A DNA stretch of 64,000 nt from an uncultured Eggerthellaceae bacterium. GTDB lineage: Bacteria; Actinomycetota; Coriobacteriia; Coriobacteriales; Eggerthellaceae. Below are positions 1 to 64,000 of this stretch, piece by piece. Position 1 is the first letter of the stretch. Each line of letters opens with the position of its first letter. Location: assembly GCA_947632575.1 (NCBI GenBank), contig CANRPV010000001.1, forward strand, positions 102 through 64,101, in the 5' to 3' direction. Below the pieces are notes generated by a model that made no database searches, was not told where the DNA came from, and saw nothing but the letters and a program-made list of their open reading frames with translations. Position numbers and translations under genes: made by a program.

Positions 1-206
1 ACTTCTCCCCAGACAGAGAAGCATCATACTTGACAATCAATTCCAGTGTCAATCACGTTCACGAGCGGAAATGAGTGTTTCTTCACGGTAAGAACCACTT
101 CTCGAATCTGCCGGCATCGGCTAATCTTTGTCAAAAGCCTTTCTCGGATACGAAATGCTCGGTTATGAAACGGCTGAAGATGTCGCTAAGGCAGATGGCT
201 GACTGA

Positions 207-2135
207 ATGAAGGTTTTGGTACAAATATTCTGCGCGATGCTCCTTGCGGCCATGCTTCCTCTGTGCTCCCTCGCCGCTGAGGGCGGGGCGGCATCCGCGG
301 ACTCCTCGAATCAAAACTCCACATCGCAGCAGACGTCTGTGCGGGTAGCGGAGCCGGGATCCGATCAGGCGATACCAAGCCCCGAAGAGGTGAACGAACA
401 ATCGACCGACGGCACCTATGAGGTGGTCGCGGTTGACACCTTGGCTCAAGCTGAAACCGACGGAACTCTTCACGTGATAGAGCAGCGGCAGGTTAAGCTT
501 GACGCACCCACTGAGCGCATCTCTTGGCCGATCGATCTCATCTGGGGTACGACGCGAATTCAGATCAATTCTCTTCGGGCCATGGTTTTGGATGAGAACG
601 GCCAGGCCGAAGGGGAATGGATCACGCTGGCCGATGTGAGCTTCCGCCGAGATTGGCGTGAAGCGGGTGGTCCTAATGGGCAGAGCTTTGCCTACGTGGG
701 TAATAACTCTGGACTCTCGATCTTTTTTAATCAGGACGTTTCGCGCGTGCTCTTCGAATTGGATTACAGCCTTGCCGACGGTGTCCAGATCTACGAGGAC
801 GCCGCGCAGGTCTATTGGCGCTACGTGCCCACCAGAGGAGATCTCGTTTCGAATAACGTGACCACCACGGTGGTGCTGCCCGTTCCGGCGTCGGTGACCA
901 ACGCGGGTGAGTATATATCTGCCTGGGGACATGGCCCTGAGGGCAGCGAGGTCGTCGTTAACCCCGAAGGAAGCATCCTTTACGTGGTTCCCCAGGTGAT
1001 GAAAGGGCAGTACGCCGAGGCGCGTATCGTCTTTCCGAAAGCTTGGATAAGCCATGCCAGCGCTGAATCGGCCCAAGCCCATCATGGCGAGTACATTTTG
1101 GATAGCTCGGTGCGCGAAGAGGCTCAATGGACGGATCGCGATTCGCACCTCCAGTCGATCGCCACCTCGGAGAATCTGATTCTGATCGTGGTCTGCGGCG
1201 TGGTGGTGTTGGGGGCTTTGGTGCTCTTTCTCTGCTTCGGGCGTGAGCATCACCCGGCTTTCACGGACCGGTATAGCACCGAGCTTCCTGATCCAAAGTT
1301 CGATCCGGCGTTGATCGGCCGACTTTGGCGTTGGAATCGGCCTTCACCGGACGATCTGGTGGCAAGCATCGTCGAACTTTCCAATCGCGGGCTCGTGAAG
1401 CTTCAGGTTGCGGAAGGGCAGCCCGGCCAAGAGATGAACGACTACGAGCTGGTAGGCGCCCATCCCCTCTGGAAGCAAACCTGGGGATGCCAAAGACGGA
1501 CTCTGCGTTTTCTGCTGAGCCTGTCTCCGGGCGATCAGTTCCGTCTGCGCTTCGCGGATCTTCGTAAGATGAGCGTGGAAGATCCTCAAAGACTCAGCGA
1601 AGCCTACAAGCTTTGGCAAAAGGGACTGGGGGCTGACGTGGATTCCCGGGGATGGTTCGACCGTCGCAGCTTCACGCTCCAGATGATTGTGGGTACCCTC
1701 TCTGGAATCGCAGCTCTGCTTACGCTTTTGAGTCTGTTCTTCGGCTCGCGCGGCATCCCGACGATCGCCTTGGGCATAACGACGGTGGCCCTTGGCGTGT
1801 TGGCCAACTATATGCCTCGGCGCAGCGTCGAGGGAAACGAACTTATCGCCCATGCCAAAGCCTTGAGAAACTGGCTTCGCGATATCTCGGAGCGAGGAGG
1901 CGCGCCGATATCCGGTGAGGATTATTGGAAGAGCGCGTTGGTCTACGCCTATCTCTTTAACGAGGAGGACAGCGTCGTCTCCTATCTTAACGAGACGAAG
2001 CCCTCGTGGATTCGACCTTTGACCTGGCAGAGGTGGTACCTCAAGACGCAGGGAGCCAATCAGGTCCCGATGCCGCCTGCGGTGGATTTGCTGAGTGCGA
2101 ACTTAGAGGAGGCGCTCGCCCGGCTTGCGCTATGA
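207..2135 (+). CDS. Membrane protein with signal peptide, large extracytoplasmic N-domain and 3 TM segments (DUF2207-like)
   Basis: 642-aa ORF. N-terminal signal peptide (MKVLVQIFCAMLLAAMLPLCSLAAEG), TM at LILIVVCGVVVLGALVLFLCF and a TM pair near the C-terminus. The DUF2207 assignment is from architecture only. Confidence 0.65.
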   Translation: MKVLVQIFCAMLLAAMLPLCSLAAEGGAASADSSNQNSTSQQTSVRVAEPGSDQAIPSPEEVNEQSTDGTYEVVAVDTLAQAETDGTLHVIEQRQVKLDAPTERISWPIDLIWGTTRIQINSLRAMVLDENGQAEGEWITLADVSFRRDWREAGGPNGQSFAYVGNNSGLSIFFNQDVSRVLFELDYSLADGVQIYEDAAQVYWRYVPTRGDLVSNNVTTTVVLPVPASVTNAGEYISAWGHGPEGSEVVVNPEGSILYVVPQVMKGQYAEARIVFPKAWISHASAESAQAHHGEYILDSSVREEAQWTDRDSHLQSIATSENLILIVVCGVVVLGALVLFLCFGREHHPAFTDRYSTELPDPKFDPALIGRLWRWNRPSPDDLVASIVELSNRGLVKLQVAEGQPGQEMNDYELVGAHPLWKQTWGCQRRTLRFLLSLSPGDQFRLRFADLRKMSVEDPQRLSEAYKLWQKGLGADVDSRGWFDRRSFTLQMIVGTLSGIAALLTLLSLFFGSRGIPTIALGITTVALGVLANYMPRRSVEGNELIAHAKALRNWLRDISERGGAPISGEDYWKSALVYAYLFNEEDSVVSYLNETKPSWIRPLTWQRWYLKTQGANQVPMPPAVDLLSANLEEALARLAL

Positions 2136-2144
2136 TAGGAGGAA

Positions 2145-3269
2145 GTGAACGCTTCTTCCAACATAGTCTTCCGTTTTTTCAGTTCAGGCCTATATAAGCT
2201 TATGCTTCTTGGCGCGGCGCTCATCTGGGGTGTGAGCTTCGTGTTCATGAAGGACGCCGTGGAGGTTATGGAACCGGCTACGCTGGTGGGGTTCCGTTTT
2301 CTTTTGACCGCCCTTTTGATGACCGCCGTCTTTTGGAGGCGGATGCGTCAGAATTTCAACAAGGATCACCTTACTAAGGGTGCCCTGATCGGGATATTCT
2401 ATTTTCTGGCCTATCTGACCCAGACCGAGGGTTTGGATTATACGACGCCGGGTATCAACGCTTTTCTCACGGCGACCTACTGCGTCATGGTGCCCTTCCT
2501 CTTTTGGGTGGCCGCGCGCAAAAAGCCCAGCATCTTCAATATAGTGGCGGCTTGCCTCTGTATCGCAGGCGTCGGCTTCGTGTCGCTTACCGGGGAGTCG
2601 CTCAGGCTTGGCTATGGGGAGATCATGACTCTCGTGTGCGCCTTTTTCTTCGGCGTGCATATTGTGCTCGTCGCTCAGTACGCGCTCGGATGTGATGTGC
2701 TGGTGCTCACGGTCTACCAGTTTTGGGTGGCGGGCATTTGCGGTCTCGCCTTAGGTATGGCGACCGAATCGGCTCCGAACTGGGCGGCGATATCTCCCGA
2801 GTTTATTTGGAACATGGCTTTTCTGGTGATCGCCGCCTCGGGAGTGGCCATGGTGTTTCAAAATGTGGGTCTTGCCCATGTGCCGCCGGCTCAGGCATCC
2901 TTGTTGATGTCCTTCGAGTCGGTATTCGGAGTTCTCTTCTCCGTTTTGCTTTATGGGGAACAGCTCAGCGTGCGTTTAGTGGTGGGCTTCGCGCTCATTT
3001 TCACGGCGGTACTCGTGAGCGAGCTGCTGCCGGGAAAACAGGAGAACGCGTCCCGAGAAGGCGCCCTTAAGGGGGTCGAGGAGAGGAGATCCGAGGCGCA
3101 GCTGTCGGCGTCGAGCAACGGGTCAGCGTCGCGCGCAACGACGGTTCCTCCTCAAGTGGCCCAAACGGCGCACGCCGCAGCCGACCTCTTGGGAGGAGAT
3201 TCCATGGCCCTCGGAGAGCTGGAAGAAGAATTACGATGGCAGGAGAAACTTGACGCCCATGAACCCTAA
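2145..3269 (+). CDS. EamA/DMT-superfamily transporter with a low-complexity C-terminal tail
   Basis: GTG start 10 nt after AGGAGGAA. About ten predicted TM helices, N-terminus LLGAALIWGVSFVFMKDAV typical of EamA repeats, and a roughly 80-aa hydrophilic tail. Confidence 0.85.
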   Translation: MNASSNIVFRFFSSGLYKLMLLGAALIWGVSFVFMKDAVEVMEPATLVGFRFLLTALLMTAVFWRRMRQNFNKDHLTKGALIGIFYFLAYLTQTEGLDYTTPGINAFLTATYCVMVPFLFWVAARKKPSIFNIVAACLCIAGVGFVSLTGESLRLGYGEIMTLVCAFFFGVHIVLVAQYALGCDVLVLTVYQFWVAGICGLALGMATESAPNWAAISPEFIWNMAFLVIAASGVAMVFQNVGLAHVPPAQASLLMSFESVFGVLFSVLLYGEQLSVRLVVGFALIFTAVLVSELLPGKQENASREGALKGVEERRSEAQLSASSNGSASRATTVPPQVAQTAHAAADLLGGDSMALGELEEELRWQEKLDAHEP

Positions 3270-3798
3270 GATCGGACAAGAAACGCAAAACGAAAAGACC
3301 AACATCGTTCTGATCGGGATGCCAGGTGCTGGAAAATCGACTCTCGGTCAGGAATTGGCCGCGCGGCTCGGTCTTCCTTTCGTCGACACGGATGATCTTA
3401 TCAGTGAGGCGAGTGGCATCTCGCTTCAGGATCTGATCGACCGCGATGGTGCGACGGCCTTTATGGAGCTGGAGGCTTCATTGGTTTCCGCGCTTAATCT
3501 CGACCGAAGCATCATCGCCACCGGTGGATCGGTGGTCTATTCCGATGAGGCAATGGGTCGTCTCAAAGACAAAGGAACGCTGATCTACCTGCGCATCGGC
3601 TTGGATGAACTCAATAAACGGGCCGAGAATTTCGACTCGCGGGGCATCGTGTTGCGTGGTGGAAGCTCCATGGATCTCGGTGAGCTTATTCGCGAGAGGA
3701 CTCCTCTTTATGAGCGTTATGCCGATCGGATCGTCGATATCGATGGGCTCGACGTATCTCAAGCTGTCGATCTCGTCTTGGCCTCGCTGGAAGGATGA
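3250..3798 (+). CDS. aroK: Shikimate kinase
   Basis: Walker A motif IVLIGMPGAGKSTLG followed by LGLPFVDTDDLI. The size is right for AroK. The start is ambiguous (ATG 3250 or 3259) and overlaps the tail of the upstream gene. Confidence 0.9.
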   Translation: MTPMNPKIGQETQNEKTNIVLIGMPGAGKSTLGQELAARLGLPFVDTDDLISEASGISLQDLIDRDGATAFMELEASLVSALNLDRSIIATGGSVVYSDEAMGRLKDKGTLIYLRIGLDELNKRAENFDSRGIVLRGGSSMDLGELIRERTPLYERYADRIVDIDGLDVSQAVDLVLASLEG

Positions 3799-3845
3799 GC
3801 TGTCTGACGTTGCGCCCATGGTAGAATGAGAGCGCCGTTGGCTGT

Positions 3846-3921
3846 GCCCCCGTAGCTCAGCGGATAGAGCGTCGGTTTCCTAAACCGTGCGTCGGAGGTT
3901 CGAGTCCTCTCGGGGGCGCCA
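3846..3921 (+). tRNA. tRNA-Arg (anticodon CCT), CCA encoded
   Basis: Acceptor stem GCCCCCG/CGGGGGC, D-loop AGCTCAGCGGATAGAGC, anticodon loop TTCCTAA, T-arm GGTTCGAGTCC, 3' GCCA. Confidence 0.9.
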
Positions 3922-4039
3922 CAAAGAAGTCACACGAACCTGTTTCACCAGATGGCAGGTTCGTGTCTTTCTCAACGTGAAGTGCTGCGGTTCCCGCAGG
4001 GATGAAAGCCGTTTGGTAGGGATAGGTCGAGGAACTCTC

Positions 4040-5131
4040 ATGGCTGATATAGCTCTCCGTTTTGATCGCGATATGCTGGTGCTTTCGTCGCCCATTCGAG
4101 GCGCCCTGGATAAGCTCGGTATCGATACCGAGCGGAATTTCGAGTTAACCTTGCTACTCGAGCCCGAGGTCATTGAGGAAGCCTACCAGGTACAGGCGAT
4201 AAGCGGGGCCCAGTGCTTGGTGGCTCCGACGGCAACGCTGTTACAGGCCCGTTTGGCCCGTCAATCCATGGAACAAAGTCTCGAAGCTCTGATCGAAAGC
4301 GCTCTTCACATGGTGCAGGCACAAAGGCCTCAACATCTTTTGGTGGAATTGGGCTCTTGCGGTCTGCCCCTGGATCCTTCCTCACGGTTTTCGCTTCGCG
4401 AGTATTCCGATCAGTACGTACGCGTGGCCCGGCTCTATCGGGAACACGACATCGACGGTTATCTTCTGTCCGGTTTCGAGAGCCTTGAGACGCTGAAATG
4501 CGCGGTGATCGGCTTGCGCAAGGTGAGCTCGCTTCCCATTTTCGCCGAGTTGGATATAGACGATGAGGGCTGTCTTTGGGATGGAAAGATCAGTCTGTCT
4601 GAGGTTTGCGATGATCTGGCTGCGAACGAAGTAAGCGTCATCGGAGTGCGCACCGCTCTTGGGTCCGAGAAAATCGCGGAGCTGCTTGCGGAAATTAAGA
4701 GTTCCTGCGGTCTTCCCCTTTTAGTCGAGCTCTTGGTGAAAGACGTCGATCCTAAAAACCCGCATCCTACCCCGGACAATCCCTACGCCAATGCGGACAC
4801 CATGATCGAAGCCGCCGATCGTCTCAGGGAGGCGGGTGCACAATTTCTCCGGGCAGGAGGCGAGGCGCCTCTCGCCTATACCGGCGCGCTGGTTGCCGCC
4901 TGTTTCGGTCAAAGAGTAACCGGGACTTCAGGCCAAGGGTTTTCAGGTGAGAAGGATGATTCAGAAGAAGAGGAAGACCAGGCGCCTTCTGTCTACGCGT
5001 CCATGGACGAAGCTCAGCTCAGTGAGCTGGGACGTCAGTTGAGAGAGCGGATCGATGCGGCTCTGGCGTTTCGCGGCGCTATGGACAATGAGAGCGATAG
5101 AGCGAAAGGGACGGACGCCAATGAGTCCTAA
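4040..5131 (+). CDS. Homocysteine-S-methyltransferase-domain-like protein (degenerate) with an acidic C-terminal tail
   Basis: ATG 4040 chosen because the longer ORF start (3887) overlaps the tRNA. PEVIEEAYQVQAISGAQCLVAPTATL resembles the Hcy-binding domain core. The usual GGCCG zinc-ligand region appears as AGGEAP. Family call is from memory of motifs only. Confidence 0.5.
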   Translation: MADIALRFDRDMLVLSSPIRGALDKLGIDTERNFELTLLLEPEVIEEAYQVQAISGAQCLVAPTATLLQARLARQSMEQSLEALIESALHMVQAQRPQHLLVELGSCGLPLDPSSRFSLREYSDQYVRVARLYREHDIDGYLLSGFESLETLKCAVIGLRKVSSLPIFAELDIDDEGCLWDGKISLSEVCDDLAANEVSVIGVRTALGSEKIAELLAEIKSSCGLPLLVELLVKDVDPKNPHPTPDNPYANADTMIEAADRLREAGAQFLRAGGEAPLAYTGALVAACFGQRVTGTSGQGFSGEKDDSEEEEDQAPSVYASMDEAQLSELGRQLRERIDAALAFRGAMDNESDRAKGTDANES

Positions 5132-5453
5132 GGCCCATCAAGGATCCAACCGCGAGCCCAGTCCGTGGTATGGCGCCCTACAGGATATGGTGGAGAGCCT
5201 TTACCATGATCTTGAGCAGGAGGCTTATGCTCCCTACGGAGGCGTGCACGTGCCTCTTGATCCCGATGAGGCTCCCACGGTGCGGCGCTTGGATGTGGTC
5301 ATCGCCGCCGAAGCCGCCGATCTCCCCGAGGATCTTCTGGAAATCGTGAATCTGCTTCCACCGGGCGATTACGACCGCGAACGGCTTTGCAACCAATTGA
5401 ACTCCGCTTTGGCCGGACGAGCTCTTGGCCAGGTCTATGGGACCGTCGCGTGA
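5121..5453 (+). CDS. Small hypothetical protein (possibly DUF2795-like)
   Basis: ATG 5121 overlaps the upstream stop by 11 nt, suggesting translational coupling. PEDLLEIVNLLPPGDYDRERL resembles the DUF2795 pattern. Weak call. Confidence 0.5.
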   Translation: MSPKAHQGSNREPSPWYGALQDMVESLYHDLEQEAYAPYGGVHVPLDPDEAPTVRRLDVVIAAEAADLPEDLLEIVNLLPPGDYDRERLCNQLNSALAGRALGQVYGTVA

Positions 5454-5547
5454 TTTTGGCCCTCGCCGTTTAGCTGACGAATCCGCAACAAAGAACTGAA
5501 ATCTCAAAAAATCCGATGCTTACCCTTGCGCGAAAAAAGGGCGGCGA

Positions 5548-5595
5548 GTACTATATATATCCACGGGAGAGAGGGTAATACACAATATATTGTGG
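5548..5595. promoter_or_regulatory. Two NrdR-box-like AT-rich palindromes upstream of nrdD
   Basis: ACACAATATATTGTGG at 5580-5595 closely matches the NrdR box consensus (acaCwAtATaTwGtgt). A weaker copy, GTACTATATATATCCA, lies at 5548-5563. The centres are about 32 bp apart, as is usual for paired NrdR boxes. Confidence 0.6.
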
Positions 5596-5795
5596 ATTAC
5601 CAAGCGTAAAGGCTGTGGAAAGTTTGTTGAATACCGACAAATCTTCCCCCGTTGAAATCGCAAAAGTTCTTTAGTGCGACCAATGGTGAAGCTTTGAGTT
5701 CCCACCTCATTTTGTGCGGCACCGCCGCGTGAAATGAAATGCACTATTAAACGGGTTTAGGTGACGAAGTACAGGAAAGGGCAAAGGTCGCAACT

Positions 5796-8144
5796 ATGGT
5801 TGATACGATTATCAAGCGCGATGGGCGCACCACGACGTTTCACAGTGAGAAGATTGCCGATGCCGTCGAAAAGGCTTTCCAGGCTTGTGCCGCCATGCAG
5901 GATAGGGCTGTAGCCGAAGAAATTGCCGCCACGGTTGTCAAAAAGCTCGACGATGGTGCCATCGAAGGCACGCCTACCGTTGAAGGCGTGCAGGACTTGG
6001 TAGAAGAAACGCTCATCGAGGCCGGATTCGTACAGACCGCCAAGGCCTACATCCTGTACCGCGCCGAGCGCAACCGCGTTCGCGACGTGAATTCCCGCCT
6101 GATCAAGACTCTCAAGGACATCACCTTCTCCAAGGCCTCTGAGTCCGATATGAAGCGCGAAAACGCCAACATCGACGCCGATACCGCCATGGGCACCATG
6201 CTCAAGTACGGCTCTGAGTCGGCGAAGCAATTCTATGAGATGTGCGTCATTGATCCGAAGTTCGCCCGTGCCCATCGCGAAGGCGACATTCATATCCATG
6301 ACATGGACTTCTACACGCTGACCACCACTTGCTGCCAGATCGAGCTTCGGAAGCTCTTCAAGGGCGGCTTCTCCACCGGTCATGGCGTTTTGCGCGAGCC
6401 CAACGATATCGCCAGCTATGCGGCTCTCGCCTGCATCGCCATCCAGTCCAACCAGAACGACCAGCATGGCGGTCAATCGGTGTGTGACTTCGACTATGGT
6501 CTAGCCGACGGCGTGCGCAAGACCTATCGTCGCCTGTTCAAGAAGCATCTGGCTGAGGCCGTCGAGCTGCTCACGGACATTGAGGATGAGCGCGACTTCG
6601 TTGAGAACCTTCTTGCCGAGGTAGAGAAGAAGACCGGCAAAGTGGCCAGCCTTTCGATGGACGAGGACTTCAGCGCCGCGGTCAAAGAGGCTCTGCAGGC
6701 CAATTCCGCGAAGCTTGCGGGTGAGGGCGCCGCTGACAGCAAGATCATCGACGAGGCTAAGGCCGACACGATCATCGCCTACGCAGTCAAGCAGGCTACC
6801 AATGACTCCGACCGCACCACCTTCCAGGCCATGGAGGCGCTCGTTCACAACCTGAACACGATGCACTCCAGGGCCGGCGCTCAAACGCCGTTCAGCTCGG
6901 TGAACTATGGTATGGACACCAGCCCTGAGGGTCGTATGGTCATCAAGAACATGCTTCTTGCCACCGAAGATGGCCTGGGCCATGGGGAAACCCCGATCTT
7001 CCCGGTGCAGATCTTCCGCGTGAAGGAAGGCGTGAACTACAACCCCGAGGATCCGAACTATGATCTGTTCAAGTTGGCGATGCGCTGCTCAGCCAAGCGC
7101 TTGTTCCCGAACTTCAGCTTCCTGGACGCACCGTTTAACGCCCAGTATTACAAGGGCACGCCTGAGACCGAGATCGCCTACATGGGCTGCCGTACTCGCG
7201 TCATGGGCAACGTGTACGACCCAGAGCGTGAAGTGACTCCTGGTCGTGGCAATCTGTCGTTCACTTCCATCAATCTGCCTCGTCTAGCCATCCGCTCCAA
7301 GGGTGATCTGGATCTTTTCTTCGACCTGCTGGACTCCAAGCTGGCATTGGTCACCGGGCAGCTCACCGAGCGCTTTGAGATTCAGGCTCGCAAGAAGGTC
7401 TACAATGCGCCGTTTTTGATGGGCCAGGGAGTTTGGATCGACTCCGAGAACCTCAAGCCGGATGATGAGCAGCGCGAGGTGCTCAAGCACGGCACCCTGA
7501 CCACTGGCTTTATTGGTCTGGCCGAGTGCCTGGTAGCTTTGACCGGCTCCCATCATGGTGAAAGCGCTGAGGCACAGCGTCTTGGCCTGGAGATCATCGG
7601 CCATATGCGTCGTTATTGCGATCGCATCTCTCAAGAGCGCGGCATGAACTACACGCTCATCGCCACCCCGGCCGAGGGTCTGTCAGGACGCTTCGTCCGG
7701 ATGGATCGTGAGCGCTACGGTGTCATTCCCGGAGTGACCGATCGCGATTACTACACCAACGGCTTCCATGTACCGGTCTATTACAACATCTCCGCCTTTG
7801 ACAAGATCGCCATCGAGGCTCCGTATCACGCCCTCACCAACGGCGGCCACATCTCTTACATCGAGCTTGACGGTGACCCGACCGAAAATCTCGAGGCTTT
7901 CGAATCGGTCATGGGCTATGGATCGATCAACCATCCGGTCGACCGGGATCCGGTTTGCGGTTATAACGGCATCATCGACGACGTCTGCCCCAAGTGCGGT
8001 CGTACCGAGGCTGATCATCAGCTGCCCTTCGAGCGCATTCGTCGCATCACCGGTTATCTTGTCGGTACTCTTGATCGCTTCAACGATGCCAAGCGGGCCG
8101 AAGAGCATGACCGCGTAAAGCATGGGGTACCCAATAACCATTAA
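5796..8144 (+). CDS. nrdD: Anaerobic ribonucleoside-triphosphate reductase (class III RNR)
   Basis: 782 aa with an N-terminal ATP-cone (IKRDGRTTTFHSEKI), C-terminal Zn cysteines (CGY..CPKCG) and the glycyl-radical motif RRITGYL. Confidence 0.95.
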   Translation: MVDTIIKRDGRTTTFHSEKIADAVEKAFQACAAMQDRAVAEEIAATVVKKLDDGAIEGTPTVEGVQDLVEETLIEAGFVQTAKAYILYRAERNRVRDVNSRLIKTLKDITFSKASESDMKRENANIDADTAMGTMLKYGSESAKQFYEMCVIDPKFARAHREGDIHIHDMDFYTLTTTCCQIELRKLFKGGFSTGHGVLREPNDIASYAALACIAIQSNQNDQHGGQSVCDFDYGLADGVRKTYRRLFKKHLAEAVELLTDIEDERDFVENLLAEVEKKTGKVASLSMDEDFSAAVKEALQANSAKLAGEGAADSKIIDEAKADTIIAYAVKQATNDSDRTTFQAMEALVHNLNTMHSRAGAQTPFSSVNYGMDTSPEGRMVIKNMLLATEDGLGHGETPIFPVQIFRVKEGVNYNPEDPNYDLFKLAMRCSAKRLFPNFSFLDAPFNAQYYKGTPETEIAYMGCRTRVMGNVYDPEREVTPGRGNLSFTSINLPRLAIRSKGDLDLFFDLLDSKLALVTGQLTERFEIQARKKVYNAPFLMGQGVWIDSENLKPDDEQREVLKHGTLTTGFIGLAECLVALTGSHHGESAEAQRLGLEIIGHMRRYCDRISQERGMNYTLIATPAEGLSGRFVRMDRERYGVIPGVTDRDYYTNGFHVPVYYNISAFDKIAIEAPYHALTNGGHISYIELDGDPTENLEAFESVMGYGSINHPVDRDPVCGYNGIIDDVCPKCGRTEADHQLPFERIRRITGYLVGTLDRFNDAKRAEEHDRVKHGVPNNH

Positions 8145-8161
8145 CGCCATCGGCGTTAATG
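8139..8161 (+). other. Perfect 10-bp stem / 3-nt loop hairpin covering the nrdD stop codon
   Basis: CATTAACGCC-ATC-GGCGTTAATG. The stop TAA (8142-8144) lies inside the left arm. No U-tract follows. Confidence 0.5.
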
Positions 8162-8189
8162 ACACTCGTCGCGGGAGACCCGTCCTGAG

Positions 8190-8741
8190 ATGATGAACCC
8201 GCCGACAGAAATACGACTTTTTGGCACAGCGTCAGACTCGATCGTTGATGGACCGGGTCTGCGCTTTGCCGTCTTCGTCCAAGGATGCAGCCATCACTGC
8301 CCCGGATGCCATAATCTCAAAAGCCAAGATCCTTCGGGTGGCCAGATACGCACACTCGATAGTCTCATGGAGGAGATCAAGGCTAACGGTTTGGTCCATG
8401 ACGTCACCCTCTCGGGAGGAGAGCCCTTTGAACAAGCGGCGGCATGCGCTGAACTAGCGCGGCGCCTTAAAGATGAGGGCTATGGGTTGTGGGCCTACAG
8501 TGGCTATCTGTATGAGGATCTCTGCGAAAAAGCCAAGGAAGAACCAGCCATCGGCCAGCTGCTTGAACTGGCCGATGTCCTAGTAGATGGTCCTTTCATC
8601 GAGGCGCAGAAATCGCTCGGATTGGAATGGAAGGGTTCGGCTAACCAGCGGGTGATAGATCTTGCCGCCACCCGTCAAGCCGGTCATATCGTGCTCTGGA
8701 CCCATCAGGAGGAAGACTTTAATCGGCCCCTCAAGTGGTGA
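8190..8741 (+). CDS. nrdG: Anaerobic RNR activating protein (radical SAM)
   Basis: GPGLRFAVFVQGCSHHCPGCHN cluster motif, and position directly after nrdD. Confidence 0.93.
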   Translation: MMNPPTEIRLFGTASDSIVDGPGLRFAVFVQGCSHHCPGCHNLKSQDPSGGQIRTLDSLMEEIKANGLVHDVTLSGGEPFEQAAACAELARRLKDEGYGLWAYSGYLYEDLCEKAKEEPAIGQLLELADVLVDGPFIEAQKSLGLEWKGSANQRVIDLAATRQAGHIVLWTHQEEDFNRPLKW

Positions 8742-9565
8742 ACTATAATGGCGCCATGGAAGTCTTTTTCAACACCCTCAATGACATCATTCATGCGGAC
8801 TGGTTTCTCGAGGCCGTGGCTGCTGCTATCATCCTCGCTCTCACCGGACTGCTCGCAAAAGTCTGCGTCAAGCTCTTCCATCGCTATGTTTCGCGCAGCC
8901 AGTCGGTGCTGCCTCAAAGCTCCATCTTCGTCAACGTAATTCGGGTAAGCATCTGGTTGGTGGGCATCGGCATAGTGCTCGCCTTCTGCTTTGACGTCAA
9001 TGTCAGTGCGATTATCACCGCTTTGGGCGTCGGTGGTATCGCGGTTTCCTTGGGTTTTCAGGATACGATTTCAAATCTTATCGGCGGTCTTCAGATCAGC
9101 CTTTCGAAAGTGGTGAAACCGGGAGACCATATCAAGATGGGTCCCAACGGGGTAAGCGGTGTTGTAAGGGATGTAACCTGGCGTTATACCACTGTCGATG
9201 ATGCCGCAGGTCAGCGCATCATCATCCCGAACTCAACGATGAACACCACGGCGGTGGTGCATATGGCTCCTTTGACGGCGGTGTCGGTGCCTTTTGTGGC
9301 CACCGTGGAAGGTAATGAGCTCAACGAAACAGCTTCCGCTATTGAAAAGGCGGTGGCTACCGCCGTAAGTTCCGTCAATAAGTTGGTCAAAGATCCGCAG
9401 GTATTTTTCTCCGAGGTCACCGATTTCGGGTTTAAAGGATCGGTAAGTTTCACTATCGAAGACAGCTCTAAACTGGGGGCGGTTAAGGATGCCGCCGTGC
9501 GAGCAATTGCTCCTTACGTGCATGAAGAGAGAACAGAGCTCGTAGCGACTCCCTCAAAAAGTTAA
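8735..9565 (+). CDS. Small-conductance mechanosensitive channel (MscS family)
   Basis: Three N-terminal TM helices and GVGGIAVSLGFQDTISNLIGGLQISLSK...GD motif. The start is ambiguous (GTG 8735 or ATG 8756). Confidence 0.85.
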   Translation: MVNYNGAMEVFFNTLNDIIHADWFLEAVAAAIILALTGLLAKVCVKLFHRYVSRSQSVLPQSSIFVNVIRVSIWLVGIGIVLAFCFDVNVSAIITALGVGGIAVSLGFQDTISNLIGGLQISLSKVVKPGDHIKMGPNGVSGVVRDVTWRYTTVDDAAGQRIIIPNSTMNTTAVVHMAPLTAVSVPFVATVEGNELNETASAIEKAVATAVSSVNKLVKDPQVFFSEVTDFGFKGSVSFTIEDSSKLGAVKDAAVRAIAPYVHEERTELVATPSKS

Positions 9566-9666
9566 GATATTTTACAAACCCTTGAGCAAAATAAAACTCG
9601 TTCTTGATTCTCAATTCCGATCATAGGGATCGACAGTTAAACCTCGATTTATGAAAGGGATTAGGA

Positions 9667-10557
9667 ATGAAAGCAGGACGAATAGGGAAGTTTGCTCTCG
9701 TAGGAGCGTTGGCATTGGGGATCTGTAGTCTTTGCGCCTGTGCAGCCAACACTTCTGAGACGGACGCCTCTGGCGATGACATCATCTCGGTCATTTCACG
9801 CGAAGACGGATCAGGCACCCGAAGCGCCTTTATCGAACTTCTAGGTATCGAAAACAAGGATTCCAGCGGACAAAGCGTTGACGCAACGACTCCTGACGCA
9901 GTCATAACCAATTCAACTTCAGTCATGATGACGACGGTCGCAGGGGATCCTCTGGCAATCGGCTATATCTCACTAGGCTCACTTAATGACAACGTGAAAG
10001 CAGTGGAGGTAGATGGCGTAGCGGCCACGGCGGCGAATGTGAAAGATGGCAGCTACACCGTTTCCCGGCCGTTCAACATTGTCACAAATGGTACTGAAAA
10101 TGATGTGGTTCGTGACTTTATCAGCTTCGTTTTAAGCAATCAGGGTCAGGCTATCGTTGAGCAAGAGGGTTACATAGCCGTCGATGAAGGCGCTGGAAAC
10201 TACGAACCATCTGAGCTGAGCGGTACAGTTGTGGTAGCCGGTTCTTCTTCAGTGACACCGGTCATGGAGGTGCTTGCCGAAGCCTATGAGGGATTGAACG
10301 GTGGCGTTGATATCCAGGTCAACCAGTCGGATTCCACCACCGGAATCAACAGCATCATTGACGGTACCGCCGATATCGGTATGGCTTCGCGCGAGTTAAA
10401 GAACTCAGAAATCGATAAAGGCCTCATAGGGACTGTAATCGCGCAAGATGGTATCGCTATTATCGTCAATCTGGACAACCCCGTTGAAAATCTAAGTACC
10501 GCGCAGATTCGAGAAATCTATATGGGCGAAATAACTTATTGGGGAGATATCGATTAA
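9667..10557 (+). CDS. pstS: Phosphate ABC transporter substrate-binding lipoprotein
   Basis: Lipobox LGICSLCAC, SREDGSGTR and SSVTP motifs typical of PstS, and it is followed by pstCAB. Confidence 0.9.
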   Translation: MKAGRIGKFALVGALALGICSLCACAANTSETDASGDDIISVISREDGSGTRSAFIELLGIENKDSSGQSVDATTPDAVITNSTSVMMTTVAGDPLAIGYISLGSLNDNVKAVEVDGVAATAANVKDGSYTVSRPFNIVTNGTENDVVRDFISFVLSNQGQAIVEQEGYIAVDEGAGNYEPSELSGTVVVAGSSSVTPVMEVLAEAYEGLNGGVDIQVNQSDSTTGINSIIDGTADIGMASRELKNSEIDKGLIGTVIAQDGIAIIVNLDNPVENLSTAQIREIYMGEITYWGDID

Positions 10558-10562
10558 GTAGT

Positions 10563-11417
10563 ATGTCCGCGAAGTTTAAAGAAAAGCTGGCCTCCGCTCT
10601 TTTTGGTTTCACAGCGGCTGTTTCCATTCTCGCGGTGGCACTCATCTGCCTGTTCCTCTTTCTTAATGGCGTCCCCGCGCTTGCCGATATTGGCTTGCCA
10701 GAGTTTCTCTTTGGTTCGACCTGGCAACCGAGTAGTGGCATTTACGGCATATTTCCCATGATCGTGGGTAGTATCTACGTTACGGCGGGCGCCATGATCG
10801 TTGGGGTGCCGACGGGACTCTTGACGGCTCTTTATCTTTCGCGCTTCGCGAACGCGAAGATAGCCCAGTTTCTCAAACCGGGTGTGGAGCTTTTGGCGGG
10901 TATTCCTTCGGTGGTCTACGGCTTTTTTGGCCTTATGATTATCGTCCCCTTTATTCGCACCTCCATGCCCGGCAATGGCTTTTCTTTGCTCGCAGCCTCT
11001 CTTCTGCTTGGCGTCATGATCCTTCCCACCGTAATCACGGTAGCTCAGAGTGCTCTCGATGCGGTGCCGCGAAGCTATTACGAAGGTGCTCTAGCGCTGG
11101 GAGCAGATCACGAACGATCCGTGCTACAGGTGGTGGTGCCGGCTGCGGTGTCAGGACTTATGGCTTCGGTCATTTTAGGAGTAGGGCGAGCTATTGGTGA
11201 GACCATGGCCGTGGTTATGGTAGCGGGTAATCAAGTGCAAATACCGACAAGCATATTCGAAGGTGTGAGGACTATGACCGCCAACATTGTGCTTGAGATG
11301 GGTTATGCCGCTGATCTGCATAGAGGAGCGCTCATCGCCACGGGGGTCGTTCTATTTGTATTCATCTTGCTGATCACCTTGCTGCTCAATCTGATAAAGA
11401 GGCGCAGCGAGATTTAA
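10563..11417 (+). CDS. pstC: Phosphate ABC transporter permease
   Basis: Polytopic permease with an EAA-like loop (ALGADHERSVLQVVVP). ATG 10563 chosen just after the pstS stop. Confidence 0.9.
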   Translation: MSAKFKEKLASALFGFTAAVSILAVALICLFLFLNGVPALADIGLPEFLFGSTWQPSSGIYGIFPMIVGSIYVTAGAMIVGVPTGLLTALYLSRFANAKIAQFLKPGVELLAGIPSVVYGFFGLMIIVPFIRTSMPGNGFSLLAASLLLGVMILPTVITVAQSALDAVPRSYYEGALALGADHERSVLQVVVPAAVSGLMASVILGVGRAIGETMAVVMVAGNQVQIPTSIFEGVRTMTANIVLEMGYAADLHRGALIATGVVLFVFILLITLLLNLIKRRSEI

Positions 11418-11423
11418 TGGAGG

Positions 11424-12305
11424 ATGGCTAAATTGGCTTTCAGCGACGCTCATGGAAGAAGGTTGAAAGCGGCGATTGTCCGTTGGGTTATTTACGGAGC
11501 TACGCTTCTTACGGTAGCGGTGTTGTTCGGTATTCTCGGTTACATTCTTTGTAATGGTGTACCCAATCTCACACCGGAGCTTTTTGCCTGGGAATACACC
11601 ACCGACAATGTCTCCCTGATGCCCGCTTTCATCAACACAATCCTTATCGCAGCTCTGGCCTTGACCATTGCTGTCCCCTTAGGGATTGGTGCGGCGATCT
11701 ATCTGGTGGAATATGCGCGACGGGGTAATCGCTTCGTGATGGTGGTGAGAGCGGCTGCCGAGACGCTCCAAGGAATTCCCTCGATTATCTATGGGCTTTT
11801 TGGATTGCTCTTTTTCGTGACGGCTCTGGGATGGCGGCTTTCGCTCATGGCGGGTGCCTTTACGTTGGCGATCATGGTGCTTCCCGTAATCATGCGCACG
11901 ACCGAAGAGGCATTGTTGGCGGTACCAAACGCGTATCGTGAGGCGAGCTTCGGCCTTGGCGCCGGGCGCTTGCGCACAGTGTTTTGCTGCGTGCTGCCGA
12001 CAGCGATTCCCGGTATCGTCGGAGGTGTGATCCTCGCGTTAGGACGGTGCGTGGGGGAGGTCGCGGCGCTACTCTATACGGCGGGCTCTGTCGCCGAAGT
12101 ACCGAATTTTCTCCAACAAGGATTCGCGGCTTTTTTTCAACCTACGCGTACCCTTGCGACGCATCTGTATGTACTCGCTAGTGAGGGACTTCATACACAA
12201 GAGACTTTCGCCACCGCCGTCGTGCTTTTAATCCTCGTGATTACGCTCAATCTCGGAGCCAACTTTTTTGCGAAAAAGCTGGGTGTTAAGAGAGAGGATG
12301 GCTAA
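11424..12305 (+). CDS. pstA: Phosphate ABC transporter permease
   Basis: Polytopic permease with [21 protein letters not shown] loop, between pstC and pstB. Confidence 0.9.
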
Positions 12306-13083
12306 GTTGGAATATCACTCGGAGCAAAAAGCATCACCTAAGATGAGCGTCAAGGATTTGAACCTCTATTACAAGGACTTTCAGGCACTAAAATCCGTAA
12401 ACCTTGATTTTCCTGCTCATCAGGTGACCGCACTCATCGGTCCATCGGGTTGTGGTAAATCCACGTTGCTCAAGTGCCTTAATCGTATGAATGATCTGGT
12501 GGCGGGTTGTCAAATTACCGGGACGGTATTTTTGGATGGTCAAGATGCCTACAAAGAGGTAAACGTAAATGACCTTAGACGGCGGGTCGGCATGGTCTTT
12601 CAGCAACCCAATCCATTCCCCATGAGCATCTACGACAACATAGCATTCGGCCCTCGTACCCATGGTATTAAAAGCAGGTCTGATCTAGACGTCATCGTGG
12701 AGCAAAGCCTTCGATCAGCTGCTCTCTGGGACGAGTTGAAGGATCGACTGAAGAAGAATGCTTTGAGTCTTTCGGGAGGACAGCAACAAAGACTTTGCAT
12801 TGCGCGGGCTTTAGCCGTCAAGCCCGAAGTTTTGTTGATGGATGAATCTACGGCAGCACTGGATCCTATCTCTACAGCGAAGATCGAAGAGCTGGTAGGA
12901 GAGCTGAAGGATTCCTATACCATCATCATGGTGACCCATAATATGCTACAGGCGCGTCGTGTCTCGGACAGGACGGCGTTTTTTCTCCTCGGGGAAATGG
13001 TAGAGATGGGTCCTACTGAAATCCTGTTCTCCCGGCCTCGGGAAAAGCGCACCGCCAGTTATGTCTCAGGGGAATTTGGATAA
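12298..13083 (+). CDS. pstB: Phosphate ABC transporter ATP-binding protein
   Basis: Walker [10 protein letters not shown], signature LSGGQQQR, Walker B LLMDE. ATG 12298 overlaps the pstA stop (ATGGCTAA). Confidence 0.92.
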
Positions 13084-13131
13084 AATGATCCAGATGGGAA
13101 ATGGCGTCGGAGCCGTTTAAAGGGGAGTCCT

Positions 13132-13821
13132 TTGATCTATTACGTCGAAGACGATATCAACATTCGCGAACTTACGCTCTATGCCCTCAAACAGGCGGGC
13201 TATGAGGCGGAAGGTTTCGCCCACGCCACGCCGTTTTTCGAGGCCTGCGCGAAGGTCAAGCCGGATCTGATCTTGCTCGATATCATGCTGCCGGAGATCG
13301 ATGGTATCCAAATCTTGAAGAAGCTGAGAGAAGATCTGACCACTCAATACATACCAGTCATGATGCTGACCGCTAAAGGGACCGAATATGATACGGTTCG
13401 TGGTCTTGACGCGGGAGCTGATGATTATCTAGCGAAGCCCTTTGGCATGATGGAGCTGATCTCGCGCGTGAACGCGTTGCTTCGCCGCGCACAAACTCCG
13501 GCTATCGCCCAGAAGGATTCTATAGAAGCGGGACCGGTGGAGATTTCCCTCGTGGCGCACACGGTGACGATCGGGGGAGTTCCGGTCGCTTTAACCTTAA
13601 AGGAATTCGATCTGCTTTCGATGCTCGTGGAAAACGAGGGACATGTGCTGACAAGAGCCCAGCTGCTTGAGGGCGTTTGGGATATCACCTATATCGGGGA
13701 GACGCGCACCGTGGACGTCCATATCCAAACTTTGCGGCAGAAGATGGAAAAAGCTCTGGAAGGAAGTGGCGCTCTCATAAACACCGTGCGCGGTGTCGGC
13801 TATAGCTTTTCGCGAGAATAG
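13132..13821 (+). CDS. OmpR/PhoB-family response regulator
   Basis: TTG start after AAAGGGGAG. Receiver domain (LILLDIMLPEIDG) plus winged-helix output (TVDVHIQTLRQK...VRGVGYSF). Confidence 0.9.
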   Translation: MIYYVEDDINIRELTLYALKQAGYEAEGFAHATPFFEACAKVKPDLILLDIMLPEIDGIQILKKLREDLTTQYIPVMMLTAKGTEYDTVRGLDAGADDYLAKPFGMMELISRVNALLRRAQTPAIAQKDSIEAGPVEISLVAHTVTIGGVPVALTLKEFDLLSMLVENEGHVLTRAQLLEGVWDITYIGETRTVDVHIQTLRQKMEKALEGSGALINTVRGVGYSFSRE

Positions 13822-13833
13822 CGTCGGTGGGCT

Positions 13834-15360
13834 ATGATCCTTGCAAGCGATAGAGAGATCGATAACGAAATGGCTGGAGATGCGGCTGTTGAGGCGGAGC
13901 GTCTCACATCGGTTGCCTCATCGGTTGCCGCGAAAAGTCTGATCCATGGTTCCGAGAAAAGCCTTTCCCGCACGATTTTTCTGCGGGTTCTGATTTTCAC
14001 CCTGCTGGTGGTTCTAATCATTTCACTGGCATTGACCAGCATCTATTACTTCAACTATGAGAACAACGCCGAGAAGGGCTTACAGTCGATAGCGCAAGAA
14101 GCTGCGATTGATCTCAGCGAACTGCCGGTCGATGGTTACGATGAGGTGCTTGCGGCTCAGTTTCCTGATCATGTGCGTTTCACCCTGATCGCCTCAGATG
14201 GAACCGTTCTCTTCGATAGCAGCTTTGATGCCGTCGAGCTGGACAATCACAGTCTTCGCCCCGAATTTCAGGAGGCGCAGGCCCAGGGTGAGAGCACGGT
14301 CATACGCTATTCGGACACGCTTGCCACCGATACACTCTACGCGGCTGTGCGCCTAGATGATGGGGAAGTACTTCGCCTGTCCGAGACGCGAGAGTCGCTG
14401 TTTAGTTTTATGGCAAGTCTCACCGTTCCAATCGTGATCGCGATGCTGATCGCCGGCGCCATGGTGCTGGTGCTTTCGCGAATCATCACCACCCGGATCA
14501 TGAAGCCTATCGATGCCCTCGATTTCTCAGAGCCGCTTGAAAACGACATCTACGAGGAAATGACGCCGCTGCTTACCCGTATCGACACGCAGCAGCTTTT
14601 ACTGAAACGCCAAAATGAGGAGTTAGCTCGTGCCGAGAGCCTCCGAAGGGATTTTTCTGCCAATGTTTCGCATGAGATGAAGACGCCTTTGCAGGTCATC
14701 GCCGGCTACGCGGAGCTGATGCAAGGCGGACTTGTTCCGCCGGAGGATGTGCAACGATTCTCGGGGCTGATTTTTGACGAGTCCTTGGCGATGCGCTCCC
14801 TGATAGATGACGTGCTTCTCCTTTCCCGTCTTGACGAGTCGGCCTTTGAAGATGATGCAGCGGTACCGGTAGATCTTTATCAGTTGGCGCGTCAGGTGGC
14901 TGATCGTCTTGAGGCGGTTGCCGCCGCGAAGGAGGTTGCCGTCAGCGTGAAGGGCAGCTCAGCTCTGGTTAATGGTAACGAGGCTCTCCTTGAAACCATG
15001 ATCCATAACCTCGTGGAGAATGCCATCACCTATAATCGGGCTGAAGGTCAGGTGGAAGTTCTCGTGACAGCTGTCAGCCAAGAAGCGATTCTTCGGGTAA
15101 GTGATACCGGATCGGGTATTCCCGAAGACAAATACGACAAGGTGTTTGAGCGTTTTTACCGTCTTGAGCAAAGCCGTTCCAAGGAGACGGGTGGCACGGG
15201 GCTCGGTCTTGCCATCGTCAAACACGTGGTTTTCTATCATCACGGAGAAATTGAAGTGGAAAGTCAGCTTGGGGAGGGTACCGTCTTCACCGTTCATCTG
15301 CCCCTGCTTGAGATACAGCAAATAAGAACAAAAAAGGCCTGCTCCCAGTCAGAAGGATGA
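13834..15360 (+). CDS. PhoR-like sensor histidine kinase
   Basis: Two TM segments, H-box FSANVSHEMKTPL, N box and G boxes (DTGSGIP, GGTGLGLAIVK). Confidence 0.88.
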   Translation: MILASDREIDNEMAGDAAVEAERLTSVASSVAAKSLIHGSEKSLSRTIFLRVLIFTLLVVLIISLALTSIYYFNYENNAEKGLQSIAQEAAIDLSELPVDGYDEVLAAQFPDHVRFTLIASDGTVLFDSSFDAVELDNHSLRPEFQEAQAQGESTVIRYSDTLATDTLYAAVRLDDGEVLRLSETRESLFSFMASLTVPIVIAMLIAGAMVLVLSRIITTRIMKPIDALDFSEPLENDIYEEMTPLLTRIDTQQLLLKRQNEELARAESLRRDFSANVSHEMKTPLQVIAGYAELMQGGLVPPEDVQRFSGLIFDESLAMRSLIDDVLLLSRLDESAFEDDAAVPVDLYQLARQVADRLEAVAAAKEVAVSVKGSSALVNGNEALLETMIHNLVENAITYNRAEGQVEVLVTAVSQEAILRVSDTGSGIPEDKYDKVFERFYRLEQSRSKETGGTGLGLAIVKHVVFYHHGEIEVESQLGEGTVFTVHLPLLEIQQIRTKKACSQSEG

Positions 15361-15380
15361 ACCCACCTCTAAAGGTGGGT
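15361..15380 (+). terminator. Short hairpin immediately after the kinase stop codon (weak terminator candidate)
   Basis: ACCCACC-TCTAAA-GGTGGGT. No clear U-tract. Confidence 0.3.
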
Positions 15381-15703
15381 GCTCTCAGCGGGCTTCCTAG
15401 CTTTCTTATCAACAGACAAGAATCCCTATTCCACCAGCAATCTTGAACTCCCTCATCGATAACCGTCGGTCCATCGCGTGTATGACGGGAGCAGTACCTT
15501 TATTGAAGTATAGGGTACTATAGCAAAAGAAAAAGTCTTGACTTAGTGCAGGGCGTTCTCTGTATTGCTTTCGTTGCTTTCAGCTACCTGATTGTCATTT
15601 TGAAGTTTGCTAATATGACTTTCAGGCCCATTGGAATCAGGCCCATTGAATTAAGCTCATCGCTATTGAGTCTATTGGAACTAAGTTCTGATGAGAAAAA
15701 GAA

Positions 15704-15790
15704 TGGTGCGGGTGAAAGGACTTGAACCTTCATGGGGTTACCCCCATACGGACCTGAACCGTACGCGTCTGCCAATTCCGCCACACCCGC
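15704..15790 (-). tRNA. tRNA-Leu (anticodon CAG), type II, CCA encoded
   Basis: The reverse complement reads GCGGGTGTGGCGGAATTGGCAGACGCGTACGGTTCAGGTCCGTA...GGTTCAAGTCCTTTCACCCGCACCA. The anticodon loop is TTCAGGT and there is a long variable arm. Confidence 0.9.
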
Positions 15791-15988
15791 ACAACATGCC
15801 GCCGCAAAAGCGACCATACGTCAAGCAAGCAGGATAAAGCTTGGTTTCGTTGAGCTTCTCAAAGCCTCAGCTCAACTGCCGCCGCTTGCTGAAAGTGGGA
15901 GTTATCATACCCCAGACGCAGGCCTTCCGCAAGCGCATTCCACAGGCGTCTTCGGCAGTCTTCGTTAAGTTCTCCCGACTGGGCCGCT

Positions 15989-16753
15989 CTAGATAAAGCC
16001 GTAATAATGGCGCTGAACCACCGCTTGGTAGACCCAGTTGATCAGCGTGATGAAATCGTAGACCGGAAGTCCGCAGGCCCTCTGAATATCGGCGGCATAG
16101 GGAGGTAGATCGCTACACTCCAGCAGGATCGCCCCAATCTCGGGATGATCCTTTTTTAGCTGCTGAGCCAAAGCGGCAAGATCTTTTGCCAGCGCCTGGT
16201 TGTCGAGCTCGGTTTTTCCCCAGCGGATAGGAGCGAAGCTTTCCATGTCGCCCACGTTTTGAACGACGATGCGCTTACTATCGCAACCCACGTGGGCAAG
16301 CAAGCCGTCGTTCACGCTTGGGCTGTCAGCAGCGAAAACTCCCACCTTTTGGTCAGATTTCAGGCCTAAAAGAATGGTGGGGAGTTGGGCCAAGCTCGTC
16401 ATGAACACCGGAACGTCCACGGCGTTGGCCACATCTTCCTGGAAATGAGCAAAAAAGCCGCAGGCACCGACGATGGCACGTACACCTTCGGCCTCTAAGG
16501 ATTTGGCGGCTTCTATAACGCCGGCCTCGATGGAAGGATCCCCGGCAAAGAGTTGCTCGATCTCGAAGGTGACTTTCTTGTAGAGGACGGGGAAGGAGAA
16601 CGTGGTCGCGTTTACCACATTACCGGGCATTTTTGGGTAGTCCAGTTCAATGGCGATTACGCCGATCGGAAATCCGGCGGTGTAACGTGGCACTTCCACG
16701 GTGCTATGCAGATCGTGTCTTGTTTCAAAGGTGGGGTGGTTTTTGTCCATCAT
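15989..16753 (-). CDS. Asp/Glu/hydantoin-racemase-family protein
   Basis: 254 aa. GVRAIVGACGFF and ILLECSDLPPY segments place two conserved Cys-containing loops as in the Asp/Glu racemase superfamily. Family-level call only. Confidence 0.7.
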   Translation of the reverse strand: MMDKNHPTFETRHDLHSTVEVPRYTAGFPIGVIAIELDYPKMPGNVVNATTFSFPVLYKKVTFEIEQLFAGDPSIEAGVIEAAKSLEAEGVRAIVGACGFFAHFQEDVANAVDVPVFMTSLAQLPTILLGLKSDQKVGVFAADSPSVNDGLLAHVGCDSKRIVVQNVGDMESFAPIRWGKTELDNQALAKDLAALAQQLKKDHPEIGAILLECSDLPPYAADIQRACGLPVYDFITLINWVYQAVVQRHYYGFI

Positions 16754-16952
16754 GTGGTCCTCTAAGATCTCTCAGCCATTAGGTTTCAGAATTGCTCAGG
16801 TTCGAGATTGTCAGATATTTCGAATCGTTAGTGACGGGTTCCAGATACTTCAGGTTCTTGGATTTGTTCACTTTCATGATACGTCAGCGGCCTGACAAAA
16901 CTTTGGAAGTCTCATCAGGCCGCCGTTGCGTGCAATCTTTGCCTCGGAGCGA

Positions 16953-18176
16953 TTAGCCGGCATACTCTCCGGTATGCAGATAGGTGAGCAATTGCTCGTC
17001 GGTGAGGTTTTCGATACCCAGATCAGCCAGTGTCATGCCCTGTGCGAAGTAATCGGTTTGGTTCATGACGCCCGCGAGCACGATCATCGAGTCAATAACC
17101 GGGGTCTTGATGCCATAACGCTTGCCAAGCTCATGATAGATGTGGCAACCGACCGGGATGTCCTCGGTGATGTAGCGATTGCGGATGTCGAAGGGACCCG
17201 TGCCGAAACCGGTCGGCCACTGATCTTCGAAGGGAACGATGCACTCGTCACCCATGTACTCGGGACCGAGGATGCTCGTGCGGGACATGAAGTTCTTCTT
17301 GTCGAAGTCCTGCACATGAACGCCGATGGCCTTCGCCAGCTGTACTTCCTCCTGATAAAACGCATATTGCACCTCGGCGATGGAGGGGCAGTAGGCGTGG
17401 GAGTAGATGGAATAGGTGTAGTGGTCATTTCCGCCGTAGATGATGCCCCAGTTCTCCATGGTGCCGACGCCCAGCAGCGTACCGGGGCAGTGCAGTACGG
17501 GGTTGACGTTGGAGAAGCCGATGTCGAGAACCGTGTCGCCAGAGGTGGGACCATCACCTTGGGTGATGGAGTCGAAGCAGCCGAGCAGCTCAGAGCTTTG
17601 CAGGAATGCCTCTTGGTCGGTCATGGGCAGAGCAGCGCCGCGCAGGGTGATCGCGCGATAAACCAGCGATACGTCGGAGTCCATGACGCCACCCTCGGTC
17701 TCGACGCGAGCGCCGTAAGGAGCTGAGGACCAACCGCCGACGATGACCTTTTTGTCGCAACCGAGTTCGCGCATACGCTTGCGCAGACGCAGGCTGCCAT
17801 AGTTATCGGGGATGATGTGGATGATCATGCCGTCTTCCAGCACGGGGATGAGCTGCTCGAAGAAGACGTCATGGGCGATTGAAGGCGTCGCGATGATGAT
17901 GAGCTTCGCGCCCTTGACCGCCTCTGCCACCGAGGTGGTGACCAGATCGAAATGACCGGTGCCCAGTCGATGGAAACCGTATTTATTCTTCGGCGTTCCC
18001 GTAAGGGTAATGCCGGTTTTGTCCAGATCGCGCAGCGTCTTTGACGCGAACGGCTCAAGGTCGCAAATGCGAACGCTGTTGCCTGCCAACGCGCAGTCCG
18101 CGCCGCATGCCTTACCGACTGCGCCGCCGCCGAGAATGGCAACAGGCGAATCTTTCAAATCATCGAGAGTAAACAT
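16953..18176 (-). CDS. NAD(P)-dependent opine (octopine/nopaline) dehydrogenase-family protein
   Basis: 407 aa with an N-terminal Rossmann motif ILGGGAVGKACGADCALAGNSVRICD. Length and C-terminal domain resemble opine dehydrogenases. SD GGAAGGAA upstream. Confidence 0.7.
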   Translation of the reverse strand: MFTLDDLKDSPVAILGGGAVGKACGADCALAGNSVRICDLEPFASKTLRDLDKTGITLTGTPKNKYGFHRLGTGHFDLVTTSVAEAVKGAKLIIIATPSIAHDVFFEQLIPVLEDGMIIHIIPDNYGSLRLRKRMRELGCDKKVIVGGWSSAPYGARVETEGGVMDSDVSLVYRAITLRGAALPMTDQEAFLQSSELLGCFDSITQGDGPTSGDTVLDIGFSNVNPVLHCPGTLLGVGTMENWGIIYGGNDHYTYSIYSHAYCPSIAEVQYAFYQEEVQLAKAIGVHVQDFDKKNFMSRTSILGPEYMGDECIVPFEDQWPTGFGTGPFDIRNRYITEDIPVGCHIYHELGKRYGIKTPVIDSMIVLAGVMNQTDYFAQGMTLADLGIENLTDEQLLTYLHTGEYAG

Positions 18177-18735
18177 AACGCTGTCCCTATTCCTTCCTTG
18201 CAGCTGGGCCGCGCACCCCTCCCCGGATGATCAGCGGCCAGTGAAGCGTCTGCTTATGGATAATGGCTCTTCTGATAGATTTCTGAGAGCCATTTCCTTC
18301 TGTAGGGATATTAACAGGCTTTAGGAAAAACGGAACGCCAGTTATCGTTTTATCTGTTGTAGAAAAAAATGAAGCCTGACCGTCGTTTTCTTGAATGGCC
18401 AAAGGTCTTGAACCACTTACCCGGCTTTTCTAACATAACCGAAACGTTTTCCCTCCTATCCTTTTGGATTTCGCAGAGGCGAAAGAATCGGTTGAAGCCG
18501 CAAGCGAATTGAGCCACATAAGCCGTGGGCGAATTGAACCGAAGGCGAAACGAACTTCATAAACCGTAGGTGAAATGAACCGTGAGTGAAGTGAGCTGTA
18601 GGTGAAATGGACCATAGGTGAATGGGCGTTCGCAAATGGAGAGGACCGATTGAGAAGGACAGGCGGGAAATCGCAGAGGAAATCTCAGAAGGTTATGAGA
18701 AACAGCAGGTATGACCTGTAAGGAAGGGGTTCAAA

Positions 18736-19590
18736 ATGAAGTTTACGGAGAAAAGAGGAGCGAAGGCGCTTATCGGTGTCATAGCTGCTTCAGCTTTAGT
18801 CGTCGGTGCTTTGAGTGGTTGCGCTCAAAATGCGAGCGAGGAAGCCACTGAGGATCAGGCCGAGGTCATCACCGTTGCCGCGGTGCCAACGCCTCATGCT
18901 GAGGTCCTCAATGACGTCGTGAAGCCGATCTTGGCTGATCAGGGCTACGATCTGGTAGTTCAGGAGTTCACCGATTACGTGCTTCCCAACACCGCCACCG
19001 AAGAGGGCGAAGTAGACGCCAACTACTTCCAGCACGTTCCCTATCTTGACAGCTTCAACGCCGACCGAGGCACCCATCTGGTGGCTGTGACCGCTGTACA
19101 CTTTGAGCCCTTCGGACTCTACAGTGAGAAAATCAGCGACATCAACGAAGTGAGCGATGGTGCCACCGTGGCCATCCCCAACGACGTCACCAACGAGGCT
19201 CGCGCGCTTCTGCTGCTTGAGGCCGTCGGCCTGATCGATTTGGACGATAACGCCGGAATCACCGCAACGCCCAACGACATCATTTCCAATCCGAAGAATC
19301 TGCAGTTTGAAGAGCTCGAGGCCGCGATTGTCCCGACGGTTCTTCAAGATGTCGAGTTGGCTGCCATCAACGGTAACTATGCTATTGCCGCTGGGCTATC
19401 CTCCTCAGATGCTCTTGCTATCGAAGCCACCGACTCCCTTGCCGCTCAAACCTATGCCAACGTGCTCGTGGTGAAAGAGGGCAACGAGAACACCCCAGCC
19501 ATCCAGGCTCTGGCGGCGGCTCTGAACTCTGATGCAGTGCGGGATTATCTGAACGAGAACTACGGCGGTGCGGTGCTCGCCGTCTTCTAA
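18736..19590 (+). CDS. MetQ/NlpA-family substrate-binding lipoprotein (methionine-type)
   Basis: Lipobox LSGCAQN. NYFQHVPYL and NDVTNEARALLLLE motifs are typical of MetQ. No metN/metI partner is adjacent. Confidence 0.85.
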   Translation: MKFTEKRGAKALIGVIAASALVVGALSGCAQNASEEATEDQAEVITVAAVPTPHAEVLNDVVKPILADQGYDLVVQEFTDYVLPNTATEEGEVDANYFQHVPYLDSFNADRGTHLVAVTAVHFEPFGLYSEKISDINEVSDGATVAIPNDVTNEARALLLLEAVGLIDLDDNAGITATPNDIISNPKNLQFEELEAAIVPTVLQDVELAAINGNYAIAAGLSSSDALAIEATDSLAAQTYANVLVVKEGNENTPAIQALAAALNSDAVRDYLNENYGGAVLAVF

Positions 19591-19747
19591 AGACTTCTCA
19601 AATGAGAGGAGTTTTTCTCAAAGCTCCTCTCGGATGAGACTAACTCGGGTCATCGGAAGATAACGAACGAATCACGCCGGAAGATAACGAACGGATCATA
19701 GAGATAAAAGTAACGCATCTCCTTTTCAACAATGCCAACACACTCAG

Positions 19748-19778
19748 AAAAGCGGCTCCGAAAGGGGCCGCTTTTTTC
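19748..19778 (+). terminator. Rho-independent terminator (GNRA-loop hairpin plus T-run), flanked by an A-run so possibly bidirectional
   Basis: AAAAGCGGCTCC-GAAA-GGGGCCGCTTTTTTC. Confidence 0.65.
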
Positions 19779-19880
19779 TGTGGTATCATGAAGCCGCCTC
19801 GTAAGCCATGGAGGGCTTGCGCGAAAGCATAACGAAGACGCCACGATCATCTTGAAATGCGGCAGAGGGCGGATCTTTAC

Positions 19881-21752
19881 ATGTTCGGGCAATCACTCAT
19901 ACTCGATCGATACCGCGTCATCAACGAAGCGGGTTCGGGCGGTTACGCCACCGTTCAACATGGTTATGACACGCGACTCAAGCGCGACGTGGCTATCAAA
20001 TGCATTCCTCTCTCTCCGGCCGAAGAAGCTCAGGCGCGCCTTATGGAGATCGAAAGCCAGCTCCAGGGCGATGGCTCCCTCGAGGATGAGGGCGTGGTCG
20101 ATGAGCCTAACGCTATCCCCGGCCTTGAGGAGGCTCAAACAGCGGCGCATCTATCGGATGCCAACATTGTCACCGTCTATGATTGCGAAGTTCATGAAGG
20201 TGTGGCTTACATCATCATGGAATACGTCGAGGGTATGACTTTAACCGAGGTCCTTGACGAGGTGGGGGATGATATCAGTCTCGATATGGTCGCCTCCGTC
20301 GTGAGCTCGATCGCTCATGCGCTTAAAGTGGCTCACGGCAAAGAGGTGCTCCATCTCGATATCAAGCCGGATAACGTTATCATCAACAAGCAGGGCGTCG
20401 TCAAGGTAACCGATTTTGGTCTGGCGACGCTTATGGACGCAAGTGGCTGCGGCACCGCCGGCGGTGGCACCATCGGCTACATGCCTCTTGAGCAAATGCG
20501 CGAGGAGCCGCTGGATGTTCGCACCGATGAGTGGGCTTTAGCCAGTCTCACCTATGAGATGCTCACCGGAACCAATCCCTTTTTCGCCGACAGCCTGTCT
20601 GAGGCTGAAACGGCCATAGAAGATGCGGTGCTCGTGCTTCCCTCGCGTTGCTGGGACGAGCTCGGTGAGGGCGTCGATGACGTCATCTTTAAAGGCTTAG
20701 GCCCATTGCCCGATGAGCGCTACGAGAATGTGAGCGCCTTCGCGAACGCCATCAAGCCCTTCTTGGGAAGCCCCGCGAAGGGACGCCGGCAGTTGGAGGA
20801 CATCGTAGGCGGAGAGGAACCTGAGGAAGAGCCGCCGGCTGAGGAAGTGGAAGAGATTCGAGAGCCGCTTCTACCTTTCGTGGATCGCATCGGCGTTCGA
20901 GGCGCGTCTATCCTTATGAAGGTGGTCTCCCTTGCGGGGGTTTTGACGCTGGGAACCGTTGGACTGCTCAATATTCCCTTGAATCCCTATTCGGTTTTCG
21001 GTCTGGTAAGCGACATGCCCATACTGTTTTGGGCGGTGCTCGGTGTTCTCGCCATTGCCACGGCCATCCGTCCCCATATCGGAGCGTTGGCCGTCTACGT
21101 GCTTTTCGCCATCGCATACTTTATGAACGGAGCCTTCGTTTTAGCCCTCGCGCTGGTTATCGTTAGTTTCCTGTGGTGGTTTTTCCTCGGACGAAAGGGA
21201 AACGCTCAAGCCATGTGTGGCCTGGTCCAGCCTTTCTTTGGCGGTATCGGCTTCGGTGGGATGGGCTCCATCGCCGCCGGTTGCCTGCTGCCAGTGGGGC
21301 AGGCCCTTGGCTCGAGCCTCTTTTCCTGCTTTACCGCCCTTTGCCTGGCAAGTCTCGGTTCGCGCAATGTGATGGGTTGGAACATGCTGATCAATGGCCG
21401 TTTTATCGGCCTGGATATCCAGGCGGTCTTCCTCAACGTGATCCAATCTTTGGGTACGTGGATCGTGCTGCTTACCTGGGTGCTGGCGGCACTGTGCTAT
21501 AGCGTCTTTTGCCTCAGGGGCAGCCGGGGCTTCGATATAACCGGATCTGTGGGTGCGGCCATTCTTCTTGTCGTTGGAGCCTGCGGCTACGCCTTTTTCC
21601 AGTCGCTCGGTCTCAGCTGGACACCTGAGATGTTCGTCTTCCTGGGCGCGCTCGTTCCCGGAGCCATCGGCGTGGCTTTAGCTTTGCTGGGAGTACCTGA
21701 TCGCGCCCGGATCGATGAAGAAGAATGGCGAGCTATTTCAGCAGATTACTAA
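19881..21752 (+). CDS. Hanks-type Ser/Thr protein kinase fused to a roughly 290-aa polytopic membrane domain
   Basis: GSGGYATV...VAIK, HLDIKPDN, DFG and GTIGYMPLE kinase motifs. A Glu/Pro-rich linker is followed by about 9-10 TM helices. The start could be ATG 19857 or 19881. Confidence 0.85.
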   Translation: MFGQSLILDRYRVINEAGSGGYATVQHGYDTRLKRDVAIKCIPLSPAEEAQARLMEIESQLQGDGSLEDEGVVDEPNAIPGLEEAQTAAHLSDANIVTVYDCEVHEGVAYIIMEYVEGMTLTEVLDEVGDDISLDMVASVVSSIAHALKVAHGKEVLHLDIKPDNVIINKQGVVKVTDFGLATLMDASGCGTAGGGTIGYMPLEQMREEPLDVRTDEWALASLTYEMLTGTNPFFADSLSEAETAIEDAVLVLPSRCWDELGEGVDDVIFKGLGPLPDERYENVSAFANAIKPFLGSPAKGRRQLEDIVGGEEPEEEPPAEEVEEIREPLLPFVDRIGVRGASILMKVVSLAGVLTLGTVGLLNIPLNPYSVFGLVSDMPILFWAVLGVLAIATAIRPHIGALAVYVLFAIAYFMNGAFVLALALVIVSFLWWFFLGRKGNAQAMCGLVQPFFGGIGFGGMGSIAAGCLLPVGQALGSSLFSCFTALCLASLGSRNVMGWNMLINGRFIGLDIQAVFLNVIQSLGTWIVLLTWVLAALCYSVFCLRGSRGFDITGSVGAAILLVVGACGYAFFQSLGLSWTPEMFVFLGALVPGAIGVALALLGVPDRARIDEEEWRAISADY

Positions 21753-22629
21753 CCTGGCTGAGAATAGATTCGAAGCTGACGCCGCGCTCTTTGAAGTGCG
21801 GCTGCTCCGCCGACACCAGCATGGCGTCATGGACGAAATTGCCCGCGAACTCCACCGCTTCCTCCAGACTGAGACCTGCCATCACGGCAGCTAGAACGCA
21901 GGAAGCGTAGACGTCGCCCGTGCCGTGGAGCATGTAGGGCAAATACTCGTTATGCACCTCGACGGTGTCCATGTCCTTGCCGCCGACGAAGTTGTGAATG
22001 AGCGTTTCCCCTTCACGCTGAATGCCCTTGAGCACCACGTACTTGGAGCCGAGGTCCACAAGGGCCCGGAGCATCTCGTCCGCCTGCTCATCGGTGATAT
22101 CCGTACCAGGCCACTCTCGACCCAAAATGATGGAAGCCTCGGTGAGGTTCGGTGTGAGAATATCGGCATCCTTCGCGAGATCTGCCATAGCTTGGCAAAG
22201 CTCAGGGGTATAGGTGGGGTAGACCTTGCCGTGATCAGCCATAACCGGGTCTACCACGCGCAGAGCGTTAGGATAGGTCTCATAGATGTTGCGGATAATG
22301 TCGACCTGCTCCGGTGCGCCGAGAAAGCCAGAATAGATCGCGTCTATCTCGACCCCAATGCCTTTCCAGGCGGCGAGGTAGTCGGGAAGAATGTCGGTCG
22401 TGTCATGCATGTACCAGCCCGGAAATGCGGTGTGGGATGAGAAAAGCCCGGTAGGAACAGGGCAAACATCGCAGCCAGCTGCCGACAAAACAGGGATGGC
22501 GACGCCGAGCGAGCATTTGCCATAGCCGCAGAGGTCGTGCACGGCGGCAATACGTGGAATGTAATCGGCTTGGCGTTGATAGAGATATACGTTGGGTTCG
22601 GCTTCTAGCAAAGTTGTGTCAGTGTTCAT
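21733..22629 (-). CDS. pdxK: Pyridoxal/pyridoxamine kinase
   Basis: AAVHDLCGYGKCSLGVAIPVLSAAGCDVCPVPT and HGTGDVYAS ribokinase-fold motifs typical of PdxK/PdxY. Its 3' end overlaps the kinase gene convergently by 20 bp. Confidence 0.85.
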   Translation of the reverse strand: MNTDTTLLEAEPNVYLYQRQADYIPRIAAVHDLCGYGKCSLGVAIPVLSAAGCDVCPVPTGLFSSHTAFPGWYMHDTTDILPDYLAAWKGIGVEIDAIYSGFLGAPEQVDIIRNIYETYPNALRVVDPVMADHGKVYPTYTPELCQAMADLAKDADILTPNLTEASIILGREWPGTDITDEQADEMLRALVDLGSKYVVLKGIQREGETLIHNFVGGKDMDTVEVHNEYLPYMLHGTGDVYASCVLAAVMAGLSLEEAVEFAGNFVHDAMLVSAEQPHFKERGVSFESILSQVSNLLK

Positions 22630-22668
22630 AAGAATCTTCCTCCCTCGTCCCGATTCTTTTGAAGCTGT

Positions 22669-22872
22669 CTAGTTCTCCTCGCTTTCCTCTTCGTCGTCAT
22701 CATCGAAAAGCGACCAATCGTCAGCTGATTTTTCGTGATTGACGAAGATCTTGCGGGTTCGCCGCTCCAGAATGATACAGAGGATGATGCTGATGACAAT
22801 GCCGCCACCCACAAGGCAGGCGATACCCGGCATCGTCTCAAAAAGAAAGTGATAGATATGGCCGAAATCCAT
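22669..22872 (-). CDS. Small single-TM protein with acidic tail
   Basis: 67 aa, SD GAGGAA 7 nt before the ATG, one TM (GIACLVGGGIVISIILCIIL), tail DDDDEEESEEN. No recognised family. Confidence 0.55.
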   Translation of the reverse strand: MDFGHIYHFLFETMPGIACLVGGGIVISIILCIILERRTRKIFVNHEKSADDWSLFDDDDEEESEEN

Positions 22873-23065
22873 GGATGCTTCCTCTAATCCTCATCCTCAA
22901 TAAACCCCGCAGGAACAGGCAAAAGCTCCGTGAGGTCTCTGGGATCAACGTAGCTTGAAAGTATACTATGCTTTTCTTGGCGTGCGCTATACTGGTTTTG
23001 AGCAGGGAACCTCTGTGTCATAGTTATTTTCGTTGGCCGTCGACTTAAATCAAAGGAGCTCATTC

Positions 23066-24349
23066 ATGCTTGATATAAAGTTTGTCCGGGAAAACCTCGA
23101 TGAAGTGGCTCAGGCGATGGCCAATCGTCAGATGAAGTGGGATCCAGAGAGGTTCTTGGCATTGGATACGGCTCGGCGCGAGGCCATCCAAAAAGAGGAG
23201 TCCCTCCAATCTGAGCGCAACACGCTTTCAAAATCGATTGGCCAAATGATGGCCCAAGGCCGCAAAGAGGAGGCTGAAGCCGCAAAGGAGAAGGTTCGTG
23301 AGATCAACGAGGCCTTAAGCGCCGTAAGCGTCGAGCGCGAGGCTGCGGAAAACGATCTCAACGCCTTAATGATGATGACGCCTAACATGCCTGACGCATC
23401 GGTTCCCGTGGGCATAGACGAAAACGATAACGTTGAGATTCGGCGCTGGGGAACGCCTCGCGTCTTCGACTTTGATTTTAAAGCCCATTGGGATTTAGGC
23501 CCCGATCTCGGCATCATCGATTTCGACCGTGGAGTGAAAATCGCCGAAAGCCGGTTTTATCTGCTTGGCGGTCTCGGGGCGCGGTTGGAGCGTTCGCTCA
23601 TCAACTTCATGGCCAATACCCACACGAGTCGTGGTTACAAGGAATGGTGGTGCCCTGCACTTGCCAACAGCACCACGTTGACGGGAACCGCCCAGCTCCC
23701 GAAATTCGAAGAAGATCTGTTTAAGACCACCAATGGCCTCTACCTCATTCCGACGGCTGAGGTGCCTCTCACCAACATTCACGCCAACGAGATTCTGGAT
23801 GCTTCCACGATGCCTCGTCGCTATTGCGGCTTTACTCCATGCTTCCGCGAAGAGGCGGGCAGCGCCGGTCGCGATACGCGCGGCATCATCCGCGTGCATC
23901 AGTTCAGCAAGGTGGAGATGGTCAAGCATGCCACGCCCGAGCAGGGCTTTGATGAGCTTGAGCTCATGGTGGCCGATGCAGAAAACATTCTCCAGCAGTT
24001 GGAGCTTCCGTATCGCGTTATTAGCCTTTGCACCGGAGACCTCGGGTTTTCCGCTGCGAAGACCTATGACCTCGAAGTGTGGATGCCCGCCTACGACAAT
24101 TACAAGGAGATCTCGTCCTGCTCCTGCTGCACGGACTTCCAGGCTCGTCGCGCGAACATTCGCTACCGGGATCCCGAATCTTTCAAGGGTACGCGCTATG
24201 TCTACACGCTAAACGGCTCCGGCTTGGCGGTGGGTCGTACCATGGCTGCGATTCTCGAGAGTTACCAGCAGGCTGATGGAACTGTTTTGGTGCCTGAGGT
24301 GCTTGTTCCCTATATGGGCGGCGTGCGGGTCATTGAGCCCGAAGCGTGA
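23066..24349 (+). CDS. serS: Seryl-tRNA synthetase
   Basis: MLDIKFVRENLDEV N-terminus after AAAGGAG, coiled-coil arm, class II motifs (FREEAGSAGRDTRGIIRVHQF, GSGLAVGRT). Confidence 0.95.
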   Translation: MLDIKFVRENLDEVAQAMANRQMKWDPERFLALDTARREAIQKEESLQSERNTLSKSIGQMMAQGRKEEAEAAKEKVREINEALSAVSVEREAAENDLNALMMMTPNMPDASVPVGIDENDNVEIRRWGTPRVFDFDFKAHWDLGPDLGIIDFDRGVKIAESRFYLLGGLGARLERSLINFMANTHTSRGYKEWWCPALANSTTLTGTAQLPKFEEDLFKTTNGLYLIPTAEVPLTNIHANEILDASTMPRRYCGFTPCFREEAGSAGRDTRGIIRVHQFSKVEMVKHATPEQGFDELELMVADAENILQQLELPYRVISLCTGDLGFSAAKTYDLEVWMPAYDNYKEISSCSCCTDFQARRANIRYRDPESFKGTRYVYTLNGSGLAVGRTMAAILESYQQADGTVLVPEVLVPYMGGVRVIEPEA

Positions 24350-24375
24350 ATCTTATCTGCGATCGAGTCTGAAGC

Positions 24376-25431
24376 GTGAGCCCAACTAAGCGTCCTCGCA
24401 AGCGGGTAGATAACAAAAAACCAAAAGAGGTCAAGCGCCCTTCGGTGGCTTCGAAACGCAAGGTGAGGCCGCCTGAGCCTGTCGGCGCCAGTTCAGCTGA
24501 TGTTGAGCCTGATGACCAGCCTGCCAATCTCCAGCCAAGCCCAGTAGATTCAGGGGCTTTGGGTAAAGCGATGGGCGCGTCCGTTGCTCCTCAGGTGGTT
24601 AACAATCTGGCGGCTAATGATTCGGTAGTCGATAACTCGACGGTTGGTAGCTCGGCTACTGAAAATCCAACAAGTAATGATCCGACGCTCGGCATCAACA
24701 GTGTTGAGGAATTTTCCGCTGCTCAAACGGGGCCTTTGCCGATCATTCAGCCAACGATGGATGGTTTACCAACCGAGGGAAATGGGGCTGCTCAAGAACC
24801 GACTGCCGCCTCGTCGGCGACTCCCTCGCCGCGCACAAAGGAGAAAGCACCGAGGAGCTTATTTCGCTTAGCCGCAAAGATATTCGCCGCCATGATCGGG
24901 CTCGTCGCGATCGCTCTGTGCATCACGTTTTTCATCTTCCGCTTTCTGGGTGGCGATGACGTGGCAGATTTCCAGGGAAGCTGGTACATCGACGAAACAT
25001 CCAAGGTAGTGGAAATCACCGCAGATCAGATCATTCTCGCTCCCGATGCGATCTACGACTACGAAATTGATCCCCAGTCGAAAACGATTACCTTCTCGTT
25101 GGGGGATTTGAAAGGTTCGGGCCACTATCGTTTCTCGGCCGATCGCCAAGAGCTCGCTATCCTCGATGGGAATTATTCGTGGATGGACACGCTGCTCTCA
25201 GATGCCCAGTGGTCGTTCGTGAACATCATAAGCCATCTGAAAGGCGAGCATCCTCAGCTCTTTGAGCAGGGAGAAGTGAGTTATTTCAGCCGCATGGACA
25301 TGTCATCTGCTGCGTCATCCGAAGCTTTGTCTGATACCCCTGCAGCACCATCCGAAGGTTCGTCAGATGCTTCTATCGCATCACCTGATGCTTTGTCTGA
25401 CGCGCAAAGTCAACGTGGCGAGCAGAGCTAA
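24376..25431 (+). CDS. Hypothetical membrane-anchored protein (basic, low-complexity N-terminal region, one TM, C-terminal globular domain)
   Basis: GTG start, TM IFAAMIGLVAIALCITFFIF. No recognised domain. Confidence 0.6.
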   Translation: MSPTKRPRKRVDNKKPKEVKRPSVASKRKVRPPEPVGASSADVEPDDQPANLQPSPVDSGALGKAMGASVAPQVVNNLAANDSVVDNSTVGSSATENPTSNDPTLGINSVEEFSAAQTGPLPIIQPTMDGLPTEGNGAAQEPTAASSATPSPRTKEKAPRSLFRLAAKIFAAMIGLVAIALCITFFIFRFLGGDDVADFQGSWYIDETSKVVEITADQIILAPDAIYDYEIDPQSKTITFSLGDLKGSGHYRFSADRQELAILDGNYSWMDTLLSDAQWSFVNIISHLKGEHPQLFEQGEVSYFSRMDMSSAASSEALSDTPAAPSEGSSDASIASPDALSDAQSQRGEQS

Positions 25432-25443
25432 GCGGGATCTTCG

Positions 25444-25863
25444 ATGGAGATGATTCCAAGGGAGATGATTCGTGCCGAAAAGATCGTCGTCGACGCTGAT
25501 CGTATAAGGGCCCAGATCCGCCTGGACGAGGAGGCGCCACGCAGGACCAATCCAGCTCTTGCGGCGCGGGTCATCGCGGCGTTTCCTGATCTTTTGTCCC
25601 ATAGCTGCAAGAATTCAGCGGGTACGCGCTTTGGTGATGTGATCGAGCGGACGCCCCTCCCTCATTTGCTCGAGCACCTGGTGATCAGTTTGCAGGTTCA
25701 AAATCCTCAGACGCCTGTCTCTTTCGTATTTGTTGGATGCACTCAGTGGATGAGTGAAAAAGACGGGCTTGCCCTTGTAGAGGTGAATTTTGCTGATGAT
25801 CTTGTGGCTTTGAAAGCTTTTCGAGATGGACTGCAGTTCCTCAACGAGATCATGGTAAGCTAG
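25444..25863 (+). CDS. Hypothetical protein
   Basis: 139-aa ORF tightly packed between neighbours on the same strand. No motif recognised. Confidence 0.55.
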   Translation: MEMIPREMIRAEKIVVDADRIRAQIRLDEEAPRRTNPALAARVIAAFPDLLSHSCKNSAGTRFGDVIERTPLPHLLEHLVISLQVQNPQTPVSFVFVGCTQWMSEKDGLALVEVNFADDLVALKAFRDGLQFLNEIMVS

Positions 25864-25867
25864 ATTT

Positions 25868-27142
25868 ATGACAGATGCCTATTTCAAATTTGATCGATAC
25901 GATGGTCGCGTAGCCCATCGTATTCATGAGATGCGCAGAAGCGCTGTGCGTGATCTTTTCTCGGCGGCGATGCGTCCGGACATCATCTCGCTTTCCGGAG
26001 GAATGCCCGATGTTTCTTTGCTTCCTGAGCGGGAGATTCGCAAGGCCACCGAGGCCGCGCTAGGCCAACGTCGGGCGCAGGCGCTTCAATACGGACCGAC
26101 GGATGGCAATCTCACCACGCGGGAAGTCCTTTGTGATTTGATGCGTGACGTGGGAATACGCTGCAAGCCTGAGGAGGTTTTAATAACCACCGGCGCTCAA
26201 GAGGCGCTCGACCTCATCGCGAGAACCTTTATCGATCCCGGCGACATCATATTGGCCGAGGGTCCGACTTACCTTGGCGCGCTTCAAGCGTTTTCAGCCT
26301 ATGAGCCGGATATCCGCTGTATCGATTTCGACAACGATGGCATGCGGATGGATCTTCTCGAGGCTGAGCTGGAGCGAATCGGCAAGGGAAATCCGCGCCT
26401 TAAGTATTGCTACGTCATTCCCAATTTCCAGAATCCCGGTGGCGTGACCATGGCCGCTGATCGGCGAAAGCGCCTGATCGAGCTTTCCCATGAATACGAT
26501 TTCATGGTGATCGAGGACGACCCCTATGGACGTCTTCGCTATGAGGGAGGTCATATGATCCCTCTGAAGATGCTCGATCATGACGTCATCTATCTGGGCA
26601 CGATCTCTAAGATTTTCGCTCCAGGCCTGCGTGTGGGCTGGATTGTCGCTCCGACTCAGTGCCTGTCGAAGATCAATCTAGCCAAACAGGGCGGTGACCT
26701 TTGCGGTTCCCAATTCGACCAGGTGGTGGTCGAGCATTACTTTAGGGACACCCCGTGGCAGCAGACCCTCAAGCGCTTCATCGAAGTCTACGATGAGCGG
26801 CGCCGAACCATGCTTGCCGCGCTGGAGGAATATTTCCCTCCCGAGGCTCATTGGACTCATCCACAAGGTGGCCTGTTCATATGGGTGACGCTGCCTGAAT
26901 ATGTGGATACCGCCTCGATGCTCGGCGCGGCGCTGGAGGCTGGAGTCACCTATGTGCCAGGGGATAGCTTCTATCCCGATGGCAAGCGTGGGAAAAACTC
27001 CATGCGCATCAACTTCAGTTTCGAGAAACCTGAAAACATCACCGAGGCCATTCGCCGTCTCGCTGGGGTTATAGAGGAACGTCTGGAACTCTATCGAGCC
27101 TTTATCAAAGCGGGGGCATTGAAGGAGGCTGAAGTCCAATGA
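25868..27142 (+). CDS. PLP-dependent aminotransferase (class I/II, 2-aminoadipate/MocR-type aminotransferase domain)
   Basis: 424 aa, with SGGMPD, NFQNPGG and the Lys-containing TISKIFAPGLRVGW motifs. Confidence 0.85.
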   Translation: MTDAYFKFDRYDGRVAHRIHEMRRSAVRDLFSAAMRPDIISLSGGMPDVSLLPEREIRKATEAALGQRRAQALQYGPTDGNLTTREVLCDLMRDVGIRCKPEEVLITTGAQEALDLIARTFIDPGDIILAEGPTYLGALQAFSAYEPDIRCIDFDNDGMRMDLLEAELERIGKGNPRLKYCYVIPNFQNPGGVTMAADRRKRLIELSHEYDFMVIEDDPYGRLRYEGGHMIPLKMLDHDVIYLGTISKIFAPGLRVGWIVAPTQCLSKINLAKQGGDLCGSQFDQVVVEHYFRDTPWQQTLKRFIEVYDERRRTMLAALEEYFPPEAHWTHPQGGLFIWVTLPEYVDTASMLGAALEAGVTYVPGDSFYPDGKRGKNSMRINFSFEKPENITEAIRRLAGVIEERLELYRAFIKAGALKEAEVQ

Positions 27143-28134
27143 AAGTAGCAGTGCTTATGGGTGGCGATTCGTTCGAGCGAGAGTTTTCCCTCGCCAGCGG
27201 TCGCAATGTTAGCGCGGCTTTGGAGGAGGCCGGTCATCGGCCGCTTTTGCTCGACACCGCATCGTCGGAATTGGTGCCCACCCTTCGTCGCGAAAAACCC
27301 GATGTGGCCTATATCGCCCTCCATGGAAAGCATGGCGAGGATGGAACCATCCAAAGTCTGCTCGAGTTTTTGGGCATCCCGTTTGTGGGATCCGGCGCGA
27401 GTATCTGTCGGAGCACCTGGAACAAGGATTCTCTCCACACCACGATGGCTCTGTATCGCAAGCTTGTGGGAGAGGAGGCCGTCGCCTCCTGGCCCCAGGG
27501 CATTTGCGTCGATCGTGACGCTTTCAAGTCGATGGGGGCGGCATCCGCTTTAGATCTCGTGGAGGAGCGGGTGATCGGCGGATTTCCCGTGGCCGTGAAA
27601 CCGGCTCATGGAGGATCTGCTCTTGGCGTCCATAGGGTGGATTCAGAGGATCAACTGGCCGAAGCCATACTCGACGCGCTGTCTTTTGATGAGCAAGTCG
27701 TTATCGAGCAGTGGGTGGAAGGCGTCGAGCTAGCCGTATCCGTGCTCGGTACCGGATGGGACGCCTATGTCTTGCCGCCGGTGGAGATCGTGGTCAAGAA
27801 AGGCGAGTTCTACGACACCCAAGCGCGCATCGATGAAAGCCGCGTGGATTACTACGCACCGGTGCGTAATTCCTCTCTTTCCTCGGATGAGGCGGATGCT
27901 CAAGCAATTCGCGCTGAAATCGAACGAGCCGTTTTGGAGGTGTATCGTGCTTATGACCTCCATGATCTTGCTCGCATCGATCTGATTTGGGATGGCGCTC
28001 AAGCACGCATCATGGAAACCAACGTGTCTCCTGGGATGGGTGAAAAGTCGCTCTTCCCGCTTGCCTGCGAGGCAGCCGGTTTGACGTTGAGCTCCGTTCT
28101 CGATGAATTGGTGCGTCAATACGCCGAGACATGA
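27139..28134 (+). CDS. ddl: D-alanine--D-alanine ligase
   Basis: MKVAVLMGGDSFEREFSLASG, ALHGKHGEDGTIQSLLEFLGIPFVGS and an ATP-grasp C-terminal half. ATGA overlap with the upstream gene. Confidence 0.92.
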   Translation: MKVAVLMGGDSFEREFSLASGRNVSAALEEAGHRPLLLDTASSELVPTLRREKPDVAYIALHGKHGEDGTIQSLLEFLGIPFVGSGASICRSTWNKDSLHTTMALYRKLVGEEAVASWPQGICVDRDAFKSMGAASALDLVEERVIGGFPVAVKPAHGGSALGVHRVDSEDQLAEAILDALSFDEQVVIEQWVEGVELAVSVLGTGWDAYVLPPVEIVVKKGEFYDTQARIDESRVDYYAPVRNSSLSSDEADAQAIRAEIERAVLEVYRAYDLHDLARIDLIWDGAQARIMETNVSPGMGEKSLFPLACEAAGLTLSSVLDELVRQYAET

Positions 28135-28151
28135 TCACTGCGTCTAGGCTA

Positions 28152-28208
28152 GGACTTTATGCCTCGGCATGAACTTTACGCCTCGGCACGGACTTTACGC
28201 TGAGACAC
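28152..28208. repeat. 19-bp tandem repeat x3 just downstream of ddl
   Basis: GGACTTTATGCCTCGGCAT / GAACTTTACGCCTCGGCAC / GGACTTTACGCTGAGACAC. The units resemble the last codons of ddl (CAATACGCCGAGACATGA, 28117-28134). Confidence 0.85.
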
Positions 28209-28377
28209 GGCCAACATGCTTCAGTATGATCTCGCAATTTCATAGGGTGATGAGCCTATAGTTGAGCCGTTTGCTAACGAAAAGGCAACATAACGAGGAT
28301 CAAACAAGCTTTTCTCGAGAGTAAATTAAGAGCTGCCGTATAATGGATCAACCAATTTGACGAATTAGGAGGATCAC

Positions 28378-28950
28378 ATGCGCGGAAAAATCACTTCGTT
28401 CATTATCGGTGGTCTTGTAGGCGCCATCGCTGCTCTTCTTTACGCACCTCGGTCCGGCGAAGAGACCCGTGCCCTGGTTGCCGATAAGGTAGGCGACGCC
28501 TGGGGTCAGGCTCAGGATTGGGGAAGCCATGCCTCTGAGAACCTGCATGAAATGTATCAGCAGGCTGCTACCAAGGGTCAAGAAGTGGTGAACAACGTCT
28601 CGGCTCAGGCTCAAGGCTTTGCGAACAACATTGCTGCTAAGGGTCAAGACCTCTATCAGCAGGCTTCTGCAAAGGTGCAGGAGGCTGCAGGCAATATCAA
28701 GCCTGTCTTCTCCGAGAAGAACGATGAACTGCGCGAGAAGATCGACGCCGCCCGTAAGCGCATCGCCGCCCAAGTGGCGAAGAACGCTGAGGAAAGCGCC
28801 GCTGCCAATGATTCCAAGATCGATACGGTAGCTGCCCAGGTGAGCGATGCTGTCGAGACCACCGCTGTTGCTGATGCAGAAGCCGCGAAGGCTGAGCCGG
28901 AGAAGACAGAGGAAGCTCCAAAGCAGGCTGCTGAAGGTGCCGACGCTTAA
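28378..28950 (+). CDS. YtxH-domain general-stress-type protein
   Basis: N-terminal FIIGGLVGAIAALLYAPRSGEETR followed by an Ala/Gln/Lys-rich helical region. Confidence 0.8.
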   Translation: MRGKITSFIIGGLVGAIAALLYAPRSGEETRALVADKVGDAWGQAQDWGSHASENLHEMYQQAATKGQEVVNNVSAQAQGFANNIAAKGQDLYQQASAKVQEAAGNIKPVFSEKNDELREKIDAARKRIAAQVAKNAEESAAANDSKIDTVAAQVSDAVETTAVADAEAAKAEPEKTEEAPKQAAEGADA

Positions 28951-28966
28951 TACGCCGACCGGGATC

Positions 28967-29827
28967 GTGTCTCGCTCCGAATCCCTTCCAGAAGACGGCG
29001 GTTCGGTCGAGCCTCTTCTTACCACGGCAGATTTGGTGGGAAAGAGGGTCTACCGACCGAAGAGTTCTTCCAAGAACCCCGATGGGGTGCATAAGCTAGG
29101 AAGGGTGCGGGCCTGTGTTTTTCATCCGAGTGATAAGCGCTTCGTCGGGATTTTGGTTCGCCGTCCCGACGCGGCGCTTATGTTTAAGCGCAAGGATGTC
29201 TTTGTCGCCCGTGGCTCGTTCCAAATACAAGGTAAGAATATTCTCATAGCCAGCGATCCCACCGCTACCGATAAGGCTGCTTGCAAAGCCCTCGGAATTC
29301 GGTGGGACGATTGCGTTTTATGGCAGGGAATGCCAGTCATGACCCAGACCGGTAAAGAGCTTGGTAGGGTCGGAGAAGTGAGCTTTAGTCCCGAAAGCGG
29401 TCTCATTCGATCGGTCACCATCTCGACTGGAGCGACGGCCAATGCCCTTTTGGGCAAGCGTGTCATCCCGTCCGATATGATTATCGGTTTCAGACGCGGC
29501 ATGGGTGTGGATCTTATGACCGACGAAGGCATCCAAGAGGGGGATCCGGGTGCGATTCTCGTGGATGAGAGGGCGTCGGAGGTTAAGCAAAGTGGCGGTT
29601 TTGCCGAAAAGGCCGGAAGCGCGAGCGCGGTAGCCGTCCATAAAACCAAAGAGGCCTATGCGAAAGTAAAGCCAGTGGCCACCGAAAAGGTGGGTAAGGC
29701 GGCGGATGTCGCGGGGAGTGCGCTTGAGAAGGGCGCTTATGCGCTTGGGCATCAGCTTGGTAAAACCAAGGGCATGTTTGCCTCGTTTAAAGAGGAGTTC
29801 GATAAAGCCAGCCATGGAGATGACTGA
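28967..29827 (+). CDS. PRC-barrel-domain protein
   Basis: An in-frame GTG at 28967 is chosen because the longer ORF overlaps the YtxH gene. DLVGKRVY...GRVRACVF and GKELGRVGEVSF resemble tandem PRC-barrel motifs. Confidence 0.6.
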   Translation: MSRSESLPEDGGSVEPLLTTADLVGKRVYRPKSSSKNPDGVHKLGRVRACVFHPSDKRFVGILVRRPDAALMFKRKDVFVARGSFQIQGKNILIASDPTATDKAACKALGIRWDDCVLWQGMPVMTQTGKELGRVGEVSFSPESGLIRSVTISTGATANALLGKRVIPSDMIIGFRRGMGVDLMTDEGIQEGDPGAILVDERASEVKQSGGFAEKAGSASAVAVHKTKEAYAKVKPVATEKVGKAADVAGSALEKGAYALGHQLGKTKGMFASFKEEFDKASHGDD

Positions 29828-29921
29828 GCTTGGTACAATAGCATTTGTGCGAATTAACTGCAGCTTTTGAAAAGCCGCAGTCGGCGACCTACATACTGGT
29901 TAATAGCGTTAGGAGGACGTA

Positions 29922-30872
29922 ATGCCGAAAATCACTGCCGATCAAGTGCGCGTACCCGCCGATGTCATGCCCGAGATGCGTGATGTGTACGTAAGTAACT
30001 ACATGAAGGCAACCCGTGGGACCGGGCGCCTGATGCTCTTTGCTTGCGACCAGAAGATCGAGCATCTCAACAAGGACTTCTACGGTGAGGGTATCGATAT
30101 TGCCGACGCCGAACCCGAGCATCTGTTCCAGATCGGAAGCCAAGGCGTTTGTGGTGTCGTGGCAGGTCAGCGTGGTCTGATCGCTCAGTATGCCGCTGAC
30201 TATCCGGAGATCAACTACCTCATCAAGATGAACTCCAAGACCAATCTCGTCGGCGTTTCTCAGGATGACCCTTACTCTCCTCAGCTGACCGACCTTGATG
30301 CCGTGTTGGCTATGCGCGAGGCTGGCGTGAACATCGTTGGTCTGGGCTACACCATCTATCTGGGTTCTGAATACGAGTCCACGATGATGGCTGAGGCCGC
30401 AGAACTCATCGCCCAGGCTCATGCCGAGGGCTTGCTGGTAGTGCTGTGGATCTATCCTCGCGGCAAGGCCGTCAAGGCTGAGAAGGATCCCGATCTGATC
30501 GCTGGCGCCGCTGGCGTTGCTCTTTGCATCGGCGCTGACTTCGTGAAGGTTAATCCGCCGAAGCCTGAGGATGGTCGTACCTCCGCTGAGGCTCTGAAGA
30601 TCGCTTCTATGGCTGCTGGTCGCACGGGTCTGGTATGCGCGGGCGGTTCCACCGTTGACGCGAAGACCTTCCTCACCCAGCTTTATGACCAGATTCATGT
30701 GGGCGGCGCATGCGGCAATGCCACTGGCCGTAACATCCATCAGCGTTCACTGGACGAGGCTGTGCGTCTGACCAAGGCCATCTCCGCTGTAACCCTTGCT
30801 GATTACAGCGTCGCAGACGCGCTGCAGGTCTTTGAGGGCAAGAAGGACTTCACCCTGGCTGACATCAAGTAG
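29922..30872 (+). CDS. Class I aldolase of the DhnA/FbaB (fructose-bisphosphate aldolase / LsrF-like) family
   Basis: 316 aa. LFACDQKIEH and the Schiff-base-type GADFVKVNPP motif. TIM-barrel family call only. Confidence 0.75.
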   Translation: MPKITADQVRVPADVMPEMRDVYVSNYMKATRGTGRLMLFACDQKIEHLNKDFYGEGIDIADAEPEHLFQIGSQGVCGVVAGQRGLIAQYAADYPEINYLIKMNSKTNLVGVSQDDPYSPQLTDLDAVLAMREAGVNIVGLGYTIYLGSEYESTMMAEAAELIAQAHAEGLLVVLWIYPRGKAVKAEKDPDLIAGAAGVALCIGADFVKVNPPKPEDGRTSAEALKIASMAAGRTGLVCAGGSTVDAKTFLTQLYDQIHVGGACGNATGRNIHQRSLDEAVRLTKAISAVTLADYSVADALQVFEGKKDFTLADIK

Positions 30873-30902
30873 CTCTGTTATCACAAGTGAAGCTCAGCAA
30901 AA

Positions 30903-30930
30903 GGCCCGGAGGAAGCTCCGGGCCTTTGTT
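30903..30930 (+). terminator. Rho-independent terminator after the aldolase gene
   Basis: GGCCCGGAG-GAAG-CTCCGGGCC followed by TTTGTTATATTTT. Confidence 0.7.
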
Positions 30931-30983
30931 ATATTTTCAGCAGCGCAACCCTTTTGAAGAAGGGGACGAGCTGGAAGGTTTTA

Positions 30984-31067
30984 TGGTGCCCGGGGTGGGA
31001 TTCGAACCCACACCCCGTTAAGGATCGGTTTTTGAGACCGACATGTCTGCCGTTCCATCACCCGGGC
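30984..31067 (-). tRNA. tRNA-Leu (anticodon CAA), type II, CCA encoded
   Basis: The reverse complement reads GCCCGGGTGATGGAACGGCAGACATGTCGGTCTCAAAAACCGA...GGTTCGAATCCCACCCCGGGCACCA. The anticodon loop is CTCAAAA. Confidence 0.9.
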
Positions 31068-31095
31068 GCAAAAAAGAAGTATAGCAAAAAGAACG

Positions 31096-32322
31096 CTAAT
31101 AGTAGCGATAATAGGCGGCACAAGAGCCCTCACTGGACACCATGCAGGGGCCTATGGGGTTCTCCGGGGTGCAAACCTTTCGGAAAAGTGGGCATTGATC
31201 TGGTGAAATAATGCCGCGCAACACATCTCCGCATCGACAACCGGAAGGCTCCAAAGAAGGTTCAACTTCCGGACGGAAGCGCTTCAGCGCATCGAATTCA
31301 TCATAGGCCTCGCGAATGCGATAGCCAGAACCCGGAATAAGGCCTAAACCTCGCCAGAGTGAATCGCAGGCCTCAAAGACCTCGTCAATGGCCTCCATCG
31401 CAACCGGATTACCCTCTTCCCGGACGCCACGTGCGTATGCGATCTCGATATCGGCCCGACCTTCAGAGAGTTGCCGTACCAACATGGCGATGCCTTGGAG
31501 GATGTCAACGGGCTCGAAGCCGGTGATGACGCCGGGAATGTGGTAGCGCTCGGCGAGGAAGCGATAGGGTTCCATGCCGATGATCGTGCTGACATGTCCC
31601 GGGAGAATAAGGCCATCGATTTTCAGCTGGGGATCCTTGACGATCGCCTCAAGCGCCCCGGGCATGTTTTTGTGAGCGACGATGACACTGAAATTCCGCA
31701 GACCCTCCTCTTTGGCGCGCTTGATGGTCATGGCGGTCAGCGGTGTCGTGGTTTCAAATCCCACTCCGACGAAGACCACCTGGCGATCCGGCCGTTTCGC
31801 GGCGAGGTTCAGCGCATCCAAGGGTGAATAGACAACCTCGACGCTGTGACCGGCCGCCTGCTCGGCAAGCAAGCTGGATCGTGATCCGGGCACGCGCAGC
31901 ATGTCCCCGAAGGTGGCAAGGGTCACTTCGGGAATCCGAGCGAGGGCGATGATGCGGTCGATATCCTGGTTCGCGGTGACGCAGACAGGACAGCCTGGTC
32001 CCGATGCTAATTCCAGACCTTCCGGCATAAGCTCACGAATGCCGTTGCGCGCGATGGCCATGGTATGGGTGCCGCAAACTTCCATCAACGTGGCGCCTTC
32101 GGCGGGAGCCCAGGCCTCGATGGCTTCTCTAAGCCCTCGCGCTATGACGGGATCCTTAAACGCGTCAAATGCGCGACCGCCCTCAGGGAAAGCAGAAGTC
32201 ATGTTTGAAGCAGGGGCCATAGTCTGAGCAGGAACAGTGCTTGAAGTAGGAGCAGTGCTTGAAGCTGAAGTCATGTTGGAAGCAGAAGCCATGTTTGGTG
32301 AGGGAGTGAATGAGGCAGCCAT
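31096..32322 (-). CDS. hypD: [NiFe]-hydrogenase maturation protein HypD
   Basis: MEVCGTHTMAI, GPGCPVCV and the C-terminal CxxC...SSEGSCAAYYRY motifs. Four in-frame ATGs (32322, 32292, 32274, 32202) lie in a repetitive N-terminal stretch. The conserved region begins after the ATG at 32202. Confidence 0.9.
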   Translation of the reverse strand: MAASFTPSPNMASASNMTSASSTAPTSSTVPAQTMAPASNMTSAFPEGGRAFDAFKDPVIARGLREAIEAWAPAEGATLMEVCGTHTMAIARNGIRELMPEGLELASGPGCPVCVTANQDIDRIIALARIPEVTLATFGDMLRVPGSRSSLLAEQAAGHSVEVVYSPLDALNLAAKRPDRQVVFVGVGFETTTPLTAMTIKRAKEEGLRNFSVIVAHKNMPGALEAIVKDPQLKIDGLILPGHVSTIIGMEPYRFLAERYHIPGVITGFEPVDILQGIAMLVRQLSEGRADIEIAYARGVREEGNPVAMEAIDEVFEACDSLWRGLGLIPGSGYRIREAYDEFDALKRFRPEVEPSLEPSGCRCGDVLRGIISPDQCPLFRKVCTPENPIGPCMVSSEGSCAAYYRYY

Positions 32323-32358
32323 GTTTGAGAATCGGAAACGTAAGGGCTAAACCAAGGG

Positions 32359-32604
32359 CTAAACCGTCTGAGGGAGATCATCGGCGGCTAGATCCGGAAA
32401 CTCGCGAATCAGATCAAGAGTTTCCTGGGCGTAGGCCTCATCGACGATCTCGATGGAAAATCCGGCATGGACCAGCACGTAATCTCCGATCTCAGCCTTG
32501 GGGGTCAGGTCTAAAGATACCTGACGGGTCACGCCCAAGATATCTACCTCGGCGAGATTATGAGCTTCCTTTTTCGTGATTTTTGCTGGTATGGCAAGGC
32601 ACAT
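32359..32604 (-). CDS. hypC: Hydrogenase maturation chaperone HypC/HybG
   Basis: Starts MCLAIPAKI and is 81 aa. Confidence 0.9.
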   Translation of the reverse strand: MCLAIPAKITKKEAHNLAEVDILGVTRQVSLDLTPKAEIGDYVLVHAGFSIEIVDEAYAQETLDLIREFPDLAADDLPQTV

Positions 32605-32607
32605 GGT

Positions 32608-35106
32608 TTATGACTCGCTTTCCTCGAAAGATTGAGCCCATGCTACCACAGCTTGACCATAAGAGATGCAACCATCATTAGGCGGCAGATCGCGGTGGAT
32701 GACTACCGTAAAACCCGCCTGTTCAAGCGCTTGGATGCTGTGTTCTATCAGATATCGGTTCATAAAAACGCCTCCGGAGAGCGCGACGATCTGGATGTCG
32801 TAGACAGCGCGCACCAGTTCGGCAGCCATCAGGATGGCGCTCACCATGGCTTCGTGGAAACGACGGGCGATTATCGGGATAGGTACCCCGGCCTCAAGGT
32901 CATCGAGAAGAGCCTGGAAGGTGGGTGCGGCGTCGAGCAGCACGACTGAGGTGTCTTGGGCTGTAGAGTTCGGTGAGGCGACGTTTTTCGTCGCAGCGAC
33001 GGCATAGCGTTCCTTGGCCAGAAGGTCATCCCGCATGGCCTTTTCGGCGGCGGCGCTTTCGGGCTCTAAAGCCCCGCCTTCCATGGCAGCCTCCAACAAG
33101 ATGGCCGCCTCGCCCTCATAGGACGGATCGGTGCAAACGCCGAGCAACGCGCTCGCCGCATCGAAGAGTCTTCCCACCGAGGAGGTGAGAGGCGTGTTTA
33201 TACCCTGGTCAATCATCTGCTCGAAGACAGCGACGCTAGCGCTCAGCGGCGCGAGAGCCTTTTGAGCCGCCGGGTGCTCCAGAAGGTCAAAAGCCCAAAG
33301 TGCTCCGTAGGCCATTCGAAGAGGATGACGGATTGCGGCGGCACCACCCGGCATGGGCACGTAAGCGAAGTTCGCGAAGCGCTCGAACGCTTTAAGATTC
33401 GCGATGAGGACCTCTCCACCCCAAAGCGAGCCGTCAGCGCCATAGCCCGTGCCATCGAAGGCGATACCGCAGACGGCATCGTGCAGGTCATGCTCGGCCA
33501 TAAGGGAGGCTATATGAGCGTGATGGTGCTGAACCTCGGTGCAGGGGAGGTCCTGCTCGTGAGCCCACTTGGAGGTCAGGTACTCGGGATGGGCATCGCA
33601 GGCGATGGCTTGAGCGCGCAGGTCGAAAAGCTCCTCGAAGCGGCGCTTGGTGGCAAGCCACGCCTCGTAGATCTCAGCGCGCTCCACATCGCCGATGTGT
33701 TGGGAGACGTACGCCTCTGCGCCGCGCAAGAAGGTGAAGGTGTTTTTCTGCTCGGGTCCGGTGGCGAAGATGGTCTTGTCGGACTTTCCCTCCGCAAGGG
33801 AAAAACGAAGCGGCTGAGGGGCGAAGCCCCGGGCTCGGCGGATCATCTGCTGAGCAAAACCCGCACTGCCCGCATGGATAATGCGGATAATGGAGTCGTC
33901 AAAGCGAGTTAGAATCGCGCGGTTGTTGCCGATGATGGCGTCGGCGATGGATCCCAGCTTCTCGCAAGCCTCAAAATCATCGGTGACGATGGGTTCGTCA
34001 TGGATGTTTCCGGAGGTCATGACGAGCAAAGATGGCAGCGCCTGTTCGCAAGCGGCCTTAGCAAGGCTAAAATCGTGAATCAGCAGATGCTGTAGTGGCG
34101 TGGTGGGAAGCATGATGCCAAGTTCCGGTAGGCAGTCAGCCAGTCCCTCAACCAGATGAACGCCAGGACGTTTTTGAAGAAGCACGATGGGGCGCTGGGT
34201 CGATCGCAGATGAAGCTCCTCGACTTCGTTGACGAAGCAGACTTTCGCGGCATCTTCAACACTGGCGGCCATGACCGCAAAGGGCTTACCCTCGCGCTGC
34301 TTTCTCCTTCGAAGGGTCGCTACCGCTTCAGGATTCTGGGCATCGCAGACGAGGTGGAAACCGCCGAGGCCTTTGACGGCCAGGATCTTACCATCGCAAA
34401 GCATCTGCACCGCTCGCGAGAGGATGGCATCGCTTAATTCTTGGGTATCGCCCCAAAGGCGACTGTAGATTGTCCCATCAACCGAGAATTCTTCGGCTGA
34501 TCCATCATGAGGCTTGTTCGCATCAGCAGCCTCAATGAACGAAATCGCCGGTCCGCAATCGAAGCAGGCGTTGGGCTGGGCATGGAAGCGCCTATTGCTA
34601 GGATCGTCATATTCGGCCTGGCATAAGGGATCCATGATGAAATCTCGCATGGAGGTGTGAGGACGGTCGTAGGGAAGTTTCTCAAGGATGGTGAACCGAG
34701 GACCACAGTCGGTGCAGTTGATGAACGGATAGCGATAGCGACGATTGGTGGGATCGAAAAGCTCATGGAGGCACTGATCGCAAGTTGCCATATCAGGGGA
34801 TACCAAGGTCGGCTTTTGCGTGGTGGCGGAATCAGAGAAGCGGATCTCAAAACTTTTGCAGTCCTGAAGCGGCACCTCTTTGAGTTCGATCTCCTTGACC
34901 TGGGCCGCTGCCGGAGCGTTCTCCGAAAGCTCGATAACGAACTCATCAAGGAGCTTGCTGTCGCCTTCCGCATGAATTTGAACGCCATCCTGGGCATTTA
35001 AAACCCAGCCGTTGATCAAATAACGTTTCGCCAGACGATAGACGAAGGGGCGGAAACCCACCCCTTGTACAATGCCGTTGACATGGATATCTAATGCTTC
35101 AATCAT
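32608..35106 (-). CDS. hypF: Carbamoyltransferase HypF
   Basis: 832 aa. Acylphosphatase domain (GIVQGVGFRPFVYRLA), two Zn-finger CxxC pairs, YrdC-like and Kae1-like domains. Confidence 0.95.
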   Translation of the reverse strand: MIEALDIHVNGIVQGVGFRPFVYRLAKRYLINGWVLNAQDGVQIHAEGDSKLLDEFVIELSENAPAAAQVKEIELKEVPLQDCKSFEIRFSDSATTQKPTLVSPDMATCDQCLHELFDPTNRRYRYPFINCTDCGPRFTILEKLPYDRPHTSMRDFIMDPLCQAEYDDPSNRRFHAQPNACFDCGPAISFIEAADANKPHDGSAEEFSVDGTIYSRLWGDTQELSDAILSRAVQMLCDGKILAVKGLGGFHLVCDAQNPEAVATLRRRKQREGKPFAVMAASVEDAAKVCFVNEVEELHLRSTQRPIVLLQKRPGVHLVEGLADCLPELGIMLPTTPLQHLLIHDFSLAKAACEQALPSLLVMTSGNIHDEPIVTDDFEACEKLGSIADAIIGNNRAILTRFDDSIIRIIHAGSAGFAQQMIRRARGFAPQPLRFSLAEGKSDKTIFATGPEQKNTFTFLRGAEAYVSQHIGDVERAEIYEAWLATKRRFEELFDLRAQAIACDAHPEYLTSKWAHEQDLPCTEVQHHHAHIASLMAEHDLHDAVCGIAFDGTGYGADGSLWGGEVLIANLKAFERFANFAYVPMPGGAAAIRHPLRMAYGALWAFDLLEHPAAQKALAPLSASVAVFEQMIDQGINTPLTSSVGRLFDAASALLGVCTDPSYEGEAAILLEAAMEGGALEPESAAAEKAMRDDLLAKERYAVAATKNVASPNSTAQDTSVVLLDAAPTFQALLDDLEAGVPIPIIARRFHEAMVSAILMAAELVRAVYDIQIVALSGGVFMNRYLIEHSIQALEQAGFTVVIHRDLPPNDGCISYGQAVVAWAQSFEESES

Positions 35107-35196
35107 GAGCTTTAATCATAGCGTTTGCACTACCAACCTTTCGATTCGGCGATAATCGCCAGATCATCCTATGCGAGAACCGTTTCGCCTTGAACC

Positions 35197-36960
35197 TTAC
35201 TCGTCCAGCAGGGTTCTGTCCACGATGATCTCCGCGATGGCCTCTTCGACAAGAGAGGCGAAGTAACGCAAGGTCGTTGCGGTGTTTTGCGGTAGATGGA
35301 CATGCAGGCAGCGACGATTGCGATCCGAGAGGATGACATAGTCGCCCGCGGCTTGAGCCTTCGCCAGCGCGCCAAGGCTCGGCGCCTCGTTGGCCAGGGG
35401 GATGTCGCTTGCCTCGTCAGCGGAGAGAATCAAGATGACGCCAGTGTTCGGACCGCCCTTTTGCAATTGGCCGGTGGAGTGGAGATAGCGAGGCCCCACT
35501 TCAAGGCACGAGGCGACGCCGAAGCTGTCGGCCACATTGTGACGAATGAGCTCAAGGGCCTCACGACGTCCTTCTCCCGCGAAGGGTAAAAAGGCGTTCA
35601 TGGCGAAATAGTCGCCCTCTTTGAGGCTTCCGAGCAGGGCTTTGAGAGCCTCTTCGAGGGTGTGGCATTCGTTGCCGATGCGCAAGTTGGGGCTTACCGT
35701 CACTTCAGCCTCACCAAAGAACAGTCCGCTTTCGGCGGTGGCCAATTCCTGAACGAAATCGGGTTCCGGTTGACCGTCTTTCAAGATATCAAGAACGACG
35801 GCCTTAGCTGAGGCCACATCGGGCTGGTCAAAGGGGCAAACCTTCATCAGATAACCCACCATTGCCGTGGCATATTCCCACATGATGAAAGCACGTGCCA
35901 AGTCTTCCTCACTGTTGAGCTCAAAATCGAGCCGAGGGATTGTGGGATTGATGGCCTCCAGGCTGCGCTCGAAGTCATCTTCCTCGTCTGACCAGGTGCT
36001 GCTGCAGCGATAGGTCACCACGCAGCGATCAGGTGCGGCATCTTTCAGAAGGAGTGGATCCACCTCCACATAAGGCAGAATGCCCTGGCAATCTTTACCG
36101 GTGCTTTCCGCGACCAACTGTTCGATCCAAAGGCCGAGAACACGGCCACGCTTTGGAGCGTAGTAGCAGATTTTGTCGCGGCCTTCGCGATAGTTGTCAT
36201 AGAGGAAGGCGGCAAGCTCAATGGCGGGGTTGTCCAAGCTGTCGCTTGCGCAGAGGAGCTCGGCTTCGCGACCAGCGGCCACCAGAGCTTCGATGTCGAT
36301 CCCTGCTAGCGCTGCAGGAACCAAACCAAATACCGAGAGGGCCGAGAAACGGCCACCAACTGTCGCAACGCCACTAAAGGTGGCAACCCAACCCTCTTCG
36401 CGAGCCTGGGCTTCCACCTTTGAGCCGGGGTCGGTGATAGCCACCAGATGGTTGACCACCTCTTCCTCGCCTAATACATCAGCGAAAGCTTTTCTCAGGG
36501 CGCTGAGCAACAGGCGGGGCTCGATGGTTGAACCGCTCTTGGAAGAAACGACGATCAGCGTATGAGCCGGGTCGATGGATGACATGATCTTGCGGAAGCG
36601 CACCGGTGAGTCAGAATCCATGGTTTTGTAGGACTCAATCGCTAAATTGTCCTTGCTGAATTTAGTGAGCGTCATAGGCGCTTGTGATGAGCCGCCTTGA
36701 CCAATAAGCACCACATCTTTAAGACCGGCTTCGTGCATGGATCGCGCGAAAGCGACGATATCTTTTATGGGAGTAGGTGGTGTGCTTGCAAGATCGGCCC
36801 AACCCATAAAGGATTGAGCGCACTCCTTGGCGGCGTCGCTGAAATCATAGAGGGTGGCATCTTTGGCATGGACGCGACTGGCAACGTTTGCGTCTACCAG
36901 TGCCTGGGCTGAAGGGTAAAACTGAGCGATATCGCTTGCGCAATCTTTTCCGGTAGCCAT
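35197..36960 (-). CDS. pgi: Glucose-6-phosphate isomerase (SIS-domain PGI family)
   Basis: 587 aa, with VVLIGQGGSSQAP and IVVSSKSGSTIEP SIS motifs. Confidence 0.8.
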   Translation of the reverse strand: MATGKDCASDIAQFYPSAQALVDANVASRVHAKDATLYDFSDAAKECAQSFMGWADLASTPPTPIKDIVAFARSMHEAGLKDVVLIGQGGSSQAPMTLTKFSKDNLAIESYKTMDSDSPVRFRKIMSSIDPAHTLIVVSSKSGSTIEPRLLLSALRKAFADVLGEEEVVNHLVAITDPGSKVEAQAREEGWVATFSGVATVGGRFSALSVFGLVPAALAGIDIEALVAAGREAELLCASDSLDNPAIELAAFLYDNYREGRDKICYYAPKRGRVLGLWIEQLVAESTGKDCQGILPYVEVDPLLLKDAAPDRCVVTYRCSSTWSDEEDDFERSLEAINPTIPRLDFELNSEEDLARAFIMWEYATAMVGYLMKVCPFDQPDVASAKAVVLDILKDGQPEPDFVQELATAESGLFFGEAEVTVSPNLRIGNECHTLEEALKALLGSLKEGDYFAMNAFLPFAGEGRREALELIRHNVADSFGVASCLEVGPRYLHSTGQLQKGGPNTGVILILSADEASDIPLANEAPSLGALAKAQAAGDYVILSDRNRRCLHVHLPQNTATTLRYFASLVEEAIAEIIVDRTLLDE

Positions 36961-37001
36961 GAACTTCCTTTCCGGATTAACCGGGCATCGGAAGATCGAT
37001 T

Positions 37002-37733
37002 CTAGATGCCCAGCGCCTTCTTTAGTGCCGAAACTCTGCGGCGGGACACCGGGATTTTTTCGTCAACGCCATTGAGCGTAAGCACCAGCGTACCGCCGGG
37101 TATAGATTCTATTTCCTCTACGGTAGAGAGGTTTACAAGAAAACCGCGATGTACTCGGAAAAATCCGTGACCGTCGAGGCGTTTTTCCAGCTGAGCAAGG
37201 CTGACCGTGGAGAAATATCGATCGGTGTCAGTTTGCAGGTACGCATAGTCGTCACGTGCCATGACAAAACGGATCTTATCGATGCTGATGAGAATCTTTT
37301 TACCGCCCTTTTCCACGGGAAGCCGCTCCGAATGCTGGGCCTGAGCATGAAGCGCCACCTGCTCGCGCACGCGAGCCACGGCTTGAGCCAGACGCTCGGA
37401 CTCCACGGGCTTCACCAAATAATCGACGGCGTTTACGGAAAAAGCGTCTAGGGCATGTTCGCTATAGGCGGTTACGAAGACGACTGAAGGCGGATACTTT
37501 AGATGCTGGAGCGCATCGGCGAACTGCAAACCAGAAGCCTCAGGCATGTTGATGTCGAGGAAAATTACATCGCAAGGAAATTCCTTGAGTTTCTCGATCG
37601 CTTCACGGACGCTGGCAGCCTCGGCCACCACTTCGATCTGACCATGTTCGTCAAGAAGAAACCTAAGCTCTGATCGAGCAGGGGCTTCGTCGTCTACGAT
37701 AATGGCCTTGAGCACATTCGCCTCCAATATCAT
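37002..37733 (-). CDS. LytTR/AlgR-family response regulator (orphan, no adjacent kinase)
   Basis: ATG 37733 (MILEANVLKAIIVDDE), receiver domain plus C-terminal LytTR DNA-binding domain (FFRVHRGFLVNL). Confidence 0.85.
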   Translation of the reverse strand: MILEANVLKAIIVDDEAPARSELRFLLDEHGQIEVVAEAASVREAIEKLKEFPCDVIFLDINMPEASGLQFADALQHLKYPPSVVFVTAYSEHALDAFSVNAVDYLVKPVESERLAQAVARVREQVALHAQAQHSERLPVEKGGKKILISIDKIRFVMARDDYAYLQTDTDRYFSTVSLAQLEKRLDGHGFFRVHRGFLVNLSTVEEIESIPGGTLVLTLNGVDEKIPVSRRRVSALKKALGI

Positions 37734-37865
37734 TTCCTTTTCAATAGGGGCACAGCCTTGACGGATCGATCGTACTGCTCCTGTTATGTGAGTTGATCGA
37801 TCAGCGGAAATAATCAGCCACAACCCGTAATTATAGTACAAGCTGCCCTGTATTTATGTAGGTAT

Positions 37866-37901
37866 AAAGAAGAGAGCGAAGCCATTTTTGACTTCGCTCT
37901 C
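37866..37901 (-). terminator. Terminator downstream of the small repeat-protein gene
   Basis: On the minus strand GAGAGCGAAG-TCAAAAATGG-CTTCGCTCTC followed by TTCTTTAT. Confidence 0.55.
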
Positions 37902-37930
37902 GTTGTGATTCTCTTAATGCCTTTAAGATG

Positions 37931-38263
37931 CTATTCGTCGGCAGTGGGCTGATCGCCGATTTTGCCATCGTGGTCGAGGTCTGTGTTGGTGAGCTCCTCG
38001 GCCTTGTTCTTTACGGTGTTGACCGCATCGGCAACCACAGGCTTTGCCTTCTCGACAGCAGCGGCTCCAGCGGCCTGGGCCTTGTTAAGGGCATCCTCGA
38101 CAACCGGCTTAGCGGCTTGAACGGCGGCAGCGCCAGCGTCCTTAGCCTTGTTGACCGCATCTTCTACGACAGGGGCAGCTTTCTCAACTGCTTGTCCGAT
38201 GGCGTCCTTTGCATTGCCGAGAGCTTCTCCAGCTTTTTTCGCGAGATCGTCGAAATCTGGCAT
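37931..38263 (-). CDS. Small Ala/Lys-rich protein with three roughly 22-aa tandem repeats
   Basis: ATG 38263 (MPDFDDLAKKAGEALG). Repeats are KAAPVVEDAVNKAKDAGAAAVQAA / KPVVEDALNKAQAAGAAAVEKA / KPVVADAVNTVKNKA, with an acidic tail. It resembles small actinobacterial stress or antitoxin-like helical proteins, but the family is uncertain. Confidence 0.6.
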   Translation of the reverse strand: MPDFDDLAKKAGEALGNAKDAIGQAVEKAAPVVEDAVNKAKDAGAAAVQAAKPVVEDALNKAQAAGAAAVEKAKPVVADAVNTVKNKAEELTNTDLDHDGKIGDQPTADE

Positions 38264-38374
38264 TGTGCTCCTCCTTTGTGATGTTTCCTTCGCAATGACT
38301 CGATTATAGGATATCGATTGCGGGCCTCTAAAAAGGTGCGGCCATTTCAACGTCGAGTGGTCTTTTGCGTTCCT

Positions 38375-39217
38375 TCAGGAAACCAGACCAAGACGTTCGA
38401 GCTGGCGCGCATGTTCGTTACCAGGAGAAACTAAATAAAGACGAGTGGTTTCGATGGAGCTATGCCCTAAGACATCCGCCAGTTTGGCGATGTCATGGCA
38501 CTCGCCGTAGAAGGCCGTTGCGAAGAGGTGTCTGAGGTTATGGGGAAAGACTTTGGTGGATCTGACTTCCGCTCGGTCGCAAACCGCTTTCATCTCAGCC
38601 CAGATTTGATGCCTCGAGAGGCTTTTCCCATGTTTGGTGATGAAAATCTCTCCGACGGTGATGGCTTGACTGCTCGCATAATTGAGCAGCTTCTCTTGGA
38701 GCCGCGTGGGAAGCAGTATCACGCGGATCTTTCCCTTGAGAGCCACTTCTGCACGTCCCTTTCGGGCGGCGTCGACGGTGATGTATTTCAACTCGGACAC
38801 ACGAATTCCGGTGCTGCAAATGGTTTCCATGAGGAGCGCCAATCGTTCTCGCCCTTGAGAGCGAGCCACAGAAAGGAGCCGGGCATATTCACCTTTCTGC
38901 AAGTCTCGTGATTGGTCACGAAAGACCACTCGTTGAATCCGGAGAAAGCGCACGCGACATTCATCCCACTTCTTGTAACGGAAATAACCGTTCAAGGAGG
39001 AGATCATCGAATTGATTGTCGTCGGTGCGTAGTGCTGTTCTACAAGGTGTTTCTTCCATAGCAAGGCGATTTCCTTACTGATGGCGCGATGCCCAAGCCA
39101 GCGGGAAAAGGCTTGTAGATCCCGTCGGTACTTTTTCAGGGTCGCTTCGGTACGTTCTGCTTCAGCAAGGTAATCAAGGTAGAGCTCAATATCATTCGCG
39201 GTTATTGAACGCTTCAT
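38375..39217 (-). CDS. Tyrosine-type site-specific recombinase (phage-integrase family, Xer-like size)
   Basis: 280 aa. N-terminal SAM-like core-binding domain, catalytic region with GIRVSEL (Arg), HNLRHLFAT (His-x-x-Arg) and LGHSSIETTRLYL (His...Tyr). Confidence 0.9.
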   Translation of the reverse strand: MKRSITANDIELYLDYLAEAERTEATLKKYRRDLQAFSRWLGHRAISKEIALLWKKHLVEQHYAPTTINSMISSLNGYFRYKKWDECRVRFLRIQRVVFRDQSRDLQKGEYARLLSVARSQGRERLALLMETICSTGIRVSELKYITVDAARKGRAEVALKGKIRVILLPTRLQEKLLNYASSQAITVGEIFITKHGKSLSRHQIWAEMKAVCDRAEVRSTKVFPHNLRHLFATAFYGECHDIAKLADVLGHSSIETTRLYLVSPGNEHARQLERLGLVS

Positions 39218-39299
39218 GAAAGTCCTCCTCTACTCCTGTGAAAGCGTTAGGCCATTGTGCGGGAAAACCATGGCCAGCTCAGGAGAATAGCTACATCTA

Positions 39300-39338
39300 T
39301 AAACAAAACAGGATTACGAGCGAGTCGTAATCCTGTTT
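39300..39338 (-). terminator. Strong rho-independent terminator downstream of the adhesin gene
   Basis: AAACAGGATTACGA-loop-TCGTAATCCTGTTT, a 14-bp stem. On the minus strand it is followed by TTTTGTTTAT. Confidence 0.75.
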
Positions 39339-39366
39339 CCCGTTGATCTTGCTATGCAGGGTCGAG

Positions 39367-42300
39367 CTAGGGGCTATGGGGTCTTAGGCGAATGAACGAA
39401 ATGAGAAGTGCGAGGGTAGAAGCCCCGGCAAGGCCTATAAGCAACATCACTCTTACAGGATCACCGGTCTGGGGGTTCGAAGGCGGCAGCTGTGGCTTCG
39501 CCATCTCTTCTTGAGAAGAAAGAGAAGGCACAAGCTGCTCTGGTTGAATGCTCTCACCACCAAGGGGAGGAGGAAGGTCTTCTGATTGGCCGGGCTGAGG
39601 CCCTGGATCGGGTCTGAAATCTGGTTTATGAGGAAGGGCGGGTGATTCTTTGAAAAGCACTCCATTGTTGCCCAACCATGACTCGATAGTGAAACTCTTC
39701 GTGAGTGGCGCAACTGAGAGAAAGGCATTCGTGGTAGAGAGACTCACGGTCTCAGCGGCCTGTTCAATCAGGTTTTCTTGATCTTTGGGGATAGCGTATT
39801 TGAACAGATCACCCGTTCTCAATCCAAGAGGGCGAACGGCGATGACGTAGTCTGAAGAAGCTTGCGACTGCGAATCAAGATCGAGCGTTTTTCCTTGAGA
39901 AGCTTGGTAGTAACAAAGACTGGCGTTCCAGTTGATCTCTCCGTTCGCGTTTTGGCTCAATGCGGGAGCCAACTCTCGTCCAAGTCGAGGGATCACCCGC
40001 TGAACCGCATACTCTTCATGCGGCGAATAGTAAGCCACCGCGAGGTAATAGGTCTTATCGGGATCGAGCTCTTCAATTCGTTGAACCGGACGGGCTATTT
40101 CGACTTCTTTACCAAGAAGGCCTTCGGCATCATTAAGGGGGTCATGGCTTTCGCGGAAAGAGGCTTCCTGGTAGAGAGGAAGATAGTGTTGGAACCGATA
40201 GAAGCGATTGGTGGGGGAGGGGCAAAAGCTCAGTGAGGCGTCACCAAATGACCAAGAGCCTCCGCGCATCCCCGTGGCTCTTCTGCCACTGTATTGAATG
40301 AGATTGATCGACTCCGCTTCATCCGATGGATAAAGCTCTTCCTCGCGGGAGGGCGTCTCCGGAGAGGTGGAGTAGTTCTCTTCAAGACCCATCGTGAAAG
40401 CCACTTGGAGAGGTTGAGAGTAGTCTTCTCTCACCGATGTCTTATAGCTGATAACCTTCTGCAGCCCGGTGTCATCAGGTGCGGAAAGATCGATAGAGGC
40501 GATCTGTAAAGGAAGCGCAGCGGCTGGGATGTTAAAGCAGAGCGTTTGATGGTTGAACCCGTCGCTTCCTCGCGTTGTTTCCGTATAGATTTCGATGCCT
40601 TCTAAAGGACGTGCAGGATCCTTTGCGTCCGACAGTTCTTCCTGTTGCTCTTGTGGTGATTGGACTTGATGTGATTCGTCTGAGTTAGTGACAGGTTGGT
40701 TCAGATAGAACCTATGCGTTTCAGCGTTGTCGAAGTAAGCAGGGTTGTGTAAGGAGTACGGTTTGGCCATTGGCGAGGGTGGTTCCAGCAGGTAATAGGA
40801 GCGAGTGCAATTGTCGCCAGCTGAAAGGTTTATTCGGGTTTCGTCCGGCTCTATCGTGTACGTGGTCCCGAAAAGGCGCAGCCCTTTGAAAGACTTGATC
40901 TCCATGTGATTTCCGAGAGGACAGCGAAAGGAAAGTGCATCATCGATATTGGAACCATTAGGTCCTTGTACGGGGCAAAACACCTCACTTGAGATCTGCG
41001 TGAGGATCGACTTAAGAATCGCATCGAAGTTTTCTGTCGTCGATTCGAAGAAATAATCCGCATAGCAGATGTTTTCTCTGACATCAGCCTTTGTTATCCC
41101 ATATGGATCCGAAGGAAGAAGTTGATTGAGCGTGCGGTTATAGGGTGATGGCTGGGATGCGACGGCGGCGCTTTCCCAGGGGTGATAACGTTTGAAATCC
41201 GGATTGTTGAAGTTAAAGCCTTCGCTATAGTGGACGGCTCCATCACTTTCGGACCAGCGCTGCCAAAGTTGGTAAGCCCGTTGGATGAAGTTGACCTGAT
41301 CCGTGTCGATCATGCAGCCGTCGGTGGTTTGGAATCCCGGAGTTATGAACACGGAGCCCGACCGTTTGTCTCTATCGGGATATTCGTAGAAGTAGGCTTT
41401 CTCTCCCTTGCCCTCATTTGCCAAGCTATCGACAAGGCCGATCGCTTTGCCACCAATCTGGAGTTTTGAGCTCTGGTCAGTGAAAAAGTGTTTAGGATCG
41501 AGCATGGGATACAAACGGCCAGCATAGGCAAACCGTGCCCAGTCATGATCATCTTGCTGGAAGAGGTCGAGACCGATCGTGAAAACTCGAGGCTTAACTT
41601 TTTTCGTAAAGCTTGGATCGATTTCGGCGGAATTGTAATTCTTTTCGATCGCCGCTTTCAGGTATGAGGCCGTCATCAGGGTTTCACTGATAATCGCGGG
41701 AGAGTCTTGGCCTTCACGAGAAAGCGGGGTGGTGAAATGTTGGGAATCGAGATCGTACCAACTTCCGTTGTCGAGCTGCTGTAAGAGTCGATTGCTCCCG
41801 CCGTCTGTCATGGCGAGAACCACAGGCTGTCTGGCGGTCAGAACTCCTTCAGTTAAACAAGTAACCTCAGTTTCGTCTGCAAGCAGCTTCATGCCTTGAT
41901 AAAGGCCAGATTGGAGGTTGGTGCTCGCTCCTGTGCAGAGGGCTTGATTCGTGTAGGGATAATTCGGAGGCCGATACTTAGCGGTGCTGTCGTTATAAAA
42001 ATGAACAGCTTTTGGCCGGTGAGTTTCATCTTGGTAGTCGATATCGAGAGTAAATTGGCCGGTCTCCTCATTTGGGTCGTAACGATAGGTATGTACCTTG
42101 AATGAGACCTGATCGTAGTGGTCGAGAGGAAGTAAGGTCTCAGCTTTCGATCCATACATGACCAGCGCGATTCGATTTTGAGGGTTAAGCGCCATGAGCG
42201 TCTTTATGGTGGTCTCAATGGTTTTAACCGCTACATCTATGCGACGCTCTACGTTTTGATCAGGGTTCCAAAGCTGATCTTCCGTATAAGTTCCAAAGTC

Positions 42301-42807
42301 ACCCTGGGCAGGTGGTGCAAGCCATTGGGGGTCAGTGACTTTTGCCATGGATACCGATGCATCCATGACGAGCACCAGATCTATAGGGTTGAAGCTGTAC
42401 CCGTTGACCTTTTGCGAAGCACCGAGTAAGGAGAACACCCCTAAAAATTCCTCGTCATAGGAGATATCCCACTGCTTCGTGGTCGTGGGTAGGCCCAGGG
42501 TGACTTTGGTTGAACTTGGTGGATTGGGATTAGCGAATAGGGAAAGATCTGACCAGACACGGCCCGCATAACGGCTTCCGTTTTCGTCGTTGAGGAGAGC
42601 TTCGGTATAGGATGTGTAGCTAGGCTCATCTGCGGTGCACTGGGATTTGAGGCCGACCGCCGTGGCGGCCATTGGGTGAGGAACGAGGAGGAATGCACCC
42701 AAGGCCGCCATCAGCAGTTTCTGCGCTATATTTTGCGACCGAGCGCTGAAACCCAAGTGCCTCTTCTTTTTTGAAGAGGCTTGTTGTTTGGCCTGAATAA
42801 GCGCCAT
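39367..42807 (-). CDS. Large cell-surface protein: signal peptide, VWA domain with MIDAS motif, C-terminal sortase-type sorting signal (NPQTG + TM + basic tail)
   Basis: Best start is ATG 42807, preceded by GGGAG. Signal peptide KLLMAALGAFLLVPHPMAATA. DLVLVMDASVSM contains the DxSxS MIDAS motif. The C-terminus is NPQTGDPVRVMLLIGLAGASTLALLISFIRLRPHSP. Sampled lines of this gene look lower in GC than neighbouring genes. Confidence 0.85.
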   Translation of the reverse strand: MALIQAKQQASSKKKRHLGFSARSQNIAQKLLMAALGAFLLVPHPMAATAVGLKSQCTADEPSYTSYTEALLNDENGSRYAGRVWSDLSLFANPNPPSSTKVTLGLPTTTKQWDISYDEEFLGVFSLLGASQKVNGYSFNPIDLVLVMDASVSMAKVTDPQWLAPPAQGDFGTYTEDQLWNPDQNVERRIDVAVKTIETTIKTLMALNPQNRIALVMYGSKAETLLPLDHYDQVSFKVHTYRYDPNEETGQFTLDIDYQDETHRPKAVHFYNDSTAKYRPPNYPYTNQALCTGASTNLQSGLYQGMKLLADETEVTCLTEGVLTARQPVVLAMTDGGSNRLLQQLDNGSWYDLDSQHFTTPLSREGQDSPAIISETLMTASYLKAAIEKNYNSAEIDPSFTKKVKPRVFTIGLDLFQQDDHDWARFAYAGRLYPMLDPKHFFTDQSSKLQIGGKAIGLVDSLANEGKGEKAYFYEYPDRDKRSGSVFITPGFQTTDGCMIDTDQVNFIQRAYQLWQRWSESDGAVHYSEGFNFNNPDFKRYHPWESAAVASQPSPYNRTLNQLLPSDPYGITKADVRENICYADYFFESTTENFDAILKSILTQISSEVFCPVQGPNGSNIDDALSFRCPLGNHMEIKSFKGLRLFGTTYTIEPDETRINLSAGDNCTRSYYLLEPPSPMAKPYSLHNPAYFDNAETHRFYLNQPVTNSDESHQVQSPQEQQEELSDAKDPARPLEGIEIYTETTRGSDGFNHQTLCFNIPAAALPLQIASIDLSAPDDTGLQKVISYKTSVREDYSQPLQVAFTMGLEENYSTSPETPSREEELYPSDEAESINLIQYSGRRATGMRGGSWSFGDASLSFCPSPTNRFYRFQHYLPLYQEASFRESHDPLNDAEGLLGKEVEIARPVQRIEELDPDKTYYLAVAYYSPHEEYAVQRVIPRLGRELAPALSQNANGEINWNASLCYYQASQGKTLDLDSQSQASSDYVIAVRPLGLRTGDLFKYAIPKDQENLIEQAAETVSLSTTNAFLSVAPLTKSFTIESWLGNNGVLFKESPALPHKPDFRPDPGPQPGQSEDLPPPLGGESIQPEQLVPSLSSQEEMAKPQLPPSNPQTGDPVRVMLLIGLAGASTLALLISFIRLRPHSP

Positions 42808-42850
42808 TTGTAACTCCCTAGTGCTTAAAAACCTTAGACCATCGAGACAG

Positions 42851-42870
42851 AATATTGATTTTGTTATGAG
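42851..42870. repeat. Left 20-bp inverted repeat (IR-L) of the putative invertible switch
   Basis: AATATTGATTTTGTTATGAG is the exact reverse complement of 43208-43227. Confidence 0.95.
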
Positions 42871-43207
42871 GGGCGGCCCATTTGATTTGAGTCTTTGAGA
42901 GGCGATCGCAAAAGCGAAATGAGCGTCCTTAAAGTACAAAAGCCTCCTTAAGGCCTGATAAAAATGTACTTAGAGGGCAAAATTTTGTACTTTAAGGGCA
43001 ATAAAAGCCCTTTTTGAGATCGATGTTTAAGAGTTGTGCTCAAATAGGGCGAGCAAAAACGTGCTTCACCTTCACAAGTGGTGGAGGGATAAAAACTCTT
43101 ACGGGTATTTTGTGAGATACGTTTACGAGTTTAATATATGAGTTAAACTCTCATTATTCATAGTAAGAGGAGTACGGGCTTCTGAAGTTGACGAATAAAG
43201 ATTTTGT

Positions 43208-43227
43208 CTCATAACAAAATCAATATT
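43208..43227. repeat. Right 20-bp inverted repeat (IR-R) of the putative invertible switch
   Basis: CTCATAACAAAATCAATATT. Confidence 0.95.
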
Positions 43228-43545
43228 TCGCGTAGAGCAAAAGCGCAATATCGCGTAGAGCAATAGCAAAATCCTCTTCTTTCCTCACCAAGCGACCCAT
43301 GTTTCAAGCCTTATAGATTCCTCGTTGAATGTCTCTAGACGTTCGCTTACGGAAGTCAAGTAACAATTCCCAAAAGATACGTAGTTCACTGAGCAATTAT
43401 TAACCAAATAGTACTAAGCTCAAAAAGCTAAGTAGTTTAGTCAGAGGACGGGGGACATCTCAGCCTGATTTGGACGGATTGGGGAATCCGGGTGATCGAG
43501 GTCGTCTTCTGATAAGGGTCAAAACGTTCCTAAGGAGGTGGGGGA

Positions 43546-44949
43546 ATGGATCTTTTTAGTGATGTCGTCTTTTTGTCGAGGGTCCAGTTTGCGGCAACCA
43601 TTGCGTATCATTTCATCTTTGTGCCGCTTTCCATTGGCCTTGGACTAATCCTCGCCATCAATGAGACGCGCTATTACCGTTCCCGAGATCCGCGCGATGC
43701 GGCTGCAACGAAACTGTGGGTAAAAATCTTTACGGCAACCTTCGCCATTGGTGTGGCTACCGGTATCACCATGGAGTTTGCTTTTGGAACGGCTTGGGCC
43801 AACTACTCTCGTTTTGTGGGCGATATCTTTGGTGCGCCGCTTGCCGCCGAGGCTCTTTTCGCTTTCTTCCTCGAGTCCGTGTTCCTGGGCGTGTTGCTTT
43901 TTGGCCGCAATAAGGTTTCTCCCAAGTTCTATCTGGTATCAGCGTGGCTCGTTTGGGTTGGCTCATGCCTGTCCGCCCTTTGGATTTTGATCGCTAACGC
44001 GTGGATGCAAGATCCTACCGGTGCGGTGTTGAGCTCTGATGGTACGCGTGCAGTCATCACTGACTTTTTCGCCGCCGCCTTCAACCCGATGACTCTGGCC
44101 CACTATGGCCATACGGTATTTGCGCTGCTCGTTATGGGTTCCTTTGTGGCGATGGCCGTGTCAGCCTGGTACATGATCAAAGGCAAGAACACCTATTTTG
44201 CCGCAAAAACCATGCGCATCGGTGCCATATGTGGCATCGTCACTTGCTCCATCTTGCTACTGTTTGCCCATATGGCGGCAGTCGATGTCTCAGTGGAGCA
44301 ACCAACCAAGTTTGCGATGATGGAGGGTCAATACGACACCGAAGTTCCTGGATTTGCGCCTTTCGGGTGGGTCGATGAGGAAAACGGCGATCTTTATGCT
44401 CCCATCAACATCCCTGGTGTGACTTCATTTCTAGCCACGGGCACTTTTGATACCGAATTCAAGGGTCTCGATGCGCTTTCCAAAGAGGCGCCTTACGATG
44501 AGATGAATGTGAGCGAACTTCCCGTCAACTTCATCTTCCAGACCTATCACATCATGGTCATCATGTACGGCGCAATCATGTTGGTGTCGATTTTGGCCAT
44601 CATCTTCTCATTCCGTAAAGGCGGGGAGATTCAACACATGAAGTGGCTGCAGAGAATCTGCCTGATCAGCCCCATCTTCCCGTTTATTGCCATTCAGGTG
44701 GGCTGGATTACCGCTGAGGTAGGTCGCCAGCCTTGGGTAGTGTATCCGGCAACATCTGCCGAGGAAGGCGTTCATCTCTTAACGGCCGACGCGATATCTC
44801 CGTCCGTCTCTTCCACCGAATTGCTCATCACCCTCGCCATTTTCTTTGTGGTCTATATGGTGCTCCTTATCGGTTGGGCTCGAGTCATAGGGCGATTCAT
44901 CAGTGAGGGTCCCGTTGAGGAAGGGGGTAAGGAAAATGTCCCCGCTTGA
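43546..44949 (+). CDS. cydA: Cytochrome bd ubiquinol/menaquinol oxidase subunit I
   Basis: SRVQFAATIAYHFIFVPLSIGL N-terminus, Q-loop, GWITAEVGRQPW motif. SD AAGGAGGTGGGG upstream. Confidence 0.93.
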   Translation: MDLFSDVVFLSRVQFAATIAYHFIFVPLSIGLGLILAINETRYYRSRDPRDAAATKLWVKIFTATFAIGVATGITMEFAFGTAWANYSRFVGDIFGAPLAAEALFAFFLESVFLGVLLFGRNKVSPKFYLVSAWLVWVGSCLSALWILIANAWMQDPTGAVLSSDGTRAVITDFFAAAFNPMTLAHYGHTVFALLVMGSFVAMAVSAWYMIKGKNTYFAAKTMRIGAICGIVTCSILLLFAHMAAVDVSVEQPTKFAMMEGQYDTEVPGFAPFGWVDEENGDLYAPINIPGVTSFLATGTFDTEFKGLDALSKEAPYDEMNVSELPVNFIFQTYHIMVIMYGAIMLVSILAIIFSFRKGGEIQHMKWLQRICLISPIFPFIAIQVGWITAEVGRQPWVVYPATSAEEGVHLLTADAISPSVSSTELLITLAIFFVVYMVLLIGWARVIGRFISEGPVEEGGKENVPA

Positions 44950-45973
44950 GGTACTCTGGTTCTTTCTCGTTTTTGTCCTGATAGGCGGCTACTTCGTCCT
45001 TGACGGATTTGATCTTGGTATCGGCGTGCTCTTCCCCTTTATCGCGAAAAGCGAGGAAGATCAAGCGGTTCTGCGTCGCGCCATTGGCCCTATTTGGGAT
45101 GGCAATGAGGTTTGGTTGATCACCGCCGGAGGTGCTTTGTTCGCGGCATTTCCTGATGCGTATGCTACGACGTTTTCCGGCTACTATCTGCCGATCATGC
45201 TCGTGCTTTTCGGCTTGATCGTACGTGCGGTGTCCTTTGAATTTCACGCGGGCGATCCTGCTTGGCGCAAAGTTTGGGATGTCTGCTTCTTCGTGGGTTC
45301 CTTGCTACCCGCGCTGCTTCTGGGCGTAGCCGCGGGCATCACCTTTGAGGGAATCCCGATGGATGCTCATGGTAACTATATCGGCGTTCCGCTCTTTGGT
45401 CTCATCACGCCATTCTCGCTGCTTTGTGGTCTTACCGGCTTGTCCATGATGATGGCAGCTGGCGCTAACTGGATAGCGCTCAAGGCTCCGAAGCCCTCCG
45501 CTCTTCAGGCTCGTTGTGCGAAGTTGGGAATGCCTCTGCAGATCGTTGCGCTCGTGCTGTTTGTCGCCGCCACTGCTTGTGTTTTCCTGTACATCCATCC
45601 GACTATGGATCCTGCTCTGAATGCCCTTCGTTGGATTTTCGCGGCATTGGTAGTGGGCGGTCTTGTGGTCTCCATGTTCTTCTCCAAGGTCAACGACAAT
45701 GATCTGTTCGCGTTTGTCAGCCATTCGGTGGCCAGTTTCTCCATGGTGGCATTGGGTGCTTGCTCGATGTTTCCGAATCTGGTGGTCGCCTCCTCCGATA
45801 GCGTCGGTCCCAACATCACCCTTATGTCGGCGGGAGCATCGGATTTGACCTTGTTCTGCATGACCGTCATCCTCTGCATCGGTCTGCCGTTGGTACTGGT
45901 CTACCACGTGATCATTTATCGCACGTTTCGAGGGAGGCTTACTCAGGAGGATCTTACGGAAGGCGCTTACTAA
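44936..45973 (+). CDS. cydB: Cytochrome bd oxidase subunit II
   Basis: ATG 44936 after AAGGGGGTAAGGAAA, overlapping the cydA end. LDGFDLGIGVL and WDGNEVWLI motifs. Confidence 0.9.
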   Translation: MSPLEVLWFFLVFVLIGGYFVLDGFDLGIGVLFPFIAKSEEDQAVLRRAIGPIWDGNEVWLITAGGALFAAFPDAYATTFSGYYLPIMLVLFGLIVRAVSFEFHAGDPAWRKVWDVCFFVGSLLPALLLGVAAGITFEGIPMDAHGNYIGVPLFGLITPFSLLCGLTGLSMMMAAGANWIALKAPKPSALQARCAKLGMPLQIVALVLFVAATACVFLYIHPTMDPALNALRWIFAALVVGGLVVSMFFSKVNDNDLFAFVSHSVASFSMVALGACSMFPNLVVASSDSVGPNITLMSAGASDLTLFCMTVILCIGLPLVLVYHVIIYRTFRGRLTQEDLTEGAY

Positions 45974-46021
45974 GCTTCATCAAGCTGCTACACTGTGGTG
46001 TAAGCAGATTTCCTGAAGCAA

Positions 46022-46573
46022 GTGAGGGTTTTAGTGGACGAAGAGAAAGACAGCATCAAAGTAAGTTCTTCTGAAAACGTCGAGGAGCATACGCAAACTG
46101 AGCAGCCGGCTGCATCGCCTGAGCAGCCGGCTGCGCTTTCAACCTATGAGAAGTTCGCCAAAGAGCAACTCGACCAAAGCACGATAGACAAGGATCGCGT
46201 CTATCCGGGAATCCGCGAGCCTCATTATCCCTATGGCGTGGACATGACGAAGCCCGCCAAGGCACCGCATGGAAGCTGGAAGGCTACCTTTGCCCTGTTC
46301 GCTGGGTTTATGGCGATCGTCTTTGGCGTCTTGGTGTCCTTGCTCGGTTTTCTTTTCGGCATCATCGCGTTGATTCTGAGTTTTTGGTATCTCAAGACGG
46401 AGGATGATCCTCACTACAGCGGCATCGCGCGTGTGGGTCGGATCACCGCTGTGATCGGCATGATATTTGCCGTGCTCATTACCGCCTACTCGATCTTCTA
46501 TCACGTTGTGGTGCTGGATGTGTTTAACTCGCCAGGGGATGCGGTGGTAATCGAGGAGACGGTAGAGTCCTGA
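46022..46573 (+). CDS. Hypothetical membrane protein (DUF4190-like, hydrophilic N-terminus plus 3 TM)
   Basis: GTG start (46022 or 46034). TM segments FALFAGFMAIVFGVLVSLLGFLFGIIALILSFWYL. No enzymatic motif. Confidence 0.55.
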   Translation: MRVLVDEEKDSIKVSSSENVEEHTQTEQPAASPEQPAALSTYEKFAKEQLDQSTIDKDRVYPGIREPHYPYGVDMTKPAKAPHGSWKATFALFAGFMAIVFGVLVSLLGFLFGIIALILSFWYLKTEDDPHYSGIARVGRITAVIGMIFAVLITAYSIFYHVVVLDVFNSPGDAVVIEETVES

Positions 46574-46665
46574 CGATACGGCGTAAAAATACTCGATCGC
46601 TCCAGATAATAATAACAATAGGCTACAATCCTCTTAGCTATTCCTAGAACTACGACGGGGGAAAG

Positions 46666-47613
46666 ATGACGCTTCTCGACCTTTGCAAAATTCTCAAAAG
46701 AAACTGGCTGTTCATAGCCATTATCTCAGTGATCTGCGCCGTGGTATGCGGTGGCGTCATCATGATGATGCCGAAGACCTATCAAACCTCGGCGATCATC
46801 ACCGCTTCTGCGGAGGTAAACACCGTAGGAGGCATAGGACAGAGTGTCGCCGCTGAGAACTCAAGCAATCAGGGGCAGCTCAGCGCTTCCACCGACGCCA
46901 ATGCGAAGAAAGTCACGATAACCGCAAAGGGATCAAATCCGACGCAGTTGATGACCCTCGCGAATATTACCGCATATCAGGTGGTTCAAAAGGCCGAAGA
47001 ACTTTTCCCGGACACGGAAGAGGTCAATTACAGCTTCATGGTCACAAGGGCAAGCACCGCTTCTGATGTATCCCCCTCGGTGACGCGCTACGCGTTGGTG
47101 GCTTTTCTCGCGGGTCTGTTCGTCTCTATCTGCATTGTGATCATCGTGGATCTAGTTCGCCGGCCCATCAAAAGCAGTGCCGAGGTCGAGGAACTTCTCA
47201 GCGCCCCGGTGCTTGGGACGTTTGATTCTGATCCTCTTTCGACAAAAAGACTGCTTGCCAATATTCGCTTCGCGGTAGAGGATGCTGATAAGGTTGCGAT
47301 CATCGCCATAAGCGATTTCGATAGCGCCGATCAAATCTGTCAGGCCTTGAGCAAGGAAGCCAGTGCCGACGGAAGGCCGGTGCCGGAGTTTGTCGCTTGC
47401 CAGCCCTTCACCCAAAACATCGATTCATCCTATGTGGCTCATGAGGCTGGCCACTCCGTATTCGTGGCGCGTCAGTGGGTTGATTCACTCAATCAACTGG
47501 AAGCTGAGGCTCGGGAGTCTCTGCTGGCGGATGCCAAGATAGACGGTGTGGCTTTGCTGCCGGAGGGTGACGCCGCCAATGCTCACAAGGGGCTCGGCCG
47601 CATCATTCGCTAA
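46666..47613 (+). CDS. Wzz/YveK-like polysaccharide chain-length-determinant-family protein with an extra cytoplasmic C-terminal domain
   Basis: N-terminus LLDLCKILKRNWLFIAIISVICAVV...PKTYQTSA and a second TM at about residue 150. The C-terminal domain lacks a visible Walker A. Confidence 0.55.
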   Translation: MTLLDLCKILKRNWLFIAIISVICAVVCGGVIMMMPKTYQTSAIITASAEVNTVGGIGQSVAAENSSNQGQLSASTDANAKKVTITAKGSNPTQLMTLANITAYQVVQKAEELFPDTEEVNYSFMVTRASTASDVSPSVTRYALVAFLAGLFVSICIVIIVDLVRRPIKSSAEVEELLSAPVLGTFDSDPLSTKRLLANIRFAVEDADKVAIIAISDFDSADQICQALSKEASADGRPVPEFVACQPFTQNIDSSYVAHEAGHSVFVARQWVDSLNQLEAEARESLLADAKIDGVALLPEGDAANAHKGLGRIIR

Positions 47614-47648
47614 GCATTATCTGCTCAAGTTCTTTTTAGATCCGTCGG

Positions 47649-48413
47649 CTAAAAGTCGAAGACTTCTCCTACGTTATAGGGAATGACGAGATCCGCATAG
47701 CGATCTCTCGGGGTGGGGGTGCGGTTGATGATAACCAGATGATCACCGCCGAAATAGCCTACGAGGCTTGCCGCGGGGTTCACCACGAGGGAGGTTCCGG
47801 CAATAACAAGAAGCTTGGCTTTCCGGATGTCCAAAATAGCGCCTTGCATGATTTGGCCATTCAAAGGCTCCTCGTAAAGGACAACGTCGGGCTTTATGAT
47901 GCCGCGGCAAACGTTGCAACGAGGAATGCCATCCTCGGCGGCTTCGTGTGCGGCGATGGTCTCATTCAGGTCATATTCCTTGCCGCAGGCCATGCAGTAA
48001 TTCCGCAAAACGCTGCCATGAAGTTCCCAGACGCGCTTACTTCCTCCCGCCTGATGGAGACCGTCGATGTTTTGAGTGACCACCGAGCGCAGGATACCCT
48101 CTTTCTCGAGGGCGGCGAGCTTGCGATGCGCCTGATTGGGCTTCGCATCCGGATAGATCATACGATCGAAGTAGAAGCGGAAAAACTCGGAGGGGTGAGC
48201 GTCAAAGAAGCTGCGGCTGATCATGACCTCAGGGGGATAGGCATAGGACTGGTTATACAGGCCGTCGGTGCTTCGAAAGTCAGGGATGCCGCTTTCGGTC
48301 GAGACGCCGGCTCCTCCAAAAAATACCATTCCACCAGGAGGGCATTGGTTTACCCACTCACGGAAGGTCTCGATGGATTGCTCAAGCTCTGGACTGATTT
48401 CTTGGGGAGTCAT
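47649..48413 (-). CDS. cobB: NAD-dependent protein deacylase (Sir2 family)
   Basis: GGAGVSTESGIPDFRS, TQNIDGLH, Zn ribbon CxxC...CxxC. Confidence 0.9.
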   Translation of the reverse strand: MTPQEISPELEQSIETFREWVNQCPPGGMVFFGGAGVSTESGIPDFRSTDGLYNQSYAYPPEVMISRSFFDAHPSEFFRFYFDRMIYPDAKPNQAHRKLAALEKEGILRSVVTQNIDGLHQAGGSKRVWELHGSVLRNYCMACGKEYDLNETIAAHEAAEDGIPRCNVCRGIIKPDVVLYEEPLNGQIMQGAILDIRKAKLLVIAGTSLVVNPAASLVGYFGGDHLVIINRTPTPRDRYADLVIPYNVGEVFDF

Positions 48414-48562
48414 AATTGCCCTTTCTCATAGTCAGCTTGACGGTTATCATAGCAGCCCATAAAACTCGTGATACCAACCTTTGGTCGATGGTATATTCAT
48501 TTCGGATAGCTACCATGATGTAAGCCCATTTGTTTGAACCTTGAGATCCGCGTAAAGAAAGG

Positions 48563-49447
48563 ATGCCCATGGAAAACCAAGAAGCTTTGCATTCAACGAC
48601 TCCGTCCACAACCGCTCTCAGCGACGCGCTCAAACCTGATGCGCTCGCACCAGCCGCTATAGAGGCGAAGGCCGAAAATCTTGCCGTAGGCAAAGCTTCC
48701 ATGGAGCTTCCTAAGCTTTTTGTTCTCGCGATTATGGCAGGTATCTTTATCGCGTTTGGTGGGGTGTTCTTCTGTACGTTTTTAGGCGACGCGACGTTGC
48801 CCTTCGGTGTTCAGCGCGTGGTAGCTGGTCTGTGTTTTAGCCTCGGCCTTATTCTCGTGGTGTGTTGCGGGGCGGAGCTTTTCACGGGCAATGCCCTGAT
48901 GGTCTGTGGTCTTGCGAGTGGAAAGATCAAGCTTGCGGGCTTGCTGCGTAACTGGGTGGTGGTCTGGATCGGGAATTTCTGCGGCGCTCTTCTGATCGTC
49001 TGGATCGTGTTCATGGCTCATAGTGCCGATATGAATGGTGGAGAAGTGGGCGCGGTGATGATCTCAACGGCCGCCTCCAAAATCTCTCTTGATTGGTGGA
49101 CCATCTTTTTCAAGGGCATTATTTGCAACATCTTGGTCTGCGCCGCGGTTTGGATTAGCTTTGCCGGGCGCACTATCGTCGACAAGGTGGTCGGAGTCAT
49201 CTTTCCCATTACCGCATTTGTAGCCTGCGGCTTTGAGCACTGCGTCGCCAACATGTTCTTCTTGCCCATGGGAGTTGCCCTCAATGCCGCCGGATACGCC
49301 TCGACGGTGAATACGTCGATGCTCAATATCGGGGGGATTTTCTATAACCTTTCAGCAGCCACTTTGGGTAATATCGTAGGTGGTGCCTTGCTGATCGGCA
49401 TGACCTATTGGTTTGTCTATCACAAAAAGGCCGCCAAGGAGGCTTAA
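48563..49447 (+). CDS. focA: Formate/nitrite transporter family channel
   Basis: Six TM helices, GAELFTGN and FEHCVANMF signature motifs. Confidence 0.88.
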   Translation: MPMENQEALHSTTPSTTALSDALKPDALAPAAIEAKAENLAVGKASMELPKLFVLAIMAGIFIAFGGVFFCTFLGDATLPFGVQRVVAGLCFSLGLILVVCCGAELFTGNALMVCGLASGKIKLAGLLRNWVVVWIGNFCGALLIVWIVFMAHSADMNGGEVGAVMISTAASKISLDWWTIFFKGIICNILVCAAVWISFAGRTIVDKVVGVIFPITAFVACGFEHCVANMFFLPMGVALNAAGYASTVNTSMLNIGGIFYNLSAATLGNIVGGALLIGMTYWFVYHKKAAKEA

Positions 49448-49518
49448 GCTTCCGGCAAGGAGGCTCACGCTTTCGCCAAGGAGGCTCACGCTTTCGCCAG
49501 GGAGGCGCCTCAGCGCAT
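49435..49518. repeat. 21-bp tandem repeat x4 spanning the focA stop codon and the focA-queD spacer
   Basis: CAAGGAGGCTTAAGCTTCCGG / CAAGGAGGCTCACGCTTTCGC (x2, identical) / CAGGGAGGCGCCTCAGCGCAT. Confidence 0.9.
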
Positions 49519-49538
49519 TAGTCCTAAAGGATGACCTT

Positions 49539-49967
49539 ATGTACACCTTAAAGACCGAAGCTCATTTTGACTCAGCCCATTTCCTCGCCGACTATTTCGG
49601 TAAATGCGAGAATCTCCATGGTCATCGCTTTAAGGTGGTAGTCTCCATCAGCTCGTCGACCTTGCAAGACTCGGGCTCCATGAAGGATATGGTGCTTGAT
49701 TTTGGTCTTTTCAAGCGTGAGGTGAGCGAGGTGGTGGCCGAATATGACCACACGTTTCTTTACGAGGACGGCACCTTGAAATCGGAGACGGTACGATGTT
49801 TGGAGGATGAGGGTTTCTCGTTGACGCCACTTCCTTTCCGGCCCACGGCCGAAAACCTTGCCCGTTCGATCGCCGATAAGCTGATCGATCGAGGTTTGCC
49901 AATCTGCGAGGTGGAGGTTTATGAGACCCCTCTAAACTGCGCGATCTATCGGGTAGAAGAGAACTAG
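49539..49967 (+). CDS. queD: 6-carboxy-5,6,7,8-tetrahydropterin synthase
   Basis: ATG 49539 (MYTLKTEAHFDSAHFL...CENLHGHRF). The longer ORF start only translates the tandem repeat. Confidence 0.85.
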   Translation: MYTLKTEAHFDSAHFLADYFGKCENLHGHRFKVVVSISSSTLQDSGSMKDMVLDFGLFKREVSEVVAEYDHTFLYEDGTLKSETVRCLEDEGFSLTPLPFRPTAENLARSIADKLIDRGLPICEVEVYETPLNCAIYRVEEN

Positions 49968-50014
49968 GCACATTGATTGAGCGAAGGATATAAAAAGAGC
50001 TAAAGGAGTACAGG

Positions 50015-50941
50015 ATGTTCGGTACGAATCTTGATTCCATTGTTGATGGTATAGAGAAAAACTACGAAGCTGATGAGATGTTCTTCACCAAACCGGGGAG
50101 GGAGTTTCCCAGTCGCAGTAAGGTGAAAGAGGTGCTCTACGGCATTCGTCGCGTGATGTTTCCCGGCTATTTCGGCGAGGAGATGCTCTCGCCTTCCACG
50201 AGTCCTCGCTATTTCATCGGGGAGATGCTCATCCAGGCTGAGCGAACCTTGAACCAACAGGTGAGGCTCGCATTCGCCTATCAAAACGAAGAGGATCTCT
50301 GCGATCAGGATGTGGCAGAACAAGCCGACCGTGTCTGCTCGGAGTTCTTCTCCTGCTTGCCAGAGATACAGCGCTTGCTGCTCACCGACGTGGAAGCGCT
50401 CTATGAGGGCGACCCCGCGGCGGGAAGCAAAGAAGAGGTGATTTTCGCTTATCCCGGACTCTTCGCGATCTATGTTTATCGCGTGGCTCATGAGCTCTAC
50501 CGGCTCAAGGTGCCTTTCATCCCGCGCATTATGACCGAACACGCCCATGGCGCCACGGGCATCGACATCGCTCCTGGTGCGAACATCGGCGCCTACTTCT
50601 TCATCGACCATGGCACGGGTGTCGTCATCGGCGAGACCACGGTCATCGGCGATCACGTGAAGCTTTATCAGGGCGTGACCCTAGGCGCTCTCTCCACCCG
50701 TGATGGACAAAAGTTGCGGGGGACGAAACGCCACCCCACCATCGAGGACAACGTCACCATCTACTCCAACGCCAGTGTTTTGGGCGGAGAGACCGTCATC
50801 GGCGAAGGCACCGTCATCGCTGGCTCCATCTTCGTCACGAAGTCGGTGCCGCCTCATTCACGAGTGAGCGTGAAGGAACAGGAGATCACCATCCGCACGA
50901 GGACTGTGGCGGAGGAATCTTCTGAGATCGAGATGGCGTAA
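50015..50941 (+). CDS. cysE: Serine O-acetyltransferase
   Basis: N-terminal SATase helical domain and hexapeptide repeats (GIDIAPGANIG..IDHGTGVVIGETTVIGDHVKLYQGVTLG). Confidence 0.9.
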   Translation: MFGTNLDSIVDGIEKNYEADEMFFTKPGREFPSRSKVKEVLYGIRRVMFPGYFGEEMLSPSTSPRYFIGEMLIQAERTLNQQVRLAFAYQNEEDLCDQDVAEQADRVCSEFFSCLPEIQRLLLTDVEALYEGDPAAGSKEEVIFAYPGLFAIYVYRVAHELYRLKVPFIPRIMTEHAHGATGIDIAPGANIGAYFFIDHGTGVVIGETTVIGDHVKLYQGVTLGALSTRDGQKLRGTKRHPTIEDNVTIYSNASVLGGETVIGEGTVIAGSIFVTKSVPPHSRVSVKEQEITIRTRTVAEESSEIEMA

Positions 50942-50995
50942 GAGATCGAATCAGCGTAAAAGATTGAGATAACGTTAGAGATTGAGACTGCGTAA
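50924..50995. repeat. 18-bp tandem repeat x4 beginning with the last five codons plus stop of cysE
   Basis: GAGATCGAGATGGCGTAA / GAGATCGAATCAGCGTAA / AAGATTGAGATAACGTTA / GAGATTGAGACTGCGTAA. Confidence 0.9.
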
Positions 50996-51131
50996 CCCTT
51001 TCCGCAGCGCCATTTCCACGCTCAAACCAACAAGCTCTCATGTGCTCGCGTGCTCATGTTCTTGCGTTTGTGCGCCAGCAGGATGTATGCTGGCGCACTT
51101 TTTGCTGGTACTGCAAGGCCATTACAAGGCA

Positions 51132-54100
51132 TTACAAAGCGAAGTAGCTCACGCCGCCTTCGAAGATAGGTTGGTAAACCTCGAAAGGTACGTTTTTATA
51201 AAGACGCTCGCCGGCGCGCTCCGAATGGCCCATCTTGCCGAGGATACGTCCATCGGGGCTTGTTATGCCTTCGATGGCCCAGGAGGAGCCGTTGGGATTG
51301 TAGGCGAGATCCATGGAAGGATTACCTTCTGGGTCAACATACTGGAAGGCGATCTGTCCAGCATCGGCCAGAGACTTGAGCAAGGTCTCATCGGCTACGA
51401 AGCGTCCCTCGCCATGGCTGATCGCCACCGACTGAATATCTCCCAGTGAGCACTTGGAAAGCCATGGGGAAAGCGTGGATGCGACTCTCGCATGAACCAA
51501 ACGGCTTTGATGGCGTCCGATGGAATTAAATGTCAGCGTCGGACACTGGGCGTCCATGGGCCGAATATCGCCATAGGGCAGAAGTCCAAGTTTGACTAGG
51601 GCTTGGAAACCGTTGCAAATCCCGAGCATGAGACCGTCGCGATGGAAAAGCAGATCTCGAACGGCTTCAGTGACTACCGGGGCACGGAAGAAGGCGGTGA
51701 TGAATTTCGCCGAGCCGTCCGGCTCATCACCACTGGAAAAGCCACCCGGGATCATTATGATCTGGCTCTTTTTGATTGCCTCGGCAAACGCGCGGCAACT
51801 TTGAGCGATAGCGTCGGGGCTCAGGTTGTTGATGACGAGAACCTCCGAGTCCGCCCCAGCTTGACGGAAGGCCTTTTCGGTGTCGTATTCGCAATTGCTT
51901 CCAGGGAACACGGGAATAATCACATGAGGCTTGCCGTCGGCAGCCAGGTGCGGGCCTCTCTGAGAGCTTGAATCATTGGCATTGGCATCGAAGCTGATCT
52001 TGGGTGCAGCTGGAGCCTGGGCAAGACTTTCTGCGCTGCTCCGATAGGGGAAGATGTCCTCGAGCGTAGACTCCCAGCGTTCCTGGAGTTTTGCAAGATC
52101 AACGCTGAGTTCGGCGCTTTGACCGCTCGCTTTGAATTCGTAGCTATAGGATTCGGTCGTAGTGCCTATTGTGAGGATCTCGACGCCACTGTTTTCAGCG
52201 GATTCCAAGACCTTGCGAACTTGATCGTTTTCAGTTCCGCCGCTCAGTTCGATGACCATTGAACCGTAGGAGGAAATGAAGAGGTCATCAGCGGAGAAAT
52301 CCGGCGTAAAGGCAATGCCGAGCTGATTGCCGACAGCCATTTTGAATAAAGTCTCCGCTAGCGCGCCGTAACCAGGGGTGGCGAGGGAGAGTGCCTGTTG
52401 CGTCTCGATGAGAGCCTCCGAGGCATCAAGTACCGCAAGAAGCGAAGACTCCTCGGGCAGTAAGCCATCCTCCTGATAGCGGGGACGTAGCCAGATAACA
52501 GAGCTCGTGGGTTTTTTGAATTCGGGTGAATGGATTCGCTCGGCTGATCCAACCGCCGTGGCGAAACTTACCAAGGTAGGAGGAACATCGAGATCTTCGA
52601 AGGAGCCGGACATAGAGTCTTTGCCGCCGATGGATGCCACTTCAAGATCCAGTTGAGCCTTAAGGGCACCGAGCACGGCAGCGGTGGGCTGGCCCCAGCG
52701 CTTCGGCTCATCGCGCAGGCGCTCGAAGTACTCCTGGAAACTTAGGTAGGAGCGACTGCGAGAAAATCCGGATGCGACCAGTCGGGCGACGCTTTCCACC
52801 ACAGCGAGATACGCGCCCCTATAAGGATCCGCTTGACTCAAATAGGGATTGAATCCCCAGGCCATTCCCGAGGCGGTCGAAGTTTTCCCCGCCACGGGGA
52901 GCAAAGCCGCCATGGCTTGAGGTGCGGTGAGTTGAGTCTTGCCGCCAAAAGCCATGAGCACGGTGGCGGCGCCGATCGAGGCATCGAAGCGCTCGGAGAG
53001 TCCCTTGTTTGACGCGACGTTGATGTCAGTCATCACCTGGGTTAGGCGCTCCTCCACCGAGGCACCCTTTGGCAAAGTCCAGGGAGCTTCGTAGGGCCTT
53101 CCCGCGACGACGTGGGCACGTGCGTGTTTGGGCGCGCCGTTGGATGCCAGAAAATCGCGGCTCAGGTCGACGATGGTGTCACCGCGCCAGCTCATACGCA
53201 CCCGCGGGATCTCGGTTACCGTCGCGATCGCAGTGGCTTCAAGGTTTTCCTCCGTGGCGTAGGTGATGAACTGATCGACGTCATCGGCGGCGAGCGCCAC
53301 GGCCATACGCTCCTGGCTCTCCGAGATTGCAAGCTCGGTGCCGTCGAGACCTTCGTATTTCTTCGGCACCTTATCTAGGTTGATAGTCACTCCATCAGCC
53401 AGTTCACCGATAGCGACCGACACGCCGCCAGCACCGAAGTCATTGCAGCGCTTGATGAGACGGCACGCGTCCTTGCGGCGGAAGAGCCGTTGCAGTTGGC
53501 GCTCAACCGGGGCGTTGCCCTTTTGCACCTCGGCACCACAGGTCTCGATTGAGGAAGCGCTGTGAGCCTTCGAGGATCCGGTCGCGCCACCGATGCCGTC
53601 GCGACCGGTGCGGCCTCCCAAAAGCACGATGACATCTCCCGGTTGGGGAGTCTCGCGAAGTACGTGGTTTGCCGGGGTGGCGCCCACCACCGCGCCGATT
53701 TCCATACGCTTAGCCTCGTAGCCGGGATGATAGAGTTCGTTCACTTGGCCGGTGGCCAAGCCAATCTGATTGCCGTAGGAGGAATAACCTTGGGCCGCCT
53801 CGGTGACAATCTTGCGTTGAGGCAGCTTGCCCGGAAGCGTTTGGCTCACGGGCTTGCGTGGATCGGCGGCTCCGGTCACGCGCATGGCCTGATAGACATA
53901 GCTTCTTCCGGAGAGAGGATCTCGAATAGCTCCGCCGATGCAGGTGGCAGCCCCACCGAACGGCTCAATCTCGGTAGGATGATTGTGGGTTTCGTTCTTG
54001 AAGAGGTAGAGCCAATCCTCCTCTTTGCCATCCACATCCACTTTTACCTTGACCGTGCAGGCGTTGATCTCCTCGGACTCGTCGAGGTTCTTGAGCTTCC

Positions 54101-55082
54101 CTGACGCCTTGAGGGCTCTGGCCCCAATGGTGCCGAGGTCCATCAGGCTTTGAGGCTTTGATTCCCGATGCAGGTTTCGGCGAAGATTCAGATAGGTTTC
54201 ATAGGTCTTTTGCACCTCGGGATCTTCAATGGTGATGGAGTCGAGCTGCGTGTTAAAAGTGGTGTGGCGGCAATGGTCGGACCAGTAGGTGTCGATGACC
54301 TTGATCTCCGTGATCGAGGGATCCCGTTGCTCCTCGCGGAAATAGCGCTGGGTGAATTGAAGGTCCGCCAGGTCCATCGCAAGCCCGCGCTCGCTCAGAA
54401 ATGTCTTGAGCGTCTCTTCATCCCAGTCACGGAATCCATTGATGATCTCGACGGACGGTGGTTCCGGATAATTGGTCTGGAGCGTCGCCACCTCATCCAA
54501 GGAGGCCTCTCGGGCCTCAACCGGGTTGATCACGTAGTGCTTTATGGCTTGCAAATCCGCCTCGGTGAGGTCTCCTTGCAGCCCGTAGACGGTGGCGGTG
54601 CGCACCGTAGGACGTTCACCCTGGCTGAGCAGCTGAACGCATTGGCTGGCGGAGTCGGCCCGTTGATCGAACTGACCGGGAAGGTATTCGACGGCGAACA
54701 GAGCACTCACGTGTGAATCGTGGGAATTGCCGGAATCGTGGGAATTGCCGGAACCGTCGGAAGCGCTGCCATCGAGGGAATCGTCGGGATCGCGCGGCCC
54801 GTCAGATCCGCGCGATTTTCCAGCCGTCGCATCCACCTCACCAAGAGCTTCCGCTAATCCTGTCGGAAGCGTAAAGCTCACGGTATCTACCTGCGGCTCG
54901 CTAAAAACCGTCGGAACGCACTCCTGGAAGAGGGCTTCCGAGATACCTTCGACGTCGTAGCGATTTATCAGACGCACGCCGGTGAGGGTTTTGATGCCCA
55001 AAATATCCCTCAGCTCGGTAAGCAGGGATTGAGCCTCTCCATCGAAACCAGGCTTCTTCTCGACGTAGACTCGCAAAGCCAT
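51132..55082 (-). CDS. purL: Phosphoribosylformylglycinamidine synthase, single-chain large form
   Basis: 1316 aa. FGAM synthetase AIR-synthase-like domains (NETHNHPTEIEPFGGAATCIGG) and a C-terminal glutamine amidotransferase (GICNGFQ). An Asp/Ser/Gly-rich insertion lies near residues 85-120. Confidence 0.95.
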   Translation of the reverse strand: MALRVYVEKKPGFDGEAQSLLTELRDILGIKTLTGVRLINRYDVEGISEALFQECVPTVFSEPQVDTVSFTLPTGLAEALGEVDATAGKSRGSDGPRDPDDSLDGSASDGSGNSHDSGNSHDSHVSALFAVEYLPGQFDQRADSASQCVQLLSQGERPTVRTATVYGLQGDLTEADLQAIKHYVINPVEAREASLDEVATLQTNYPEPPSVEIINGFRDWDEETLKTFLSERGLAMDLADLQFTQRYFREEQRDPSITEIKVIDTYWSDHCRHTTFNTQLDSITIEDPEVQKTYETYLNLRRNLHRESKPQSLMDLGTIGARALKASGKLKNLDESEEINACTVKVKVDVDGKEEDWLYLFKNETHNHPTEIEPFGGAATCIGGAIRDPLSGRSYVYQAMRVTGAADPRKPVSQTLPGKLPQRKIVTEAAQGYSSYGNQIGLATGQVNELYHPGYEAKRMEIGAVVGATPANHVLRETPQPGDVIVLLGGRTGRDGIGGATGSSKAHSASSIETCGAEVQKGNAPVERQLQRLFRRKDACRLIKRCNDFGAGGVSVAIGELADGVTINLDKVPKKYEGLDGTELAISESQERMAVALAADDVDQFITYATEENLEATAIATVTEIPRVRMSWRGDTIVDLSRDFLASNGAPKHARAHVVAGRPYEAPWTLPKGASVEERLTQVMTDINVASNKGLSERFDASIGAATVLMAFGGKTQLTAPQAMAALLPVAGKTSTASGMAWGFNPYLSQADPYRGAYLAVVESVARLVASGFSRSRSYLSFQEYFERLRDEPKRWGQPTAAVLGALKAQLDLEVASIGGKDSMSGSFEDLDVPPTLVSFATAVGSAERIHSPEFKKPTSSVIWLRPRYQEDGLLPEESSLLAVLDASEALIETQQALSLATPGYGALAETLFKMAVGNQLGIAFTPDFSADDLFISSYGSMVIELSGGTENDQVRKVLESAENSGVEILTIGTTTESYSYEFKASGQSAELSVDLAKLQERWESTLEDIFPYRSSAESLAQAPAAPKISFDANANDSSSQRGPHLAADGKPHVIIPVFPGSNCEYDTEKAFRQAGADSEVLVINNLSPDAIAQSCRAFAEAIKKSQIIMIPGGFSSGDEPDGSAKFITAFFRAPVVTEAVRDLLFHRDGLMLGICNGFQALVKLGLLPYGDIRPMDAQCPTLTFNSIGRHQSRLVHARVASTLSPWLSKCSLGDIQSVAISHGEGRFVADETLLKSLADAGQIAFQYVDPEGNPSMDLAYNPNGSSWAIEGITSPDGRILGKMGHSERAGERLYKNVPFEVYQPIFEGGVSYFAL

Positions 55083-55174
55083 AGATCCGCCTTTCGCTTC
55101 AAATCATGCTTAGTCCTACCATGATAAAGCCTCGTGGGGATTTTGCGATCCTCATCTCTTGCGAGCTACCGCTT

Positions 55175-57358
55175 TTAAAGGATCATCTTCGTCTCTTCGA
55201 GTTTGCTCATGGTGAGCTCATAGAGCTTAATGATGGGTCGGCGCAGCGCCAAACCTATGAGAAGCGAGGGGATCAAAATAAGCAGCAGCTTGCCGATGCT
55301 TAGCCAGTAGGTATTGCCATAGATGCCAGCGACGCAGCTCTGGAAGGCCTCCATGGTATGGGAGAAGGGAAGCCACGGATAGATCACTTGGAAAATCGGT
55401 GCGGACATGACCACCGGGAATTCGCCGCCGGATCCCGCTATTTGCATGACGAGGCCGATCACGGCGATAGCCTCGCCCACTTTGCCGAAGGAAAGCACGA
55501 GGGTGTAGATCAGATTGCTGAACACCAGCGCCGCCGCCCAGCCCGTCAACAGGAAGAGGAAGGGATGTTCGCACTGGATTCCCACGAAGAAGATATCGCC
55601 GAGGCAAACGAGCGTGGCCTGGATGAGCGCGATCAAAAGGAATATCAGATAGCGACCAAGATAGAGCTGGGAGGGTTTGGGGTTGGAGAGCTCTTTACGC
55701 CTAAACTCCGGAACGTTGACCTCCATCAAGGCGATAAGGAAGATAGATCCGATCCAAATCGAGAGGGAGGTATAGAACGGCGCCATGGCGCTGCCGTTAT
55801 TGGCGACGGGGTAGACGGCATGGCGCTCGACGGTGGTGGGCGCCGAGATGATCTCCGCGAGCCTTCCGGGATCAGATCCGATGATGCGCCGCACCTCCTC
55901 AAGGTTTCCCGAGTCGATGGCTGTTTGGAGTTCTGCCTGGGTGGAAGCGAGTGAGTCCCTCGTCTCCCTCAAAACGCCGGTGGCTCCCTCTAGGGAATCT
56001 TGGACGCCGCCAAGGTCAGTTGCGAGCGATTGTGAAGCGATCGCGAGGCTTTGAGCGGCGGCCTGGAGTTCCTCGGTAATGGACGCGAGCGCTTGTTTGA
56101 CCTCCGCAAGGGTCGCGATGAGCTGGTCAAGGCCTTCACTTAAATCCGCGCCGAGGGTGCCGTGGATACCGTCGATCTCACGCTGGGCTTCATTGAGCGC
56201 GTTTTGAACTTGAGTGCGAGTGTCGCTCAGATCCTCGTTGCCCTGTTGAATGTCCTTGATGGCTTGATCGATGTTGGACTGGAGTGACTCTAAATCTTTG
56301 ATAGCCTGTTGAATGGAGCTCAGCGCTTCGTTGATGTCGGTACTTGAGCCCGGATTCGAACTTTGGATTTGCTCGAGAATGCCCTCTAGGTCTTGGTAAC
56401 TTTGGATGAGCGAGCCAACCTCGTTCGAGAGGCTCTCTAAGGTGGATTCCGCGGGGCCAGCTACCGCTTGTACCGCGTTAAGAGCCCCGTTTACCGCGGT
56501 GTCCACCGAGCTGAAACTGTTCTTGGCGGATGCGATGGTTTGGTCGATCAGAGATCCGGTGTCGCTTAAGGCCGCGACCGCCTCCTCAAGAGCCGTTTGA
56601 GCCTCATCCATAAAGGGGCCGACCTGATCACCGATGCTCTCTGAGGAGACCAGAGCGGAAGAGGATGCGTTGAGCAGGGTGGCGGTGGAGCCCACCAGGG
56701 CAGACAGAGCTTCACCGGTTCCAACGGCGCCGTCGAGATCATCGATCACCTCGCAAAGCTGGCCGTTGAGATTTGTGGCATAGCTTCCTATCCCATCGCC
56801 GTTCATGAAGTTCGTGAGGTCGGAGACGCTGCCGAGAGCCACTTCGGTGACGGTGCGCATAAAGGTTTCATCCACCCGAATCGCCAGGTTGCTGGCTCCT
56901 TCGCTCGTGAGCCTCGGTGCGATGGCGTTTTCCTTCTGATTGGTGTAGAAGTCGATGGTCGCGTGATCCATGTGATCCGAAAAGACCGTCATGAGGTCGG
57001 CGGAGAAATTCTTCGGGATCACGATGGAGGCGTAGTAACGGCCAGAGTTGATACCGTCAATCGCCTCCTCAGCGCTTACGAACTCCCAATCAAAGGATTT
57101 GTTGTCATGGAGAGCCGAAACGATCGCGCTTCCGGCATTGATGCGGGTCGGGATCAGACTGGATTGGTAGCCCTCGTCCTCGTTGGCTACGGCAACGGGA
57201 ATACGGTCGGTGTTTGAGAAGGGATCCCAGAATCCCAAAATATTGAACCAGGCGTAGAGCGGCGGTACGATGGTAAGCCCCACCAAAACAACACCGGCGA
57301 TGACATTGCCCATCAGGTTATGTAGATCCTGCTTGAATATCCGGAAGATGTTCTTCAT
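55175..57358 (-). CDS. YhgE/Pip-domain membrane protein (ABC-2-type permease fold with a long extracytoplasmic coiled-coil insert)
   Basis: 727 aa. N-terminal TM, then a roughly 400-aa Ala/Ser/Leu/Gln-rich helical region, then 5 C-terminal TM helices. ATGA overlap with the upstream paralogue. Confidence 0.8.
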   Translation of the reverse strand: MKNIFRIFKQDLHNLMGNVIAGVVLVGLTIVPPLYAWFNILGFWDPFSNTDRIPVAVANEDEGYQSSLIPTRINAGSAIVSALHDNKSFDWEFVSAEEAIDGINSGRYYASIVIPKNFSADLMTVFSDHMDHATIDFYTNQKENAIAPRLTSEGASNLAIRVDETFMRTVTEVALGSVSDLTNFMNGDGIGSYATNLNGQLCEVIDDLDGAVGTGEALSALVGSTATLLNASSSALVSSESIGDQVGPFMDEAQTALEEAVAALSDTGSLIDQTIASAKNSFSSVDTAVNGALNAVQAVAGPAESTLESLSNEVGSLIQSYQDLEGILEQIQSSNPGSSTDINEALSSIQQAIKDLESLQSNIDQAIKDIQQGNEDLSDTRTQVQNALNEAQREIDGIHGTLGADLSEGLDQLIATLAEVKQALASITEELQAAAQSLAIASQSLATDLGGVQDSLEGATGVLRETRDSLASTQAELQTAIDSGNLEEVRRIIGSDPGRLAEIISAPTTVERHAVYPVANNGSAMAPFYTSLSIWIGSIFLIALMEVNVPEFRRKELSNPKPSQLYLGRYLIFLLIALIQATLVCLGDIFFVGIQCEHPFLFLLTGWAAALVFSNLIYTLVLSFGKVGEAIAVIGLVMQIAGSGGEFPVVMSAPIFQVIYPWLPFSHTMEAFQSCVAGIYGNTYWLSIGKLLLILIPSLLIGLALRRPIIKLYELTMSKLEETKMIL

Positions 57359-59988
57359 GATTTCAAGCCTTTGTCGATCCGCGCCTGGGCTTTGTCGAGC
57401 AACTCATCTTCGCTCATATGGCTCATTTGCACCTGGTAGTTGAGATCCTCGTTGAGAAATTCGACGACCACCAAAAAGGCGCAAGCCAAGATGATGCCCC
57501 AGGACATGAGCACGAGCAGCACCACGCGCGTGTCCACATCCACGTTGAAGACGAGTCGAAGGATTAAGGTCAGGATTATCACAAAGAACAGGATGATCCA
57601 GCCTCCATGGATAAGCAGCGGATAGTCATCCCTGAAGCGACGAACGCGCTGGTTGAGCTTTTGACGATACTCGTCGGAGTTGAGCATGGCCTCGATGAGC
57701 GAGCGAAGACGGAAGCGCTCATGGGCCGAGGCGATATTCTCGTTGAGGAGAAATCCGGTCTCACCGAGCTTATGGTCGAACAGCAGGTTGAGATTGAACG
57801 AATATCGTCCCACCACAAGACCGATGAAAAAGCCGATGGGCAGATACAGCCCTAAGATCGCCAGATCAAACCAGTATTGCAGGCCGTACATGCCGCCGAT
57901 GGCCTCGCGCATGGCGTCAATGCTATAGGTGAAGGGCAGAAGCGGGTTGATGAGCTGGTAAAACGGCGGCATCATCTCGACCGGGTAGGTTCCGGACGAA
58001 CCTGGAATCTGCACGATCAAGAAAACCACCGCGATAGCGCGCCCGATGTGGCGGAAAGCGTAGGTGAGGGCGAAAATGAGGTTGACGTACACGAAGACCG
58101 CGAAAAGTCCCGCACCTACGAAGGCAACGGGGTTGTGGCATTCGACGCCAAGCACCAGATCGCCGACGCAGACGATGAGTCCCTGGAGAAGACCAAGCAG
58201 GATGATCAGAAGCCACCGAGCGAAATATGCCTGGGTGAGCGTGAACTTCGGAAGACCCTCGGGGTCCACCTGGACCTTAAAGACCGCCAAAAGGATAAAG
58301 CCGGCGACCCAAAGACCGAGGTTGGTGAAAAAGGGCGCGACGCCGGAACCGTAGGTGGCGATGGGGTAGAGCACCTCGCTGTGCAAAGTGATGGGCGAGG
58401 CCATGAAATCCCCAACGTCATCAGGGTTGATACCAAGGTAGGTGGCCAGATTTTTCACCGCTTCGGAATTTCGCAGGGCCGTGAGATCGGTAAGCGCGCT
58501 CTGAAGCGTCGCCTGGACGTCTCCCAAGGATGAGGAGATGAGGGAACTGGTGGCTTTCGCCTGGTCTATGGTGGAACTGAGCTCATCGAGGGTAGACAGG
58601 GATGAGGTAATGATCGGCTCTAGAGCTGTCCCGATTCCCTCAAGACTCCCCAGTGCGCTCGATAAAGCGTCAAGACTCGCGGAGAATTCGGGAATGATGG
58701 CGCCTTGGACGACCGCTGAGTCTTTCGTGATCTCATCGACGCCGGATTGCACCGCTTGGTTCGTGGTGCTAACCGCGGAATCGACGCTGGTGGCGGCATC
58801 CCCGAGGGCAGTGGAAAGCTTTTGGAGCTGCTCGATTGTCTCCTCCGTGCTCTGGTTGTCTGCTTCGAGCTTGTCGAGGAGATCTTTAATTGTTTGCTTG
58901 CTGCCCGCTAAAGACTCAAGCTGTTCGAGAATCCGCTGGTTGTTGGCGTTGAGGGATTGGGCGTCGCTGAGTGCTTTATCCACCTGGCCTTCCGCCTGAA
59001 TGAGGGCTGCGGTGGTCTTAGCGGTTCCTTGGGCGATGGAGGTGGAGACCTTACCCAAAGAGAGAGCGGCGGAGGCGACGGAAGAGGCCACCTGAGTACC
59101 ATAGGTTCCCAGGTCGCTTCGCATCTGACCCAGGTTCGATCGCGCGTCAGCGAGGCGTCCTTCAAGGCTTGGCAGTTCATCGTTCAAGTCGCGCAACGCC
59201 GTCTGAGCATGGGATATGGCATTTTGAGCCTCATCAAAGGTGGGATCGAGATTGCCGAGTTGTTGTTGAGTCTCGGCGATGGCGCCTTGAGCCTGGGAGA
59301 TGCTTTGACTCAGTTTCGCATCGGCGGCATCGCTTGAACTTTCCACCTGGCGTCCAGTTTTCTGTCCCAGTTCCACTACCGTTTCGCTCACCGTGGAGAC
59401 GAAGGTCATGTTGATCTCGTTTTCCAAGGTGGAGGCTCCGATATTGGTGATCTCCGGTGCGGAGGCCGAAATTTTCTCATTCACGTAATAATCTATGATT
59501 GGTCGCTTGAAATCGCCCGAGAAGACGCTCAGGAAATCGGCACTGAAGTCTTTCGGGATGACGATGGCGGCATAGTATTCGCCTGACTGGACACCATCCA
59601 TAGCCTGCTGTTCGGAGACGAATTCCCAGCCGAGCTCATGGTTTTCCTTGAGCTTCTCCACCACTTGTTCGCCCACGTTTAAGTGACCGATGAGTTCGTT
59701 GTCGGCACCGCTATCCTCGTCGGCCACCGCCACCTTTATGGCGTCGGTGCGCTGATAGGGATCCCAATTCGCCTCGATGGTGTACCACGCGTAGAGCGAG
59801 GGCATAAAGCAGATGCCGATAACGATGATAAGGGCGATGGGATTTCGCAGAAGGCGTATAACGTCGCGCTTAAAAATCTGAAGGATGATCGGTATGTTTT
59901 TGCCGTGTTTCACTGGGTCAAAGAATGTCTCTTGTATGCCTCTTAGTTCTGAAGTGCCGATTTGACCATCTAGGGGATAATATACCAA
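57355..59988 (-). CDS. YhgE/Pip-domain membrane protein, paralogue with an extra C-terminal 2-TM extension
   Basis: 877 aa, TTG start. Same architecture as the downstream gene, sharing motifs such as YYAAIVIPKDFSAD versus YYASIVIPKNFSAD. Confidence 0.8.
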   Translation of the reverse strand: MVYYPLDGQIGTSELRGIQETFFDPVKHGKNIPIILQIFKRDVIRLLRNPIALIIVIGICFMPSLYAWYTIEANWDPYQRTDAIKVAVADEDSGADNELIGHLNVGEQVVEKLKENHELGWEFVSEQQAMDGVQSGEYYAAIVIPKDFSADFLSVFSGDFKRPIIDYYVNEKISASAPEITNIGASTLENEINMTFVSTVSETVVELGQKTGRQVESSSDAADAKLSQSISQAQGAIAETQQQLGNLDPTFDEAQNAISHAQTALRDLNDELPSLEGRLADARSNLGQMRSDLGTYGTQVASSVASAALSLGKVSTSIAQGTAKTTAALIQAEGQVDKALSDAQSLNANNQRILEQLESLAGSKQTIKDLLDKLEADNQSTEETIEQLQKLSTALGDAATSVDSAVSTTNQAVQSGVDEITKDSAVVQGAIIPEFSASLDALSSALGSLEGIGTALEPIITSSLSTLDELSSTIDQAKATSSLISSSLGDVQATLQSALTDLTALRNSEAVKNLATYLGINPDDVGDFMASPITLHSEVLYPIATYGSGVAPFFTNLGLWVAGFILLAVFKVQVDPEGLPKFTLTQAYFARWLLIILLGLLQGLIVCVGDLVLGVECHNPVAFVGAGLFAVFVYVNLIFALTYAFRHIGRAIAVVFLIVQIPGSSGTYPVEMMPPFYQLINPLLPFTYSIDAMREAIGGMYGLQYWFDLAILGLYLPIGFFIGLVVGRYSFNLNLLFDHKLGETGFLLNENIASAHERFRLRSLIEAMLNSDEYRQKLNQRVRRFRDDYPLLIHGGWIILFFVIILTLILRLVFNVDVDTRVVLLVLMSWGIILACAFLVVVEFLNEDLNYQVQMSHMSEDELLDKAQARIDKGLKS

Positions 59989-60095
59989 TCGACTAGAATA
60001 TGAGGGTTCGACGGCCCAAAGCGGCCAAAAGCTGAGTTAAACACCCCGCCTTAAACCTATGGGCAAGAGGACCGGGGTTCGAAAGGCAATCGAGG

Positions 60096-61691
60096 ATGAC
60101 GACGGCCAGACGCATATATAGTTACGATTCGACTCTGCGAGATGGGGAGCAGCAGGAAGGCATAAGTCTTTCCCTGGAAGATAAGCTGCGTATCGTCAAG
60201 CGTCTGGATGATTTCGGCATCGATTACATCGAGGGAGGCTTTCCCGCCTCAAATCCCAAGGACAAAGCCTTTTTCGACGCACTCAAGATCATGGATTTGC
60301 GCCACAGCACCATCGCTGCTTTTGGATCCACCTGCAAAAAGAATGTGGCGGCAGCCGATGATCCGGGCATCCAAAGCCTCATCGAGAGCGGGACGCGGGT
60401 TGTGACTTTAGTGGGTAAGACCTGGGATGCTCAGGTGACGTTTGCGTTGCGCACGGAACTTCAGGAAAACCTCCGCATGATCGCCGATTCGGTGGCTTGT
60501 TGCAAAGCTGCCGGTCGAGAGGTGGTTTTCGACGCCGAGCATTTCTTTGACGGTTATAAGGCCAACAGCGACTATGCCATGGCCTGTCTACTTGCCGCCC
60601 ACGAAGCGGGGGTAGACGCCATAGACCTCTGTGATACGAACGGAGGAAGTCTGCCTTTCGAGGTGGGGAGCATCGTGAGCGCCGTCGTGGCTGCGTTTCC
60701 CGACACATCCATCGGCATCCACTGTCACAATGACGCGGGTTGCGCCGTGGCTAACAGCCTAGCGGCGGTGAACGCCGGTGCCAGTCGCGTCCAAGGGACG
60801 ATCAATGGCATAGGCGAGCGGGTAGGCAACGCTGATCTTTTGACGATCATCGCCGATCTTGAACTTAAGATGGGTTGTTTCTGTGTCGGTCCGGAGAAGC
60901 TCAAGGGAATGTCCAGCCTTTCCCACTATGTGGCCGAGCTCTGCAACCTCTCCGTTGCGCCATCTCATCCCTACACGGGTAAATCGGCTTTTGCTCATAA
61001 GGGCGGTCTTCATGCGAGCGCCATCGCGCGTTTTCCCGGGGCCTACAATCACGCGGACCCTGAAAGCGTCGGTAATGGGAGCCGTATGGTGGTAAGTGAA
61101 CTTGCCGGTAAGGCGTCACTTCTCTCCAAGGCCGCGGCTTTAGGTTTTGATCTCGATGATGCTTCGGTAGATGTCCAAGGCATTTTGGATGACATCAAGG
61201 AGAGGGAATCACGCGGCTATACCTACGAGGTAGCTGATGGCTCGCTGGCTTTGCTGCTGAGGAGACATCTGGGCGTCTATAGGCCCTTCTTTACCTTGGA
61301 GAGCTTCCGCGTGATCGTCGATGATCGGGAGGATACGGGGGCTCTCGCCAAAGACGCCTCCTCGGAGGCGACCATTAAGATCCACGTGGGTGATCGCCGC
61401 TTCGTGGCCACCGGTGAGGGAACCGGTCCGGTGGGGGCCCTCGACAACGCGCTTCGCATGGCCATTCGGGAATCATTCCCCGAGGTTGAGGCCATGGAGC
61501 TTTTGGACTACAAGGTGCGCCTTCCCGACGAAAGCCAAGGTACCGGTGCGGTGACTCGCGTTACCATCACCACAGGTGATGCCGAGGGGACCTGGGGTAC
61601 CGTCGGCGTGTCGGAAAACGTGATCGAGGCATCTTGGAACGCGTTGGTGGAATCCATCGAGTATGGGCTGTTGCGGGCTTTAAGATCCTAA
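60096..61691 (+). CDS. cimA: (R)-citramalate synthase (LeuA/CimA family)
   Basis: 531 aa. [34 protein letters not shown] and a C-terminal LeuA-dimerisation-type domain. Length and N-terminus fit the CimA type rather than LeuA. Confidence 0.8.
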
Positions 61692-61719
61692 CTTTAAGGT
61701 CCTAACCTTAAGGTCCTAA
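61678..61719. repeat. 14-bp tandem repeat x3 beginning with the last codons plus stop of cimA
   Basis: CTTTAAGATCCTAA / CTTTAAGGTCCTAA / CCTTAAGGTCCTAA. Confidence 0.9.
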
Positions 61720-61729
61720 GGAAGCGAAC

Positions 61730-62035
61730 ATGGATGAAATTAGAACGAAAGCAGTGAACGACCTTTTGCAGGTGCTTGCCCGTTTGGACGATGAAGATGA
61801 GATCTTCGCCCTGCTCGAGGATCTTTTCACCATTCGCGAAATCCGTGAAACGTCCCAACGCCTTATGGTGGCGCAGATGCTGAGCCAAGGTAAATCCTAT
61901 GCGGCCATCGAAGCCGCCTCCGGCGCCTCAGCCACCACCATCGCGCGAGTGTCCCGCTGCTTAAGCTATGGCAGCGGCGGGTATCAACAGGCTCTTAAGA
62001 TCCTAAACGATCTTGAGCCGGACGATAATCGTTAG
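61730..62035 (+). CDS. YerC/YecD-family TrpR-like DNA-binding protein
   Basis: 101 aa. LEDLFTIREIRETSQRLMVAQMLSQGKSYAAIEAASGASATTIARVSRCL is typical of this family. Confidence 0.8.
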   Translation: MDEIRTKAVNDLLQVLARLDDEDEIFALLEDLFTIREIRETSQRLMVAQMLSQGKSYAAIEAASGASATTIARVSRCLSYGSGGYQQALKILNDLEPDDNR

Positions 62036-62657
62036 CGATCATCTCAAGCACGAGCTGACAACGGGTTCCGATGGCCCAAGAATTTGAACTCAGGAACTCG
62101 GGCAGATCCTGCTTTTTCAGCGTGAATGGCTCGATGATCTCCTTAGCCTCCAACTGAGGTTTTCCGTCGGGTTCAGCCTTGACGAAAACCACCATCACGT
62201 TTTCCTCGGTAAGTCCAGTAGACGAGTACCCTGATTGAGCCAGAGGCCTTAGGCTTCCCGGGATCATCTTATAGCCGGTCTCTTCCTTAAGTTCCCTCTC
62301 CACGCAGTGTTCGATGGATTCGTCTTCGTCGATAAGACCGGCGGGAAAAGCCACGCACCAGGCGTTAAGAGGATAGCGAAACTCGCGAATCAAAAGGATT
62401 TCATCGTTTGGCAAGAGAGGAACGATGCAAACGGCGTCGGGCTTGGGGGGAACCCCCTCGGCATTGGCCGCCAGTTGGGCGGTGTAGGCATTATGCCCCT
62501 TACGCGAGACGCTTTCGTAACCACGAATGCTGCCGTCGGGCAGGCGATAGGAGAGCAAATACTTGTTGGCCCAACCGCTGCTTACCTGCTCCACGTCAAC
62601 CAAGGTGGGAGTTTGCGCCTTGAGTTCGTCACTGAGCTCCAACAGGTTTTTGTCCAC
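61995..62657 (-). CDS. NUDIX hydrolase (ADP-ribose pyrophosphatase-like)
   Basis: GTG 62657 after AAAGGAGGAA. Nudix box GLIDEDESIEHCVERELKEETGY. Its 3' end overlaps the yerC-like gene convergently by 41 bp. Confidence 0.8.
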   Translation of the reverse strand: MDKNLLELSDELKAQTPTLVDVEQVSSGWANKYLLSYRLPDGSIRGYESVSRKGHNAYTAQLAANAEGVPPKPDAVCIVPLLPNDEILLIREFRYPLNAWCVAFPAGLIDEDESIEHCVERELKEETGYKMIPGSLRPLAQSGYSSTGLTEENVMVVFVKAEPDGKPQLEAKEIIEPFTLKKQDLPEFLSSNSWAIGTRCQLVLEMIANDYRPAQDRLGS

Positions 62658-62975
62658 GGTTCCTCCTTTAATCAGTCTCGCCACCAAACGCTGAGACTGA
62701 TTATAGGTGATAAGCTCCAGACAAAGAAAATGGCGGCCGAGGGGGAGAGCCGCCATTTCTATGATGAGCGCTTGTAGGGTAGCGCTCGCAGGTCAGAGAG
62801 GAAGGAGGGGAAAGGATTTACTCTCATTCTGCATACCGTGATTATAGATTCTGTGGGGCCGAACAGGGGTTTTAGCCCCTGTTGGTTACCCTCGCGTTGC
62901 CCGTTCTTTTCATTGGTCAAAAAGTCGTAACCTGGCGGTTACATCACGGGTCTTGATGAAGGAGACGCGTTTTAA

Positions 62976-63413
62976 TTAGCCCTCGATAGCGATGAGCTTC
63001 TTCTCCTCGGGCTTCTCCTCAGGCTTCTCGAAAGGTACGGAGACCTTGAGGACACCGCCTTCGAACTTGGCTGTGATCTCATCCTCGCGGATGTCTTCGC
63101 CAACATAGAAGGCACGTTTGCAGGAACCCATGAAACGCTCCTTGCGAATATAGGTGCTGTCGCTTTCCTCTTCGGTCTTCTCTTCGCAGGACTGGGTGGA
63201 AGCACTGATGGACAGATAGCCATCCTTGAGCTCTACCTCAACGTTGTCCTTCTCATAGCCGGGAAGGCTTACCGTAAACTCAAGCCCTTCGTCGGTTTTC
63301 TCGATGTCGGTAGGCATCGGACGCGGCTGAGTGAAACCCTCGAGGCTGCGGAACGGAGCGGGACCGAAGGCCGGCCACATGCGGCGGCGACGCATAGGTA
63401 CAATGGTAGTCAT
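62976..63413 (-). CDS. Hsp20/alpha-crystallin small heat-shock protein
   Basis: 145 aa. Alpha-crystallin domain (DIEKTDEGLEFTVSLPGYEKDNVEVELKDGYLSISA...GVLKVSVP). Confidence 0.9.
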   Translation of the reverse strand: MTTIVPMRRRRMWPAFGPAPFRSLEGFTQPRPMPTDIEKTDEGLEFTVSLPGYEKDNVEVELKDGYLSISASTQSCEEKTEEESDSTYIRKERFMGSCKRAFYVGEDIREDEITAKFEGGVLKVSVPFEKPEEKPEEKKLIAIEG

Positions 63414-63607
63414 GGATTTCTCCCTTTCTGTGGGGGCAAAGCAGCCAGAGAGTCAGGACGTCGCAGGGCTGTAACTTAAATCCCGATGGACTTTAAGCGC
63501 CCTCTCATGTGTTAACTCAACTTCACGGGTCAGATCGTGTCGGATGTGCTTGAATCTCTGATGCGTATGCCTGTGGTTTTTGTTCACCGTAGTTATACAC
63601 CGAATAA

Positions 63608-63634
63608 TTAGCACTCGCAAGCCGAGAGTGCTAA
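63608..63634. promoter_or_regulatory. CIRCE operator (HrcA binding site), perfect consensus
   Basis: TTAGCACTC-GCAAGCCGA-GAGTGCTAA is exactly TTAGCACTC-N9-GAGTGCTAA. It lies about 195 bp upstream of the hsp20 start codon. Confidence 0.85.
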
Positions 63635-63768
63635 TTTCATGAAGCCAACACATTCCCTTGTGGTGGCACTCTTGTAGCCGCATACAGCATGTGCTTTTGA
63701 GCTGATGCTACAATAGGCTCGTGAGATGGGATGATAATGTTGGATGCGGCGTTTAAAGGGGGATTGCG

Positions 63769-64000
63769 ATGGACTTTCATAAGGTGCGCTTCAAGGCAGC
63801 CTATGGCACCGTCGATCAGCTGCCGCCATCCCAGCTTCCCGAAGTATCGTTCGCGGGGCGTTCCAATGTAGGCAAGTCCTCCTTGCTCAATCGTTTGATG
63901 TATCGCAAAAATCTCGCGAAGGTCTCCCAGGTGCCCGGCAAGACGTCCACCATTAATTTCTACGAGGTAGACGGCTGTGATCTCGTAGATTTGCCAGGCT
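63769..64000 (+). CDS. engB: Ribosome-biogenesis GTPase YihA/EngB (5' part, runs off the window)
   Basis: ATG 63769 after [24 protein letters not shown]1 motif and [14 protein letters not shown]. Confidence 0.85.

Follow-up and report, generated by a model that had tools for sequence, protein, structure and literature searches.

Two perfect 20-bp inverted repeats bracket a short stretch of DNA directly upstream of a very large surface-protein gene in a member of the Eggerthellaceae, and a tyrosine recombinase is encoded on the other side of that gene. What is this pair of repeats? The locus lies in a 64,000-nucleotide stretch of DNA which was analysed as a whole and is referred to here as the window. 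The repeats are most probably the two recognition sites of the neighbouring recombinase, and the 337 bp between them an inversion switch of the adhesin gene. The host had been described as a high-GC Gram-positive organism, in agreement with its placement in the Eggerthellaceae: its NrdD protein shares 89% identity with the Adlercreutzia faecimuris protein, and those of the best 120 NrdD matches that carry a name are from Adlercreutzia, Eggerthellaceae or Coriobacteriia.

The left repeat, IR-L (AATATTGATTTTGTTATGAG), is the exact reverse complement of IR-R (20/20 positions, 337 nt apart; Table 1). No third copy of the 20-mer is present in the window when three mismatches are allowed (shuffle expectation: 0.01). 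When the window was simulated 200 times under a first-order Markov model, perfect inverted repeats (arms 30-1500 nt apart) were never longer than 17 nt, a length attained in a single run. The enclosed segment has a G+C content of 39.5%, compared with 54.5% window-wide. ORFs wholly within it are all 35 aa or shorter with TTG starts, and the longest that merely overlaps it (48 aa, TTG start, 43123-43269) crosses the right edge. The initial annotation had placed a 20/20 repeat at exactly these positions, judged it improbable by chance, and described the interior as AT-rich, lacking a credible ORF and lacking a target-site duplication (flanks GACAG and TCGCG); each of these observations stands.

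Table 1. Features of the putative switch locus and its surroundings (window coordinates).
Feature	Position	Strand	Remarks
Tyrosine recombinase, 280 aa, SAM-like and catalytic domains	38375-39217	-	PF02899, PF00589
Intrinsic terminator between adhesin and recombinase genes	39306-39338	-	-21 kcal/mol, z = -3.9
Presumed regulated gene, 1146-aa secreted sortase-anchored (NPQTG) protein with VWA-like region	39367-42807	-	Starts 38 nt past site L
Recombinase site L, AACAAAATCAATATTCTGTC	42846-42865	-	29.6 bits; reads from inside the segment outwards
IR-L, perfect 20-bp arm	42851-42870		Centre and inner arm of site L plus five more bases
Putative invertible segment, 337 bp	42871-43207		39.5% G+C, no credible ORF
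Hairpin and repeat block	42927-43014		Terminator-like structures in both orientations, none decisive
Best internal promoter-like site, TTGTGA-16-TAATAT	43110-43136	+	8/12 matches; weak, inferred
Weak extra half-site adjoining site R	43189-43208	-	8.0 bits
IR-R, perfect 20-bp arm	43208-43227		Exact repeat match
Recombinase site R, AACAAAATCAATATTTCGCG	43213-43232	+	23.4 bits
External promoter-like site, TTGAGC-16-AATAAT	43396-43423	-	9/12 matches; consensus match only

Within the hairpin and repeat block, CCTTAAAGTACAAAA pairs perfectly with TTTTGTACTTTAAGG over a 15-bp stem, GTACTTnAGGGCAA is present in two direct copies with 21 bp spacing, and a GGGC-N7-GCCC hairpin is followed by T5 on the plus strand. 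Weak terminator-like hairpins are found in both orientations of the segment and none is strong. Apart from the sites themselves, the interior shows no similarity to related switches (described below), and an Rfam scan of the window matched nothing other than three tRNA genes. The motif GTACTT(T)A(A/G)GG occurs three times in the segment (42927-43001): two direct copies begin at 42967 and 42988, exactly 21 bp apart, and an inverted copy (42927-42941) pairs with the second of these to make the 15-bp stem. Sites of LytTR-type regulators typically have a 21-bp period, and the gene of an orphan LytTR response regulator is located in the same window at 37002-37841.

The presumed target is the adhesin gene. 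Its longest reading frame opens within the segment, at TTG 42939. The credible start codon is instead ATG 42807, in view of its GGGAG ribosome-binding site and the signal-peptide-like N-terminus encoded after it; 43 nt separate this ATG from IR-L. The initial annotation chose the same ATG, with a protein length (1147 aa) and a distance (44 bp) that are corrected here to 1146 aa and 43 nt. Its description of a VWA/sortase-signal protein holds for the C-terminus, where NPQTG, a hydrophobic stretch and a basic tail make up a sortase sorting signal, and is in keeping with a DxSxS motif (DASVS); the Pfam VWA_2 match is only weak (E-value: 9e-4, under the gathering score). The relatives of the adhesin, surface proteins that contain VWA, are distant (24-34% identity), and several are encoded in sortase or pilus-like loci. 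Three loci of such distant homologues, with sortase or pilus-like contexts, contain neither paired sites nor a recombinase. A PDB sequence search with the adhesin matched nothing.

The adhesin coding region contains a further inverted repeat, CCAAAGTCACCCTGGGC, with a 17/17 match between 42293-42309 and 42493-42509 (183 nt apart). It falls at about aa 100-171, at the beginning of the VWA-like region, and is unlike the recombinase site. A perfect repeat of 17 nt was reached in just 1/200 simulations, and inverting the segment in silico places three in-frame stop codons in the adhesin gene. This repeat pair could be an intragenic inverton or a coincidence.

On the far side of the segment, the plus-strand operon cydAB begins 313 nt beyond the right-hand site, such that the switch region is the divergent intergenic region between the adhesin gene and cydAB. 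On the near side, the adhesin and recombinase genes are separated by a terminator, as had been claimed, and it is a strong one (Table 1). A separate promoter for the recombinase, also claimed, was looked for and not found. Directly downstream of the recombinase gene, the minus strand encodes a 100-aa Ala-rich repeat protein (KPVVEDA-NKA--AGAAAV type, 37960-38262) with no family match; its gene has its own 10/12 promoter match (38332-38303) and a terminator (37901-37872). GC3 is 0.57 in the recombinase gene and 0.54 in the adhesin gene, compared with 0.60-0.73 in most neighbouring genes, a difference that would fit a foreign origin of these two genes.

The 280-aa protein was correctly annotated as a tyrosine recombinase. 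Both Pfam domains are present, as are all six catalytic residues (R139, K163, H226, R229, H252 and Y261), which are invariant in a 28-sequence alignment and align with the XerD active site, placing the protein among the tyrosine site-specific recombinases of XerC/XerD-like fold. It belongs, at full length, to a family of more than 8000 proteins. A search of 5.8 billion clustered proteins found no close relative; thousands of gut-metagenome proteins of about 281 aa are 59-64% identical to it along the whole length (E-values around 1e-110), and the window protein is the most divergent member of the family. Named relatives include proteins of Agathobaculum, Dysosmobacter and Pusillibacter. The nearest relatives are all from Clostridia, whereas the host is an actinobacterium. 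A 64% identical homologue from Agathobaculum, WP_459687117, carries the NCBI name "tyrosine-type DNA invertase PsrA".

The surroundings of the recombinase gene were surveyed in 85 loci, 80 of which were fetched from metagenomes using the alignment of 28 family members. An inverted-repeat pair with a span of 239-335 bp begins within about 15 nt of the recombinase stop codon in 67 loci, and the sites have the consensus GACARAAT-N4-ATTYTGTC. Their centre varies between loci and is the same within each locus, which is what a tyrosine recombinase's crossover region should look like. About 76 of the 85 loci have a plus-strand site of at least 14 bits 3-62 nt past the end of the recombinase match (the first site at most 30 nt past it in all loci but one), and about 60 have an inverted partner on the minus strand 236-334 nt past it. 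Elsewhere in the 661 kb of locus DNA there are almost no matches of at least 14 bits. In Agathobaculum, the repeat ACAAAATCAACATTTCG begins one base past the recombinase stop codon, and its partner follows 235 nt further on. Of the loci without a repeat pair, eight are metagenome contigs that stop 15-255 bp past the recombinase stop codon, within the expected switch (L008, L016, L033, L036, L046, L047, L058 and L077), which is the effect that mixed orientations in a sample would have on the assembly graph.

A strong promoter, TTGnnn-17-TGnTATAAT, is present in 46/50 related segments scored. It reads outward, with 45-77 nt between the end of its -10 box and one segment end; in 11 assemblies it is directed at the downstream gene, in 35 at the recombinase gene. 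The regulated gene begins a few tens of nt past the distal site and is often that of a giant surface protein, so the proposed arrangement of a switch in front of a surface-protein gene has counterparts in the family. Among the downstream genes are those of SLH-domain proteins of 1309-1646 aa with InlB-type repeats and of a MucBP protein; the neighbour annotated in the isolate Pusillibacter faecalis MM59 is an S-layer homology protein of 1499 aa.

Related segments have been assembled in both orientations. Four near-identical assembly pairs (L005/L006, L015/L020, L068/L069 and L067/L078) have flanks that are at least 98.7% identical and an inner segment that is at least 98.7% identical only as the reverse complement. 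One comparison, at the Agathobaculum locus, involves L005 (an NCBI isolate genome), L006 (an ENA metagenome contig) and L007 (a Logan contig): the inner 235 bp of L006 is 100% identical, reverse-complemented, to that of L005 and L007, which share one orientation, and the flanks of all three are 100% identical without reversal. This is an inversion caught in public assemblies. The initial annotation had called for related genomes to be compared at the same locus; the comparison made here finds homologous segments in both states.

Two further arrangements were seen among the surveyed loci. The first gene past the switch encodes a protein of about 290 aa in ten loci (L015, L019, L027, L030, L031, L052, L060, L072, L085 and L087). 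In L015, the only representative searched against Pfam, its similarity to tyrosine recombinases is confined to their N-terminal SAM-like domain; this could be a second recombinase-like protein, itself phase-variable. L012, L031, L039, L041, L053-L056 and L094 have a third site, 34-54 bp away from a member of the pair and oriented the same way. These loci could undergo two alternative inversions, slightly unequal in length.

A site matrix was built from 91 sites of homologous loci, leaving the window sites out of training. Training sites score a median of 23.2 bits and a maximum of 31.3. Sites L and R both reach at least this median, at 29.6 and 23.4 bits, and the next best match in the 64 kb scores 12.1 bits. 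The claim of an inverton is thereby strengthened, as the repeats match the site of the adjacent recombinase's own family and homologous segments are found flipped. Each perfect 20-bp repeat consists of the crossover centre, one arm and five additional bases. The centre, AAT-CAAT-ATT, is the same in both sites; their outer arms are unlike each other (CTGTC and TCGCG), yet both fit the consensus. The Agathobaculum site and the right-hand repeat with its flank have the same base at 16 of 17 positions.

Site R is surrounded by degenerate copies. The half-site next to it forms with site R the palindrome GATTTTGT-CTCATA-ACAAAATC, and outside site R is a 23-bp tandem near-duplicate (43215-43237 and 43238-43260, 78% identical). 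Site L has neither a flanking half-site nor a tandem near-duplicate. With such copies around site R only, the direction of switching could be biased.

How well does the window locus fit the clostridial family? The recombinases are related (59-64% identity), two inverted 20-bp sites with identical centres are present, and a large surface-protein gene begins just past one of them, the adhesin ATG being 38 nt from site L. The layout differs. Gene order in the window is switch-adhesin-recombinase: the recombinase gene starts 3.6 kb downstream of the site pair, with the adhesin gene in between, and no site follows the recombinase stop codon (38375) in the window. This layout was not found in any of the 85 related loci within 6 kb either side. 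The site-to-site span is 387 bp, as opposed to 239-335 bp in relatives, and the TTGnnn-17-TGnTATAAT promoter is absent from the window segment. The centre reads from inside to outside (29.6 bits, as opposed to 14.6 bits when reversed), which relative to the segment is the reverse of the outside-to-inside polarity of every related locus examined. This polarity raised the suspicion of a true partner site elsewhere, a possibility rejected because no further site of at least 13 bits exists in the 64 kb. The reversed polarity is given no mechanistic weight here, since polarity relative to the segment is immaterial for simple synapsis. Both orientations are seen for the family in the four assembly pairs, and the window organism is represented in the collections searched by one assembly, in a single contig, with one orientation of the segment. 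Look-ups of the exact proteins (the window's recombinase, CydA and the database copy P0001) located no indexed contig, and the protein clusters contain one member each.

The best internal promoter-like site (TTGTGA-16-TAATAT) has no TG extension and ends 95 nt from the end of the segment, a position analogous to that of the strong promoter in related loci. As assembled, it points out through IR-R, away from the adhesin gene, and the assembled orientation is for this reason probably OFF. Once inverted, it would be about 130 nt upstream of ATG 42807. The external promoter-like site (TTGAGC-16-AATAAT) reads through the switch towards the adhesin gene.

The proposed model for the switch is as follows. 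The recombinase encoded 3.6 kb away would pair the two inverted core sites, each made up of two arms of roughly 8 bp (GACARAAT / ATTYTGTC-like) around a short asymmetric centre. Strand exchange within the identical AAT-CAAT-ATT centre would invert the 337-bp segment, and this inversion would turn the sortase-anchored surface protein on or off in individual cells. The most likely means is an internal promoter that would face the adhesin gene in one orientation and point away from it in the other. From the clostridial loci it is predicted, by analogy, that the segment inverts in the window organism too. The adhesin gene is the predicted target because it starts 38 nt past site L, with the same geometry as in related loci, and inversion should switch it for the same reason. 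The promoter mechanism and the ON/OFF assignment are likewise predictions, drawn from the position and direction of promoter-like sites.

Several other explanations were weighed. The segment might invert in the manner of the cwpV switch, in which an orientation-dependent terminator lies downstream of a fixed promoter. Here the fixed promoter would be the external site (43423-43396, minus strand), with a terminator in the 5' leader in one orientation. The best consensus promoter of the intergenic region is indeed outside the repeats and directed towards the adhesin gene, no strong promoter lies inside the segment, and the segment is rich in hairpins followed by T-runs. However, the terminator-like structures are similarly weak in both orientations, the 9/12 promoter match is at shuffle level (1 found, 1.3 expected) and an internal promoter is found in nearly all related switches scored (46/50), so a cwpV-like mechanism is considered rather unlikely. 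Less likely again is an inactive relic, in which the site pair came with a transferred or rearranged recombinase module and neither inverts nor regulates anything now. A relic would suit the non-canonical architecture (no stop-codon site, reversed polarity, no family-type promoter), a recombinase that is the most divergent of its family, and recombinase and adhesin genes whose GC3 is below that of nearby housekeeping genes. Decay should nevertheless have removed features that are still in place: the 20 bp remain perfectly identical, both sites score at or above the family median, and the recombinase frame is intact with all its catalytic residues. It is also quite improbable, though conceivable, that one switch serves two divergent units, the adhesin gene one way and cydAB the other (assembled) way, through a rewired clostridial module. 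No terminator was detected in the 313 nt between the switch and cydAB. If such a two-way switch existed, it would couple the adhesion state to the oxygen-respiration state, and the reversed site polarity and the lost family promoter would be parts of the rewiring.

Explanations that involve no inversion switch at all fare worse. Perfect terminal inverted repeats, an AT-rich non-coding interior and a typical size are what a MITE or insertion-sequence remnant would display. The initial annotation had named dispersed copies as the sign of such an element, and these are missing: there is no second copy in the window, the 20-mer gives only four single matches, all in unrelated genomes, in GTDB (one genome for each of 185,579 species), and a scan of a metagenome collection did not find the paired repeats. 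With no target-site duplication (GACAG vs TCGCG), and with the repeat identified as the recognition site of the adjacent recombinase family, the MITE reading is rejected as extremely improbable. A palindrome that arose by chance or has a structural role (operator pair, RNA structure) and takes no part in recombination is just as hard to credit. Regulatory palindromes are common in divergent intergenic regions such as that between the adhesin gene and cydAB, but arms 337 nt apart make neither an operator nor a simple hairpin, and the specific match to the family site would be left unexplained. Chance itself is rejected on the shuffle expectation of 0.01 and on the simulations, 0/200 of which reached 20 bp. 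An inversion switch of the adhesin gene, operated by the neighbouring recombinase, remains the preferred reading.

Phase-variable surface proteins shape colonisation, immune evasion and phage sensitivity in gut bacteria. To our knowledge, the invertons characterised so far are nearly all from Bacteroidota and Enterobacteria, with a few from Firmicutes. Eggerthellaceae are studied for drug and diet metabolism, and no report of such a switch in this family was found in the literature. The locus would supply Eggerthellaceae with a concrete phase-variation switch in which the recombinase, the sites and the target gene are all named. The comparison also defines a large recombinase-inverton family by a 20-bp site matrix, a position at the stop codon and an internal extended -10 promoter. 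This definition could be used without read data for annotating thousands of loci in gut Clostridia.

Inversion switches operated by a tyrosine recombinase in front of surface-structure genes are classical, as exemplified by fimS and the Bacteroides switches. E. coli fimS resembles the switch proposed for the window: a promoter-bearing segment of about 300 bp with short inverted repeats is inverted by tyrosine recombinases encoded beside it (FimB/FimE), which turns a surface adhesion organelle on or off. FimB/FimE-type invertases are about 200 aa in length, the fimS repeats are 9 bp, and the recombinases are encoded upstream of the switch. The window recombinase is not of this type, scoring 27-29 bits with NF007370/NF007371 against cut-offs of 221-222. 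In Clostridioides difficile, RecV acts on several genomic switches, including the cwpV switch (Cdi1) (PMC5903667). As proposed for the window, this tyrosine recombinase of a Gram-positive gut bacterium flips a short repeat-bounded element in the 5' region of a large cell-wall protein gene (PMC5903667); with regard to the cwpV mechanism, the window offers a 9/12 external promoter-like site at chance level and weak hairpins in both orientations. PsrA of Streptococcus pneumoniae, whose name has been given to the Agathobaculum homologue, is a tyrosine invertase that acts on 15-bp inverted repeats to produce hsdS inversions at the cod locus (PMC7096588, PMC4948785). The pneumococcal enzyme rearranges the coding segments of genes for type I restriction specificity, whereas the window segment is non-coding and its repeats are intergenic. 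Compared by gene context, the hsdS setting is absent from the window, where the neighbours of the recombinase gene encode the adhesin, the Ala-rich protein and the LytTR regulator.

The clostridial recombinase-adjacent invertons share with the window locus the recombinase family, the 20-bp site, a short non-coding AT-rich segment and a large cell-surface gene just past one site. This family is probably the "inverton group 139", linked to tyrosine "invertase group 35", of the 2025 hCom2 PhaseFinderDC survey of a defined gut community. One switch in group 139, from Intestinimonas (255 bp, 14-bp repeats), was oriented differently in mucin-attached and in supernatant cultures (PMC11892184). The clostridial switches are positioned at the recombinase stop codon, whereas the window switch is upstream of its cargo gene; they also have the opposite polarity, a shorter span and a TGnTATAAT promoter, all unlike the window. 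Their cargo is an SLH or MucBP protein, in contrast to the sortase-anchored VWA-like protein of the Eggerthellaceae host. The window locus is thus a known kind of switch in an unusual layout and an unusual, actinobacterial host.
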